DNA of 47,091 bases from Escherichia coli (GTDB lineage Bacteria > Pseudomonadota > Gammaproteobacteria > Enterobacterales > Enterobacteriaceae). Positions within the stretch are counted from its first letter, which is position 1. Every line of letters begins with the position of its first letter. Below the pieces are notes generated by a model. The model was not told the origin of the DNA and made no database searches. It saw only the letters and a list, made by a program, of their open reading frames with translations. Position numbers and translations under genes: made by a program. This document shows positions 1 through 47,091 of this stretch, piece by piece. The DNA lies in NCBI RefSeq assembly GCF_003334255.1, contig NZ_QOWU01000042.1. The stretch is one strand, 5' to 3'.

Positions 1-70
1 GCCTGATTGCTGTTGTATGATGATGAAGCGTAAATCGCTGTATAAGTCTTTTGTTTGAGTGGAGTCAGTC

Positions 71-508
71 ATGTCAATACCTTCAAATCTTGATGTTTTT
101 AATGAAACAGTTGGTAAAACTTTTGCGTTTCTTTATGAAACTTTTCCCCGCAAAGTAACTATTGATATTTGTGCCTTAACCGGTGTTTCAGAGCTGACTT
201 TTGAAGAAGACCGATCCTCCAGGAGGCAACTAGTTGAAGCTCTTGAGCTTCGCCGTGACTCCATCGCATGGCTTGTTGATGCTGGTTATGTATCCGCTAA
301 ATCTTCTCCTCCGCATTACTTTTCTGATGCGGTTCTCACGGCCAAAGGTCTTGAATTACTTAAGCTTGATCCAGAGTCACTTAAACAATCATTTGGCGAC
401 AAGCTTGTTGATGCAGCCAAGAGTGGCTCAATGGACGCGATAAAAAGCACCGCATCATCCGCTCTTACTACTGGGTTATCCTTTGCTTTCAAAAGTCTTC
501 TTGGTTGA
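71..508 (+). CDS. hypothetical protein (145 aa), orphan gene at the inner edge of the P2-like prophage, convergent with the cox-like gene
   Basis: ORF 59..508. I prefer the ATG at 71, preceded by GGAG at 61-64. No family recognised. The C-terminal third is Ala/Ser-rich and ends in hydrophobic FAFKSLLG. An upstream same-strand ORF appears to end at TGA 56-58. Confidence 0.5.
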   Translation: MSIPSNLDVFNETVGKTFAFLYETFPRKVTIDICALTGVSELTFEEDRSSRRQLVEALELRRDSIAWLVDAGYVSAKSSPPHYFSDAVLTAKGLELLKLDPESLKQSFGDKLVDAAKSGSMDAIKSTASSALTTGLSFAFKSLLG

Positions 509-589
509 TTGTTGCGCCCCCGCATAACACCAACGATTAGATTATTTACGGCGAAATCTCCTGTTGTGGATTTCGCTGTGTGTTTGATA

Positions 590-1015
590 TTAAGCTGCTT
601 TTTTACTGATACGTTTATTCCGTGAACCAGCTGCTGGCTTAAATAAAAAAAGTCGGTTTTCCCATTCGTGCCATTCTTGCGGTGCGTTTTCAGTGAGTCG
701 ATCGCAGGCTTCATCCCATGCTTTCCGGTTGATGTAAAGTTCGGCGTTTCCGCCAGGCTTGAGAGGGTCCGCCATGTACACAGCGGGTAATTTCCCTGCT
801 TTTGCCATGCTCACGATGGCGTCAACGGTCTTGCCGATATACATCGCAAACCCTTCTTTTGACAGGAGATGAGAAGGGTTTTGTGAAAGCCTGATTTCTT
901 GGCGTTCAGGGGCTTTGCGCCCGGTCTTTTGGTGTGCGGTTTCTGGCGCATCTGTCAACTGATCGCACTGTGTTTCGGCAGGCGATTCAGGCGCGTTTTG
1001 AGTGACTTCTTGCAT
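590..1015 (-). CDS. P2 Cox-like excisionase / switch repressor with a ~47-aa N-terminal extension (141 aa)
   Basis: Start chosen at ATG 1015 (MQEVTQ), preceded by GGAGGA. The segment FAMYIGKTVDAIVSMAKAGKLPAVYMADP...ELYINRKAW parallels P2 Cox (FAKLIGKSTGAVRRMIDKGKLPVIDMTDP...YWVYLPAW) as I recall it. It is divergent from a C-type repressor, as in P2. Confidence 0.7.
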   Translation of the reverse strand: MQEVTQNAPESPAETQCDQLTDAPETAHQKTGRKAPERQEIRLSQNPSHLLSKEGFAMYIGKTVDAIVSMAKAGKLPAVYMADPLKPGGNAELYINRKAWDEACDRLTENAPQEWHEWENRLFLFKPAAGSRNKRISKKAA

Positions 1016-1122
1016 CTGGTATCCTCCGTTATTGGCCCCTTTTTCGAATAGGGACCATGTAGAACCAATTGCGACTATTCTTGTGTTGCTATACACAAAA
1101 ATTATTGGAGATTAGAAAAATT

Positions 1123-1395
1123 ATGTCAATACCGCAAAATGAGAAATTAAAACTTATCAGAGAGTCCGAACGGATGAAAATGAAGGAACTATCTGATTTA
1201 ATTGGAATTAATTACTATACATATCATGGCTATGAAAGTGGGAAATCTAAGATGCCTCTTGATTTTGGGATCCTTCTTTTGCGGCACGCTCGTTTCCGTA
1301 AATACCGTGACTGGTTTTTGTTCGATGAGGTCGAACCAAAGGCCGGGCAGGTGGTACCGGCTCTCGCACACATTGGGCAAAGCGAAGCGGAATAG
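1123..1395 (+). CDS. C-type (P2 immunity repressor-like) HTH protein, first tandem copy (90 aa), lacking the C-terminal tail
   Basis: ATG at 1123 within ORF 1069..1395. It has an XRE-like HTH (MKELSDLIGINYYTYHGYESGKS). The C-terminal 33 aa are identical to the downstream C protein because of a 100-bp perfect repeat. The stop TAG lies at the repeat boundary. Confidence 0.7.
   Translation: MSIPQNEKLKLIRESERMKMKELSDLIGINYYTYHGYESGKSKMPLDFGILLLRHARFRKYRDWFLFDEVEPKAGQVVPALAHIGQSEAE
1294..1393 (+). repeat. 100-bp perfect direct repeat, copy 1 (3' coding block of the C' gene)
   Basis: ttccgtaaataccgtgactgg...gcaaagcgaagcggaat is identical base for base to 1678..1777, at an offset of 384 bp. Confidence 0.95.
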
Positions 1396-1506
1396 TTCAT
1401 CTGATACCCTCCGTTATTGGTGCTATTTCTATTAGCACTAGTTAGAGCCGCCTAGATTGTCTATAGGTGTGTTTATTGATGCATAAACTAAGAGAGTTAA
1501 CTTACT

Positions 1507-1806
1507 ATGTCAACTAACGTAGGTGAAAAAATTAGAATCATGCGTAAGTCTGAAATGCTTACACAAGAAAAAATGGCTGAAATTACAGGGCTCACGGTAG
1601 CGGCCCTGCGTCAATATGAACAGGGGAGAAATGAGCCAAATCTTGAATCCACAAAAAAGCTGCTCAAGTCTCCCGTCTTCCGTAAATACCGTGACTGGTT
1701 TTTGTTCGATGAGGTCGAACCAAAGGCCGGGCAGGTGGTACCGGCTCTCGCACACATTGGGCAAAGCGAAGCGGAATCATCCCACTCCGGCAAGAAGACT
1801 GGTTAA
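1507..1806 (+). CDS. P2 C-like immunity repressor (99 aa), second tandem copy, full length
   Basis: It has the same length as P2 C and resembles it closely as recalled. P2 C: MSNTISEKIVLMRKSE...APALAHFGQNETTSPHSGQKTG. Here: MSTNVGEKIRIMRKSE...VPALAHIGQSEAESSHSGKKTG. It lies directly upstream of int, as in P2. Confidence 0.85.
   Translation: MSTNVGEKIRIMRKSEMLTQEKMAEITGLTVAALRQYEQGRNEPNLESTKKLLKSPVFRKYRDWFLFDEVEPKAGQVVPALAHIGQSEAESSHSGKKTG
1678..1777 (+). repeat. 100-bp perfect direct repeat, copy 2 (inside the C gene)
   Basis: Identical to 1294..1393. Confidence 0.95.
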
Positions 1807-1872
1807 CGGTCCATCTGGCTTTTATTTCTCAAAATTGTGATCAAGATGATGTTTTCATTGGGGGGCTTCCTT

Positions 1873-2868
1873 ATGTCGATTAAGAAGCTCGCTGATGGCA
1901 AATACTGTGTGGACGTGCGGCCTGCTGGATCTGAAGGAAGAAGATTTCGGCGGCGATTTCCTACCCGTGGTGAAGCGGCGATGTATGAACGCCATGTTCT
2001 GACGCATTATCACGATAAGGACTGGGTCGAAAAACCTATTGAACGTAAAGCGTTAAGCGATCTTCTGGAACTGTGGTGGGTGTACCACGGTAAGAATCAT
2101 CGTTATGGCGCGATGAATCGGGTCAGAATTGAAGCGGTTCTTCGTGATATGCAAGAGCTTGGTATTAACAGAAGTGACCACTTAACCCGAAAAAATATTA
2201 TCAGATATCGCCTTGAATTAATGAATCGCGGAATTAAGCAGTCAACGGTAAATCGTTATTGTGCAATGATGAGCGGTTTCTTTGAAAAGCTGATTGATGT
2301 TGAAGAGTTTGTGGGTGATAACCCATTTCACGAGATACGCAAGCTAACAATTAATCAGCCGGAAATGGCTTATCTTGCACATGATGATATTCCCAGGCTA
2401 ACCGCACTTTTATCTGGCGATAATCTTAAGGCTGTATTGTTAAGCCTGGCTACAGGCGGACGCTGGGGTGAAGTTGCCAATATTAAAGGTGAACACATAA
2501 TTGGTGGGAAGGTTATTTTCATGGAGACAAAGAATGGATCGCGGCGGGTTATTCCTATAGCTAAAGATCTTGAATCTCTGATTAAAGTCAAAGCGACGGG
2601 AAGATTAATGAACCCCAGTTATGCGATAGTCAGAAGTGCAATAAGGACTGTGCGGCCTGATTTACCAGTCGGTCAGTCTGTGCATGTTTTACGGCACACA
2701 TTCGCAACTCATTTCATGATAAATGGAGGGAACATTATTACCCTTCAGCGTATTTTAGGGCACAGCACAATTCAGCAGACAATGACCTATGCGCACTTTG
2801 CACCTGATTATCTCCAGGACGCGGTAAGGTTCAATCCGGTTGCGGAGTTGTCCAGATTTTGCCCATAA
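1873..2868 (+). CDS. int: P2-family tyrosine integrase (331 aa)
   Basis: Start at MSIKKLADGKYCVDVRP (P2 Int begins MAIKKLDDGRYEVDIRP). The C-terminal HVLRHTFATHFMINGGNIITLQRILGHSTIQQTMTYAHFAPDYLQDA is almost identical to the P2 Int catalytic region as recalled (R..HxxR..Y). Confidence 0.92.
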   Translation: MSIKKLADGKYCVDVRPAGSEGRRFRRRFPTRGEAAMYERHVLTHYHDKDWVEKPIERKALSDLLELWWVYHGKNHRYGAMNRVRIEAVLRDMQELGINRSDHLTRKNIIRYRLELMNRGIKQSTVNRYCAMMSGFFEKLIDVEEFVGDNPFHEIRKLTINQPEMAYLAHDDIPRLTALLSGDNLKAVLLSLATGGRWGEVANIKGEHIIGGKVIFMETKNGSRRVIPIAKDLESLIKVKATGRLMNPSYAIVRSAIRTVRPDLPVGQSVHVLRHTFATHFMINGGNIITLQRILGHSTIQQTMTYAHFAPDYLQDAVRFNPVAELSRFCP

Positions 2869-2958
2869 ACGGGGACTAAATGGCACGATTTTGAACCACT
2901 TTGAACTTGTAACTATTTGATATATCAAGGGGTAGTGCGGTACACGCTACCCCCTTAT

Positions 2959-2982
2959 GCCACCTTCGGGTGGCGTTGTTTT
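2959..2982 (+). terminator. Rho-independent terminator downstream of int
   Basis: gccacc-ttcg-ggtggc hairpin (2959-2974) followed by gttgtttt. It is preceded by a second 9-bp-stem hairpin, ggggtagtg...cgctacccc, at 2929-2953. Confidence 0.7.
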
Positions 2983-3269
2983 ATGCGATGTATCTCGCGA
3001 TTTTTTTTTGTAACTTTTCCATCTTTTGCTTTTCTCTCCGAGCCGCTTTCCATATCTGCAATCGCATAAAAAACTCTGCTGGCGTTCACAAATGTGCAGG
3101 GGTAAAACGGGGGCACGCTTTGAACGGTGAGTATGAGTGAGGTCGGCTAACTTCCAGCAAGTGGCTATGAACAGCAAAATGGTGGTCGGGTTTGCTTGTT
3201 CTTACCGTTCAAGCCTTGCAACCGCTGAGAATAATGATGGTGGAATAGAGAGTTTATTTATCGCGGGCA

Positions 3270-3309
3270 TAAAAAAACCCTTACTAACCGAAGCCCGGCG
3301 TTCAGGGTT
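3270..3309 (-). terminator. ppa terminator
   Basis: On the minus strand an aaccct...agggtt stem (3276-3281 / 3304-3309) is followed by a run of U (A-run 3271-3277 on the plus strand), just after the ppa stop. Confidence 0.7.
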
Positions 3310-3325
3310 ATTGCGCTAGAAGAAC

Positions 3326-3856
3326 TTATTTATTCTTTGCGCGCTCGAAGGAAGCAACGATTTCAGCTTTAGCGGCTTCTGCGTTTTCCCAACCTTCAAC
3401 TTTCACCCACTTGCCTTTTTCGAGGTCTTTGTAGTGCTCGAAGAAGTGAGCGATCTGCGCTTTCAGCAGCTCTGGCAGATCGTTAACGTCTTTAATGTGA
3501 TCGTATTCTTTGCTCAGCTTTGTGTGCGGAACAGCAATCAGTTTCGCATCTTCACCGGCTTCGTCGGTCATTTTCAGAACGCCAACCGGACGGCAACGGA
3601 TCACAGAACCCGGCTGCAGCGGGTACGGAGTCGGGACCAGTACGTCAACCGGGTCACCGTCCAGAGACAGGGTGTGGTTGATGTAACCGTAGTTGCACGG
3701 ATAGAACATCGCGGTGGACATGAAGCGGTCAACGAACAGTGCGCCGCTCTCTTTGTCGATTTCGTATTTGATCGGATCTGCGTTAGCCGGGATCTCAATA
3801 ACAACGTAGATGTCTTCCGGCAGATCTTTACCCGCAGGGACGTTGAGTAAGCTCAT
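3326..3856 (-). CDS. ppa: inorganic pyrophosphatase
   Basis: The 176-aa product [45 protein letters not shown]... matches E. coli Ppa. Confidence 0.98.
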
Positions 3857-4165
3857 GTCTGTTTCCTTTAAAAATATGTGGCAAACAAGTGCCGAGTATT
3901 ATAGCCAACTCGCGCCGAATGTCTTCGCTTGTTTTCGTCTTCATTTTCCTTTTTCGCCAATTTTAAGACGGTATACAGAGCAGGAAAATCCATAACCGTA
4001 GCCGCATTTTTCATAGTGAGATGAAAGCGATTACAAACTTGTGATTAACGTTTTATTTACTTCTTTGAAGTGTGATGTAACGCAATCCGTTACATAACGA
4101 ATTGTCTATAGTTTTTTCGCGAACATCTTTTCACCAATAATAATTACCCCGACGAGGACAACCCT

Positions 4166-5122
4166 ATGTGGAAACGCTTACTTGTAGTCTCTGCAGTCTC
4201 GGCAGCCATGTCGTCTATGGCGTTGGCCGCTCCATTAACCGTAGGATTTTCGCAGGTCGGATCGGAATCTGGCTGGCGCGCCGCAGAAACCAATGTGGCG
4301 AAAAGTGAGGCCGAAAAACGCGGAATTACGCTGAAAATTGCCGATGGTCAGCAAAAGCAGGAAAACCAGATTAAAGCGGTACGTTCCTTCGTCGCGCAAG
4401 GGGTGGATGCGATCTTTATCGCTCCGGTGGTTGCGACTGGTTGGGAACCGGTATTAAAAGAGGCGAAAGATGCCGAAATCCCGGTCTTCTTGCTCGATCG
4501 TTCTATTGATGTGAAAGACAAATCTCTCTATATGACCACCGTCACTGCCGACAACATTCTCGAAGGCAAGTTGATTGGTGACTGGCTGGTAAAAGAAGTG
4601 AATGGCAAACCATGCAACGTGGTGGAGCTGCAGGGCACTGTTGGGGCCAGCGTCGCCATTGACCGTAAGAAAGGCTTTGCCGAAGCCATTAAGAATGCGC
4701 CAAATATCAAAATTATCCGCTCGCAGTCAGGTGACTTCACCCGCAGTAAAGGCAAAGAAGTCATGGAGAGCTTTATCAAAGCGGAAAACAACGGCAAAAA
4801 CATCTGCATGGTTTACGCCCATAACGACGACATGGTGATTGGTGCAATTCAGGCAATTAAAGAAGCGGGCCTGAAACCAGGCAAAGATATTCTGACAGGT
4901 TCTATCGACGGCGTACCGGATATCTACAAAGCGATGATTGATGGCGAAGCGAACGCCAGTGTTGAACTGACGCCGAATATGGCAGGTCCCGCCTTCGACG
5001 CGCTGGAGAAATACAAAAAAGACGGCACCATGCCTGAAAAGCTGACGCTGACCAAATCCACCCTTTATCTGCCTGATACCGCAAAAGAAGAGTTAGAGAA
5101 GAAGAAAAATATGGGGTATTGA
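4166..5122 (+). CDS. ytfQ: galactofuranose ABC transporter periplasmic binding protein
   Basis: 318 aa with a signal peptide. Matches K-12 YtfQ and is followed by ytfR, ytfT and yjfF. Confidence 0.96.
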   Translation: MWKRLLVVSAVSAAMSSMALAAPLTVGFSQVGSESGWRAAETNVAKSEAEKRGITLKIADGQQKQENQIKAVRSFVAQGVDAIFIAPVVATGWEPVLKEAKDAEIPVFLLDRSIDVKDKSLYMTTVTADNILEGKLIGDWLVKEVNGKPCNVVELQGTVGASVAIDRKKGFAEAIKNAPNIKIIRSQSGDFTRSKGKEVMESFIKAENNGKNICMVYAHNDDMVIGAIQAIKEAGLKPGKDILTGSIDGVPDIYKAMIDGEANASVELTPNMAGPAFDALEKYKKDGTMPEKLTLTKSTLYLPDTAKEELEKKKNMGY

Positions 5123-5132
5123 GGGTTGCTAT

Positions 5133-5232
5133 GCCTGATGCCGATTCGTAGGCCGGATAAGGCGCTCGCGCCGCATCCGGCGGTGGTGCGCTGAAGCCTG
5201 ATGCGACGCTTACCGCGTCTTATCATGCCTAC
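5133..5232. repeat. REP/BIME cluster (two REP units)
   Basis: gcctgatg...gtaggccggataaggcg...gccgcatccggc and gcctgatgcgacgct...gcgtcttatcatgcctac, the canonical E. coli REP palindromes. Confidence 0.9.
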
Positions 5233-5261
5233 TGGGAGCACGCTTTACACCGGGGGAAACC

Positions 5262-6764
5262 ATGACGACTAACCAACACCAGGAGATCCTCCGCACCGAA
5301 GGATTAAGTAAATTTTTCCCCGGCGTCAAAGCGTTAGACAACGTTGATTTCAGCCTGCGCCGCGGCGAAATCATGGCGCTGCTCGGTGAAAACGGGGCAG
5401 GAAAATCAACGCTAATCAAAGCATTAACTGGTGTATACCACGCCGATCGCGGCACCATCTGGCTGGAAGGCCAGGCTATCTCACCGAAAAATACCGCCCA
5501 TGCACAACAACTCGGTATCGGCACCGTCTATCAGGAAGTAAACCTGCTACCCAATATGTCGGTCGCTGATAATCTATTTATAGGCCGCGAACCCAAACGC
5601 TTCGGCCTTCTACGCCGCAAAGAGATGGAAAAGCGCGCCACCGAACTGATGGCATCTTACGGTTTCTCCCTCGACGTGCGCGAACCGCTCAACCGCTTTT
5701 CAGTCGCGATGCAGCAAATCGTCGCTATTTGCCGGGCTATCGATCTCTCTGCCAAAGTGCTGATCCTCGATGAACCCACCGCCAGTCTCGACACCCAGGA
5801 AGTGGAGTTACTGTTTGACCTGATGCGTCAGTTGCGCGATCGCGGCGTCAGCCTGATTTTTGTCACTCACTTTCTCGATCAGGTCTATCAGGTCAGCGAT
5901 CGGATCACCGTCTTACGCAACGGCAGTTTCGTAGGCTGTCGGGAAACGTGCGAGCTACCGCAGATCGAACTGGTAAAAATGATGCTGGGGCGCGAGCTGG
6001 ATACCCACGCGCTACAGCGTGCCGGGCGAACATTGTTGAGCGACAAACCCGTTGCCGCGTTCAAAAATTACGGCAAAAAAGGAACGATCGCACCGTTTGA
6101 TCTCGAAGTACGCCCCGGCGAGATCGTCGGTCTGGCTGGATTGCTGGGATCAGGACGTACCGAAACCGCCGAAGTGATCTTCGGTATCAAACCTGCTGAC
6201 AGCGGCACGGCGTTGATCAAAGGCAAACCGCAAAACCTGCGATCGCCACATCAGGCTTCGGTACTGGGCATTGGCTTCTGCCCGGAAGACAGGAAAACCG
6301 ATGGCATCATCGCTGCCGCCTCGGTGCGGGAAAATATCATCCTCGCTCTCCAGGCCCAGCGCGGCTGGCTACGTCCCATTTCCCGCAAAGAACAGCAAGA
6401 GATTGCCGAACGCTTTATCCGCCAGCTTGGCATTCGCACACCTTCAACTGAACAACCGATTGAATTTCTCTCTGGCGGCAATCAGCAAAAAGTGTTGCTT
6501 TCACGTTGGCTACTGACCCGACCGCAATTTCTGATCCTTGATGAGCCAACTCGCGGCATTGATGTTGGTGCCCACGCCGAGATCATCCGCCTGATTGAAA
6601 CGCTATGCGCCGATGGTCTGGCGCTGCTGGTGATCTCCTCCGAACTGGAAGAACTGGTGGGCTATGCCGACCGGGTGATCATCATGCGCGATCGCAAACA
6701 GGTGGCGGAGATCCCGCTGGCAGAGCTTTCCGTTCCGGCGATCATGAACGCCATTGCGGCGTAA
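5262..6764 (+). CDS. ytfR: galactofuranose ABC transporter ATP-binding protein (two ABC domains)
   Basis: 500 aa. Walker A GENGAGKST, signature LSGGNQQK. Matches K-12 YtfR. Confidence 0.96.
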   Translation: MTTNQHQEILRTEGLSKFFPGVKALDNVDFSLRRGEIMALLGENGAGKSTLIKALTGVYHADRGTIWLEGQAISPKNTAHAQQLGIGTVYQEVNLLPNMSVADNLFIGREPKRFGLLRRKEMEKRATELMASYGFSLDVREPLNRFSVAMQQIVAICRAIDLSAKVLILDEPTASLDTQEVELLFDLMRQLRDRGVSLIFVTHFLDQVYQVSDRITVLRNGSFVGCRETCELPQIELVKMMLGRELDTHALQRAGRTLLSDKPVAAFKNYGKKGTIAPFDLEVRPGEIVGLAGLLGSGRTETAEVIFGIKPADSGTALIKGKPQNLRSPHQASVLGIGFCPEDRKTDGIIAAASVRENIILALQAQRGWLRPISRKEQQEIAERFIRQLGIRTPSTEQPIEFLSGGNQQKVLLSRWLLTRPQFLILDEPTRGIDVGAHAEIIRLIETLCADGLALLVISSELEELVGYADRVIIMRDRKQVAEIPLAELSVPAIMNAIAA

Positions 6765-6774
6765 GGAGAACAGT

Positions 6775-7800
6775 GTGATGCCTCAATCTCTCCCGGACAC
6801 TACGCCGCCGAAAAGGCGCTTTCGCTGGCCAACGGGAATGCCGCAGCTGGCGGCACTGTTGCTGGTGCTGCTGGTCGATAGCCTGGTGGCCCCGCATTTC
6901 TGGCAGGTGGTGCTCCAGGATGGGCGTTTATTCGGTAGCCCCATAGACATTCTTAACCGTGCGGCCCCCGTTGCGCTGTTGGCTATCGGAATGACGCTGG
7001 TGATCGCAACAGGTGGGATTGATCTCTCCGTGGGGGCGGTGATGGCTATCGCCGGAGCCACAACGGCTGCGATGACGGTCGCGGGATTCAGCCTGCCGAT
7101 TGTTTTGTTAAGCGCCCTGGGCACTGGCATCCTGGCGGGATTGTGGAACGGCATACTGGTAGCGATCCTCAAAATTCAGCCGTTTGTTGCCACCCTGATC
7201 CTGATGGTCGCCGGGCGCGGCGTGGCGCAACTGATCACCTCCGGACAGATCGTCACGTTTAACTCGCCGGATCTCTCATGGTTTGGCAGTGGATCGCTGT
7301 TGTTCCTGCCAACGCCGGTCATTATCGCGGTGCTGACGCTTATCCTGTTCTGGCTGTTGACCCGCAAAACGGCGCTGGGGATGTTTATCGAAGCCGTTGG
7401 TATCAACATTCGGGCGGCAAAAAATGCCGGGGTAAACACGCGGATCATCGTCATGCTTACCTACGTGTTGAGCGGGCTGTGTGCGGCGATTGCGGGCATT
7501 ATCGTGGCGGCGGATATTCGCGGTGCCGATGCCAATAACGCCGGGTTATGGCTGGAGCTGGACGCCATTCTCGCGGTGGTTATTGGCGGCGGATCGCTGA
7601 TGGGCGGACGTTTTAACCTACTGCTTTCGGTGGTGGGGGCGCTGATTATTCAGGGGATGAACACCGGAATTTTGCTTTCGGGCTTTCCGCCAGAGATGAA
7701 CCAGGTTGTAAAAGCGGTGGTGGTTCTTTGCGTGCTGATTGTCCAGTCGCAACGCTTTATCAGTCTGATTAAAGGAGTACGTAGCCGTGATAAAACGTAA
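6775..7800 (+). CDS. ytfT: galactofuranose ABC transporter permease
   Basis: Start placed at GTG 6775 (or ATG 6778) after AAGGAG at 6763-6768. The polytopic membrane protein matches K-12 YtfT. Confidence 0.93.
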   Translation: MMPQSLPDTTPPKRRFRWPTGMPQLAALLLVLLVDSLVAPHFWQVVLQDGRLFGSPIDILNRAAPVALLAIGMTLVIATGGIDLSVGAVMAIAGATTAAMTVAGFSLPIVLLSALGTGILAGLWNGILVAILKIQPFVATLILMVAGRGVAQLITSGQIVTFNSPDLSWFGSGSLLFLPTPVIIAVLTLILFWLLTRKTALGMFIEAVGINIRAAKNAGVNTRIIVMLTYVLSGLCAAIAGIIVAADIRGADANNAGLWLELDAILAVVIGGGSLMGGRFNLLLSVVGALIIQGMNTGILLSGFPPEMNQVVKAVVVLCVLIVQSQRFISLIKGVRSRDKT

Positions 7801-8782
7801 TTTGCCACTGATGATCACCATCGGCGTCTTTGTGTTGGGTTATCTTTACTGCCTGACCCAGTTTCCCGGTTTTGCTTCCACAAGAGTGATCTGCAATATC
7901 CTGACCGATAACGCCTTTCTTGGGATCATTGCCGTTGGCATGACCTTTGTGATCCTCTCCGGTGGGATCGATCTCTCCGTCGGTTCGGTGATCGCCTTTA
8001 CTGGCGTGTTTCTGGCAAAAGTGATTGGCGATTTCGGCCTCTCGCCGCTACTGGCGTTTCCGCTAGTGCTGGTGATGGGCTGTGCCTTCGGCGCATTTAT
8101 GGGGCTTTTGATCGACGCCCTGAAGATCCCGGCATTTATCATTACCCTGGCGGGGATGTTCTTTTTGCGCGGTGTCAGCTATCTCGTTTCGGAAGAGTCG
8201 ATTCCGATAAACCATCCCATTTATGACACGCTCTCAAGCCTTGCGTGGAAAATCCCTGGCGGCGGTCGCTTAAGTGCGATGGGACTGCTGATGTTGGCGG
8301 TGGTGGTTATCGGTATTTTCCTCGCGCATCGTACCCGTTTTGGTAATCAGGTATACGCCATTGGCGGCAACGCAACGTCGGCGAACCTGATGGGGATTTC
8401 CACTCGCAGCACCACTATTCGCATTTATATGCTCTCCACCGGACTGGCAACGCTGGCGGGGATTGTCTTCTCGATTTATACCCAGGCCGGATATGCGCTG
8501 GCGGGCGTAGGTGTGGAACTGGATGCTATCGCCTCAGTGGTAATTGGCGGTACGCTTCTGAGCGGTGGCGTTGGAACGGTATTAGGGACGCTTTTTGGCG
8601 TGGCGATTCAGGGGCTAATACAGACTTATATCAACTTTGATGGCACGCTGAGCTCATGGTGGACGAAAATCGCCATCGGTATTTTGTTATTTATTTTTAT
8701 AGCATTACAGCGTGGATTAACGGTGCTGTGGGAGAATCGTCAGAGTTCGCCTGTGACAAGAGTCAACATTGCGCAGCGATAA
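7787..8782 (+). CDS. yjfF: galactofuranose ABC transporter permease
   Basis: 331 aa, MIKRNLPLMITIGVFVLGYLY... matches K-12 YjfF. It overlaps the end of ytfT. Confidence 0.95.
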   Translation: MIKRNLPLMITIGVFVLGYLYCLTQFPGFASTRVICNILTDNAFLGIIAVGMTFVILSGGIDLSVGSVIAFTGVFLAKVIGDFGLSPLLAFPLVLVMGCAFGAFMGLLIDALKIPAFIITLAGMFFLRGVSYLVSEESIPINHPIYDTLSSLAWKIPGGGRLSAMGLLMLAVVVIGIFLAHRTRFGNQVYAIGGNATSANLMGISTRSTTIRIYMLSTGLATLAGIVFSIYTQAGYALAGVGVELDAIASVVIGGTLLSGGVGTVLGTLFGVAIQGLIQTYINFDGTLSSWWTKIAIGILLFIFIALQRGLTVLWENRQSSPVTRVNIAQR

Positions 8783-8807
8783 AAACGCCTCTCCGTGTGG
8801 AGAGGCG
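8781..8807 (-). terminator. fbp terminator (hairpin shared with the convergent yjfF)
   Basis: cgcctctcc-gtgt-ggagaggcg (8786-8807). On the minus strand it is followed by UUUUU (A-run 8781-8785). Confidence 0.8.
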
Positions 8808-8814
8808 CAGGAGA

Positions 8815-9813
8815 TTACGCGTCCGGGAACTCACGGATAAAGCGTTCGACATCTTCAACCATATGGTCGTTGCCGACAAAGAACGAACGGCGCTGGTGCA
8901 GAGTTTCCGGGATGATATCCAGAATACGCTCTTTGCCATCGCTCGCTTTACCGCCCGCTTGTTCCGCCAGGAATGCCATCGGGTTGCACTCATACAGCAA
9001 ACGCAGTTTGCCGTCCGGGTGGCTGGCGGTGCTTGGGTAGAGATAAATACCGCCTTTCAGCAGGTTACGGTGGAAATCCGCGACCAGTGAACCGATATAA
9101 CGTGAGGTATAAGGGCGGTTGGTGGACTTATCTTCTTCCTGGCAGAATTTAATGTACTTCTTCACCCCGTTCGGAAACTTAATGTAGTTTCCTTCGTTGA
9201 TGGAGTAGGTTTTGCCTTTCTCCGGGAAGCGCATCCGTTCCTGGCACAGACAGAAAACGCCCAGCGAAGGATCGTAAGTAAAGGCGTGAACACCGCATCC
9301 GGTGGTGTAAACCAGCATGGTAGAGGAGCCGTATACCACGTAACCTGCCGCAACCTGTTTGTTACCAGGCTGGAGGAAATCTTCTTCCGTTACCGGCGTG
9401 CCAACAGGCGTAACGCGGCGGTAGATGGAGAAAATGGTACCGACAGAGACGTTAACATCGATGTTGGACGAGCCATCCAGTGGGTCCATCAGCACCACGT
9501 ATTTTGCGTGTTCACAGCCTTCAAAGACGACAATCTCATCTTCTTCTTCAGAGGCAATGCCCGCAACGATATCGCGTGCTTTCAGTGCGGCTTTCAGTTT
9601 TTCATTAGCGAACAAGTCGAGTTTCTGCTGAACCTCGCCCTGCACGTTCTCAGCACCGCTGGCACCCAGGATATCAACCAGTCCTGCTTTGTTGATATCG
9701 CGATGGATAATCTTGGCGCCCAGTTTTATTGCCGACAGCAAAGCAGTGAGCTCACCGGTAGCATGAGAAAACTCGTGCTGCTTTTCGACAATAAATTCAC
9801 CTAACGTTTTCAT
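8815..9813 (-). CDS. fbp: fructose-1,6-bisphosphatase class I
   Basis: The internal start [15 protein letters not shown] (ATG at 9813) gives 332 aa, matching K-12 Fbp. The longer ORF extending to 9996 is rejected. Confidence 0.97.
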
Positions 9814-9988
9814 AAAACTTTCCCTGCAATGTTTATGGAGTAAAGCGACCGCAACAATCTTAACAAATAATCTCAATGTTGCGCTCAGGTGAATCGCGCC
9901 AGCAAATTGCGGATTATCCTGAAATGCGTTTCTCACTTGCCCGACATATGCGTAAAATGAGCGGCAGATTAAAAAAGGATAGTGACGT

Positions 9989-11362
9989 ATGCGCATTCAT
10001 ATTTTAGGAATTTGTGGCACGTTTATGGGCGGTCTGGCGATGCTGGCGCGCCAGTTAGGCCATGAAGTAACGGGTTCGGACGCCAATGTGTATCCGCCGA
10101 TGAGCACCTTACTTGAGAAGCAAGGCATTGAACTGATTCAGGGTTACGATGCCAGCCAGCTCGATCCGCAGCCGGATCTGGTGATTATTGGCAACGCCAT
10201 GACCCGTGGAAATCCGTGTGTGGAAGCGGTACTGGAAAAAAACATCCCTTATATGTCAGGTCCACAGTGGCTGCACGATTTTGTGCTGCGCGACCGCTGG
10301 GTGCTGGCCGTTGCCGGTACACATGGCAAAACCACCACCGCGGGAATGGCAACCTGGATTCTGGAACAGTGCGGTTACAAACCGGGATTTGTGATCGGCG
10401 GTGTGCCGGGGAACTTTGAGGTTTCGGCGCGTCTGGGCGAAAGCGACTTCTTTGTTATCGAAGCGGATGAGTATGACTGCGCCTTCTTCGACAAACGCTC
10501 TAAATTTGTCCATTACTGCCCACGTACGCTGATCCTCAACAACCTTGAGTTCGATCACGCCGATATCTTTGACGACCTGAAAGCGATCCAGAAACAGTTC
10601 CACCATCTGGTGCGTATCGTTCCGGGGCAGGGCCGTATTATCTGGCCAGAAAACGACATCAACCTGAAACAGACCATGGCGATGGGCTGCTGGAGCGAGC
10701 AGGAGCTGGTGGGTGAGCAGGGGCACTGGCAGGCGAAAAAGCTGACCACCGATGCTTCCGAATGGGAAGTTTTGCTGGATGGCGAAAAAGTGGGCGAAGT
10801 GAAATGGTCGCTGGTAGGCGAACATAATATGCACAATGGCCTGATGGCGATTGCGGCGGCTCGCCATGTTGGTGTAGCGCCGGCAGATGCCGCTAACGCG
10901 CTGGGTTCGTTTATTAACGCTCGTCGCCGTCTGGAGTTGCGTGGTGAAGCGAATGGCGTCACGGTATATGACGATTTTGCCCATCACCCAACGGCGATTC
11001 TGGCAACGCTTGCGGCGCTGCGTGGCAAAGTTGGCGGTACGGCGCGCATTATTGCCGTGCTGGAACCGCGCTCGAATACCATGAAAATGGGGATCTGCAA
11101 AGACGATCTGGCACCTTCATTAGGTCGTGCCGATGAAGTCTTCCTGCTGCAACCGGCGCATATTCCGTGGCAGGTGGCAGAAGTGGCAGAAGCCTGCGTT
11201 CAGCCTGCACACTGGAGTGGCGATGTGGATACGCTGGCAGATATGGTGGTGAAAACCGCTCAGCCTGGCGACCATATTCTGGTGATGAGCAACGGCGGTT
11301 TTGGTGGGATCCATCAGAAACTGCTGGATGGTCTGGCGAAGAAGGCGGAAGCCGCGCAGTAA
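9989..11362 (+). CDS. mpl: UDP-N-acetylmuramate:L-Ala-gamma-D-Glu-meso-DAP ligase (murein peptide ligase)
   Basis: 457 aa, [31 protein letters not shown]... matches K-12 Mpl. Confidence 0.97.
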
Positions 11363-11372
11363 TTCGGCCTTA

Positions 11373-11491
11373 GCCTGATATAGTGTGCGTAGGCCGGATA
11401 AGGCGTTCACGCCGCATCCGGCATTTGAGCATAGTGCCTGATGCGACGCTTGATGCGTCTTATCAGGCCTACAGGTGCACCGCATCCGGCA
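11373..11491. repeat. REP/BIME cluster
   Basis: At least three REP units (gtaggccggataaggcgttcacgccgcatccggca; gcctgatgcgacgcttgatgcgtcttatcaggcctac; caccgcatccggca). Confidence 0.9.
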
Positions 11492-11517
11492 AACCATACT
11501 CACATCAACAACGAAAA

Positions 11518-12069
11518 TTACCCTTCATTCTCCGCCAGTTCGCGCAGATACTGGAAAATCTGGCGTGCGGATTTCGGCGGCTTATTCCCTTCTTTCTCTT
11601 TCTTCGCGTTGCGGATCAGAGTACGCAGTTGCTGACGATCGGCATCGGGCCACAGATTTAATACCTCAGCGATGGCGTCATCACCTTGATCGATCAGACG
11701 ATCGCGCAGGTTTTCCAGTTTATGGAACAGCACCACCTGCTGGTTGTGACGGTTTTTCAGCTTATCCAGCGCCTGACGAATAGGCTCTACGTCGCGCTGG
11801 CGCAGCATCTTACCGATGAGCTGCAACTGGCGGCGGCGACCTTCCATCTTAATACGCTGGGCGAGCTCAATAGCCGCGCGCAGATCCGCATCTAACGGGA
11901 TCTTATCCAGCGCGTTTTTCCCCAGATCAACAATTTCCGCGCCAAGGCGTTTTAGCTCCTCGGCATCACGTTTAATTTCACTTTTACTGACCCAGATAAT
12001 TTCATCGTCTTCGTCTTCGATGTCATCACCGGGAACGTCGTCGAGCCAGTCTTCGGGCTGCTTAGTCAT
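11518..12069 (-). CDS. yjgA: ribosome-associated protein YjgA (DarP)
   Basis: The start at [16 protein letters not shown] (ATG 12069) gives 183 aa, matching K-12 YjgA. Confidence 0.95.
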
Positions 12070-12164
12070 CTCAGGCTCCTTAAAAAAAAAGAGGCTAATG
12101 TTACCAGTTAAGATGCGCACTGAAAAACGGTTCTCTGTTAGACTTCAGAGAAACTCTCTACATT

Positions 12165-13517
12165 ATGGCACTTGCAATGAAAGTAATCTCTCAAGTTGAA
12201 GCGCAGCGCAAGATTCTGGAAGAAGCAGTTTCCACTGCGCTGGAGTTGGCCTCAGGCAAATCGGACGGTGCGGAAGTTGCCGTCAGCAAGACCACCGGCA
12301 TTAGCGTAAGCACGCGTTATGGTGAAGTGGAGAATGTTGAATTCAATAGCGATGGCGCGCTGGGGATCACTGTTTATCACCAGAACCGCAAAGGTAGCGC
12401 ATCATCCACCGATTTAAGCCCGCAGGCCATTGCCCGTACTGTACAGGCGGCGCTGGATATTGCCCGTTATACCTCGCCAGATCCCTGTGCCGGCGTGGCA
12501 GACAAAGAGCTGCTGGCCTTTGACGCACCAGATCTCGACTTGTTCCACCCTGCGGAAGTTTCCCCGGATGAAGCCATTGAACTGGCGGCCCGCGCAGAAC
12601 AGGCGGCATTGCAGGCGGACAAACGCATCACCAATACCGAAGGTGGCAGCTTTAACAGCCACTACGGTGTCAAAGTTTTTGGCAACAGCCACGGCATGTT
12701 GCAGGGTTACTGCTCAACGCGTCATTCGCTCTCCAGCTGTGTAATTGCCGAAGAAAATGGCGATATGGAGCGTGATTACGCCTACACCATTGGTCGTGCG
12801 ATGAGCGATCTGCAAACGCCAGAGTGGGTTGGGGCCGACTGTGCTCGCCGTACTTTATCGCGCCTGTCACCGCGTAAACTCTCCACCATGAAAGCGCCGG
12901 TCATTTTTGCCAATGAAGTGGCAACCGGGCTTTTTGGCCATCTGGTGGGGGCGATAGCGGGTGGATCGGTTTACCGTAAATCCACCTTCCTGCTGGATTC
13001 GCTGGGTAAACAAATTCTGCCGGACTGGCTGACCATTGAAGAGCATCCGCATCTGCTGAAAGGGCTGGCATCGACGCCATTTGACAGCGAAGGTGTGCGC
13101 ACCGAGCGTCGCGATATTATTAAAGATGGCATCCTGACTCAGTGGCTGCTGACCAGCTACTCGGCGCGGAAACTGGGGCTGAAAAGCACCGGACATGCGG
13201 GCGGTATTCACAACTGGCGGATTGCCGGACAAGGGCTAAGCTTCGAACAAATGCTCAAAGAGATGGGTACCGGGCTGGTGGTGACGGAGCTGATGGGCCA
13301 GGGCGTGAGTGCCATTACCGGTGATTATTCCCGTGGTGCAGCGGGCTTCTGGGTAGAGAATGGCGAAATTCAGTATCCGGTTAGCGAAATCACCATCGCA
13401 GGTAATTTAAAAGATATGTGGCGCAATATTGTCACCGTCGGTAACGATATTGAAACACGCAGTAATATACAGTGTGGTTCTGTGCTGTTGCCGGAGATGA
13501 AAATCGCCGGGCAGTAA
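12165..13517 (+). CDS. pmbA: metalloprotease PmbA (TldE)
   Basis: 450 aa, [22 protein letters not shown]... matches K-12 PmbA. Confidence 0.97.
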
Positions 13518-13590
13518 AAAACTGGCGCGACCTGCCGCGCTATAAACTAAAAAATTACACAAAATCATTCGCACTGCATCGAGACGGAAA

Positions 13591-13680
13591 GTGAATGAGG
13601 GCCGGGGAGCGTACTCGCAGTACGTGACCCGGGCGAATGAGCGTAGCCGTCGATGAGGCAGTGTGAAGGATGAAGTGTAA
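13591..13680. repeat. unclassified palindromic intergenic element flanked by GAATGAG-type short direct repeats
   Basis: ccgggg-a-gcgtact-cgc-agtacgt-ga-cccgg palindrome (13602-13632), bracketed by gaatgag at 13593-13599 and 13635-13641. Related gatgagg/gatgaag motifs follow. I could not assign a family. Confidence 0.3.
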
Positions 13681-13696
13681 ATAAAAAAGGAAGTGA

Positions 13697-14086
<390 letters not shown>

Positions 14087-14094
14087 TTCCTCAT

Positions 14095-14126
14095 TTCCCT
14101 GTTGCCTGCACTCAGGTAACAGGGAA
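14095..14126. terminator. 9-bp-stem hairpin between convergent cybC and nrdG (probable bidirectional terminator)
   Basis: ttccctgtt (14095-14103) pairs with aacagggaa (14118-14126). There are no strong U tracts on either side. Confidence 0.5.
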
Positions 14127-14130
14127 CTTA

Positions 14131-14595
14131 TCATCGCAAATGATGCACCACCTGATTGCTGCTGCCGCGCCAGATCAGGGAAGGGTCTTTTAAATCCTGC
14201 ACAAATTTGCCGTCGACCAGTACGTTAATCAAATCAACAACCTGCATTTGCGCAGCGTTGAGATCGTCGAGTTTATAGCCTGTCCACACCCAGATGTCTT
14301 TATCCGGACACTCGGCGCGGATGCGTTTTACCAGTTTCAGAATATCCGGCACGTTTTGCGGATGCAGCGGATCGCCGCCGGAGAGGGAAATCCCCTGGCG
14401 TTTGATACGAGTGTCATTCAGATCGTTAATGATCTGGTCTTCCATTGCTTTGGTAAATGGCTGACCAGAATTTACCCGCCATGTGCTTTTGTTATAGCAA
14501 CCGGGGCATTCATGAACACACCCGGAGACAAACAGGGTGCAGCGAGTGCCGGGGCCGTTGACGATGTCGACAGGATAGTACTGATGATAATTCAT
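14131..14595 (-). CDS. nrdG: anaerobic ribonucleotide reductase activating protein (radical SAM)
   Basis: 154 aa with the CxxxCxxC cluster (GCVHECPGCYN). Matches K-12 NrdG. Confidence 0.97.
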   Translation of the reverse strand: MNYHQYYPVDIVNGPGTRCTLFVSGCVHECPGCYNKSTWRVNSGQPFTKAMEDQIINDLNDTRIKRQGISLSGGDPLHPQNVPDILKLVKRIRAECPDKDIWVWTGYKLDDLNAAQMQVVDLINVLVDGKFVQDLKDPSLIWRGSSNQVVHHLR

Positions 14596-14601
14596 TATTT
14601 C

Positions 14602-14730
<129 letters not shown>

Positions 14731-14752
14731 TTTGCTTAACGTAGAGTGAAGA

Positions 14753-16891
14753 TTAACCTATCTGCCCATTTCCCAAATGTTTAACGCGGCGCTTAACTTC
14801 TTCCTGCTTACCGGCGTTAAATGGACGTGCATCCGGGCTACCTAAATATCCGCACACGCGGCGAGTTACCGACACACGGGAGGCGTCATGGTTACCACAT
14901 TTCGGGCAAGTGAAGCCTTTGCTGGTGCACTCGAACTCACCGGTAAAGCCACACTCGTAGCACTCATCAATCGGTGTATTGGTGCCGTAATACGGTACAT
15001 GCTGATAGCTGTAATCCCAGACATCTTCCAGCGCCTTCAGGTTGTGCTGAATGTTTGGATACTCGCCGTAGCAAATGAAACCACCGTTCGCCAGCGGCGG
15101 GTAAGGCGCTTCAAAGTCGATCTTGTCGTACGGGTTCACCTTCTTCTCCACATCGAGGTGGAAACTGTTGGTGTAGTAACCTTTATCGGTCACGCCCGGC
15201 ACCACGCCAAACTCAGCAGTATCGAGACGGCAGAAGCGGTCGCACAGGTTTTCACTCGGCGTGCTGTAGAGACTGAAACCATAACCCGTTTCTTCTTTCC
15301 ACTGATCCACTGCCTGACGCAGACGTTCAACAATGGCGATACCTTTCGCGCGAAGCTGCTCGTTGTCGTAAACATGCTCGCCGCCGAACAGCGCGTTAAT
15401 GGTTTCGTGGATGCCGATGTAACCCAGCGAAATAGACGCACGACCGTTTTTGAAGATTTCAGAAACATCATCGTCAGCATTGAGACGCACGCCACAAGCA
15501 CCTTCCATATAGAGGATCGGGGCCACGCGCGCTTTCACGCCTTCGAGACGAGCGATACGGGTCATCAGCGCCTTACGTGCCAGCACCAGACGTTCATCCA
15601 GCAGCTTCCAGAAGGTGGCTTCATCGCCTTTTGCTTCCAGAGCAATACGCGGCAGGTTCAGGCTGATCACGCCGAGGTTGTTACGACCATCGTGGATCTG
15701 CTCGCCGTTTTCATTTTCCCACACGCCGAGGAAGCTGCGGCAGCCCATCGGGGTTTTAAACGAACCGGTGACTTTCACTACCTGATCGTAGTTCAGGATA
15801 TCCGGATACATGCGCTTGCTTGCGCACTCCAGCGCCAGCTGTTTGATGTCGTAGTTCGGATCGCCTTTTTTATGGTTCAGACCATCGCGAATCGCAAACA
15901 CCAGTTTCGGGAACACCGCAGTTTTACGGTTTTTACCGAGACCTGCGATACGGTTACGCAGGATAGATTCCTGAATCAGGCGCGATTCCCAGCTGGTGCC
16001 CAGACCAAAACCAAAAGTTACAAACGGCGTTTGACCGTTGGCGGTATGCAGGGTGTTTACTTCGTACTCCAGCGACTGGAAGGCATCGTAGCACTCTTTA
16101 ATGGTACGAGAGTTAGCGTAGCCTTCTGCGTCCGGGATGCTCCACTCTTCTGCGGTCTTGCGATGTTTGTTGTAGCTGGCGGTGACAAACGGTGCCAGCA
16201 CTTCATCGATACGGTTAATGGTGGTGCCGCCATAAATATGGCTGGCAACCTGAGCAATAATCTGCGCAGTTACCGCGGTTGCCGTTGAGATCGACTTCGG
16301 CGGTTCAATCTCGGCGTTCCCCATTTTAAAGCCCTGGGTCAGCATGCCTTTCAGGTCGATCAACATGCAGTTGAACATCGGGAAAAACGGTGAGTAATCG
16401 AGATCGTGATAGTGAATATCGCCACGCTCATGTGCCTGCACCACGTCACGCGGCAGCAGGTGCTGACGTGCATAGTGTTTAGCCACGATCCCGGCCAGCA
16501 GGTCGCGCTGGGTTGGAATCACCTTGCTGTCTTTGTTGGCGTTTTCGTTGAGTAACGAGGCGTTGGTCTGCTCGACCAGACCACGGATCTCCTGGTTCAG
16601 GCGACCGCGTTTTTCACGTTCAATGTCGCGATCGTGACGGTACTCGATGTAAGCACGAGCCAGTTGTTTGTATGGACCCGACATCAGCTGGTTTTCAACT
16701 GCGGTCTGGATCTCATTGATATCCACCTGGTTGCGGCCCTGCATCTGCTCGCTGACAACCGCGGCAACAGTGGCGCAATAATCGGCATCATCGACTTCCG
16801 CTGCTTTAGCTGCACGCAGAATCGCTTCTTTGATGCGCTCTGATTTAAACGGCACTTTGCAGCCGTCTCGTTTCATCACATGCGGTGTCAT
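14753..16891 (-). CDS. nrdD: anaerobic ribonucleoside-triphosphate reductase (class III)
   Basis: 712 aa with an ATP-cone N-terminus, the C-terminal glycyl radical motif (RRVCGYLG) and a Zn ribbon (CxxC...CxxC). Matches K-12 NrdD. Confidence 0.98.
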   Translation of the reverse strand: MTPHVMKRDGCKVPFKSERIKEAILRAAKAAEVDDADYCATVAAVVSEQMQGRNQVDINEIQTAVENQLMSGPYKQLARAYIEYRHDRDIEREKRGRLNQEIRGLVEQTNASLLNENANKDSKVIPTQRDLLAGIVAKHYARQHLLPRDVVQAHERGDIHYHDLDYSPFFPMFNCMLIDLKGMLTQGFKMGNAEIEPPKSISTATAVTAQIIAQVASHIYGGTTINRIDEVLAPFVTASYNKHRKTAEEWSIPDAEGYANSRTIKECYDAFQSLEYEVNTLHTANGQTPFVTFGFGLGTSWESRLIQESILRNRIAGLGKNRKTAVFPKLVFAIRDGLNHKKGDPNYDIKQLALECASKRMYPDILNYDQVVKVTGSFKTPMGCRSFLGVWENENGEQIHDGRNNLGVISLNLPRIALEAKGDEATFWKLLDERLVLARKALMTRIARLEGVKARVAPILYMEGACGVRLNADDDVSEIFKNGRASISLGYIGIHETINALFGGEHVYDNEQLRAKGIAIVERLRQAVDQWKEETGYGFSLYSTPSENLCDRFCRLDTAEFGVVPGVTDKGYYTNSFHLDVEKKVNPYDKIDFEAPYPPLANGGFICYGEYPNIQHNLKALEDVWDYSYQHVPYYGTNTPIDECYECGFTGEFECTSKGFTCPKCGNHDASRVSVTRRVCGYLGSPDARPFNAGKQEEVKRRVKHLGNGQIG

Positions 16892-17052
16892 GATCGCTCC
16901 ATATTTTTAAGAACAGGTTATCCACAGAAATTGGGAAAGGCGTTTTCCGGTTTTTTCGTTTCGTTTTCCGGTGCTTTCCGCAATCGCCATCCGCTTATCC
17001 ACAACGCCGCACCTTTTTCGTGGGGAGCTGTAGTAGCAATTATAGTCGATTA

Positions 17053-17099
17053 ATACAACATATTGGGTTGGGACGCATTTTAAAGTCTATATATAGTGC
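17053..17099 (-). promoter_or_regulatory. two candidate NrdR boxes in the nrdDG promoter
   Basis: atacaacatattgggt (17053-17068) and agtctatatatagtgc (17084-17099). Each matches about 13 of 16 positions of the acaCwAtATaTwGtgt NrdR consensus as I recall it. They are 31 bp apart, about three helical turns. Confidence 0.5.
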
Positions 17100-17140
17100 T
17101 TTGCATCAAGGATGTTTGAACTTTTTTTGATGTAGCTCAA
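17096..17140 (-). promoter_or_regulatory. candidate FNR sites of the nrdDG promoter
   Basis: ttgatgtagctcaa (17127-17140) matches TTGAT-N4-ATCAA closely. A half-site, gtgctttgcatcaa, lies at 17096-17109. The centres are 31 bp apart, consistent with the reported two-FNR-site architecture. Confidence 0.5.
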
Positions 17141-17284
17141 AGTAAAAAGCAGAGCGTACGGATGACGGGCGCTACAGCGTTATGTAAATTTTTTAATGAA
17201 TTTGCTGGTTGAAAAATCAACAAAAACAACATGCTGACAGACAAAACCCCGGAATGACCGGCATTACCGGGGCTTAGGGAAGAT

Positions 17285-18940
17285 TTACTTCTGTAACCAC
17301 CAGACAGCCTCAAAAGGCCGTAAATTCATGGCACAGGGTTGTGGTGAGGCTTCTTCGTAGTTATGCATCACAAGCTGCCAGTTGCCGCGCATTTGCCCTG
17401 GCTGCCAGGGTTGGATCTCACGGCTAAGGTTGGCAATGACCAGCAAGGTTTGCCCCTTCCATTCACGGCGATAGCACCACAATACAGGGCTGTTTGGCAG
17501 CAGATCCTGGTAATTGCCCCATGTCAGGATGGCTTCCTGTTTACGCAGTGCGATTAACTTTTGGTAGGTGTAAAACACCGAGGAATCATCGGCCAGCGCG
17601 GCTTCTACGTTGATTTGTTGATAGTTATCGCCCAGGCCAATCCACGGTTCGCCAGCCGTAAACCCGGCATTATCGCCGTTGCTCCATTGCATGGGCGTGC
17701 GGCTGTTGTCACGGGATTTACTGGCGAGGATTGCCAATAACTCGTCGGCATCACGCCCATCGTTGCGCAGCTCGGCAAACATATTGAGGCTCTCCACGTC
17801 GCGATAGTCAGTAATGCGCGTGAAATGCGGGTTGGTCATGCCAATCTCTTCGCCCTGGTAGATATACGGCGTTCCCTGCATGCCATGCAGCACCATCGCT
17901 AGCATTTTTGCCGCAGGCACGCGGTATTCACCTTCATCACCAAAGCGAGAAACAATGCGCGGCTGATCGTGGTTACACCAGAACAAGGCATTCCATGCTA
18001 CGTTGTGCATTCCTTGTTGCCAGTGGCGGAACAATGTTTTCAACGCCACAAAGTCAGGTTTAGCCAGCGTCCATTTTTCACCACCGGGATAATCGACCTT
18101 CAGGTGATGAAAATTAAAGGTCATCGATAATTCACTGCCTGCCAGTGCCGCGTATCGCTGGCAATGCTCAAGGCTGGTGGAGGACATTTCACCTACGGTC
18201 ATTAACCCGCGTGGCGTAAACACATCGCGGTTCATCTCGTGCAAAAACTCGTGTGCTCGTGGCCCGTCGGTGTAGAAGCGACGCCCGTCGCCATCCAGGT
18301 CTTCAGGGAAACGCGGGTCTTTGGAGATCAGATTCACCACATCCAGGCGCAACCCATCGACCCCACGATCGGCCCAGAATTCACAGACTTTTTTCAGCTC
18401 TGCGCGTACCGCTGGATTCTCCCAGTTGAGATCCGCCTGTTCTGGTGCAAAGAGATGCAAATAGTACTGTTCGCTTTCCGCATGCCAGCGCCACGCACTA
18501 CCGCCAAATTTTGAACGCCAGTTATTCGGTGGCGTTTCTGGTTCGCCATCGCGCCAGATATAAAACTGGCGGTAAGGGCTTTCTTTGTTCAGCGCCTCGC
18601 GAAACCAGGCATGTTGGGTAGAGGTATGGTTAAACACCATATCGAGAATGATACGAATCCCGCGCGATTTTGCCTGCGTCACCAGTTCGTCAAAATCGTC
18701 CAGCGTGCCGTAGGTGGGATCAATCGCCGTATAGTTCGCTACGTCGTAACCGTTATCGACCTGGGGAGAGACATAAAAGGGGGTTAGCCAGATGGCATCA
18801 ACGCCCAGTTTATGCAGATAGTCCAGGCGTTGGATAACGCCACGTAAATCGCCGGTACCGCTACCCGTGGTGTCCTGAAAACTCTTTGGATAAATCTGGT
18901 AGATAACGCCGTTTTGCCACCAGTGGGGAAGATTAGTCAT
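17285..18940 (-). CDS. treC: trehalose-6-phosphate hydrolase
   Basis: The start at MTNLPHWWQNGVIYQIYPKSF (ATG 18940) gives 551 aa, matching K-12 TreC. The longer ORF extending to 19087 overlaps treB and is rejected. Confidence 0.97.
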   Translation of the reverse strand: MTNLPHWWQNGVIYQIYPKSFQDTTGSGTGDLRGVIQRLDYLHKLGVDAIWLTPFYVSPQVDNGYDVANYTAIDPTYGTLDDFDELVTQAKSRGIRIILDMVFNHTSTQHAWFREALNKESPYRQFYIWRDGEPETPPNNWRSKFGGSAWRWHAESEQYYLHLFAPEQADLNWENPAVRAELKKVCEFWADRGVDGLRLDVVNLISKDPRFPEDLDGDGRRFYTDGPRAHEFLHEMNRDVFTPRGLMTVGEMSSTSLEHCQRYAALAGSELSMTFNFHHLKVDYPGGEKWTLAKPDFVALKTLFRHWQQGMHNVAWNALFWCNHDQPRIVSRFGDEGEYRVPAAKMLAMVLHGMQGTPYIYQGEEIGMTNPHFTRITDYRDVESLNMFAELRNDGRDADELLAILASKSRDNSRTPMQWSNGDNAGFTAGEPWIGLGDNYQQINVEAALADDSSVFYTYQKLIALRKQEAILTWGNYQDLLPNSPVLWCYRREWKGQTLLVIANLSREIQPWQPGQMRGNWQLVMHNYEEASPQPCAMNLRPFEAVWWLQK

Positions 18941-18989
18941 TACGTTATTCCTGCGAATGCGAGGGGGCGCAATTGCGCCCCGAAGAAAA

Positions 18990-20411
18990 TTAAACAATGT
19001 CCAGCGTGCCCAGGCGGTATTTCCGCTGATAGATAAACGAGGTGAGTACAATCGGGATGATGATGGCGATAGCCATTGCCAGCGCAAACACCTGCCAGTA
19101 GCTCGGTTGAATCGAGAGAATTCCCGGCAGGCCGCCTACGCCGATGCCATTCGCCATAACGCCGTTCAGGCCGCATAGCAATCCTGCCAGACCAGAACCA
19201 ATCATCGCGCACAGCATCGGGAAGCGATATTTCAGGTTGATGCCGTACATTGCAGGCTCAGTGACCCCAAGCCAGGCGGAGATAGCGGCAGGCACGGAGA
19301 TCTCGCGTTCATTGTGCTTGCGGCTGGAAATGATAATGCCTATCACGGCGGAGCCCTGAGCGATATTCGACAGCGCAATCAGCGGCCACACTGGCGTACC
19401 ACCCATGCTTTGAATCATCTGCAAATCAATAGCAAGCGTGGTCTGGTGTACACCGGTGATCACCAGCGGGGCGTACAGGAAGCCAAACAATGCTGCGCCA
19501 ATAGGTGCAAAGCTGCCGGTCATCAGGTGACGTACCGCAAAGGCAACGCCATCGCCAATCATGCGTCCAAACGGACCAATCAGCGCATGGGCGAGGAACA
19601 CCGCGAGGATCAGCGAACAGACGGGCACCACCACCAGATAGAGGTAATCCGGCACGATGCGTTTAAGGCGAGTTTCAATAACGCCCAGCGCCAGCCCGGC
19701 TAACAGTGCCGGGATCACCTGCGCCTGATAGCCTACTTTGGCGATGCTGAACATGCCAAAGTCCCACACTTCCGGCAGCTGCTGCCCGAGCAGATAAGCG
19801 TTCATCAGCTGTGGAGAAACCAGCGTTACGCCAAGTACGATACCAAGGATCGGCGTGCCGCCCATTTTTTTCACCGCTGACCAGCAAATCCCGACCGGCA
19901 GGTAGAAGAAGATCGCTTCACCGATCAACCACAGAAAATCGTAGATCGTTTGCAGGGAAGGGTACATTTGCGCCAGCGTTTGACCGTTGCTCATGGGCAA
20001 ATCGCCGATCACATTGCGAAAACCGAGGATCAAACCGCCGCTAATCAACGCGGGCAGCAACGGGAAGAAGATCTCCGCGAAATGAGAGATCAACTGCTCA
20101 TGCCATTTCATATTCTGCCGGGCGGCTTTTTTTACCTGCTCTTTATCAACCTGCGCCTGTCCGGTTGACGCAATCAGTGCTTGATAGTAATCACCCACAT
20201 TGGTGCCAATCACCACCTGAAATTGCCCGGCATTGGTGAAACAGCCTTTCACCATGGGGAGTTGCTCAATTTCTTTCGGTCTGGCATTGGCCGGTTGGTT
20301 GAGGACAAAGCGCAGGCGAGTAATACAGTGGCTCACCGTCGCAATATTGCCGCGCCCGCCGACCAGTTCAATCAACCGATCGATATCCGTTTGGTTTATT
20401 TTGCTCATCAT
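18990..20411 (-). CDS. treB: PTS trehalose-specific EIIBC component
   Basis: 473 aa, MMSKINQTDIDRLIELVGGRGNIATVSHCITRLRF... matches K-12 TreB. Confidence 0.97.
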   Translation of the reverse strand: MMSKINQTDIDRLIELVGGRGNIATVSHCITRLRFVLNQPANARPKEIEQLPMVKGCFTNAGQFQVVIGTNVGDYYQALIASTGQAQVDKEQVKKAARQNMKWHEQLISHFAEIFFPLLPALISGGLILGFRNVIGDLPMSNGQTLAQMYPSLQTIYDFLWLIGEAIFFYLPVGICWSAVKKMGGTPILGIVLGVTLVSPQLMNAYLLGQQLPEVWDFGMFSIAKVGYQAQVIPALLAGLALGVIETRLKRIVPDYLYLVVVPVCSLILAVFLAHALIGPFGRMIGDGVAFAVRHLMTGSFAPIGAALFGFLYAPLVITGVHQTTLAIDLQMIQSMGGTPVWPLIALSNIAQGSAVIGIIISSRKHNEREISVPAAISAWLGVTEPAMYGINLKYRFPMLCAMIGSGLAGLLCGLNGVMANGIGVGGLPGILSIQPSYWQVFALAMAIAIIIPIVLTSFIYQRKYRLGTLDIV

Positions 20412-20476
20412 AAAGCCCCATGGCAGATGACATTTTTGGTTGGCTGCAGAATATATTGCGCGGAAAAATTTAAAAA

Positions 20477-20490
20477 CGGGAACGTTCCCG
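20477..20490. promoter_or_regulatory. perfect 14-bp palindrome, candidate TreR (LacI-family) operator in the treBC promoter
   Basis: cgggaacgttcccg lies 66 bp upstream of the treB start. A TGTGA half-site (minus strand, around 20506-20510) lies adjacent, consistent with a CRP site. Confidence 0.6.
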
Positions 20491-20529
20491 AAACGCAGCG
20501 AAGATCACAATTTATCGTTCAGGAAACGA

Positions 20530-21477
20530 TCAGGACAGGGTGGCGGGGATGATGATTTGTTGCGGTTCGCTGCGCCCGGTTACCTGTGCGATCAATTGGC
20601 AGGCCGCCTGGCGTCCAGCTTCGGCGTAACCAGGATCTACGGTGACGATCTCCGGATGAAGGAATTTCATTAACGGCGTATTACCGACGCTCGCCAGTTG
20701 CAAGGTGTCGATGCGTTGCTCTTGCAGGTATTTACTTGCGCCAAGTGCCAGCGTGTCGGTTGCGCACAGTAAGGCGGTAGTTTCAGGCGTAATCACTTTT
20801 GCTACGTTCTCATAGCCTTGCTTCATAGCAAGCCCTGGCAGAGCGGCAACGGGATGCAGTTTATGCGCTTTGCAGAACGCCAGGTAGGCTTCGTGACGTC
20901 GCTTACCGGTCGTCACGTCACTGTGCGGCACGCCGAGATAACTGATATTACGATGCCCCTGGTCATAGAGCCGTTGCATCAGGATCTTGATTGCCCCTTC
21001 GTCGTCATAACAGACCGAAGCAAAGCCTTTTGCGTCACGCGCCAGCAGAACCAGCGATGACTGCCAGTGGGCTAACATTTCTTCTGTTATGCCGGTAAAA
21101 CCGAACAGCACTACGCCGTCGATATTACGCCGTTTTAGGATCCCCAAATGTTCGGCAACTAATTGCGGGGAAAACTGACTTTCCATCATGATTGGGTCGT
21201 AACCTTGTTCATAGAACGCTGGCAGCATGGTTTGAACGGCGAGATTTTCTGACAACGAATCCAGGCGGGTAACAATGATGGCGACCACTTTATCGCTTTG
21301 CCCACGCATAGCGCGCGCAGAGCGGGAAGGGGAAAATCCATGCTGATTCATCACTGCTTCCACGCGCTCGCGCGTGCGCTGGCTCACGCCGCTTTCGTTA
21401 TTCAGCACCCGGGAAACCGTAGATTTCCCCACGCCGCTTAAGCGCGCGATGTCTTTGATGGTCAGCCGATTTTGCAT
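20530..21477 (-). CDS. treR: trehalose repressor (LacI family)
   Basis: 315 aa, MQNRLTIKDIARLSGVGKSTVSRVLNNES... matches K-12 TreR. Confidence 0.97.
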   Translation of the reverse strand: MQNRLTIKDIARLSGVGKSTVSRVLNNESGVSQRTRERVEAVMNQHGFSPSRSARAMRGQSDKVVAIIVTRLDSLSENLAVQTMLPAFYEQGYDPIMMESQFSPQLVAEHLGILKRRNIDGVVLFGFTGITEEMLAHWQSSLVLLARDAKGFASVCYDDEGAIKILMQRLYDQGHRNISYLGVPHSDVTTGKRRHEAYLAFCKAHKLHPVAALPGLAMKQGYENVAKVITPETTALLCATDTLALGASKYLQEQRIDTLQLASVGNTPLMKFLHPEIVTVDPGYAEAGRQAACQLIAQVTGRSEPQQIIIPATLS

Positions 21478-21551
21478 CCTGTTGTCCCGTAACGTGTTGT
21501 TTAATTATTTGAGGCTAACTTTACCCGTGCATTCAGCAATGGGTAAAGTCT

Positions 21552-21568
21552 GGTTTATCGTTGGTTTA
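21552..21568 (+). promoter_or_regulatory. PhoP box of the mgtA promoter
   Basis: GGTTTA-TCGTT-GGTTTA, a perfect direct-repeat PhoP box. Confidence 0.85.
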
Positions 21569-21591
21569 GTTGCCAGCAGGTATTATATCGC

Positions 21592-21855
21592 CATAAATGC
21601 TACGAATATTATTGGATTCTCCTTATTATTTGCGGCGCTTTTTTCACTTACCGGAGGTTATATGGAACCTGATCCCACGCCTCTCCCTCGACGGAGATTA
21701 AAACTTTTTCGGTAAGCCCGTCTTTTCACGGCGTTACCGGATGCGTAAGGCCGTGACGTTTTAACGTCCCTGCTCAGCTTTATTACCTTCAGGTAAGGCT
21801 TCGCCACGCCTGAAGACATTTCTGTACTGTTTCAGACAGTGCGGAGGGACTCCTT
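21592..21855 (+). promoter_or_regulatory. mgtA 5' leader (Mg2+/proline-responsive attenuator region containing mgtL)
   Basis: The long untranslated region between the PhoP-dependent promoter and mgtA contains the proline-rich mgtL ORF. The 5' boundary is approximate. Confidence 0.65.
21662..21715 (+). CDS. mgtL: mgtA leader peptide (17 aa)
   Basis: atggaacctgatcccacgcctctccctcgacgg... encodes [17 protein letters not shown], the known MgtL sequence. Confidence 0.9.
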
Positions 21856-24552
21856 ATGTTTAAAGAAATTTTTACCCGGCTCATTCGCCATTTACCTTCC
21901 CGTCTGGTTCATCGTGATCCATTGCCTGGCGCGCAGCAGACAGTGAATACGGTGGTCCCGCCGTCCTTAAGTGCGCATTGCCTGAAAATGGCGGTGATGC
22001 CCGAAGAAGAATTGTGGAAAACGTTCGACACCCATCCGGAAGGGTTAAATCAGGCGGAAGTGGAATCTGCCCGCGAACAACATGGTGAAAATAAATTACC
22101 CGCACAACAACCGTCGCCGTGGTGGGTACATTTATGGGTCTGCTATCGCAACCCCTTTAATATTTTACTCACCATTCTCGGCGCTATTTCTTACGCCACG
22201 GAAGATTTATTTGCCGCGGGCGTTATCGCGCTAATGGTCGCCATTTCTACGTTGCTGAACTTTATTCAGGAAGCACGTTCCACTAAAGCGGCAGATGCCC
22301 TGAAAGCGATGGTCAGCAATACTGCGACGGTGCTGCGCGTAATTAACGACAAAGGCGAAAATGGCTGGCTGGAGATCCCGATCGACCAGCTGGTGCCCGG
22401 CGATATTATAAAACTGGCGGCGGGAGATATGATCCCGGCAGATTTACGTATCTTGCAGGCGCGGGATCTGTTCGTCGCTCAGGCGTCGTTAACCGGTGAG
22501 TCTCTGCCCGTAGAAAAAGCCGCAACCACTCGCCAGCCGGAGCACAGCAATCCGCTGGAGTGCGACACCCTGTGTTTTATGGGCACCACCGTGGTGAGCG
22601 GCACGGCACAAGCAATGGTGATTGCTACAGGTGCCAATACCTGGTTTGGTCAACTGGCGGGGCGTGTTAGTGAGCAGGAAAGCGAGCCGAATGCCTTTCA
22701 GCAAGGGATCAGCCGCGTCAGTATGCTGCTGATTCGCTTTATGCTGGTGATGGCACCGGTGGTGCTGTTAATCAATGGCTACACCAAAGGCGACTGGTGG
22801 GAAGCGGCGCTGTTTGCGCTTTCGGTCGCGGTAGGCCTAACGCCGGAAATGTTGCCGATGATTGTTACCTCGACGCTGGCGCGCGGCGCAGTAAAGCTGT
22901 CGAAACAGAAAGTGATCGTCAAACATCTGGATGCTATTCAGAACTTTGGCGCAATGGATATTCTGTGCACTGATAAAACCGGCACCCTGACACAGGACAA
23001 AATTGTGCTGGAGAATCATACCGATATCTCCGGTAAAACCAGCGAACGCGTGCTGCATAGCGCGTGGTTGAACAGTCATTATCAGACCGGACTTAAAAAC
23101 CTGCTCGATACAGCGGTGCTCGAAGGTACGGATGAAGAGTCAGCGCGCTCGCTGGCCAGCCGTTGGCAAAAAATTGATGAGATTCCGTTTGATTTCGAGC
23201 GTCGTCGGATGTCGGTGGTAGTGGCAGAAAATACCGAACACCATCAGCTGGTTTGCAAAGGTGCATTGCAGGAAATCCTCAATGTGTGTTCGCAGGTGCG
23301 TCACAATGGCGAGATTGTGCCGCTCGATGACATCATGCTGCGTAAGATTAAGCGGGTTACTGATACGCTGAATCGTCAGGGGCTGCGCGTGGTTGCGGTG
23401 GCGACGAAATACCTGCCAGCGCGTGAAGGAGATTACCAGCGGGCGGATGAATCCGACCTGATCCTCGAAGGATATATTGCTTTCCTTGATCCGCCAAAAG
23501 AGACAACTGCTCCGGCACTGAAGGCATTAAAAGCGAGTGGAATTACCGTAAAAATCCTTACTGGCGACAGTGAGTTAGTTGCAGCGAAAGTGTGCCATGA
23601 AGTGGGGCTGGACGCGGGAGAGGTGGTCATTGGTAGTGATATTGAAACGCTATCTGACGACGAACTGGCTAATCTCGCACAGCGCACCACGCTGTTTGCT
23701 CGTCTGACGCCGATGCATAAAGAACGCATTGTGACCTTACTGAAGCGCGAAGGGCATGTGGTTGGCTTTATGGGCGATGGTATTAATGATGCGCCCGCCT
23801 TACGCGCTGCGGATATCGGCATTTCTGTGGACGGCGCGGTAGATATCGCCCGTGAAGCGGCTGATATCATCCTGCTGGAAAAAAGCCTGATGGTGCTGGA
23901 AGAGGGGGTTATTGAGGGACGTCGCACTTTCGCCAACATGCTGAAATACATCAAAATGACGGCGAGCTCTAACTTCGGTAATGTGTTCAGCGTGCTGGTG
24001 GCGAGTGCTTTCTTGCCCTTCCTGCCGATGTTGCCGTTACACTTGCTTATTCAGAACCTGCTGTACGATGTGTCACAGGTGGCGATCCCGTTTGATAACG
24101 TCGACGACGAGCAAATTCAAAAGCCGCAGCGTTGGAATCCGGCGGATCTGGGGCGCTTTATGATCTTCTTCGGACCGATCAGCTCGATCTTCGATATTCT
24201 GACGTTTTGCCTGATGTGGTGGGTATTCCATGCCAACACGCCGGAAACGCAAACGCTGTTCCAGTCGGGATGGTTTGTGGTGGGCTTACTGTCGCAAACG
24301 CTGATTGTGCATATGATCCGTACCCGCCGTGTGCCGTTTATTCAGAGCTGTGCATCGTGGCCGTTAATGATCATGACCGTGATCGTGATGATTGTCGGGA
24401 TCGCATTGCCGTTTTCACCGCTGGCCAGTTATCTGCAGCTGCAGGCGCTGCCGTTAAGCTATTTCCCGTGGCTGGTTGCGATTCTGGCAGGGTATATGAC
24501 GTTAACCCAGTTGGTGAAAGGGTTCTATAGCCGTCGTTACGGCTGGCAGTAA
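21856..24552 (+). CDS. mgtA: Mg2+-importing P-type ATPase
   Basis: 898 aa with the DKTGTLT phosphorylation motif and GDGINDAPAL. Matches K-12 MgtA. Confidence 0.98.
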   Translation: MFKEIFTRLIRHLPSRLVHRDPLPGAQQTVNTVVPPSLSAHCLKMAVMPEEELWKTFDTHPEGLNQAEVESAREQHGENKLPAQQPSPWWVHLWVCYRNPFNILLTILGAISYATEDLFAAGVIALMVAISTLLNFIQEARSTKAADALKAMVSNTATVLRVINDKGENGWLEIPIDQLVPGDIIKLAAGDMIPADLRILQARDLFVAQASLTGESLPVEKAATTRQPEHSNPLECDTLCFMGTTVVSGTAQAMVIATGANTWFGQLAGRVSEQESEPNAFQQGISRVSMLLIRFMLVMAPVVLLINGYTKGDWWEAALFALSVAVGLTPEMLPMIVTSTLARGAVKLSKQKVIVKHLDAIQNFGAMDILCTDKTGTLTQDKIVLENHTDISGKTSERVLHSAWLNSHYQTGLKNLLDTAVLEGTDEESARSLASRWQKIDEIPFDFERRRMSVVVAENTEHHQLVCKGALQEILNVCSQVRHNGEIVPLDDIMLRKIKRVTDTLNRQGLRVVAVATKYLPAREGDYQRADESDLILEGYIAFLDPPKETTAPALKALKASGITVKILTGDSELVAAKVCHEVGLDAGEVVIGSDIETLSDDELANLAQRTTLFARLTPMHKERIVTLLKREGHVVGFMGDGINDAPALRAADIGISVDGAVDIAREAADIILLEKSLMVLEEGVIEGRRTFANMLKYIKMTASSNFGNVFSVLVASAFLPFLPMLPLHLLIQNLLYDVSQVAIPFDNVDDEQIQKPQRWNPADLGRFMIFFGPISSIFDILTFCLMWWVFHANTPETQTLFQSGWFVVGLLSQTLIVHMIRTRRVPFIQSCASWPLMIMTVIVMIVGIALPFSPLASYLQLQALPLSYFPWLVAILAGYMTLTQLVKGFYSRRYGWQ

Positions 24553-24611
24553 AGAATAAACTGGGCACGATAGCCCCGATTCAGATTGCAGACAAAGTGA
24601 GCGTTGTTCAT

Positions 24612-24700
24612 GCCGGATGCGGCGTAAATGCCTTATCCGGCCTACAAATTCAATCAATTGCAGGAATCACGTAGGCCTGATAAGCGTAGCGCATCAGGCA
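24612..24700. repeat. REP/BIME cluster
   Basis: gccggatgcggcgtaaatgccttatccggcctac and gtaggcctgataagcgtagcgcatcaggca. Confidence 0.9.
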
Positions 24701-24757
24701 ATTTTGCGTTTGTCATCAGATTTAATCCGGGCATGATAGCCCGGATTTCCATCAAGA

Positions 24758-25144
24758 TTAGCGACGAACAGCGATCGCTTCGATCTCAATTTTTACGTCT
24801 TTCGGCAGACGGGCAACTTCAACGCAAGAACGTGCCGGGAAGGTGGCATTGTGTTCGGTGAAGAAGGCTTCGTAGGTAGCATTAACGGTTGCGAAGTCGT
24901 TCAGATCTTTCACAAACACGGTGGTTTTAACGATGTCGCCCACTTTCAGGCCTGCGGCTTCGACGATCGCTTTTACGTTATCCAGCGACTGACGTGCCTG
25001 TGCAGCGACGTCTGCCGGTACTTCGCCCGTTTTCGGATTTACCGGGATCTGGCCGGAGGTGATGATCATATTGCCCAGATCAACGCCCTGTACGTAAGGA
25101 CCGATAGCTGCCGGTGCATTTTCCGTCGCGATAGTTTTGCTCAT
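24758..25144 (-). CDS. ridA: enamine/imine deaminase RidA (YjgF)
   Basis: The start at MSKTIATENAPAAIGPYVQG (ATG 25144) gives 128 aa, matching K-12 RidA. Confidence 0.97.
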   Translation of the reverse strand: MSKTIATENAPAAIGPYVQGVDLGNMIITSGQIPVNPKTGEVPADVAAQARQSLDNVKAIVEAAGLKVGDIVKTTVFVKDLNDFATVNATYEAFFTEHNATFPARSCVEVARLPKDVKIEIEAIAVRR

Positions 25145-25216
25145 GATTTCTCCTTTATTACAGCGGTAAAAAGTCTGGCTCATTATAGGGAGCCAGACTT
25201 TTATTACCAACCGCAA

Positions 25217-25678
25217 TTAATTGGCCAGCACCACATTATGGGAAAACTCTTTTTCACAGTATTTGCATTTGAGCGCGATGTCATTGGCGCGTTTTCGCAC
25301 GGCAAAGCTGGAAGAAACCGGTTCGGCATGGCTGATACAGTTGCTGTTCGGGCAGACCAGCACATTGTCGATGCGCTCCGGCAGACTGGGGCGCGATTTA
25401 CCCACCACTTCATAGTTGTCGATACGGTTAACCGTGGCTTGCGGCGCATACAATGCCAGTTGATCTACCTGATCTTCACTCAAAAAGGTATTTTCGATTT
25501 TGATCAGATCTTTGCGGCCCATCTCGCCAGAAGGCAGGTTCAGACCAATGGTGATGCGCTGATCCGTTTCGGTCAGCTTGAACAGACTCAACAGCTTAAA
25601 ACCGATCTGGGCGGGGATATGGTCAATTACCGTGCCGCGTTTAATAGCTTCAACCTGCAATTTATTATCGTGTGTCAT
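25217..25678 (-). CDS. pyrI: aspartate carbamoyltransferase regulatory subunit
   Basis: 153 aa, [26 protein letters not shown]... with Zn-binding cysteines (CPNSNC...CKYC). Confidence 0.98.
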
Positions 25679-25690
25679 CTCTATTTCCCC

Positions 25691-26626
25691 TTACAGTACC
25701 AGATCGCGATTCAGAACCAGTGCCAGTAACGCCTGGCGAGCGAAAATCCCGTTGCCTGCCTGCTGGAAGTACCAGGCGTGTGGCGTTTTATCAACATCCG
25801 TCGCAATCTCATCAACACGCGGCAGCGGATGCAGCACTTTCATATTGGCTTTGGCGTTGTGGAGATCGCTGGCGCGAAGAACAAACTGCGCTTTCACGTT
25901 GGCGTACTCGGACGGGTCCAGACGCTCTTTTTGCACGCGGGTCATGTACAGGATGTCTACTTCCGCCATCACTTCTTCAATAGAGCTGTGCAGACTCCAG
26001 GCGATCCCTTTTTCATCGAGCATATCAAGGATGTATTGCGGCATTGCCAGCGCGTCCGGCGCGATGAAGTAAAAACGGTTGCCGTCGAACTTCGCTAACG
26101 CCTGAGTCAGGGAGTGAACGGTGCGGCCATATTTCAGGTCACCAACCATTGCGACGTGGAGATTGTCCAGACGCCCCTGGGTTTCCTGAATGGTGAATAA
26201 GTCCAGCAAGGTTTGCGTCGGATGTTGGTTGGAGCCATCACCGGCATTCAGTACCGGTACATTGCCAGAAAATTCGGTGGCCAGGCGCGCCGCACCTTCC
26301 TGCGGATGACGCATCACTATCGCATCAACGTAAGTGCTGATAACCGAAATGGTATCGGCCAGCGTTTCGCCCTTTTTACCCAGTGATGTATTGGCGCTGT
26401 CGGAGAAGCCCACCACGCTGGCACCCAGGCGGTGCATGGAAGTTTCGAAAGAGAGGCGGGTACGGGTAGAGGCTTCGAAGAAACAGCTGGCAATGACTTT
26501 GTGCTTCAACAGCTCTGGTTGCGGGTTTGCTTTCAGTTTCGCCGCTGTCGCCAGCACCAGATTAAGGTCATCGCGACTAAGGTCGTTTATGGAAATGATA
26601 TGTTTCTGATATAGCGGATTAGCCAT
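25691..26626 (-). CDS. pyrB: aspartate carbamoyltransferase catalytic subunit
   Basis: 311 aa, [36 protein letters not shown]... with the STRTR motif. Confidence 0.98.
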
Positions 26627-26629
26627 CTT

Positions 26630-26764
26630 TTATCTCCTGACGCCTGGGCAAAAAAAAGCCCCTCGATTGAGGGGCTGGGAATGGGTGATCAACGGGAAGA
26701 AAAACGGCAGGCCAGCGTCTTTTTTCAGACGCGGTAAGACAAAATGTCGAACACACTGAACCAT
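26630..26764 (-). CDS. pyrL: pyrBI operon leader peptide (44 aa)
   Basis: MVQCVRHFVLPRLKKDAGLPFFFPLITHSQPLNRGAFFCPGVRR from ATG 26764. The longer ORF extending to 26830 is rejected. Confidence 0.88.
   Translation of the reverse strand: MVQCVRHFVLPRLKKDAGLPFFFPLITHSQPLNRGAFFCPGVRR
26650..26675 (-). terminator. pyrBI attenuator (intrinsic terminator inside pyrL)
   Basis: The minus strand reads gcccctc-aatc-gaggggc followed by UUUUUUUU (plus-strand A-run 26650-26657). Confidence 0.88.
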
Positions 26765-27044
26765 ACATCCTCCCGGCAAATTGTCCGGCATTATACTCAT
26801 CGTCAGAAGCGGCGCAAGCATTTGATGCAATATTTTGTCAGCGCAAACGGTTTATTTGAATTAAAAGTCAAGGTATATGCATTTTTATTTGATGTGATTC
26901 TGCAGGGGAACTGTCCTTCGGTATCAATAATTGCAGACATTCCCTGCTTTTTCCTTTTTCACTTTCACGCAATCAGATATGCATTTTATTCCATTCATCC
27001 GACTTATAGGGCGGAGTGTGAAAGCGAACGGCTAACACTCTTGC

Positions 27045-27440
27045 TTACTGCTCAGGGATGCGCGCTATCACTTTAATTTCAAAATCAAAGCCTGCCAGCC
27101 ATGTAACACCCACCGCCGTCCAGTTTGGATAAGGTGGGGCGCTAAATATTTCATTTTTCACCGTCATGATGTCTTCAAATTGGTTTTCTGGATCGGTATG
27201 GAAGCTCGTAACATCAATGATATCGTCAAAAGTGCATCCCGCAGCAGCCAGGGTCGCATGCAAATTATCAAATGCCAGTCTGACTTGTTGCTGAAAATCG
27301 GGTTCTGGTGTTCCGTCCTCTCGACTTCCTACTTGCCCGGAAACAAACAGCAAATCGCCGGAACGAATAGCCGCAGAATAACGATGCTCAGCATACAGTG
27401 AATGTCGGCCAGCAGGGAAAACAGCGGTTCTTTCTACCAT
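27045..27440 (-). CDS. yjgH: RidA/YjgF-family protein YjgH
   Basis: 131 aa. Matches K-12 YjgH in position and sequence. Confidence 0.9.
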   Translation of the reverse strand: MVERTAVFPAGRHSLYAEHRYSAAIRSGDLLFVSGQVGSREDGTPEPDFQQQVRLAFDNLHATLAAAGCTFDDIIDVTSFHTDPENQFEDIMTVKNEIFSAPPYPNWTAVGVTWLAGFDFEIKVIARIPEQ

Positions 27441-27570
27441 TTGGTTATCCTCAAGATTTACGACATGAACAGAAGATTTCTCTTTACCGGGAGCCGCTTT
27501 TAGCGGACGACGTGAGTAAACAAAACCCAGACATCATGGATAATGGCTGGGCTTAATTGAGCGTAGTCGG

Positions 27571-28284
27571 TTATGCGCCAAACGCGCCATCAATGGTATG
27601 CATCGCGCCGGTAACAAAACTGGCTTCTGGCCCTGCTAACCATGCGACCATACCAGCGACCTCTTCCGGTTGCCCATGTCTTTTGATAGCCATCAAACTA
27701 TGCAACATATCGCGCATTGGCCCGTTGGCGGGATTAGCGTCGGTATCAATTGGCCCTGGCTGGACGACGTTAATGGTGATCCCACGCGGTCCAAAATCAC
27801 GGGCCAGCCCGCGCGCCATGCCTTGCAGGGCAGATTTGCTGGCGGCATAAGCAGCCATGCCTGCAACAGGCATACGATCGCCATTCACGGAGCCGATGAT
27901 TAAGATGCGCCCGCCTTCGGGCATCTGCCGGGCGGCTTCAACAGAGGCATGATAAGGAGCATGAATATTGATTTTGAAAAGGCGATCAATATCGTCGGCA
28001 TTTAATTCCAGGGCATCGCCAAAGACGCCAATACCTGCATTTACCACCAGGATATCCAATGCGCCGCTCTTACGAACGACATCAATGACAGCGTCTCTGT
28101 CAGCACTATCTGTAAATACTGCTGTCGCTCCAGTCTCTTGTGCCAGATGTTCAGCGGCATCTTTCGACCCCGCATAGGTGAATCGTACATTGGCCCCATC
28201 AGTGACGAAACGACGTACGATAGCGGCACCGATTCCACGACTGCCACCGAGGATGAGAACTGTCTTACCTGTAAAAGCGCCCAT
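27571..28284 (-). CDS. bdcA: short-chain dehydrogenase/reductase BdcA (c-di-GMP-binding biofilm dispersal mediator)
   Basis: The start at MGAFTGKTVLILGGSRGIGAAI (ATG 28284) gives 237 aa. It has the Rossmann GGSRGIG motif and YxxxK. Confidence 0.93.
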   Translation of the reverse strand: MGAFTGKTVLILGGSRGIGAAIVRRFVTDGANVRFTYAGSKDAAEHLAQETGATAVFTDSADRDAVIDVVRKSGALDILVVNAGIGVFGDALELNADDIDRLFKINIHAPYHASVEAARQMPEGGRILIIGSVNGDRMPVAGMAAYAASKSALQGMARGLARDFGPRGITINVVQPGPIDTDANPANGPMRDMLHSLMAIKRHGQPEEVAGMVAWLAGPEASFVTGAMHTIDGAFGA

Positions 28285-28354
28285 AAGGACTCCTTGATTT
28301 ATTATGTAACATGCATTACAAAACTGTTTTAACTTTCTGTCAACAAGTTTTGTA

Positions 28355-28948
28355 ATGGTCACTAAAAAACAATCTCGCGTTCCAGGTCGTCCCAGACGTT
28401 TCGCTCCTGAGCAGGCAGTCTCTGCGGCAAAAGTGCTTTTTCACCAAAAAGGTTTCGATGCTGTCAGTGTTGCTGAAGTTACTGATTATCTTGGTATTAA
28501 CCCCCCGAGCCTCTACGCAGCTTTTGGCAGTAAAGTTGGGTTATTTAGCCGTGTACTCAATGAATATGTCGGTACGGAAGCTATTCCGCTTGCCGATATT
28601 CTTCGTGATGATCGTCCGGTAGGCGAGTGCCTGGTTGAGGTATTAAAAGAAGCGGCGCGCAGATATAGCCAAAACGGCGGCTGCGCTGGCTGTATGGTTC
28701 TTGAAGGTATTCATAGTCATGATCCACAAGCGCGTGATATTGCCGTTCAATATTATCACGCCGCAGAAACGACCATTTATGACTATATCGCCAGGCGGCA
28801 TCCACAAAGCGCACAATGTGTGACTGATTTTATGAGTACCGTGATGTCAGGGCTTTCTGCGAAGGCACGGGAGGGGCACTCCATCGAACAACTCTGTGCA
28901 ACAGCTGCACTGGCGGGGGAAGCGATAAAAACTATTCTCAAGGAGTGA
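28355..28948 (+). CDS. bdcR: TetR-family regulator BdcR
   Basis: 197 aa, divergent from bdcA. The TetR HTH is FHQKGFDAVSVAEVTDYLGINPPSLYAAFGSK. Confidence 0.93.
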   Translation: MVTKKQSRVPGRPRRFAPEQAVSAAKVLFHQKGFDAVSVAEVTDYLGINPPSLYAAFGSKVGLFSRVLNEYVGTEAIPLADILRDDRPVGECLVEVLKEAARRYSQNGGCAGCMVLEGIHSHDPQARDIAVQYYHAAETTIYDYIARRHPQSAQCVTDFMSTVMSGLSAKAREGHSIEQLCATAALAGEAIKTILKE

Positions 28949-29080
28949 TGCTGGCCTTGACCCGAAAGGCGGGAACGCGCCTGCCGATAAGTTGTGATAA
29001 GACAATAATTCACGCGTTAAGGCTAGCGGAATTGATCATCTTTTCGTATAACGATAGAAATGAAACATTGTTTTAATTAA

Positions 29081-29545
<465 letters not shown>

Positions 29546-29667
29546 TGACTTTTCGCCGTAAATAACACCAGGTTTACGGCGAGTTTGTGAAAAGAGCGTT
29601 TTTTGATATTTTTTTGTGAGTAAAATTTGTAATGCTTAGACGTTCTTATTAACTCAAGGAGTCCGTC

Positions 29668-31263
29668 ATGAGCAAAATATCAGATTTGAATTATTCTCAA
29701 CACATTACATTAGCCGACAATTTTAAACAAAAAAGTGAAGTTTTAAATACCTGGCGTGTTGGAATGAATAATTTTGCTCGTAATGCCGAGGGGCAGGATA
29801 ATACAAGAAATATCCTCGATCCTAAGACATTTTTAGAGTTTTTGGTAAAAATATTTACCCTGGGTTATGTGGATTTTAGCAACCGCTCCAACGAAGCGGG
29901 AAGAAATATGATGGCTCATATTGAGTCCTCATCTTATATCAAAAATAATGATGGCAGTGAGATAATGAAGTTTGTTATGAATAATCCTGAAGGGGAGCGA
30001 GCGGATTTATCTAAGGTGGAAATAGAAATTACACTTTCAACTATCACTACTATGGGGACTCGTCAAGGACATACGGCTATTATATTTCAACAACCTGATG
30101 GTTCGACTAATCGTTATGAAGGAAAGTCCTTTGAAAGAAAAGATGAGAGTTCATTACACCTGATTACTAACAAGGTTCTGGCGTGTTATCAACGTGAAGC
30201 TAACAAGGAAGTGGCGCTTCTATTAAATAATCATCAGTTGAACTGGAAGGACGCAATTGATTATAACGAGTTATTAGAAAAGCCATTAGCCAGTACATTA
30301 GAAAAAATAAAGAAAGAACATCTGCTATTAATGCCTCATGTATGTGATGACACGATTCCATACTTACTAGGCGAAGGTGGTATACTTGAAGAAATAAATG
30401 GTCTGAAAACGTTACATGATACCAAAATTGATAGTGGTACAGAAGGTAATGATGAAATTAATAACATCAAAATTAACCTGTCTAATATTCTTATTGATTC
30501 CTTAGATGATGCAAAAATTAATCTCGAAAAGGTCATCGATTCGATGTTGGAGACTTTTTTTAAATTGCCATATATTAATGATGTAAAAATTCTGGAGTGG
30601 TGTTTTAATCAAAGTATGCAATATTCTGATGATACTACAAAGATAAAGCATGCCCGCTCCGTGATCGATCATATTGATTTTAACTGCGATCAGTCTAAAA
30701 TAGCTGAGACATTATTTTTCAACCTCAATAAAGAACCCTATAAAAACAGCCCTGAGTTACAGGAATTGATTTGGGAGAAGTTGGTTGTATATGTCAATGA
30801 TTTTAATTTAAGTAATCAAGAAAAATCGCGCTTAATACTAAGGCTTTTTGATGATGTTAAATTGGTTTTTGATAAAGTGCCTCTCAGCATTTTAGTGAAT
30901 GATATTTTTTTGAAGGATTTTTTCATGAAGCAACCTGATTTTGCTAAGTGGTACTTCTATCAATTACTTAAGAGTTATGAGGGCGAGCAGATGTATCTTA
31001 ATGAGTTAGGATATGTTTATGGTGATGAAGAAAAAACAAAAGAAATTGTAAATAAACTTCCGGGTTATGTCGTTAAGATTTTTGAAGAAAAGATCGATAA
31101 TGAATTAAAAATTAGAACAAGAATGATGGAAATCCTCCGGGATGAGCAAATCAATATATATGAATATATTAATGAAAAACAGTTAGAAAAATTAAATCCT
31201 CAGGGAAATTTACGTATAGCAATAGAAAAATTTGGGTGGAATAATAAACCTATCACTGCATAA
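29668..31263 (+). CDS. yjgL: uncharacterised protein YjgL (531-aa allele)
   Basis: The N-terminus MSKISDLNYSQHITLADNFKQKSEVLNTWRVGMN matches K-12 YjgL. The gene is strongly AT-rich relative to its neighbours. Confidence 0.88.
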   Translation: MSKISDLNYSQHITLADNFKQKSEVLNTWRVGMNNFARNAEGQDNTRNILDPKTFLEFLVKIFTLGYVDFSNRSNEAGRNMMAHIESSSYIKNNDGSEIMKFVMNNPEGERADLSKVEIEITLSTITTMGTRQGHTAIIFQQPDGSTNRYEGKSFERKDESSLHLITNKVLACYQREANKEVALLLNNHQLNWKDAIDYNELLEKPLASTLEKIKKEHLLLMPHVCDDTIPYLLGEGGILEEINGLKTLHDTKIDSGTEGNDEINNIKINLSNILIDSLDDAKINLEKVIDSMLETFFKLPYINDVKILEWCFNQSMQYSDDTTKIKHARSVIDHIDFNCDQSKIAETLFFNLNKEPYKNSPELQELIWEKLVVYVNDFNLSNQEKSRLILRLFDDVKLVFDKVPLSILVNDIFLKDFFMKQPDFAKWYFYQLLKSYEGEQMYLNELGYVYGDEEKTKEIVNKLPGYVVKIFEEKIDNELKIRTRMMEILRDEQINIYEYINEKQLEKLNPQGNLRIAIEKFGWNNKPITA

Positions 31264-31271
31264 AATAATGT

Positions 31272-31305
31272 GATGCCGGGATGGTTTGTATTTCCCGGCA
31301 TCTTT
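31272..31305. terminator. terminator between convergent yjgL and argI
   Basis: 10-bp stem gatgccggga / tcccggcatc (31272-31281, 31293-31302) followed by ttt. Confidence 0.75.
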
Positions 31306-31318
31306 ATAGCAATATCAA

Positions 31319-32323
31319 TTATTTACTGAGCGTCGCGACCATCACCGCTTTGATGGTATGCATGCGGTTTTCCGCCTGATCAAAAACAATGCTGGCGGCA
31401 GATTCGAAGACCTCATCAGTCACTTCCATTCCGCCATGTAGGCCAAACTCTTCCGCCATTTTCTTACCAAGCGTCGTCTGGTCGTCATGAAAAGCGGGCA
31501 GGCAGTGGAGGAATTTGACCTCCGGGTTACCGGTCAACTGCATCATCTTGCTGTTCACCTGATAATCACGCAGTAATGCAATCCGTTCTGCCCATTTCTC
31601 TTTTGCTTCCCCCATCGACACCCACACATCGGTATAGATAAAGTCAGCACCTTCTACTCCCTTGGCTACATCTTCCGTTAGCGTAATATTCCCGCCATTT
31701 TGCTGTGCCAGAGCGCGGCATTCCGTAACCAGCGCAGCTTCCGGCCAGCATGCCTGTGGCGCGACCAGACGCAAATCCAGACCGGTAAGCGCCGCAGCTT
31801 CGAGCATCGAATTGCCCATGTTGTTACGTGCGTCACCTGCATAGACCAGCGTCATTTCGTTGAACGCTTTGCCAGGTAAATGCTCCTGCATGGTGAGGAG
31901 ATCCGCCAGCAGCTGCGTGGGGTGAAACTCATTGGTCAGGCCGTTCCATACCGGCACGCCAGCGTATTCCGCCAGTGTTTCAACAATCTCCTGACCATAG
32001 CCGCGATACTGAATACCGTCATACATGCGACCAAGCACGCGGGCAGTGTCTTTAATCGACTCTTTATGACCAATCTGGCTGCCGCTTGGGCCGAGATAAG
32101 TAACGCGAGCACCCTGGTCATATGCGGCAACTTCGAAAGAGCATCGGGTACGGGTCGAGTCTTTTTCGAAGATGAGCGCGATGTTTTTACCAGTGAGTTT
32201 GGCTTCTTCTTTACCGCTTTTCTTATCGGCTTTCAGCTTCGCGGCTAACTGCAACAGGCTGTTGAGTTCAGCTGGCGTGAAATCGAGTAATTTCAGGAAA
32301 TGCTTATGATAAAACCCGGACAT
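31319..32323 (-). CDS. argI: ornithine carbamoyltransferase
   Basis: 334 aa, [40 protein letters not shown]... with the STRTR and HCLP motifs. Confidence 0.98.
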
Positions 32324-32348
32324 AGATCCCTCCTGTGGCTATCGCCTC

Positions 32349-32387
32349 AATGAATTAAAATTCAATTTATATGGATGATTATTCATT
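32349..32387 (-). promoter_or_regulatory. tandem ARG boxes (ArgR operator) of argI
   Basis: aatgaattaaaattcaat (32349-32366) and tatggatgattattcatt (32370-32387). Both fit wnTGAATwwwwATTCAnw and have the canonical 21-bp phasing. Confidence 0.85.
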
Positions 32388-32484
32388 TGCAAGTCTAAAG
32401 CATAAATCTTTGTCACAAAGGTGGAGGCAATGTCAGTGGTGTGTGACAATAAGAGTATCGGCAGGACATTAAGAGGAATGAGCC

Positions 32485-32901
32485 ATGGCAAACCCGGAAC
32501 AACTGGAAGAACAGCGTGAAGAAACACGTTTGATTATTGAAGAATTACTGGAAGATGGCAGCGATCCGGACGCGCTGTACACCATCGAACACCATCTTTC
32601 CGCAGACGATCTGGAAACCCTGGAAAAAGCAGCAGTTGAAGCGTTTAAACTCGGTTACGAAGTGACCGATCCAGAAGAGCTGGAAGTTGAAGATGGTGAT
32701 ATCGTGATTTGCTGCGACATCCTCAGCGAGTGCGCGTTGAATGCCGATCTGATCGATGCCCAGGTTGAACAACTGATGACGCTGGCGGAGAAATTTGACG
32801 TTGAGTACGATGGTTGGGGCACTTACTTTGAAGATCCTAACGGCGAAGACGGCGACGATGAAGATTTTGTCGACGAAGACGATGACGGGGTTCGCCACTA
32901 A
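32485..32901 (+). CDS. rraB: RNase E inhibitor RraB
   Basis: 138 aa, acidic, [37 protein letters not shown]... matches K-12 RraB (YjgD). Confidence 0.96.
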
Positions 32902-32914
32902 TTAATTGATTAAA

Positions 32915-32948
32915 ATGCCCGATAGCACACACTAGCGGGCATTTTTTT
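32915..32948 (+). terminator. rraB terminator
   Basis: atgcccg...cgggcat stem followed by ttttttt (32942-32948). Confidence 0.8.
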
Positions 32949-33450
32949 AGAGTTCGCGTAGCATCCGCACTTCACAATCGACATGGCCCGTGCAGCCAAG
33001 CGCATAGTCGATATGCTCAAAGCCCAAATGCTCATAAAGTGCAATGGCTTCCTTTAAAAAAGCGGTCGTTTCCAGATAACAGCGTTTGAAGCCCATCTCT
33101 CGTGCCTGCTCCATCGCCATTAAGGCCAGTTTTTTCGCCAGCCCTTTACCGCGAATAGCCGGAAGAAAATACATCTTTTGCAGTTCGCAAATGTCCGATT
33201 CACTACCTGCTAATGGCGCAATCCCACCGCCGCCGACCACTTCACCATCGAACTCAACCACCCAATATGCATGGCCAGGCTGACTATACACTTGATACAA
33301 CTCGTCAAGGTTCGGATCGGCGACGGTGTAGCCTTTATCAGCGGTAAGACCGTATTCGGCGGATACCTGACGAATGACGCGGGCGATAGCGGGATTATCC
33401 TGCTGCGTCAGGCGACGCATTACAGGTGATTGCGGCGCAATGTTATTCAT
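32947..33450 (-). CDS. yjgM: GNAT-family acetyltransferase YjgM
   Basis: 167 aa with the GNAT motif (RGKGLAKKL). Matches K-12 YjgM. Confidence 0.93.
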
Positions 33451-33642
33451 AGTTTAACCCAATAAAAATAAAGTAATTATACATTTGTTTAATACCACTC
33501 TCTTCTTACGTGCGCAAGCGACTTATAAAGTAATAAAGTTTTTGCCAGCCTATTACTGATAAGAGTATTGTAACGTGGCAGAACATTTTACTGTCTGTAT
33601 ATATAAATTATATCAATGGATTTTTTAATTCAGGGAATTTTT

Positions 33643-34839
33643 ATGGCTCAAGTTATTAATGAAATGGATGTTCCGTCCCATTCGTTTGTTTTTCATGGCA
33701 CAGGTGAGAGATATTTTCTTATTTGTGTGGTGAATGTGTTGTTAACGATTATACCGCTAGGTATCTATTTGCCATGGGCATTAATGAAATGTAAGCGTTA
33801 TCTCTATGCTAATATGGAAGTTAACGGACAACGATTTTCTTATGGAATTACCGGTGGGAATGTTTTTGTTAGTTGTCTTGTTTTTGTTTTTTTCTATTTC
33901 GCAATCTTAATGACAGTGTCAGCAGATATGCCGCTTGTTGGCTGTGTTTTGACTTTGTCACTGTTGGTTTTGCTTATATTTATGGCAGCAAAAGGACTGC
34001 GTTATCAGGCCTTGATGACCAGTCTCAACGGCGTAAGATTTAGTTTTAATTGCTCTTTGAAAGGGTTCTGGTGGGTAACCTTTTTCTTGCCGATTTTAAT
34101 GGCCATTGGGATGGGAGCTGTTTTCTTTATCTCGACAAAGATGCTACATGCCAATAGTTCAAGTAGTGTTATTATATCTGTGGTTCTGATGGCAATAGTT
34201 GGTATTGTTTCCATTGGTATTTTTAATGGTACTTTATATAGCCTGGTAATGAGTTTTCTCTGGAGCAATACCAGTTTCGGTATACATCGTTTCAAGGTGA
34301 AATTAGATACTACGTATTGTATAAAATATGCCATTCTCGCATTTTTAGCTTTATTACCTTTTCTCGCTGTTGCTGGTTATATTATCTTCGATCAAATATT
34401 AAATGCGTATGATAGTTCTGTGTATGCAAATGATGATATTGAGAATTTACAGCAATTTATGGAAATGCAACGTAAAATGATAATCGCGCAGTTAATCTAT
34501 TATTTTGGGATTGCTGTTAGCACCAGTTATTTAACGGTGTCGTTGCGAAATCATTTTATGAGCAACCTGTCACTGAATGATGGGCGTATTCGTTTTCGCT
34601 CAACTTTAACGTACCACGGTATGCTTTATCGCATGTGTGCGTTGGTGGTGATATCCGGGATTACGGGCGGTCTGGCTTATCCACTGCTGAAAATATGGAT
34701 GATTGACTGGCAGGCAAAAAATACGTATTTGCTGGGCGATTTGGATGACCTTCCTTTAATCAATAAAGAAGAACAACCAGATAAAGGCTTCTTAGCCAGG
34801 ATTTCACGGGGAATTATGCCTTCTTTACCATTTCTGTAA
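33643..34839 (+). CDS. yjgN: DUF898-family inner membrane protein YjgN
   Basis: The start at MAQVINEMDVPSHSFVFHGTGERYF (ATG 33643) gives 398 aa, matching K-12 YjgN. The gene is AT-rich. Confidence 0.9.
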   Translation: MAQVINEMDVPSHSFVFHGTGERYFLICVVNVLLTIIPLGIYLPWALMKCKRYLYANMEVNGQRFSYGITGGNVFVSCLVFVFFYFAILMTVSADMPLVGCVLTLSLLVLLIFMAAKGLRYQALMTSLNGVRFSFNCSLKGFWWVTFFLPILMAIGMGAVFFISTKMLHANSSSSVIISVVLMAIVGIVSIGIFNGTLYSLVMSFLWSNTSFGIHRFKVKLDTTYCIKYAILAFLALLPFLAVAGYIIFDQILNAYDSSVYANDDIENLQQFMEMQRKMIIAQLIYYFGIAVSTSYLTVSLRNHFMSNLSLNDGRIRFRSTLTYHGMLYRMCALVVISGITGGLAYPLLKIWMIDWQAKNTYLLGDLDDLPLINKEEQPDKGFLARISRGIMPSLPFL

Positions 34840-34844
34840 GAGAT

Positions 34845-34878
34845 AAAAAAGGCCGGAGCATGCTACGGCCTTCGTTTT
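34845..34878. terminator. bidirectional terminator between yjgN and valS
   Basis: aaggccg-gagcatgcta-cggcctt hairpin, flanked by an A-run (34845-34850) and cgttttc. Confidence 0.8.
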
Positions 34879-34894
34879 CATCGCTGTGATTTGA

Positions 34895-37750
34895 TTACAG
34901 CGCGGCGATAACAGCCTGCTGTTCAATCAGCTTCGCTTTCGCTTCTGCATAGCCTTCCAGCTTTTCACGCTCTTTCGCGATGACCGCTTCCGGTGCGCGG
35001 GCGACAAAGCCTTCATTCGCCAGCTTATTCTCGATGCGGCTGATTTCGCCTTCGATCTTCGCCACTTCTTTCGCCAGACGCGCCAGCTCATCTTCTTTGT
35101 TGATGAGGCCAGCCATCGGGATCAGCAGCTCTGCGCCGTCGATGATCTTCGTAACGGAAACCGGACCTTTGTTATCGGCAGGCAGCACGGTGATGCTTTC
35201 CAGACGCGCCAGGGTTTGCAGGAAGCCACGGTTTTCATTTACGCGACGTTCTGCATCCGCGCTGCAACCACGCAGCAGCAGCTCCAGCGGTTTGCCCGGT
35301 GCGATGTTCATTTCTGCACGGATGTTACGTACCGCAACGATCGCCTGCTTCAACCACTCTGTGTCGGCCAGTGCGGCTTCATCAACCTGAGATGCATCGT
35401 ACTGCGGGAACGGCTGCAGCATGATGGTGTCGGCAGTGATACCGCAAAGTACTTTCACACGCTGCCAGATGGTTTCGGTGATGAACGGAATGATCGGATG
35501 CGCGAGGCGCAGCAGACCTTCCAGCACGGTCACCAGCGTATGGCGAGTACCGCGCAGTTCGGCTTCGGTGCCACCGTTCATTACCGGCTTAGTCAGCTCC
35601 AGATACCAGTCACAGAACTGGTTCCAGGTGAACTCATACAGAATGCCTGCGGCGATATCGAAGCGGAAGCTGTCCAGCGCTTCGCGGTACGCTTTGATGG
35701 TCTGGTTGAACTCTGCCAGAATCCAGCGGTCCGCCAGCGACAGCGTCATTTCACCGCCGTTGAAGCCGCAATCCTGACCTTCTGTGTTCATCAGCACAAA
35801 GCGGCTGGCGTTCCACAGCTTGTTACAGAAGTTACGGTAACCTTCCAGACGCTTCATATCCCAGTTGATGTCACGACCAGTAGAAGCCAGCGCCGCCAGG
35901 GTGAAGCGCAGCGCATCAGTACCGTGCGGCTCAATGCCGTTCGGGAACTGCTTCTCGGTGCGCTTACGGATTTTGTCCGCCAGTTGCGGCTGCATCATAT
36001 TGCCGGTACGTTTTTCCAGCAGTTCTGGCAGCGAAATGCCGTCAACCATATCCAGCGGGTCGATAACGTTACCCTTGGATTTGGACATCTTCTGGCCTTC
36101 GTCATCACGAATCAGGCCGGTCATGTAAACGGTGTGGAACGGCACCTGCGGTTTGCCATTTTCATCTTTGATGAAGTGCATGGTCATCATGATCATGCGG
36201 GCAATCCAGAAGAAGATGATGTCGAAACCAGATACCATCACGCTGGTTGGGTGGAACTGACGCAGGGCGTCGGTGTTTTCCGGCCAGCCTAGGGTAGAGA
36301 AGGTCCACAGCGCAGAAGAGAACCAGGTGTCGAGAACGTCTTCGTCCTGACGCAGGGCAACGTCGGCACCGAGGTTATTTTCTTTACGCACTTCGTCTTC
36401 GTTGCGGCCAACATAAACGTTACCCGCTTCGTCGTACCATGCCGGGATTCGGTGACCCCACCACAGCTGACGAGAGATACACCAGTCCTGAATATCGCGC
36501 ATCCAGGAGAAGTACATGTTTTCGTACTGCTTCGGTACGAACTGAATGTCGCCATTCTCAACCGCTTCAACTGCCGGTTTCGCCAGGACATCGGCACGCA
36601 CGTACCACTGGTCGGTCAGCATCGGTTCGATAACTACGCCGCCACGGTCGCCGTAAGGAACGGTCAGGTCGTGCGGTTTAATTTCTTCCAGCAGGCCGAG
36701 TGCGTCAACCGCAGCAACGACTGCTTTACGTGCAGCAAAACGCTCGAGTTTCTGGAACTCTGCCGGGATTTCGCTGGAATAAACGTCAGATTCGTTACCT
36801 TTGGTATCGAACACCTGGGCGCTTTCACGGATATCGCCGTCAAAGGTCAGGATGTTGATCATCGGCAGCGCGTGACGTTTACCCACTTCATAGTCGTTAA
36901 AGTCGTGCGCCGGAGTGATTTTCACGCAGCCGGTGCCTTTTTCCATGTCGGCGTGTTCGTCGCCAACGATCGGAATACGACGGTTAACCAGCGGCAGAAT
37001 GACATATTTGCCAATCAGATCTTTGTAACGCGGATCTTCCGGGTTAACGGCTACGCCAGTATCGCCCAGCAGGGTTTCCGGACGGGTAGTCGCAACCACC
37101 AGATAATCTTTACCGTCTGCGGTTTTCGCGCCGTCAGCCAGCGGATAGCGGATGTGCCACATCGAACCTTTTGATTCGCGGTTTTCCACTTCCAGGTCAG
37201 AGATAGCGGTGCGCAGTTTCGGGTCCCAGTTTACCAGGCGTTTGCCACGGTAAATCAGGTCTTCTTTATACAGACGAACGAAAACTTCTTTCACCGCATT
37301 GGACAGGCCTTCGTCCATGGTGAAGCGTTCACGCTCCCAGTCGACGGAGTTGCCGAGACGGCGCATCTGACGGGTAATGGTGCCGCCGGACTCCGCTTTC
37401 CATTCCCAGATTTTGTCGATGAAAGCTTCGCGGCCGTAGTCGTGACGGGTTTTACCTTCTTCTGCGGCAATCTTGCGCTCAACGACCATCTGGGTAGCGA
37501 TCCCGGCGTGGTCAGTACCGACCTGCCACAGGGTGTTTTTGCCCTGCATGCGCTGATAGCGGATCATGGTATCCATGATGGTTTGCTGGAAGGCGTGACC
37601 CATATGCAAACTGCCGGTGACGTTCGGCGGCGGGATCATGATGCAGAAACTTTCCTGGCTTTCATCGCCATTAGGCTTAAAGTAGCCCTGCTTTTCCCAG
37701 TGCTCGTAAAGCGGCTGTTCGATATCTTGTGGGTTATATGTCTTTTCCAT
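34895..37750 (-). CDS. valS: valine--tRNA ligase
   Basis: 951 aa with the HIGH-type ([12 protein letters not shown]) and KMSKS motifs. Matches K-12 ValS. Confidence 0.98.
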
Positions 37751-38193
37751 TATTTCCAGGTTGCCGTATTCAGGTTGAAACCAGCCACGCGGTAGGCTTT
37801 ATAGCGTTCGCGCGCCAGTTGTTTCAGAGAATCTTCATAAGGAACGAAGTCTACCACTTCTGTGAAAGCGGTGGCAAAATCTGCAAAGCTTGTTCGCAGA
37901 CTAATCAATATATCGCGCGGGCTGCTGCTGCGTTTTTGCGGCCAGGCGATCTCCACCGGCGCACCGCCGCGCGGTCCTTCTCCCGCTAAATTATGCGGAA
38001 CAAAGCTTTCTGCCGGACGCGCCCACAGGGCTTCATCCAGCCGGTAAGCCTGCTTTTCATCTTCACAGGCGATGAGCACGCGCTTACCGCTGCGCCAACG
38101 TTCTGCGGCAATTTCACACACCAGTTGCTCAACGGCGCTTAAGCCATCGACGGTGGTGTCATTGTCCAGAAGGTAGAACGTCGCGTTTTTCAT
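37750..38193 (-). CDS. holC: DNA polymerase III chi subunit
   Basis: 147 aa, [46 protein letters not shown]... Its stop overlaps the valS start by 1 nt. Confidence 0.97.
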
Positions 38194-38245
38194 ATATGGG
38201 GCTTCTTGTGGTGGATTTAAATACGCATCAGGTATACACCGCAGC

Positions 38246-38545
<300 letters not shown>

Positions 38546-38546
38546 A

Positions 38547-40061
<1,515 letters not shown>

Positions 40062-40324
40062 CTACGCTCCTGAATCTTAAAGACAACGGCGGTGGCTACA
40101 GATAGAATTGCAAGCTTTCGTAACTCATGTCCGCTGTTGCGATGACTTCGTGTTAATCTTAACGTTATTACGGCATTGGCACGTCAGAACAAAATCTGAG
40201 AGGTGAATCCGTTGAGTATAATTATCTTAGCGACGATTTCGACGACTCAAGAGAATAAATGACGTTTAAGCCATGAAACAAGCTAAAATCCTGCAAAAGA
40301 CGAGTTTTTACGGGCGTATTTAAA

Positions 40325-41425
40325 GTGATAATCATAAGATATCTGGTGCGGGAGACGCTCAAAAGCCAGCTGGCGATACTCTTCATCTTGCTTTTGATCT
40401 TCTTCTGTCAAAAGTTAGTGAGGATCCTCGGCGCAGCGGTTGACGGCGATATTCCGGCGAATCTGGTGCTCTCCCTTCTCGGGTTGGGCGTGCCGGAAAT
40501 GGCGCAGCTTATCCTGCCATTAAGCCTGTTCCTCGGGCTGCTGATGACGCTGGGCAAACTGTATACCGAAAGTGAAATTACGGTAATGCATGCCTGCGGC
40601 CTGAGCAAAGCGGTTCTGGTGAAAGCGGCAATGATCCTTGCGGTATTCACGGCAATCGTCGCGGCGGTTAACGTGATGTGGGCGGGACCGTGGTCATCGC
40701 GTCATCAGGATGAAGTGTTAGCAGAAGCGAAAGCGAACCCTGGCATGGCGGCGCTGGCGCAAGGGCAATTCCAGCAAGCGACTAATGGCAGCTCGGTGCT
40801 GTTCATCGAAAGCGTTGACGGCAGCGATTTCAAAGATGTGTTCCTCGCACAAATTCGACCAAAAGGTAATGCACGTCCTTCTGTGGTGGTGGCCGATTCC
40901 GGACATTTAACCCAGCTGCGCGACGGCTCCCAGGTCGTCACTCTCAACCAGGGAACGCGCTTCGAAGGCACTGCACTGTTACGTGATTTCCGCATTACGG
41001 ATTTCCAGGATTATCAGGCGATCATTGGTCACCAGGCGGTGGCGCTCGACCCGAACGATACCGACCAGATGGACATGTGCACATTGTGGAACACTGACAC
41101 CGATCGTGCTCGCGCAGAACTGAACTGGCGTATCACGTTGGTATTCACCGTGTTTATGATGGCACTTATGGTCGTACCGCTGAGCGTGGTTAACCCACGT
41201 CAGGGACGCGTACTGTCGATGCTGCCAGCCATGCTGCTGTATCTACTTTTCTTCCTGATCCAGACCTCCCTGAAATCGAACGGCGGTAAAGGTAAGCTGG
41301 ACCCGACGCTGTGGATGTGGACCGTTAACCTGATTTATCTGGCTTTGGCGATTGTTCTCAACCTTTGGGACACCGTGCCGGTCCGCCGCCTGCGCGCCAG
41401 TTTTTCGCGTAAAGGAGCGGTGTGA
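40325..41425 (+). CDS. lptF: LPS export ABC transporter permease LptF
   Basis: GTG start, 366 aa, MIIIRYLVRETLKSQLAILFILLLIFF... matches K-12 LptF. Confidence 0.96.
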   Translation: MIIIRYLVRETLKSQLAILFILLLIFFCQKLVRILGAAVDGDIPANLVLSLLGLGVPEMAQLILPLSLFLGLLMTLGKLYTESEITVMHACGLSKAVLVKAAMILAVFTAIVAAVNVMWAGPWSSRHQDEVLAEAKANPGMAALAQGQFQQATNGSSVLFIESVDGSDFKDVFLAQIRPKGNARPSVVVADSGHLTQLRDGSQVVTLNQGTRFEGTALLRDFRITDFQDYQAIIGHQAVALDPNDTDQMDMCTLWNTDTDRARAELNWRITLVFTVFMMALMVVPLSVVNPRQGRVLSMLPAMLLYLLFFLIQTSLKSNGGKGKLDPTLWMWTVNLIYLALAIVLNLWDTVPVRRLRASFSRKGAV

Positions 41426-42507
41426 TGCAACCTTTTGGCGTACTTGACCGCTATATCGGTAAAACTATTTTCACCACCATCATGATGACGCTGTTCATGC
41501 TGGTGTCGCTGTCGGGCATTATCAAATTTGTCGATCAGTTGAAAAAAGCCGGGCAGGGGAGTTACGACGCGTTAGGCGCAGGAATGTATACCTTGCTGAG
41601 CGTGCCGAAAGATGTGCAAATCTTCTTCCCGATGGCGGCTCTGCTTGGGGCGTTGCTTGGTCTTGGGATGCTGGCGCAGCGCAGCGAACTGGTGGTGATG
41701 CAGGCTTCTGGTTTTACCCGTATGCAGGTGGCGCTGTCGGTGATGAAAACCGCCATTCCGCTGGTCTTGCTGACGATGGCGATTGGCGAATGGGTCGCGC
41801 CGCAGGGCGAGCAGATGGCGCGTAACTACCGTGCGCAGGCGATGTACGGCGGCTCGTTGCTCTCTACCCAGCAAGGCTTATGGGCGAAAGATGGCAACAA
41901 CTTCGTCTACATTGAGCGGGTTAAAGGTGACGAAGAGTTAGGTGGCATCAGCATTTATGCCTTTAACGAGAATCGTCGTCTGCAATCCGTACGCTATGCC
42001 GCTACCGCGAAGTTTGACCCGGAACATAAAGTCTGGCGTCTGTCGCAGGTGGATGAATCTGATCTGACCAATCCGAAACAGATCACCGGTTCGCAGACGG
42101 TGAGCGGTACCTGGAAAACCAACCTCACGCCAGACAAACTGGGCGTGGTGGCGCTGGACCCGGATGCACTCTCAATCAGCGGTTTGCACAACTATGTGAA
42201 GTATCTGAAGTCGAGCGGTCAGGATGCCGGACGTTATCAGCTCAACATGTGGAGCAAAATCTTCCAGCCGCTATCCGTGGCGGTGATGATGCTGATGGCG
42301 CTGTCGTTCATCTTTGGCCCACTGCGTAGCGTACCGATGGGCGTGCGTGTGGTCACCGGTATCAGCTTCGGTTTTGTCTTCTACGTACTGGACCAGATCT
42401 TCGGCCCGCTGACGTTGGTTTACGGCATCCCGCCGATTATCGGCGCACTGTTGCCAAGCGCCAGCTTCTTCTTAATCAGCCTGTGGCTGTTAATGAGAAA
42501 ATCGTAA
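41425..42507 (+). CDS. lptG: LPS export ABC transporter permease LptG
   Basis: ATG 41425 overlaps the lptF stop (gtGATGc). 360 aa, MQPFGVLDRYIGKTIFTTIMMTL... matches K-12 LptG. Confidence 0.96.
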   Translation: MQPFGVLDRYIGKTIFTTIMMTLFMLVSLSGIIKFVDQLKKAGQGSYDALGAGMYTLLSVPKDVQIFFPMAALLGALLGLGMLAQRSELVVMQASGFTRMQVALSVMKTAIPLVLLTMAIGEWVAPQGEQMARNYRAQAMYGGSLLSTQQGLWAKDGNNFVYIERVKGDEELGGISIYAFNENRRLQSVRYAATAKFDPEHKVWRLSQVDESDLTNPKQITGSQTVSGTWKTNLTPDKLGVVALDPDALSISGLHNYVKYLKSSGQDAGRYQLNMWSKIFQPLSVAVMMLMALSFIFGPLRSVPMGVRVVTGISFGFVFYVLDQIFGPLTLVYGIPPIIGALLPSASFFLISLWLLMRKS

Positions 42508-42513
42508 CCAAGC

Positions 42514-42533
42514 AAGGGAGCGAAAGCTCCCTT
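42514..42533 (+). terminator. lptG terminator hairpin
   Basis: aagggagc-gaaa-gctccctt immediately after the lptG stop. The U tract is weak (tcacatt). Confidence 0.6.
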
Positions 42534-42569
42534 TCACATTGTTGATAAAGTCAAATACGAGTTCGATCG

Positions 42570-42611
42570 GTCCCCTCGCCCCTTTGGGGAGAGGGTTAGG
42601 GTGAGGGGGAC
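42570..42611. repeat. GC-rich imperfect palindromic intergenic repeat (GGGGAGAGGGTTAGGGTGAGGGG-type)
   Basis: gtcccctcgcccctttggggagagggttagggtgagggggac. I recognise the motif as a recurrent enterobacterial intergenic repeat but cannot name the family with certainty. Confidence 0.5.
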
Positions 42612-42625
42612 AGATCGCGCCTGAC

Positions 42626-44128
42626 TTACCTTCTTCTCCCTCCCAGCAAACTCCCCAACATCCCGCGTACAATCTGATTCGTCACCTGGCGAGCGGCGCT
42701 TTTGGCCATTGTCTGCACCACACCATCTTTCTTCCCGCCGCGTGGTCCGGTAGTGCCGAACAAAATATCCTTCAATCCACCAAGAATGCCGTCATCTACC
42801 GCTATCTCTTTCCCTTTCGCTGGAGGATTATTTTGCTGTTCAATACTCGCCTGTACGCCTTTTTGCAACATCTCATAGGCGGATTCCCGGTCCACGTCAT
42901 CCTCGTACTTGCCATACACCGGGGAGTGGTTAATCAAGCCATTGCGCTCATCTTCCGTCACCGGTCCCATCCGCGAACAAGGCGCAATCACCATCGCCCG
43001 TTCCACCACAGAAGGACTTCCTTTTGCATCGAGAAACGAGATTAACGCCTCGCCGGTCCCCAGTTCCTGGATTGCCTTTTCGGTATCAAACGCCGGATTG
43101 GCCCGCATGGTTTGCGCCGCAGCTTTTACCGCTTTCTGATCTTTGGGCGTAAAAGCCCGCAAAGCGTGTTGAATGCGATTACCTAGCTGGCCGAGCACAT
43201 TATCCGGAATATCAGACGGGTTTTGCGAAACGAACCAGACGCCCACGCCTTTTGAGCGAATAAGCCTTATCACCTGCTCAATCTTATCCAGCAGTACCTG
43301 CGGGGCATCGTTAAACAGCAGATGTGCCTCGTCGAAGAAAAACACCAGTTTTGGTTTCTCCAGATCGCCCGCTTCCGGCAATTGTTCATACAACTCCGAG
43401 AGCATCCACAACAGGCTGGCGGCATACAGTTTCGGCATCTGATAAAGCTTCTCGGCGCTGAGGATATTGATAACGCCTTTACCGTTGGCATCGGTGCGCA
43501 TCCAGTCTTTGATATCCAGCATCGGCTCACCAAAGAAGTGTGCTGCGCCTTGCTGTTCCAGCGACAACAGCCCGCGCTGGATGGCACCAACCGATGCGCT
43601 ACTGATATTTCCGTACTGATTCTGGAAAGATTTGGCGTTATCGCCGATGTACTGGGTAATCGCCCGCAAATCTTTAAAGTCGAGCAGTAACAGCCCCTGA
43701 TCGTCAGCAATGCGGAAGATGATATTCAGCACGCCAGACTGCACATCGTTGAGATTCAACAGCCGCGCCAGCAACAGCGGCCCCAGGTCTGAAACCGTCG
43801 CCCGCACCGGATGGCCTTTCTCGCCAAAGATATCCCACACCACCACCGGATTGGCATGCGGTTGCCAGTCATTGACGCCGATATTTTTAAGCCTTGTGAG
43901 CAGTTTTTCCGACGCCGTTCCTGCCTGCGCGATACCGGTCAGATCGCCTTTCACATCAGCCATAAACACCGGCACGCCGATTTCCGACAATGACTCTGCC
44001 AGTTTTTGCAGCGTAACGGTTTTACCCGTCCCCGTTGCGCCAGTAATCAGCCCGTGACGGTTAGCCATTCCCGGCAGTAAAAACAGTTCTGTGTCCGGCG
44101 TGCGGGCAATTAACAGGGGTTCGCTCAT
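42626..44128 (-). CDS. yjgR: P-loop NTPase YjgR (DUF853 family)
   Basis: The start at [37 protein letters not shown] (ATG 44128, GGAGGA upstream) gives 500 aa, matching K-12 YjgR. Confidence 0.95.
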
Positions 44129-44257
44129 GAGATTTCCTCCAGTTTCCTGCCTGGAGTATAGGCAACGGCTGTGCACTCTTCACCGCTAAATTCAGCAGAT
44201 TGCGAGACGCCTTCCAAAGAGATTTAAGTGCCGGGCGACAGGCACCCGGCAAAGGGA

Positions 44258-44392
44258 TCAGAAGTCGGCTTTCAGGACCACGCGGTAGCGCGCTTTACCA
44301 TCGCGTACATGCTGGATGGCGTCGTTAATTTTCGACATCGGGAACAGTTCGCCGCCCGCTTCTTTTGCGGCATAGCTTTTTATCATCGACAT
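44258..44392 (-). pseudogene. ahr: ahr (yjgB) remnant: in-frame fusion of the first 16 and last 28 codons of the Zn-dependent aldehyde reductase
   Basis: It encodes [16 protein letters not shown]|[28 protein letters not shown]. Both halves match the termini of K-12 Ahr (339 aa) as I recall it. The native terminator hairpin gccggg...cccggc lies at 44231-44250. Confidence 0.8.
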
Positions 44393-44530
44393 TTTTGGGT
44401 CCTTCTCTGGTGTTGTTTGGGAAGTGTAGAGCATGGCAGGGCGGGGTGCCTGGAGTGTGACAAAGGTTACATATCGCTGAGTGTAATGCTGAAAATTTCA
44501 GCACTTAGCGAGGTGGGTGCAAGCTGGCGC

Positions 44531-44558
44531 TTGCATGGTGGCGTGCGACAGGTATAAT
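44531..44558 (+). promoter_or_regulatory. leuX promoter
   Basis: -35 ttgcat (44531-44536), 16-nt spacer, -10 tataat (44553-44558), about 30 nt upstream of the mature tRNA 5' end. Confidence 0.7.
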
Positions 44559-44587
44559 CCACAACGTTTTCCGCATACCTCTTCAGT

Positions 44588-44672
44588 GCCGAAGTGGCGA
44601 AATCGGTAGACGCAGTTGATTCAAAATCAACCGTAGAAATACGTGCCGGTTCGAGTCCGGCCTTCGGCACCA
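44588..44672 (+). tRNA. leuX: tRNA-Leu (anticodon CAA)
   Basis: gccgaagtggcgaaatcggtagacgcagttgattCAAaatcaaccgtagaaatacgtgccggttcgagtccggccttcggcacca. It has a long variable arm, the anticodon at 44622-44624 and an encoded CCA. Confidence 0.97.
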
Positions 44673-44904
44673 AGTTACTAAATTCCTTACAATACAGTTA
44701 GTTAGACGATTAAATCTGTCTCTTTTGCCTGTAAGAAATGCTCTGTTATGTCCCTTGAAAAAGCCGCTGTGGTTGATAGTGGTAATTGGGATGTTAACTC
44801 ATAGCGGCGTGTCGTTCCAAGCGTCAAACACGTACTGACTCAACTTGAAAGCTATGACGTAGCCACCGTCTCTAAACAATCCCAAAACTTTTAGTGCAGC
44901 GCAT

Positions 44905-45120
44905 TTTAGCCCGATGCCCCCATTCTGTCGCCGTCGCGAGACGCCGCAGGGGATAAACAGGTTTATGGTGGTCACGGTACTTGCAGACCATATGCAAGCT
45001 CTGCCAGCGGTTCGGCCTCGCTCCCCTTGGGTACATGGTCATCCTGATAAGCCTCACTAACTGACATAACCCTGATGAAGTCGCAAGAGGCTCCGCTTGT
45101 TGTCTTACCACCAACGGGGC
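44905..45120. other. GC-rich non-coding block with multiple complementary segments (candidate structured RNA or gene relic)
   Basis: It is embedded in AT-rich DNA. Local hairpin cttgca/tgcaag (44980-44985 / 44993-44998). agcctc/gaggct (45050-45055 / 45087-45092). Long-range tggtggt/accacca (44966-44972 / 45107-45113). No convincing ORF in any frame. Confidence 0.3.
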
Positions 45121-45205
45121 TTTATGGATTCTATTGCTTAATATATGATTGTATCAAACTTAGACTGCATAATTTAAACGAACATAACAATCAGGCAGGG
45201 GAAGA

Positions 45206-46030
45206 ATGATAAAGCCATTTTCTGTGAGGTATGGTCATGTTGACGTTAGAGAGCATGTCCAGCTGAATGATCTTAATTCTGATACACGCATGGCATTGTG
45301 GAATTGCTTATATCTTTTCCTTTGGACTAACAATCGTCAAACTGCTACAGCAACAAAATGTGCGCAGTCTGTGTGGATATATTATCTAAATCAACCTGCG
45401 GATAATATTCCTCGTTATGAAAGTGGATACAAAAGTGATAAGACGTTGCTGACTGCTATCCGAGATTATATATATGGGGAAGCATGGTATTTGGTATATG
45501 ATTTAATTGAGTTCATCATTGAGAGAACTAATTCATATATTAATCTATCGAAGCATCTCAATTCCATCTTTAAAAAGCATGGCGTTGGTTATACCATAAT
45601 AAATGGTTGTATTACTCCTATTTCAAATGATAACGAAATTGAAAGTGTTCAGAACGCAGTTGATAATGGCACTGATTCATCGCGTAGCCATTTCGAAAGG
45701 GCGTTACAACTAATGACGGATAGAGAGCAGCCAGACTACAGAAACTCGATTAAAGAGTCTATCTCTGCAATTGAATCTTTATGCAGGAAAATCACGGGCA
45801 ATGATAAAGGAACCTTGGGGGCTTGTCTTAAAGCTATAGAGGAAAAAGGATATATACACTCTGCAATGAAAGGCGCTTTTAGTCAGCTCTATGGTTATAC
45901 AAGTGATCAGGGTGGAATACGTCATGCGCTAACAGAAGAAGATGTAAATCCTACCTTAGCTGAAGCTAAATTTATGTTAGTCACTTGCAGTGCGTTCAGT
46001 AATTATCTGTTGTCAAAAATAAGTGATTAA
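45206..46030 (+). CDS. AbiJ-like protein: AbiJ-type N-terminal domain plus HEPN/Abi_C-like C-terminal domain (274 aa)
   Basis: ATG follows GGGGAAG. The N-terminus FSVRYGHVDVREHVQLNDLNSDTRMALWNCLYLFLW resembles the AbiJ N-terminal domain pattern (FS.R.G....IQ.d....LRN.LWN) as I recall it. The C-terminus LYGYTSDQGGIRHALTEE plus a helical tail resembles the HEPN-like Abi_C motif. No search was run. Confidence 0.55.
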   Translation: MIKPFSVRYGHVDVREHVQLNDLNSDTRMALWNCLYLFLWTNNRQTATATKCAQSVWIYYLNQPADNIPRYESGYKSDKTLLTAIRDYIYGEAWYLVYDLIEFIIERTNSYINLSKHLNSIFKKHGVGYTIINGCITPISNDNEIESVQNAVDNGTDSSRSHFERALQLMTDREQPDYRNSIKESISAIESLCRKITGNDKGTLGACLKAIEEKGYIHSAMKGAFSQLYGYTSDQGGIRHALTEEDVNPTLAEAKFMLVTCSAFSNYLLSKISD

Positions 46031-46048
46031 TTACAGGTTTATAGTTAC

Positions 46049-46069
46049 GAGTGGGTTAGTTACCCACTC
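46049..46069. terminator. hairpin between the convergent island genes
   Basis: gagtgggt-tagtt-acccactc (8-bp stem) followed by cctttaaaatt. Confidence 0.55.
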
Positions 46070-46078
46070 CCTTTAAAA

Positions 46079-46651
46079 TTATTCACCAGACTCTAATCTT
46101 TTTTCTCTTTTCTCATCTCTCCTTTTTATTGCCAAATCGTGTTGCTCTTGCAGATACGTGCGTTCTTCGTTTCTATCGCTTGAAGTATATACGTCTGCTT
46201 TTACTTTTTTAGCTCCTTGTGCAATAGGTTTCCAATCCTCTCTTATACCTTTAATTTGTTCTGCAATTTGCGTCAATGGGCTTCTCGCTCCTAGATAACT
46301 TATTCCTTCAAATGTCGCCATGTCATACACATATTCATTTGTTTCTCTATCGTTTGATTTAGGTTTGCTTGCCCAGCTTATATTAATATTATAAATTTGA
46401 TCTTTGATTTGTTCATACTTACAGAGATTGCTGGTAAGTGATTGCCCATTTTTTAACACGCTTACCTTACTAAACGGAATCTCACTTTTTTCTCTATGCT
46501 CCGCATTTACTAGTGGAGGATCAAACACAACCTCAACATTATAGGCAGGTGCGTTCCCTGTATTAGCAATGTTAATATCAAAGTAAAAAGCGGCCCAAGG
46601 GTTTGGCTCAAGTGTTACAACTATATGGGGTTGAGCTGATGCGTCAACCAT
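46079..46651 (-). CDS. hypothetical protein (190 aa from ATG 46651); predicted beta-rich N-terminal part and highly charged helical tail; 5' end uncertain
   Basis: ORF 46079..46705, but codons upstream of about 46672 are encoded by the IS911 terminal repeat. The listed GTG start at 46705 is therefore fortuitous. The first native ATG is at 46651 (MVDASAQPHIVVTLEPNPW...). No family recognised. Confidence 0.5.
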   Translation of the reverse strand: MVDASAQPHIVVTLEPNPWAAFYFDINIANTGNAPAYNVEVVFDPPLVNAEHREKSEIPFSKVSVLKNGQSLTSNLCKYEQIKDQIYNINISWASKPKSNDRETNEYVYDMATFEGISYLGARSPLTQIAEQIKGIREDWKPIAQGAKKVKADVYTSSDRNEERTYLQEQHDLAIKRRDEKREKRLESGE

Positions 46652-46679
46652 TCTTTTTGTCTCGTCTGCTCTGAAGTGG

Positions 46680-47014
46680 TGAAGTGGTTTACTGAATTTG
46701 GCCACCTGAACAGAGGTGATATGCTCACCTCAGAACAACACAGGTGCTCCAATGAAAAAAAGAAATTTTAGCGCAGAGTTTAAACGCGAATCCGCTCAAC
46801 TGGTTGTTGACCAGACATACACGGTGGCAGATGCCGCCAAAGCTATGGATGTTGGCCTTTCCACAATGACAAGATGGGTCAAACAACTGCGTGATGAGCG
46901 TCAGGGCAAAACACCAAAAGCCTCTCCGATAACACCAGAACAAATCGAAATACGTAAGCTGAGGAAAAAGCTACAACGCATTGAAATGGAGAATGAAATA
47001 TTAAAAAAGGCTAC
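46680..47014 (+). mobile_element. IS911 (IS3 family), left end and 5' part only, truncated by an IS30-family insertion
   Basis: The left terminal repeat tgaagtggtttactgaatttggccacctgaacagagg and orfA are near-identical to K-12 IS911 (insN) as recalled. The terminal octamer tgaagtgg occurs twice in tandem (46672-46679 and 46680-46687), so the exact end is ambiguous. Confidence 0.85.
46752..47014 (+). pseudogene. insN: IS911 orfA (InsN) interrupted after ...[10 protein letters not shown]
   Basis: [88 protein letters not shown]. The frame then runs into unrelated IS30-like terminal sequence. Confidence 0.85.
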
Positions 47015-47091
47015 TGTAGATTCAATCTGTCAATGCAACACCCCTTTCAATTATCTCTTTCGGTGTTTTGAACTTCAGTGTCTTTCTCGGT
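47015..47091 (-). mobile_element. IS30-family element, terminal inverted repeat plus the 3' end of the transposase gene (runs off the window)
   Basis: tgtagattcaatctgtcaatgcaaca resembles the IS30 terminal repeat (tgtagattcaattggtcaacgcaaca as recalled). The minus strand encodes ...[22 protein letters not shown] with its stop at 47022-47024 inside the repeat. Confidence 0.6.

Follow-up and report, generated by a model that had tools for sequence, protein, structure and literature searches.

The stretch of Escherichia coli DNA analysed here (47,091 nucleotides, referred to as the window) contains near its beginning the switch region of a P2-like prophage with two repressor genes in tandem (Table 1). 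The genes run in the order cox(-), C'(+), C(+), int(+), with cox adjoining C' and int adjoining C, and the whole array sits where a single C would be. In a self-comparison of the window, a 100-nt block identical at every position recurs with a spacing of 384 nt, and a 23-nt element (CATCTGGTATCCTCCGTTATTGG beside cox and CATCTGATACCCTCCGTTATTGG between the repressor genes, 21 of 23 positions matching) recurs with a spacing of 385 nt. This bears out the description, in a first-pass annotation, of a unit of about 384 bp present twice, head to tail, with a 3' block identical base for base and an orphan copy of the cox start and Shine-Dalgarno sequence; the open reading frames that it had assigned (C', C and a minus-strand frame of 56 codons) were likewise recovered. 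The T of the C' TAG stop codon is the final base of the 100-nt repeat, so C' does stop at the repeat boundary without the SSHSGKKTG tail, as had been proposed, and the last 33 residues of C' (90 aa) are common to C (99 aa), both proteins carrying FRKYRDWFLFDEVEPKAGQVVPALAHIGQSEAE. The stack is 860 nt long, with the junction GCGGAA-TAG-TT-CATCTGATACCC and cox-to-repressor gaps of 107 and 106 nt. By position, the 23-nt element beside cox corresponds to the part of P2 in which cox translation and the Pc -35 begin. A simple tandem duplication was ruled out, as the 258-nt unit cores differ (44% identity in the coding part) and only the 23-nt and 100-nt ends are common to both units.

Table 1. Features of the stacked switch region, with positions in the window.
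Feature	Position	Strand	Basis
cox, 141 aa, first gene of early operon, only cox copy, common to all cassettes	590..1015	-	Pfam Phage_Cox, E 1.1e-27; annotated "Cox family DNA-binding protein" in E. coli DETEC-S792 (100% identical there)
Cassette 5' boundary element, copy 1: cox ATG (CAT on + strand), Shine-Dalgarno, GTTATTGG	1013..1035	.	23-nt direct repeat
Switch spacer of cassette C': Pe1 -10 and part of candidate operator	1036..1122	.	Promoter scan, repeat search
C' repressor, 90 aa, non-terminal copy, ends at residue 90, without SSHSGKKTG tail	1123..1395	+	phmmer to P2 C structures 2L49/2XCJ, E 1.9e-19
56-codon ORF from orphan cox ATG, antisense to C'	1230..1400	-	ORF list
Cassette 3' boundary element, copy 1: encodes residues 58-90	1294..1393	.	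100% identical to 1678-1777
Inter-cassette junction TAGTT: C' stop codon plus 2 nt	1393..1397	.	Recurs at other array boundaries
Cassette 5' boundary element, copy 2: orphan cox Shine-Dalgarno and ATG	1398..1420	.	23-nt direct repeat, 21/23
Switch spacer of cassette C: Pe2 -10 and Pc-like site	1421..1506	.	Relaxed promoter scan
C repressor, 99 aa, terminal full-length copy	1507..1806	+	Pfam HTH_3, E 3.7e-9; 45.5% identical to P2 gpC (tblastn)
Cassette 3' boundary element, copy 2	1678..1777	.	100-nt direct repeat
Integrase, 331 aa, downstream gene of lysogenic operon	1873..2868	+	Pfam Int_N and Phage_integrase; annotated in relatives
TTTGAAC twice, 10 nt apart, just past int: candidate Cox-binding boxes at attachment site (weak)	2890..2905	+	Sole pattern match in window, about 0.6 expected by chance

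A single-repressor relative is informative about what has been added. E. coli DETEC-S792 carries a complete 36.7-kb P2-like prophage with the C unit only, and because the flanks of the window match it (positions 1-1035 at 100% and 1398-3109 at 98% identity), the window can be described as this arrangement with one extra C' cassette. C'-type repressors also exist as stand-alone, full-length proteins (100 aa on 792 Salmonella contigs), adjoining cox and int in Salmonella enterica. A third type, here called u0, is likewise found alone as a full-length C, with 686 E. coli contigs carrying a form of 97 aa and at least 1000 Salmonella contigs one of 98 aa. Each cassette core thus has its own stand-alone relatives, in agreement with the earlier proposal that a P2-type immunity module captured from a heteroimmune relative was stacked head to tail on another.

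The first-pass annotation was aware of no described P2-like phage with stacked immunity modules. The stack is not unique, and the window represents one state of a polymorphic array of one to three cassettes found on a few hundred E. coli contigs. Across 29 loci of the prophage lineage, which lies between ytfP and ppa, the three cassette types u0, C' and C were seen in seven states: C; C'^-C; C^-C'; u0^-C; u0^-C'; u0^-C'^-C; and u0^-C^-C' (^ denotes a truncated copy). In all 29, non-terminal copies end at residue 90, and the terminal copy is full length and the only one with SSHSGKKTG. Truncation is set by position in the array and not by type, C itself being the truncated copy in C^-C' arrays, and no array among them holds the same cassette twice. 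Triples show up to 19 substitutions between copies and occur in two different orders; doubles are nearly identical to each other, with the same 860-nt stack in four loci (L003, L008, L011 and, from IMG/VR, L013) and a difference of 2 nt in a fifth (L010). TAGTT or TAGTC stands at every inter-cassette boundary inspected (L004, L006, L007, L016 and L018) and is absent from single-cassette prophages. The inner 23-nt copies read CATCTGATACCC in nearly all arrays and CATCTGATGCCC in one locus.

Database counts place these arrays among more numerous single-cassette prophages. The exact C protein (99 aa) is found on 819 contigs and the exact C' protein on 192 (truncated C' in total on 192 + 31), with truncated u0 on 240 + 53 + 20 and more contigs and truncated C on 9. 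A set of 5,426 complete E. coli genomes yielded single-cassette versions only and no tandem C, and each of 132 sequenced phages (P2 and relatives) has one C gene, with no tandem C. The exact junction pattern had no match in JGI metagenome contigs or GTDB species representatives and matched one IMG/VR contig; array examples other than the window all come from draft or metagenome assemblies. A separate stack, independent of the one in E. coli, was found in Xenorhabdus. No description of tandem C genes was found in the full-text literature, in which coverage of subscription journals is incomplete.

The first-pass annotation regarded the helix-turn-helix halves of the two repressors as unrelated, and the protein comparisons correct this to diverged homologues. 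Both are of the HTH_3 type; residues 5-89 of C' are colinear with residues 5-89 of the P2 C structures, and a four-way repressor alignment that includes P2 C is gapless, with 42-45% identity to P2 C. The N-terminal halves of C' and C have 14 of 57 residues in common (44% DNA identity), and the recognition helices differ among the repressors (YYTYHGYES, VAALRQYEQ and YSALTSYEY). Across array copies, the N-terminal halves contain 15 synonymous and no non-synonymous polymorphic codons. For u0 alone, which is truncated in every sampled copy, the ratio is 11:0, and dN/dS between C' and the full-length Salmonella homologue is 0.033. Judged from these substitution patterns, the cassette repressors are under purifying selection. 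Synonymous-only polymorphism may also have been imported by recombination from single-copy phages instead of arising inside arrays.

Recombination has left its own marks on the C-terminal part. In other arrays, the 100-nt block shows polymorphisms distributed as a mosaic across the units, and synonymous divergence (pS) is 0.25 in this block versus 0.73 in the N-terminal half, a pattern that we read from the alignments as recombination footprints in the shared block. In some junctions CATCTG is preceded by GTC, matching what directly follows the terminal C (CGGTCCATCTGG). This hints that the junction may have arisen by joining at a microhomology, with the tail lost afterwards, but a match of three bases cannot carry such a conclusion.

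Each cassette is predicted to have its own Pe-like promoter. The C' and C genes both open with ATGTCAA, which is the TTGACA -35 hexamer on the opposite strand, and in every cassette a perfect TTGACA lies on or abuts the repressor start codon and is accompanied by a -10 (11/12, 9/12 and 10/12 matches). Pe1 (TTGACA-17-AATAAT, minus strand, 11/12 in the promoter scan) has its -35 at 1129-1124 on the C' start codon and its -10 at 1106-1101; Pe2 (TTGACA-17-TAGTTT, minus strand, 9/12 in the relaxed scan) has its -35 at 1513-1508 on the C start codon and its -10 at 1490-1485. A Pc-like site was found by the relaxed scan in the C and u0 cassettes only, in the C spacer as TTAGCA (1432-1437), 15 nt and TAGATT (1453-1458) on the plus strand, with 8/12 matches; the same scan gave no convincing Pc site for the C' cassette. 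The -35 at the repressor start is the position of the annotated P2 Pe, and the geometry of Pe2 and the Pc-like site fits the annotated Pe and Pc of P2. In the P2-type switch, these two promoters face each other within some 110 bp separating cox from C, a distance that both gaps in the window match.

P2 C-type repressors bind a pair of direct repeats (half-sites) at Pe. Operators could be proposed for two of the three cassettes, in neither case with binding data. The candidate for C' is a pair of direct repeats, AAAAATTAT, at 1097-1105 and 1116-1124, 19 nt apart; any 9-mer repeat arises in only 1.75% of shuffles, and the Salmonella C'-type phage keeps a 9-mer repeat at the 19-nt spacing as two copies of CAAAATTAT. 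The candidate for u0 is CATATGT, present twice, 21 nt apart and flanking the -10. Motif search gave no convincing repeat motif for an operator of the C cassette. Repeats of the form TT(A/T/G)GAAC, 10 nt apart, occur beside int (TTTGAAC at 2890 and 2900) and, resembling TT(A/G)GAAC, in the spacers. In P2, the cox-boxes, found at attP and across Pc, have a spacing of 10-11 nt (PMC3936717). Within the window such a pattern does not exceed chance expectation, and a Cox-box reading was kept as no more than a weak lead. The frame antisense to C' is probably a by-product; an equivalent of 56-57 codons exists in each of the three cassette types and stops at the sense gene's invariant Tyr37-Glu38 codons.

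We consider it probable, without being able to claim more, that the region is the two-unit state of a recombination-shuffled tandem array of working P2-type immunity cassettes giving compound immunity. Structure, distribution, recombination footprints, promoter motifs and purifying selection were observed as described above, and from them the repression, dual immunity and escape that follow are inferred in the absence of expression, binding or immunity data. A cassette consists of a copy of the 23-nt cox start, a switch spacer of 86-95 nt, the 57-codon N-terminal half of a C repressor as its specificity-determining part, and the 100-nt block for residues 58-90. The spacer would hold Pc-side sequence, operator and Pe, the 23-nt part also supplying, by position, the start of the Pc -35. 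In all earlier cassettes the junction creates a TAG that stops the protein after residue 90, and the 9-residue tail remains in the last only. Each cassette would be a working repressor/operator/promoter set with its Pe directed at the single cox-led early operon, so that the prophage would be silent only if every repressor were made. In the window, the cox-adjacent Pe1 would be held down by C', as the main repressor of the early operon, and Pe2 by C. For this, Pe2 transcription would have to reach cox across 385 nt and a repressor-bound Pe1.

A lysogen of this kind would resist superinfection by phages of all the immunity types that its own array contains, and an array phage would not be fully repressed in a host with only one of those types. 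The repeat structure may have been founded by an illegitimate join of the 3' end of a C gene to a cox start. The 23-nt and 100-nt elements would since then have served as sites of homologous recombination and gene conversion, through which cassettes were added, removed, reordered and homogenised. A fuller version of compound immunity is put forward only tentatively, as a serious possibility that falls short of a conclusion: all cassettes would be active, the lysogen would be immune to two or three classes, the phage would escape single-class hosts, and the array would be a weapon of phage against phage that had arisen at least twice (E. coli and Xenorhabdus) and evolves as cassettes are gained, lost and reordered.

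The array could instead be a neutral by-product of recombination, each repressor silencing its own promoter without benefit while cassettes drift through unequal crossing-over. The coexistence of one- to three-cassette states with single-cassette prophages the commoner form, the absence of arrays from the complete genomes of the RefSeq set, and the near-identity of the doubles, as expected of a recent clone, would all fit. However, perfect 100-nt repeats should lose cassettes readily, yet the triples persist with their up to 19 substitutions and two orders; unequal crossing-over should yield same-cassette duplicates, of which there are none in the 29 loci; and the Xenorhabdus stack is independent. 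We regard this explanation as unlikely, though not so unlikely that it can be dropped.

Among the outcomes that the first-pass annotation had put forward, dual immunity is favoured, by inference only, and a decoy or dominant-negative C' ranks as the least likely, because C' adjoins cox, faces the strongest Pe-like promoter and lacks a tail that is dispensable in P2 C. The decoy idea, in which a truncated upstream repressor forms heterodimers with full-length C and so tunes or weakens immunity, draws its support from residues 58-90, which are identical in C' and C and include the P2 interface positions 63, 65, 66, 73 and 74 (interface list from PMC2995052). Against it, the variable half has seven interface positions by the same list, and C' and C differ at five of them (5, 44, 49, 50 and 54); which type is truncated depends only on array position; and the cox-adjacent Pe1, which C' faces, would be left unrepressed if C' were no more than a decoy. 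In addition, P2 C without its last 9 residues repressed Pe like the wild type (PMC2995052), and in the alignment the array truncation point coincides with the end of that construct. A decoy is accordingly improbable; heterodimers that weaken repression cannot be excluded, because the three repressors have this half of the P2-type dimer interface (63, 65, 66, 73 and 74) in common. An assembly artefact joining two heteroimmune P2-like prophages of one strain through the 100-nt and 23-nt sequences, which the perfect repeats and the draft or metagenome origin of the other examples might suggest, is scarcely credible and was rejected, because misassembly cannot create junction sequence that does not exist in single-cassette prophages (neither GCGGAATAGTTCATCTGATACCC nor a cox-adjacent 23-mer joined directly to the C' spacer occurs in any), the stack recurs in many independent assemblies with several prophage backbones and seven consistent states, and truncated copies are always followed by another cassette.

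Set beside known systems, the proposed cassettes resemble the P2 C/Cox switch (Pe/Pc, O1/O2), with which they share the order cox, switch, C and int with divergent transcription, an HTH repressor of about 99 aa homologous to P2 C, and a Pe -35 overlapping the C start codon; direct repeats around the Pe -10 are candidate operators in the C' and u0 cassettes only. P2 has one C, whereas the array has two or three tandem repressor/promoter sets before one cox, all but the last C without the 9-residue tail. Seven immunity classes of P2-like coliphages were reportedly defined by Karlsson et al. in 2006. In the heteroimmune phages P2 Hy dis and W-phi, too, specificity resides in the variable N-terminal half and the operators, the C-terminal half is conserved, and recombination between related switch regions gives rise to new immunities (PMC1904268, PMC2995052, PMC3448106); there, one immunity was swapped for another, whereas the array adds the incoming cassette beside the resident one and keeps both. 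More than one immunity determinant in a temperate phage is also known from P22, in which immC and immI are non-homologous, far apart and hierarchical (repressor and antirepressor control), unlike the array cassettes, which are parallel copies of the same switch. By analogy only, the arrays recall the orphan toxin/immunity arrays of CDI (cdiA-CT/cdiI) and Rhs, with tandem variable cassettes between conserved sequences through which homologous recombination can swap or reorder them, and a complete gene end at one position only (PMC3482391). The proteins and the biology are unrelated, and the array cassettes are repressors with their own promoters, each copy appearing expressible and not silent.

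In the usual view, a phage has one repressor and one specificity, and new immunities arise by replacement; here, modules accumulate and reshuffle, with the conserved 23-nt and 100-nt ends as recombination handles, and a single prophage may through its tandem array combine several immunity types. Provided that the cassettes function in the inferred way, these handles would be a concrete route for the exchange of immunity classes among P2-like phages, and the arrays would be a natural set of orthogonal small repressor/promoter pairs wired in series. They would also confer an asymmetric competitive edge, in which an array lysogen excludes more phages and an array phage is harder to exclude.

Self-comparison of the window showed that the 100-nt block at 1294-1393 is repeated at 1678-1777 with zero mismatches, and that the 23-nt element carrying the cox start codon and Shine-Dalgarno (1013-1035) has a second copy at 1398-1420 with 2 changes, as the first-pass annotation had described. 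An ORF scan likewise returned its coordinates for the two repressor genes, C' and C, and for the antisense ORF headed by the orphan cox start. Its description of the N-terminal HTH halves as unrelated was wrong; each protein aligns to P2 C without gaps, and the two halves have 14 of 57 residues in common at a DNA identity of 44%. Both genes open with ATGTCAA.

Coordinates of features in the window and in compared cassettes (u0, a third repressor type; Pe, early promoter toward cox)
Feature	Location	Strand	Remarks
145-aa ORF	71-505	plus	convergent with cox; no Pfam match
Cox-family gene	590-1015	minus	141 aa; Pfam Cox domain at residues 40-120
C'	1123-1395		HTH protein, 90 aa
56-codon ORF	1230-1400	minus	starts at orphan cox start
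C	1507-1806		HTH protein, 99 aa
Tyrosine integrase	1873-2868		
Pe1 (predicted)	TTGACA 1129-1124, AATAAT 1106-1101		17 nt between; 11/12 matches
Pe2 (predicted)	TTGACA 1513-1508, TAGTTT 1490-1485		17 nt between; 9/12 matches
Pe of u0 cassette (predicted)			TTGACA-16-TAGATT
Xenorhabdus santafensis stack	NZ_VCDN01000038.1, L058:1087-3335		full-length C genes 1488-1787 and 1986-2285

E. coli DETEC-S792 has this prophage with just one C gene; there it is complete (36.7 kb, P2-like, with ogr, D, tail, baseplate, lysis, capsid, terminase, portal and replication genes) and sited between ytfP and chpSB/ppa. As the window matches it on both sides of a gap (1-1035, 100% identical; 1398-3109, 98%), the window holds one extra unit, which supports and extends the proposal of a stacked second immunity cassette. 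The concern that the stack might be an artefact was settled by its recurrence: the 860-nt cox-to-int interval recurs unchanged in four other loci (one on an IMG/VR viral contig) and with a 2-nt difference in a fifth, and the exact C' protein occurs in 192 contigs. Misassembly of two prophages was excluded, as it cannot yield the two stack-specific junctions, GCGGAA-TAG-TT-CATCTGATACCC and the cox-adjacent 23-mer joined directly to the C' spacer, neither of which is present in single-cassette prophages.

From about 2959 on, the window consists of normal E. coli chromosomal sequence (ppa, ytfQRT, treBC, mgtA, nrdD), 100% identical to several strains, so that only the right-hand 3 kb of the prophage lies within it. 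The match to prophage-free strains begins at about 2959, and hairpins at 2928-2953 and 2958-2973 lie on either side of this junction. The chpS/chpB toxin-antitoxin pair, which separates the prophage from ppa in DETEC-S792 and in many other loci, is missing from the window (2869-3325) and from loci L003, L006-L008 and L011. Matches at Rfam gathering score in the host part (5151-5229, 11392-11469, 21647-21762, 38301-38472, 39306-39500, 44588-44669) are ordinary for E. coli: four naRNA4 (REP-type), the Mg2+ riboswitch upstream of mgtA, Ysr276 and one tRNA. In the prophage part, Cox has an acidic and proline-rich N-terminal extension of ~40 residues that is absent from the 91-aa P2 Cox. The 145-aa ORF looks like a moron-type insertion and is confined to some lineage backbones (L003, L008, L011, L013, L018, L103), with other genes in its place elsewhere.

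The cassettes form an array, of which the stack is one state. Sampling the neighbours of C', a truncated C (P0156) and u0, a third truncated repressor (88 aa), yielded 29 loci from this prophage lineage in seven states: C (1 locus), C'^-C (7, the window among them), C^-C' (1), u0^-C (6), u0^-C' (1), u0^-C'^-C (7) and u0^-C^-C' (6), where ^ marks a copy ending at residue 90. Each cassette consists of the 23-nt cox start copy, a spacer of 86-95 nt, 57 variable codons (55 in u0) and the shared 100-nt block. In this sample, without exception, a TAG made by the junction (TAGTT or TAGTC, then CATCTGAT(A/G)CCC) cuts short each non-terminal copy, and the terminal copy, regardless of type, carries the SSHSGKKTG tail. 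The types also stand alone as full-length C genes: u0 as 97 aa in 686 E. coli contigs and 98 aa in at least 1000 Salmonella contigs, C' as 100 aa in 792 Salmonella contigs (flanked by cox and int in one locus), and C in 819 contigs. Truncated forms are common, in 192 + 31 contigs for C', 240 + 53 + 20 and more for u0, and 9 for C.

Although its parts are those of the P2 C/Cox switch family, the array is arranged differently. All 132 sequenced phage records with a C homologue had a single copy, no array was present in 5,426 complete E. coli genomes, and the searchable literature covers replacement of one immunity by another (P2 Hy dis, W-phi, seven classes) without describing stacking. A survey of 77 species-representative genomes with a C homologue included an independent stack in Xenorhabdus santafensis (cox / C1 / orphan cox 5' fragment / C2 / int), with a 498-nt unit, copies ~74% identical and a junction unlike those of the E. 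coli arrays. Its orphan fragment, between the C copies, is ~65 nt, and its upstream C has changes at otherwise invariant residues (PALACIKLE vs PALAH.GQ). Symbiopectobacterium sp. RP (L081:1100-3540) has a 1236-nt tandem duplication of two small early genes, cox and C, with N-terminal halves that differ between the C copies; this may represent tandem prophage remnants, not a cassette array.

The junctions are homologous at all boundaries, which indicates that the arrays began with a single illegitimate join between the 3' end of a C gene and a cox start; exchange at the conserved cassette ends came later. Within the triples, polymorphisms of the 100-nt block form a mosaic: the same variant combination is found in unit 1 of L006 and unit 0 of L007, as would be expected of gene conversion or unequal crossing-over. 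Doubles are almost invariant; triples are up to 19 substitutions apart and are thus not a very recent clone. Between C and a P88-like C, pS was 0.25 in the block and 0.73 in the N-terminal half, and between C' and Salmonella dS was 0.65 and 1.38. In comparisons across prophage lineages as well as of E. coli with Salmonella, synonymous sites are far more conserved in the C 3' block (1678-1777 vs L002, L015) than in the 5' half of that gene. This is consistent with frequent recombination, but a cis-acting DNA or RNA role is not excluded.

The P2 record places the Pe -35 across the C start codon, operators O1 and O2 on either side of the Pe -10, and the lysogenic promoter Pc beside cox. The window shows this geometry twice, at the predicted Pe1 and Pe2. 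In sampled arrays, the Pe-proximal 25-30 nt of the spacers are almost invariant and the cox side is variable. A candidate operator of C' is AAAAATTAT, present twice 19 nt apart (any 9-mer repeat arose in only 1.75% of shuffles), and a Salmonella C'-type phage has CAAAATTAT twice at the same spacing; in u0 the candidate is CATATGT, twice 21 nt apart around the -10. No convincing repeat pair was found in the C cassette. Helix 3 of P2 C, residues 31-39, reads DNA (PMC2995052), and its residues differ across all three repressors. The truncation keeps exactly residues 1-90, as in the P2 C construct lacking the last 9 residues, which are disordered in the crystal and without which Pe is repressed as by wild type (PMC2995052). 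Polymorphic codons in the N-terminal halves of sampled arrays were 15 synonymous and 0 non-synonymous, 11 of the 15 in u0, all sampled copies of which are truncated. Each cassette looks like a working switch half. C/C' heterodimers are possible but not predicted, because the shared C-terminal half includes P2 dimer-interface positions 63, 65, 66, 73 and 74, but 5 of 7 interface positions in the variable half differ.

The orphan ORF is probably a by-product. It spans 56-57 codons in all three cassette types (window, L004, L016, L018, L100, L106), a near-constant length set by its stop at the invariant Tyr37-Glu38 codons, and the sequences antisense to it differ strongly among types. In the terminal C, too, this antisense frame is open (1611-1793).

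The structure and dynamics of the array are held with high confidence: a shuffled array of P2-type immunity cassettes is a new arrangement of a known system. Compound immunity as its function rests on inference and is proposed with moderate confidence. All predicted Pe promoters face the single cox-led early operon and, since no terminator-like site was found between them, a silent prophage would need every repressor; in the window, the cox-adjacent promoter would be guarded by C', not C. On this view a lysogen would be immune to all types in its own array, and an array phage would be incompletely repressed in a single-type host, at least if the host's type is not the cox-proximal one.

Follow-up and report, generated by a model that had tools for sequence, protein, structure and literature searches.

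The GC-rich block between leuX and an AbiJ-like gene in the window, the whole 47,091-nt stretch analysed, is probably an uncatalogued, element-encoded structured RNA that forms a module at the attL end of islands integrating into tRNA genes. This assignment comes from comparative sequence analysis of the following features.

44588–44672, + strand: leuX, tRNA-Leu(CAA), called by ARAGORN and by the Rfam tRNA model (59.4 bits); integration target with the att core at its 3′ end.
44673–44898, + strand: 5′ arm of Leu/Thr type; 25 arms of this type and 30 of the Gly type were aligned.
44899–45140, + strand: core domain of ~240 nt, a putative structured RNA, with sharp conservation boundaries in alignments A1 and A2.
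45206–46030, + strand: AbiJ_NTD4 gene (Pfam, 5.8e-27), PADLOC PDC-S32 (5.6e-104).

The core is essentially the block flagged by an earlier, sequence-only reading, and nhmmer found a single copy of it in the window. That reading had placed the end of the block ~85 bp before the AbiJ-like start codon; the conserved end lies at ~45140, 65 nt before the ATG (45206). Upstream of the block, conservation runs as far as the tRNA end (44673), and the complete conserved non-coding unit measures ~470 nt, with the block as its most conserved 3′ domain. The description of a GC-rich patch within AT-richer DNA was accurate (GC 0.54–0.57 over 44850–45099, compared with 0.39–0.47 upstream and 0.30–0.44 downstream), and the flanking core genes have about as much GC (0.46–0.63).

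We also agree that the block holds no protein-like ORF. Its ORFs had no Pfam match even at E ≤ 10, 3-nt periodicity was absent across its homologues, and 192 of 202 indel runs among these (95%) were not multiples of 3. PGAP annotates nothing here, pseudogenes included, in 630 E. coli genomes. A search for a conserved small ORF inside the block, as in a hok-like type I toxin mRNA, was negative, and the GAATAGTGG subfamily has lost the ATG of 44964. The sequence-only reading had allowed for what remains of a lost gene. An integrase fragment would be one example: an 80-codon minus-strand ORF exists, and leuX islands often begin with an integrase gene. Given the coding tests above, the missing pseudogene annotation and the compensatory base changes described below, we reject this explanation as having almost no chance of being correct.

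The block is present at leuX in 630 of 5426 E. coli genomes, and paralogues with 73–85% identity occur at glyU and on plasmids. In all, we collected 49 genome loci from ~15 enterobacterial genera, 10 IMG/VR loci and more than 100 metagenome loci. Copies were found only in Enterobacterales, and phage GenBank records contained none. Carriers include common laboratory and probiotic strains (Nissle 1917, ATCC 25922, E. coli C and ATCC 11775). No family in Rfam 15 matched (4227 models, including STAXI, c4, int-alpA, HEARO, hammerhead, group I/II introns and riboswitches): cmscan of 44400–45400 at E ≤ 10 returned only the tRNA and noise, and seven diverse relatives at E ≤ 0.5 returned only tRNAs. 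A hammerhead built on CUGAUGA ... GUC was rejected, as neither a GAAA nor a stem II/III arrangement could be fitted and no Rfam ribozyme was hit. Nothing relevant was found in the literature on DUF6538 integrases, leuX/glyU/thrW islands or structured RNAs near tyrosine recombinases. The ~240-nt domain with three pseudoknots is thus missing from Rfam 15 although E. coli and its relatives are the bacteria most mined for non-coding RNA.

That the block folds as RNA is supported by covariation. Twenty-nine pairs in seven helices were 93.2% paired, compared with 28–41% when the partners were slid, and double-change cells numbered 111 against 30.5 ± 7.3 in shuffles, with 0 of 500 shuffles reaching the observed value; these counts overstate the independent events because the homologues are related and belong to few subfamilies. 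In 68 new metagenome sequences, which were not used in deriving the helices, the same seven helices plus S1 were 95.0% paired (28–41% with slid partners). Compensatory changes therefore keep the pairs beyond the controls in both sets. The strand could also be read from the substitutions: on the + strand G-U was tolerated and A-C was not, with ratios of 76:22 in the first set and 114:7 in the metagenome set, and the hairpins are capped on that strand by RNA-type tetraloops (CUUG, UUCG, GNRA or UAAC). The structured RNA suggested by the sequence-only reading is strongly supported by these three signatures. The "extensive self-complementarity" on which it had drawn is not above chance in the single sequence, whose minimum free energy was −53 kcal/mol versus −54.1 ± 3.8 in shuffles (z +0.28); the minus strand was equally unexceptional (z +0.42). 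All four complementary pairs it quoted do occur, and two of them, 44980–85/44993–98 and 44966–72/45107–13, correspond to the covarying helices P2 and P1. The stem 45050–55/45087–92 is confined to the subfamily of the window and lacks comparative support, as do gcgag/ctcgc and agggga/tcccct, whose bases sit in other, covarying helices.

We took the helices from an all-against-all pair scan because RNAalifold gave a poor consensus on the raw MAFFT alignment. The comparison of more than 120 Enterobacterales homologues yields at least eight helices and three pseudoknots on the + strand:

44901–44917, + strand: P0 hairpin, GCA 44901–03 / TGC 44915–17, with conserved 11-nt loop TTTTAGCCCGA.
44908–44912, + strand: PK3 5′ strand, AGCCC of the P0 loop, pairing with GGGCT 45117–45121.
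44918–44952, + strand: Pv, a variable hairpin, CCCC 44918–21 / GGGG 44949–52, recognised by eye in alignment A2.
44966–44972, + strand: P1 5′ strand, TGGTGGT, pairing with 45107–45113 and closing the double-pseudoknot core.
44976–44998, + strand: first H-type pseudoknot, S1+P2; S1 is GGT 44976–78 / ACC 44987–89.
44980–85 / 44993–98, + strand: P2 of this pseudoknot, CTTGCA / TGCAAG.
45006–45040, + strand: second pseudoknot, P3+P4, with hairpin P5; P3 is AGCG 45006–09 / CGCT 45019–22.
45014–17 / 45037–40, + strand: P4 of the second pseudoknot, GGCC / GGTC.
45023–25 / 45029–31, + strand: P5 hairpin, CCC / GGG.
45041–45082, + strand: strongly conserved stretch to which no helix could be assigned, ATCCTGATAAG ... 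CTGACA ... CCTGATGAAGTC.
45083–45091, + strand: Px, a short variable hairpin, GCC-AGA-GGC in close relatives.
45107–45113, + strand: P1 3′ strand, ACCACCA.
45117–45121, + strand: PK3 3′ strand, GGGCT.

In the predicted fold, both H-type pseudoknots, S1+P2 as well as P3+P4 with its hairpin P5, are enclosed by the long-range helix P1, and PK3 is the third pseudoknot, between the P0 loop and the 3′ tail. P1 was paired in 95.5% of A2 and 99% of the metagenome set, with G-C replaced by A-U at two positions in 9 and 12 sequences of A2 and in 16 and 16 of the metagenome set. P2 showed double-sided changes at three positions (CG/UA, 22:22; UA/GC; GC/AU). In S1, GC was found in 22–23 sequences versus CG in 5–13, and extended variants read UUCGU/ACGAA and AACGU/ACGUU. 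Three of the four pairs of P4 changed on both sides, with G-U in 33–44 sequences, and the loop of P5 is CUUG, UUCG, GAAA, GCAA or UAAC depending on the member. P0 was 94–96% paired, its closing pair being GC, GU, AU or UA. PK3 is marked by a correlated indel: a loop with three Cs goes with a tail of four Gs (n = 32) and one with two Cs with three Gs (n = 8), only three sequences being off-diagonal; loci L002 and L068 have the variant UUGCC/GGCAA.

The peripheral hairpins vary more. Pv carries an inner stem (CGTC 44932–35 / GACG 44940–43) topped by a GCGA loop; by eye, CCCC/GGGG changes to UCCC/GGGA in A2 and the B type has GCGGCC-UUGU-GGCUGC, and other subfamilies have different hairpins at this position. 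Px was 81–84% paired and differs in length (GCC-UAAC-GGC, GC-UAC-GC); in the window, A at 45085 breaks one of its pairs. Segment 45041–45082 is a candidate functional core of the RNA. The check on its conservation used another search pattern that had neither GTC nor GCTCC, and the invariance of CCTGATAA and CTGATG is by construction because both search patterns contained them. Among other pairings considered, a GCTCCG/CGGGGC hairpin (45090–95/45115–20) competes with PK3 and is invariant, so covariation can neither support nor refute it. Alternative partners for the 5′ strand of P1 (45081–85 and 45098–102) showed one-sided changes only, and no sequence reached p ≤ 0.05 for a terminal helix between the 5′ flank and the 3′ tail. 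As a possible arm-type integrase-binding repeat within the core, a single candidate was noticed by eye, the direct repeat TTTATGG at 44962–68 and 45121–27.

The complete unit starts directly after tRNA-Leu(CAA), tRNA-Gly(CCC) or tRNA-Thr(CGT), in the same orientation and at a fixed distance. A co-oriented tRNA at this upstream distance was present at 40 of 59 genome loci and 62 of 85 evaluable metagenome loci; where a full tRNA is missing, a tRNA 3′ fragment takes its place, preceding displaced copies. Complete copies are laid out as attL (tRNA), unit, variable cargo, DUF6538-type tyrosine integrase and attR. Direct repeats of the tRNA 3′ end bound elements of 3.5, 3.8 and 13 kb, in which the integrase adjoins attR; repeats and integrase are present in L024, L062, L068 and E. 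coli EC24, which has a 14-kb insertion at glyU-ygeQ (NZ_CM169477.1, 900839–914900) where the K-12 site is empty. The link to the integrase is drawn from these three complete elements, EC24 and four tandem junctions, as most loci are too short or too decayed to include one. Where tested, the integrase had the Pfam domains DUF6538 and Phage_integrase; its start codon faces the att site and it reads away from attR. The cargo that separates the module from the integrase is exchangeable throughout and consists of defence genes and other accessory genes, joined in some copies by phage head and tail genes; L068 has phage-like genes. In L065 and L073, P4-like satellites have inserted directly 5′ of the block as separate elements with integrases of their own. 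This layout places the module at the tRNA-proximal (attL) end of a family of small integrative islands in Enterobacterales, which insert into the 3′ part of these tRNA genes. The island in the window would be a remnant that has lost its integrase and is followed by IS fragments, and its RNA may be a functional leftover or decaying.

The 5′ arm would belong to this same RNA or else be an attP arm. It contains hairpins such as GCCGCT 44763–68 / AGCGGC 44804–09 and GACG 44857–60 / CGTC 44867–70, with compensatory changes seen by eye (to GCCACT/AGTGGC and to GACGC/GCGTC). The unit has what is expected of an attP-flanking region: it abuts the att core, travels with it, and has the integrase at the far boundary of the element. 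We considered that the conserved entity is a DNA site used in transfer, replication or recombination, either a longer attP arm whose inverted repeats bind proteins or folded single-stranded DNA of the oriT, ssi or attC kind. The fixed distance from the att core in every context, an IHF-consensus-like site after the core in Gly-type arms, and the tracking of arm subtype with tRNA identity are all consistent with this, and tyrosine recombinases that use folded single-stranded DNA exist (IntI on integron attC, XerCD on CTX phage). The core behaves differently. Its subtype is independent of tRNA and integrase type, as L014 (Gly) has the window type and L020 and L044 (Leu) the B type. The strand asymmetry is strong (G-U far above A-C in the metagenome set), and three pseudoknots with stems of variable length would be unexpected for duplex protein-binding sites. 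Hairpins are conserved, the loops belong to RNA-specific stable tetraloop families (UNCG, GNRA, CUUG or UMAC) and the pseudoknots covary, which favours RNA, even if sequence alone leaves room for single-stranded DNA. Overall, we consider a DNA-level site improbable. The same independence of core subtype, together with the absence of tRNA complementarity in Leu or Thr arms, led us to discard a bridge-RNA-like target guide. An antisense RNA to the integrase leader was discarded because duplex energies were no better than those of shuffles.

The sequence-only reading had also proposed a cis-regulator of the HEPN-type protein encoded downstream, or an RNA partner or antitoxin for it. The block does lie upstream of the AbiJ gene in the same orientation, as would an antitoxin of the type III style. 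However, the first gene after the block belongs to at least 19 unrelated families, often of defence genes, and is convergent in about one-third of loci, also at leuX in E. coli 0H26; the block is therefore not a partner or leader of AbiJ in particular. Nor do the two always occur together: 630 E. coli genomes contain the block and 469 the AbiJ gene, leaving ~160 carriers without AbiJ. Tandem direct repeats were absent (TRF, 44600–45300, score ≥ 30), and no constant single toxin family follows the block. An antitoxin or dedicated AbiJ/HEPN partner is thus very improbable; the AbiJ gene is the first cargo gene of this copy rather than a dedicated partner of the RNA.

The block could instead act in cis as a leader for whichever cargo follows. 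It might sense in the manner of a riboswitch, antiterminate processively or stabilise the 5′ end, so that heterologous accessory genes could be expressed by transcription arriving from the tRNA side. A co-directional ORF starts 60–420 nt past the anchor in 39 of 67 loci, and it is common for unrelated genes to begin at anchor +137 to +173, 40–70 nt past the conserved end. The fold is complex and compact in the manner of an aptamer or ribozyme, and the 3′ strand of PK3 overlaps a possible hairpin, GCTCCG/CGGGGC with TTTAT after it, that might serve as an expression platform. Set against this are the mixed cargo, rather than one co-oriented functional class, and the convergent loci already mentioned, some of which show a terminator-like hairpin (by eye) immediately 3′ of the block. 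Several loci have a promoter-like TTGCAC-N17-TAATCT past the block (by eye), so that the block would fall outside the cargo mRNA. The candidate terminator stem is invariant, apart from one pair lost in one subfamily, and terminator-like ends were scored in only 17 of 146 regions. A ligand common to 19 unrelated gene families is also hard to imagine, and we find a leader function rather doubtful.

We favour an RNA that would serve the element as a whole rather than a single cargo gene. It would be made in the direction from tRNA to cargo, with transcription entering from the host tRNA gene or the tRNA/att junction, and with entry from that side most of it would be made while the element is integrated. 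We found no family-wide sigma-70 promoter or intrinsic terminator for the module; all that turned up towards a promoter was a site with a 9/12 match across the leuX end in Leu-type arms. The product might be a stable RNA or RNP, or a module for processing and insulation that sets the accessory genes apart from the host tRNA transcript. A bolder proposal is that the whole ~470 nt, from the tRNA end to ~45140, is one multi-pseudoknot RNA of a new functional class, a self-processing ribozyme or an RNP scaffold, co-transcribed with the host tRNA gene or starting at its junction; its synthesis would signal integration of the island, and its role would lie in the island life cycle or in handling of the hijacked tRNA transcript. 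This we regard as unlikely. Still, the domain defines a family of small tRNA-integrating islands that shuttle defence and other accessory genes and in which the integrase and the putative RNA are the only conserved parts. If the RNA is functional, it would provide a new handle on how such islands are regulated, on the expression or insulation of cargo beside a captured tRNA gene, and on the organisation of defence hotspots at leuX, glyU and thrW.

Several known systems resemble parts of this module. The sib element of phage lambda is an RNA structure located across attP from int, downstream in the int transcript, so that integration alters its linkage, and consists of one RNase III hairpin. 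Our module likewise places RNA structure at att, but it is much more intricate, its int is transcribed away from att, and its folded strand also leads away from int; we found no arrangement 3′ of int on the int transcript, as a sib-type retroregulator would have. Integron attC and the CTX-phage attP(+) are folded single-stranded recombination sites, and both they and the block keep structure over sequence beside a tyrosine-recombinase site; the tetraloops, G-U asymmetry and pseudoknots of the block favour RNA, and its core does not covary with the tRNA. Satellites and prophages that use leuX also carry regulatory RNAs, namely the P4 CI RNA and the P1/P7 c4 antisense RNA, of which c4 is in Rfam and was not matched. 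The P4 CI RNA, of ~70 nt, lies inside the immunity region, whereas the block lies at the att end.

Other parallels are with STAXI, ROOL and GOLLD. The STAXI motif of Rfam is, like the block, an orphan built of pseudoknots in enterobacterial mobile DNA near integrase genes, and the question of RNA versus single-stranded DNA has been raised for it too. It had no cmscan match here, and STAXI is a repeated simple pseudoknot, whereas the block forms one large domain whose three pseudoknots differ from each other and which keeps a constant distance to a tRNA. ROOL and GOLLD are large ornate RNAs, often found in prophages and beside tRNA genes, and like the block they are large, have multiple pseudoknots, occur in phage-like elements and adjoin tRNA genes. 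The block has no Rfam match to them and is smaller (a ~240-nt core, ~470 nt at most), and it is restricted to Enterobacterales and linked to both an att site and a family of integrases.

The locus lies near the end of the window and is arranged as follows.

Upstream of leuX: ahr, in an E. coli chromosomal segment
44588-44672, + strand: leuX, tRNA-Leu (CAA)
Between leuX and the AbiJ_NTD4 gene: unannotated interval of 533 bases
45206-46030, + strand: AbiJ_NTD4 gene, matching PADLOC candidate defence family PDC-S32 (5.6e-104)
46079-46705, convergent: 208-codon ORF adjoining the AbiJ_NTD4 gene, with no Pfam match
46750-47091: IS3-family transposase fragment, starting at 46750 and extending beyond the window edge

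Conservation among homologues has sharp edges at ~44899 and ~45140, and the flanks on either side vary by locus. We refer to 44899-45140 as the core and to the interval separating it from the tRNA (44673-44898) as the arm. GC content is 0.54-0.57 over 44850-45099, compared with 0.39-0.47 just upstream and 0.30-0.44 downstream. The core is non-coding, in agreement with a sequence-only reading that had seen no protein-like ORF here. Six ORFs of 37-80 codons within 44702-45209 gave no Pfam match even at E ≤ 10, column entropy across 52 homologues lacked 3-nt periodicity (0.62, 0.63, 0.54), and 192 of 202 indel runs in these homologues were not a multiple of three. In 630 E. coli genomes PGAP leaves the block unannotated.

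Helices were obtained from an all-against-all scan of the core alignment (A2) followed by inspection, and are listed in window coordinates.

44901-03 / 44915-17, + strand: P0, with a conserved 11-nt loop
44918-21 / 44949-52, + strand: Pv, variable hairpin within 44918-52
44966-72 / 45107-13, + strand: P1, long-range, closing the core
44976-78 / 44987-89, + strand: S1, interleaved with P2 in an H-type pseudoknot
44980-85 / 44993-98, + strand: P2, partner of S1 in this pseudoknot
45006-09 / 45019-22, + strand: P3, interleaved with P4 in a second pseudoknot
45014-17 / 45037-40, + strand: P4, partner of P3 in the second pseudoknot
45023-25 / 45029-31, + strand: P5, hairpin lying between P3 and the 3′ strand of P4
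45083-85 / 45089-91, + strand: Px, short, of varying length
44908-12 (P0 loop) / 45117-21, + strand: PK3, third pseudoknot

In A2, the 29 pairs were 93.2% paired, compared with 28-41% when the 3′ partners were slid by 1-3 columns, and two-sided changes occurred at 13 pairs. Double-change cells numbered 111 against 30.5 ± 7.3 in shuffles (0 of 500 reached the observed value), a count that overstates independent events because the homologues are related and fall into few subfamilies. On 68 metagenome sequences, none of which was used in the derivation, the fold was 95.0% paired against 28-41% slid. S1 varies as GGU/ACC, CGU/ACG, UUCGU/ACGAA and AACGU/ACGUU, and PK3 shows a correlated indel, with three loop C and four tail G in 32 sequences, two C and three G in eight, and three exceptions. 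The earlier suggestion of a structured RNA is thus borne out by covariation, and we are highly confident that the block is real, conserved and structured. The four complementary pairs that had been picked out by eye are all present. The hairpin is P2 and the 7-mer is P1; the stem 45050-55/45087-92 is limited to the subfamily of the window, and the gcgag/ctcgc and agggga/tcccct pairs give way to other, covarying helices. Self-complementarity by itself does not exceed chance, as the region taken as a single sequence folds no better than dinucleotide shuffles (z +0.28 and +0.42 for the two strands). The heptamer TTTATGG forms a direct repeat at 44962-44968 and 45121-45127 (GGTTTATGGTGG and GGCTTTATGGAT), both copies are kept in most homologues, and it may serve to bind a protein.

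The ratio of G-U pairs to A-C mismatches is 76:22 for the genome sequences and 114:7 for the metagenome sequences, which identifies the + strand as the folded strand. P5 is capped by CUUG, UUCG, GAAA, GCAA or UAAC across members. Px has UAAC or AGA caps and the insert of subfamily A has GCGA; we take all of these to belong to stable RNA tetraloop families. Judged from sequence comparison, these caps and the three pseudoknots favour RNA over duplex or single-stranded DNA, and the block is likely to act as an RNA and not as a DNA site.

Of 5426 complete E. coli genomes, 630 carry the leuX copy of the block. With a more sensitive search, copies sharing 73-85% identity were recovered in other E. 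coli, where they lie downstream of glyU, tRNA-Gly (CCC), as well as on 65 plasmids from several enterobacterial genera; deposited phage records contained no copy. Scanning one genome per species with a pattern yielded 49 true copies from ~15 Enterobacterales genera and five chance matches, IMG/VR added 10 copies, and more than 100 came from metagenomes scanned with a different pattern, 68 of them with new core sequences. Invariance of CCTGATAA and CTGATG follows from the construction of the search patterns; GTC and GCTCC, which lie outside the second pattern, are still at least 80-97% conserved. Two copies are truncated by later insertions or deletions: L047, where a tRNA-Gly 3′ fragment joins mid-core directly at the equivalent of ~45019, and L038, where the 5′ half has given way to a tRNA-Leu 3′ fragment and a strong terminator. 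Diverged extra cores lie 1-2 kb downstream on the same strand in L014 (~1.9 kb), L015 and L049 (the last two partial), each preceding different genes, and point to tandem accretion of island remnants.

Of 59 genome loci, 40 have a co-oriented tRNA upstream at a nearly constant distance, as do 62 of the 85 metagenome loci that could be evaluated. In the metagenome set it ends 260-321 nt before the equivalent of window position 44950 (278 nt in the window itself). Where present, it is always tRNA-Leu (CAA), tRNA-Gly (CCC) or tRNA-Thr (CGT); copies without a full tRNA, one of them on a plasmid, have only a tRNA-Gly or tRNA-Leu 3′ fragment in the same place. The ~230-nt arm is conserved within types that track tRNA identity, and its hairpins appear by eye to covary; core subtype is independent of tRNA identity. 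Many tRNA-Gly-linked arms contain, ~85 nt after the tRNA, a 10-22-nt antisense copy of tRNA-Gly nucleotides 1-26, such as TCGTTCTACCATTGAAC and CTACCCATTGTACTACGCCCGC (L002 ~4861-4883, L019, L012, L075 10985-11008; alignment scores 32-34, shuffles at most 23). Pairing of this copy with the 5′ third of a co-transcribed tRNA-Gly would be possible; no such copy was found in Leu arms, Thr arms, L014 or L024.

Complete elements bounded by direct repeats of the tRNA 3′ end were found at L024 (3.5 kb), L062 (3.8 kb) and L068 (13 kb). Each runs tRNA, arm, core, cargo and tyrosine integrase, the last on the opposite strand with its start codon ~100 nt from attR, the far end. The integrase, where tested, carries DUF6538, SAM-like and Phage_integrase domains. 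E. coli EC24 (L075, NZ_CM169477.1) has a complete 14-kb element of like layout between glyU and ygeQ (L075 10840-24900); at its attR, nucleotides 22-74 of tRNA-Gly recur as a 52-nt repeat. In K-12 this site is empty, and glyU and ygeQ are 155 nt apart. Besides the RNA module and the tyrosine recombinase, the EC24 element contains a major capsid gene, genes for RHH and HTH regulators and for a 711-aa protein, and three small hypothetical genes. Head, tape-measure, tail and replication genes occur in L068 (where the last is a replication initiator) and EC24. At least some members are therefore small elements of a phage-like or satellite-like kind, and these two look like a miniature phage or satellite.

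Later insertions displace the block from its tRNA. In L065 and L073 (IMG/VR), a P4-like satellite, from a 422-aa integrase through a 777-aa alpha primase, separates leuX from a leuX 3′ fragment and moves the unit of arm, window-identical core and AbiJ ~10 kb from the tRNA, which shows serial use of one att site by unrelated elements. Four other loci have a DUF6538 integrase just before the tRNA fragment. The window copy, which has no integrase and has IS debris downstream, is therefore probably a remnant of such an island. In relatives the region runs on through IS30 and IS3 debris into the fec operon (L001), which fits a decayed island whose integrase was lost.

The block had also been suggested as a possible cis-regulator or RNA partner for the AbiJ-like gene. 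The first co-directional ORFs after the core represent 19 or more families that are unrelated and share 8-21% pairwise identity with the AbiJ protein, among them AbiJ_NTD4 (PADLOC PDC-S32), PD-T7-4, an Mrr-type restriction enzyme, HNH nucleases, LysE, Tlde1, GNAT and DUF4145. The first gene is convergent in about one-third of loci, as in strain 0H26, where a 96.6% identical block at leuX precedes a convergent 915-bp gene, and the AbiJ gene is present in 469 E. coli genomes compared with 630 for the block. These observations argue strongly against an AbiJ device, and the block is very probably a module of the element. Tandem repeats of the type III antitoxin kind were not found at the block. 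By eye, a promoter-like motif, TTGCAC-N17-TAATCT, lies ~15-50 nt past the conserved end before different cargo genes (L004, L015, L034, L035, L053), which suggests that some cassettes bring or share a promoter just after the RNA. A conserved hairpin, AAAGGCTGGATCTCTCCAGCCTTTG, ~25 nt after the core and before a convergent 377-395-aa gene (L012, L019, L030, L032, L038, L045, L046, L048), probably acts as a terminator in both directions.

The folded strand is oriented from the tRNA towards the cargo. Neither a sigma-70-like promoter nor an intrinsic terminator is common to the family as a whole; a 9/12 promoter-like site spans the tRNA end (44664-44693) in Leu-type arms, and a terminator-like 3′ end was seen in only 17 of 146 regions. 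In the simplest reading, transcription would enter from the tRNA gene or att junction, in which case the RNA would be produced mainly while the element is integrated. We give some weight to a leader for the downstream cargo gene, as unrelated start codons cluster 40-70 nt past the conserved end. An element-level role is favoured over a gene-specific leader because the integrase and the module are the sole family-wide components and cargo is interchangeable. The module might provide a stable RNA or RNP, or a unit for processing and insulation where the hijacked tRNA transcript meets the accessory genes; our confidence in specific mechanistic proposals is low. No complementarity of the block to the integrase leader was found, nor evidence for RNA-guided target choice, given that core subtype does not follow the tRNA.

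The sequence-only reading had recognised no RNA family, and neither the window nor seven diverse relatives matched Rfam 15. We know of no prior description of such an RNA in a tRNA/att-linked position. We consider the nearest analogues to be STAXI, a pseudoknotted motif from enterobacterial mobile DNA; the large orphan RNAs ROOL and GOLLD, which lie beside tRNAs in prophages; lambda sib, a structured RNA on the other side of attP from int; and P4 CI RNA and c4 RNA. Each differs from the block in architecture, position or orientation, and the block is an orphan structured RNA of a mobile element that forms a new family.

Follow-up and report, generated by a model that had tools for sequence, protein, structure and literature searches.

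An open reading frame beside the tRNA gene leuX, at the end of a 47,091-nt stretch of Escherichia coli DNA (here called the window), raises the question of whether it encodes an anti-phage protein and, if so, whether this protein acts alone or depends on one of its neighbours, a structured block upstream or a convergent gene downstream. In the original prediction, the gene, here termed abiJ, was regarded as stand-alone cargo encoding an AbiJ-like N-terminal domain and a HEPN-like Abi_C domain at the C-terminus, and both neighbours were put forward as candidate partners. As a discovery, abiJ adds little, since RefSeq and PADLOC both flag the gene already: it carries a RefSeq name, its Pfam family was described in 2013, and it belongs to the PADLOC candidate PDC-S32. 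New are the non-canonical R-H dyad of its C-terminal domain, evidence for action without a partner, the finding that the convergent DUF8453 gene is truncated, and a structured upstream element that is separate from abiJ.

Genomic location and gene structure

The end of the window corresponds to the pepA-lptFG-yjgR-ahr-leuX region of E. coli. The tRNA-Leu(CAA) gene leuX (44588-44672, + strand), which was called by ARAGORN and Rfam, is an island integration site and anchors a known E. coli defence hotspot, listed in a review as 'hotspot #37', the most highly occupied among 41 defence islands (PMC12707154). The abiJ coding sequence (45206-46030 including the stop codon, + strand) comprises 274 codons and starts with ATG. 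Its product is identical to WP_000594911.1, which is named 'AbiJ-NTD4 domain-containing protein' by RefSeq in complete E. coli genomes with 100% identical DNA; the convergent neighbour is named 'DUF8453 domain-containing protein' in the same genomes. The start codon is credible, as Met1 and the peptide F5-S6-x-R8-x-G10 align with homologues from many phyla. As had been predicted, the gene has its own Shine-Dalgarno-like sequence, read from the sequence as AGGGGAAG (45197-45204, + strand) directly before the ATG, and its stop codon is followed by a hairpin (46049-46069), which lies between abiJ and the convergent gene and has an 8-bp stem (46049-46056/46062-46069) and a 5-nt loop. This hairpin has no T-run and was not called by terminator prediction.

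The GC content of abiJ and the convergent gene is 0.33-0.40, whereas that of the core genes on their left is about 0.53. On the far side of the convergent gene lie the left end and a partial orfA (from 46743) of an IS3-family element (about 46672/46680 to 47011, + strand), annotated by RefSeq as 'transposase, incomplete'. In related genomes, this element is itself interrupted by IS30. We take the IS3-family element at about 46680-47011 to be IS911-like. abiJ thus belongs to the AT-rich cargo of a degraded islet in the leuX hotspot, and the description as stand-alone cargo next to leuX is borne out by the position of the tRNA gene and by the lack of a conserved partner gene, as detailed below.

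Among 5426 complete E. coli genomes, 469 (about 9%) carry abiJ, always on the chromosome, and in 468 of them the gene is at least 99% identical. Carriers include strain S88, the type strain ATCC 11775 and a derivative of Nissle 1917. In the E. coli genomes G1/2, G6/7 and G8, the 2.6-kb leuX-abiJ stretch of the window matches in two pieces. In G1/2, a query with the gene only is also split in two and an IS1A transposase is annotated beneath the match, which suggests that an IS1 insertion interrupts abiJ in this lineage.

The N-terminal domain

The assignment of an AbiJ N-terminal domain was confirmed by a Pfam search, in which residues 4-153 matched AbiJ_NTD4 (PF18863; profile positions 2-151 of 152) with 95.5 bits against a cut-off of 34 (E 5.8e-27). 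The same profile also matches 50 of 50 homologues. The definition of AbiJ-NTD4 goes back to Anantharaman et al. 2013, who distinguished five N-terminal domains that occur in fusion with HEPN domains of the AbiJ family (PMC3710099). Nearly the entire protein (residues 3-272) is covered by the PADLOC HMM for PDC-S32 (PDLC04997; profile positions 8-281 of 285; 345.8 bits, E 5.6e-104). PADLOC classes this family as a single-gene 'phage defence candidate', in agreement with the proposal that abiJ is a candidate anti-phage gene. Among the NCBIfam models, STM4504/CBY_0614 (NF046078) was the sole match, with 15.8 bits against a cut-off of 150, and distant relatives had none; PDB sequence searches with the abiJ protein and with the family profile as queries returned nothing meaningful.

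According to structure models, the N-terminal domain (residues 1-156, encoded at 45206-45673, + strand) consists of an MxxFSxRxG peptide followed by five helices, a beta-hairpin and a further helix. Near-invariant residues in an alignment of 92 family members are F5, S6, R8, G10, W32, W94, N119 and E144. The peptide, with the pattern M-x-x-F-S-x-R-x-G within residues 1-16 (45206-45253), retains F5 in 91, S6 in 90, G10 in 88 and R8 in 85 of these sequences, and it is disordered in both structure models (pLDDT <50). It could bind at another site, where it might serve in autoinhibition or contribute to an oligomer interface, and the helical bundle of this domain may be death-fold-like and drive oligomerisation.

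The C-terminal domain and its R-H dyad

The prediction of a HEPN-like Abi_C domain in the C-terminal part was correct with respect to the fold and not with respect to the family. The modelled domain (residues 157-274, encoded at 45674-46027, + strand) is a four-helix up-and-down bundle, the fold by which the HEPN superfamily is recognised. The Pfam profile Abi_C (PF14355) matched neither the abiJ protein at E<=1 nor the isolated C-terminal domain at E<=10, and it also found no match in three NTD4 proteins of 23-26% identity (E<=1) or in 50 homologues (E<=0.1). A precomputed PF14355 flag on two of 120 cluster representatives (P0013 and P0028) was not reproduced on rescan, in which both homologues had no Abi_C match at E<=10. 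No other Pfam HEPN model matches the C-terminal domain in the abiJ protein, as an isolated domain or in the homologues. The only sequence hint of HEPN consists of weak matches to DUF4145, which is a HEPN family (PMC3710099), in six of 50 homologues.

The conserved residues of this domain are found at two main sites. The near-invariant segment P176-D-Y-R-N-S-I-K-E-S-I-S187 (codons at 45731-45766, + strand) contains N180, K183, E184 and S187 in 92 of 92 sequences and R179 in 91 of 92. The second site is the adjacent pair R239-H240 within GGIRHA (codons CGT CAT at 45920-45925, + strand), which is invariant in all 92 family members from many phyla and is retained even in the most distant examples examined, NTD4 proteins of only 23-26% identity. 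Invariant as well, in addition to the residues N180, K183, E184 and S187, are H162 and E190. The alignment shows strong purifying selection on a polar cluster formed by H162, R179, N180, K183, E184, E190, H218, R239 and H240.

Judged by its position in the sequence, R239-H240 falls between the third and the last helix of the bundle. HEPN domains usually carry an Rx4-6H motif there, near the start of the last helix. This motif, the mark of catalytic HEPN members, is not conserved among the 92 sequences, and any R-x4-6-H in the last 125 residues was found in only 19 of them, at places that do not align. RNase activity is therefore not assured, because Rx4-6H is not conserved and neither Abi_C nor any other HEPN profile matches. 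If there is a catalytic site, it would be non-canonical and located around R239-H240 and the RNSIKES helix instead of Rx4-6H. AbiJ-NTD4 proteins may constitute a HEPN class of their own whose active site is the R-H dyad, a weaker reading than the one given below for the upstream element.

A profile of the C-terminal domain alone retrieved 4788 representatives of 50%-identity clusters, 1668 of them at E<=1e-30. Because nearly all of the best 150 of these representatives have a length of 265-300 aa with the domain at about residues 160-285, AbiJ-NTD4 and the C-terminal HEPN-fold domain are a fixed pair, an arrangement shared by thousands of relatives.

Distribution and neighbourhood of the family

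The family is very large, with 4437 clusters at 90% identity (E<=1e-3) and homologues in the genomes of at least 586 bacterial and archaeal species. Among the matches listed are Proteobacteria, Bacteroidota, Planctomycetota, Cyanobacteria, Acidobacteriota, Chloroflexota, Clostridia and a Methanocellales MAG, and these cross-phylum homologues share about 36-43% identity with the E. coli protein. An identity of about 40% from Proteobacteria to a Methanocellales MAG is unusually conservative for a defence gene.

Homologues are rare in phage records (four) and in plasmid records (24). The phage records include PQ868957.1 (13520-14350), MT836130.1 and NC_047738.1. Gene 17 of Curtobacterium phage Barebow is a full-length homologue with 29% identity, and the match in Rhizobium phage RHEph01 is confined to the C-terminal 57%.

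When open reading frames within 4 kb of the gene were clustered for 80 distant loci, no recurrent family was found except generic response regulators. The 141 immediate neighbours of homologues are a mixture with many housekeeping genes, and the defence and toxin genes among them comprise type II RM, ThsB, AriA, PD-T7-4, MzaA, PDC-S05/S26/M46B, ParE and RelE. At most, such a mix fits a mobile gene that stands alone and is frequently inserted among defence genes.

In Klebsiella and Enterobacter (loci L084-L093), a homologue with 60% identity (at 6001-6831) begins 38 nt past a P4-type integrase gene and lies at the edge of an island with a resolvase and two proteins of about 610 aa and about 1590 aa (1591 aa). 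This island is of one type and is inserted at different chromosomal sites; its proteins had no meaningful PADLOC or Pfam match.

The upstream spacer and its structured element

The spacer of 533 bp between leuX and abiJ (44673-45205) is present in 630 E. coli genomes, and its first 465-475 bp precede different cargo in other strains. In strain RS571 (L082), the cargo past the leuX spacer consists of a gene for a hypothetical 304-aa protein and a resolvase gene, and in strain C6 (L083, 7538-9411) it consists of DUF3800 (PADLOC candidate PDC-M04A) and a helicase. The RS571 islet has a size of 5.6 kb, is bounded by a repeat of the leuX 3'-end (6980-7000 and 12578-12598), and encodes a serine recombinase and no tyrosine integrase of its own. 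Between the window and the metagenomic contig L094, the spacer is 97-99% identical, whereas the genes there are only about 80% identical.

The 3' part of the spacer harbours a conserved structured element of about 190 nt (44934-45130, + strand; RNA or single-stranded DNA). Copies with 74-89% identity occur on 66 plasmids of enterobacteria, where the neighbours include relBE and a KAP NTPase gene that follows the element. Metagenomes contributed at least 120 contigs with the element, and IMG/VR five. Of 134 element copies, 81 lie 277-408 nt downstream of a tRNA gene on the same strand (Leu-CAA 42, Gly-CCC 35, Ala-GGC 3, Thr-CGT 1). Similarity between copies ceases right after ...CCAACGGGGCTTTATGG, which marks the start of the cargo.

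For 77 distinct copies, RNAalifold yielded eight helices in which 98.2% of cells pair, vs 37-43% with the partners slid. The covariation score was 0.190, vs at most 0.068 with slid partners and 0.086 in shuffled alignments, and none of 500 shuffles reached 0.190. These values are subject to the caveats that the copies are not independent of each other by descent, that the structure came from the very alignment on which it was scored, and that the 22-nt seed by which copies were collected is necessarily invariant. Two helices have three covarying pairs each, and a hairpin with a GNRA-type loop carries an inserted 27-nt hairpin in two copies. Minimum free energy z-scores for the whole block were not significant. 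Since G-U pairs are frequent on the + strand, they point to this strand as the structured one.

A search with Rfam 15 in E-value mode, covering the window and nine other copies, detected tRNA only and nothing at the element, so that the spacer does not correspond to a known RNA in Rfam. It was also considered as a remnant of an integrase gene and rejected, as tblastn with the Klebsiella/Enterobacter integrases was empty and indels between copies break every open reading frame. An identification of the leuX islet as a pipolin was likewise dropped; the pipolin literature mentions neither AbiJ nor the structured element.

The proposal that this structured block is a partner of abiJ was not supported. 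It is a separate element that also occurs with unrelated cargo and on plasmids without abiJ, and it is absent upstream of the Klebsiella/Enterobacter homologues with 60% identity. A tandem repeat array was not detected by TRF in 44500-45206, nor was a direct-repeat family, and there is accordingly no upstream repeat-RNA antitoxin array like those of the AbiF/AbiV-like type III toxin-antitoxin systems. The recurrence of the element after four types of tRNA genes and on plasmids, where it marks the boundary of cargo exchange, leads to the tentative proposal that it could be a functional island-end or hotspot element, with abiJ, DUF3800/PDC-M04A, a KAP NTPase gene or relBE as exchanged cargo.

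The convergent DUF8453 gene

The gene convergent with abiJ (WP_000227281.1; 46079-46651 in RefSeq, 46079-46705 as open reading frame; - strand) encodes a DUF8453 protein. A full-length homologue of 231 aa with 78% identity is encoded on L094 (2545-3240) and has an N-terminal hydrophobic helix, predicted to be transmembrane. Similarity between the window and L094 ends at 46670, and the left end of the IS3-family element (TGAAGTGG...) then begins; the DUF8453 copy of the window is therefore 5'-truncated and has lost about its first 38-44 codons, including the predicted transmembrane helix, to the IS3-family insertion. The adjacency of abiJ and DUF8453 that a two-gene system would conserve was not found across divergent homologues: tblastn detected DUF8453 in none of the 80 distant loci or the Klebsiella/Enterobacter loci, and among about ten closer loci only L094 has it beside the abiJ homologue. 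The suggestion that the convergent gene is the partner of abiJ thus fails, with the copy in the window truncated and a single close homologue among the 80 distant and about ten closer loci having the gene at its side.

Relation to known defence proteins

abiJ is a member of PDC-S32/AbiJ-NTD4 (PF18863) and does not differ from this family, which is itself a computational candidate. Literature searches on PDC-S32, on AbiJ-NTD4 and on tests of AbiJ in E. coli brought up no paper in which the function of the NTD4 family was studied. The prototype of AbiJ-NTD4, CBY_0614/STM4504 (NF046078; Anantharaman et al. 2013), has the same predicted architecture and about 280 aa, and the match to it is weak and collinear (residues 116-198 on profile positions 113-197); with a score this far below the cut-off, abiJ does not belong to that subfamily.

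The founding AbiJ protein of Lactococcus lactis (Abi-859) resembles the abiJ product in being a single protein with an N-terminal domain followed by a C-terminal domain of the HEPN superfamily, and it is of similar size, the superposition of AbiJ in PMC13064643 referring to 282 aa. It is known to act against phages, and phages that escape it carry mutations in ssDNA-annealing proteins, while its mechanism is still unknown (PMC13064643). Abi_C has been tied to the C-terminus of Abi-859 (10.1101/2024.07.02.601686, PMC13590631), whereas the C-terminal domain studied here lies outside Pfam Abi_C. Furthermore, the motif reported for Abi_C proteins is RΦX3-5H (PMC13590631), in contrast to the RH dyad of the NTD4 family.

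For SadR of Staphylococcus aureus, an RNase with an Abi_C domain, RNase, anti-phage and anti-plasmid activities have been shown experimentally (PMC13590631). SadR and the abiJ product are both stand-alone proteins with a HEPN-type C-terminal domain that are encoded beside an integration hotspot of mobile elements. They differ in that the N-terminal domain of SadR is Sdh5-like and its Abi_C motif canonical, whereas the C-terminal domain of the abiJ product is outside the Abi_C model. NTD4 was present in only three of the 2815 Abi_C proteins surveyed in the SadR study (PMC13590631), so that the C-terminal domain of the abiJ product lies outside the experimentally tested range. The HEPN RNase toxins RnlA and LsoA of E. 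coli and the CRISPR-associated Csm6 have Rx4-6H and dedicated antitoxins or sensor domains for cyclic oligoadenylates, whereas abiJ has neither an antitoxin gene nor the canonical motif.

Proposed function and alternative explanations

abiJ probably encodes a stand-alone, single-protein abortive-infection or defence factor in which AbiJ-NTD4 is fused to a HEPN-fold domain. In the uninfected cell, the N-terminal domain would keep the HEPN domain inactive, following the model of Anantharaman et al. 2013 (PMC3710099). A phage component would then engage the N-terminal domain, whereupon the HEPN domains, probably as a dimer, would cleave RNA, as the fold, the invariant residues and the analogy with L. 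lactis AbiJ and S. aureus SadR suggest, and growth would stop before the phage cycle is completed. The sequences show neither a conserved partner gene nor an antitoxin RNA encoded by upstream repeats, and abiJ is in this respect a stand-alone gene. Confidence in the overall reading is limited to a modest preference because Rx4-6H is missing, Abi_C is unmatched and the conservation across phyla is unusual; the many housekeeping genes next to homologues also count against it.

The main rival explanation, which is unlikely on present evidence, is that the HEPN-fold domain is not a nuclease and binds a ligand or partner, in which case the protein would serve as sensor, adaptor or regulator within defence or in another process. 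HEPN domains lacking Rx4-6H are known to bind nucleotides or other ligands, for example those paired with nucleotidyltransferases or that of sacsin; however, an invariant block of charged and polar residues (R, N, K, E, H, R-H) is seen more typically in catalytic centres, the conserved partner gene with which a signalling protein would communicate is missing, and the combination of a variable sensor-type N-terminal domain with HEPN parallels known effectors (PMC3710099). Improbable as well is a role of abiJ as a selfish or maintenance gene of integrative elements, be it an addiction-type toxin or an integrase-linked regulator, for which any anti-phage effect would be incidental. The integrase-proximal homologue at the edge of the Klebsiella/Enterobacter island with its varied sites would fit such a role, as would the position of E. 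coli abiJ at the tRNA-proximal end of a degraded island and the toxin-antitoxin genes among the neighbours of homologues. Yet no recurrent integrase or recombinase adjoins the gene in most of the 80 distant loci, a position next to an integrase is also typical of defence cargo, and homologues are scarce on plasmids and phages.

That abiJ forms a two-component system with the DUF8453 gene, or with the upstream element as antitoxin or regulator, is very hard to reconcile with the distribution of these components, which largely refutes it. Collinearity of att, block, abiJ and DUF8453 at 81% identity is seen in one metagenomic contig, L094, and some HEPN Abi toxins (AbiF, AbiV) do have RNA antitoxins (PMC13064643). 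Against this, DUF8453 is absent from 80 of 80 distant loci and from the Klebsiella/Enterobacter loci, and it is truncated by an IS while abiJ is intact and highly conserved in 468 genomes. The element, for its part, is not built of tandem repeats, does not precede the Klebsiella/Enterobacter homologues, and also occurs with unrelated cargo, on plasmids near relBE and after four different tRNAs. A defence factor that acts alone is retained as the preferred explanation for abiJ.

Significance

If abiJ protects against phages, it would provide an experimental foothold for a very large family that is known only from computation, and abiJ itself is present in the well-studied strains ATCC 11775, S88 and a Nissle 1917 derivative. 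Because its HEPN domain lacks the canonical Rx4-6H, RNase activity, whether shown or excluded, would tell whether the R-H dyad offers another route to catalysis. As about 9% of complete E. coli genomes carry abiJ at the main defence hotspot of the species, the gene also bears on the prediction of phage host range.
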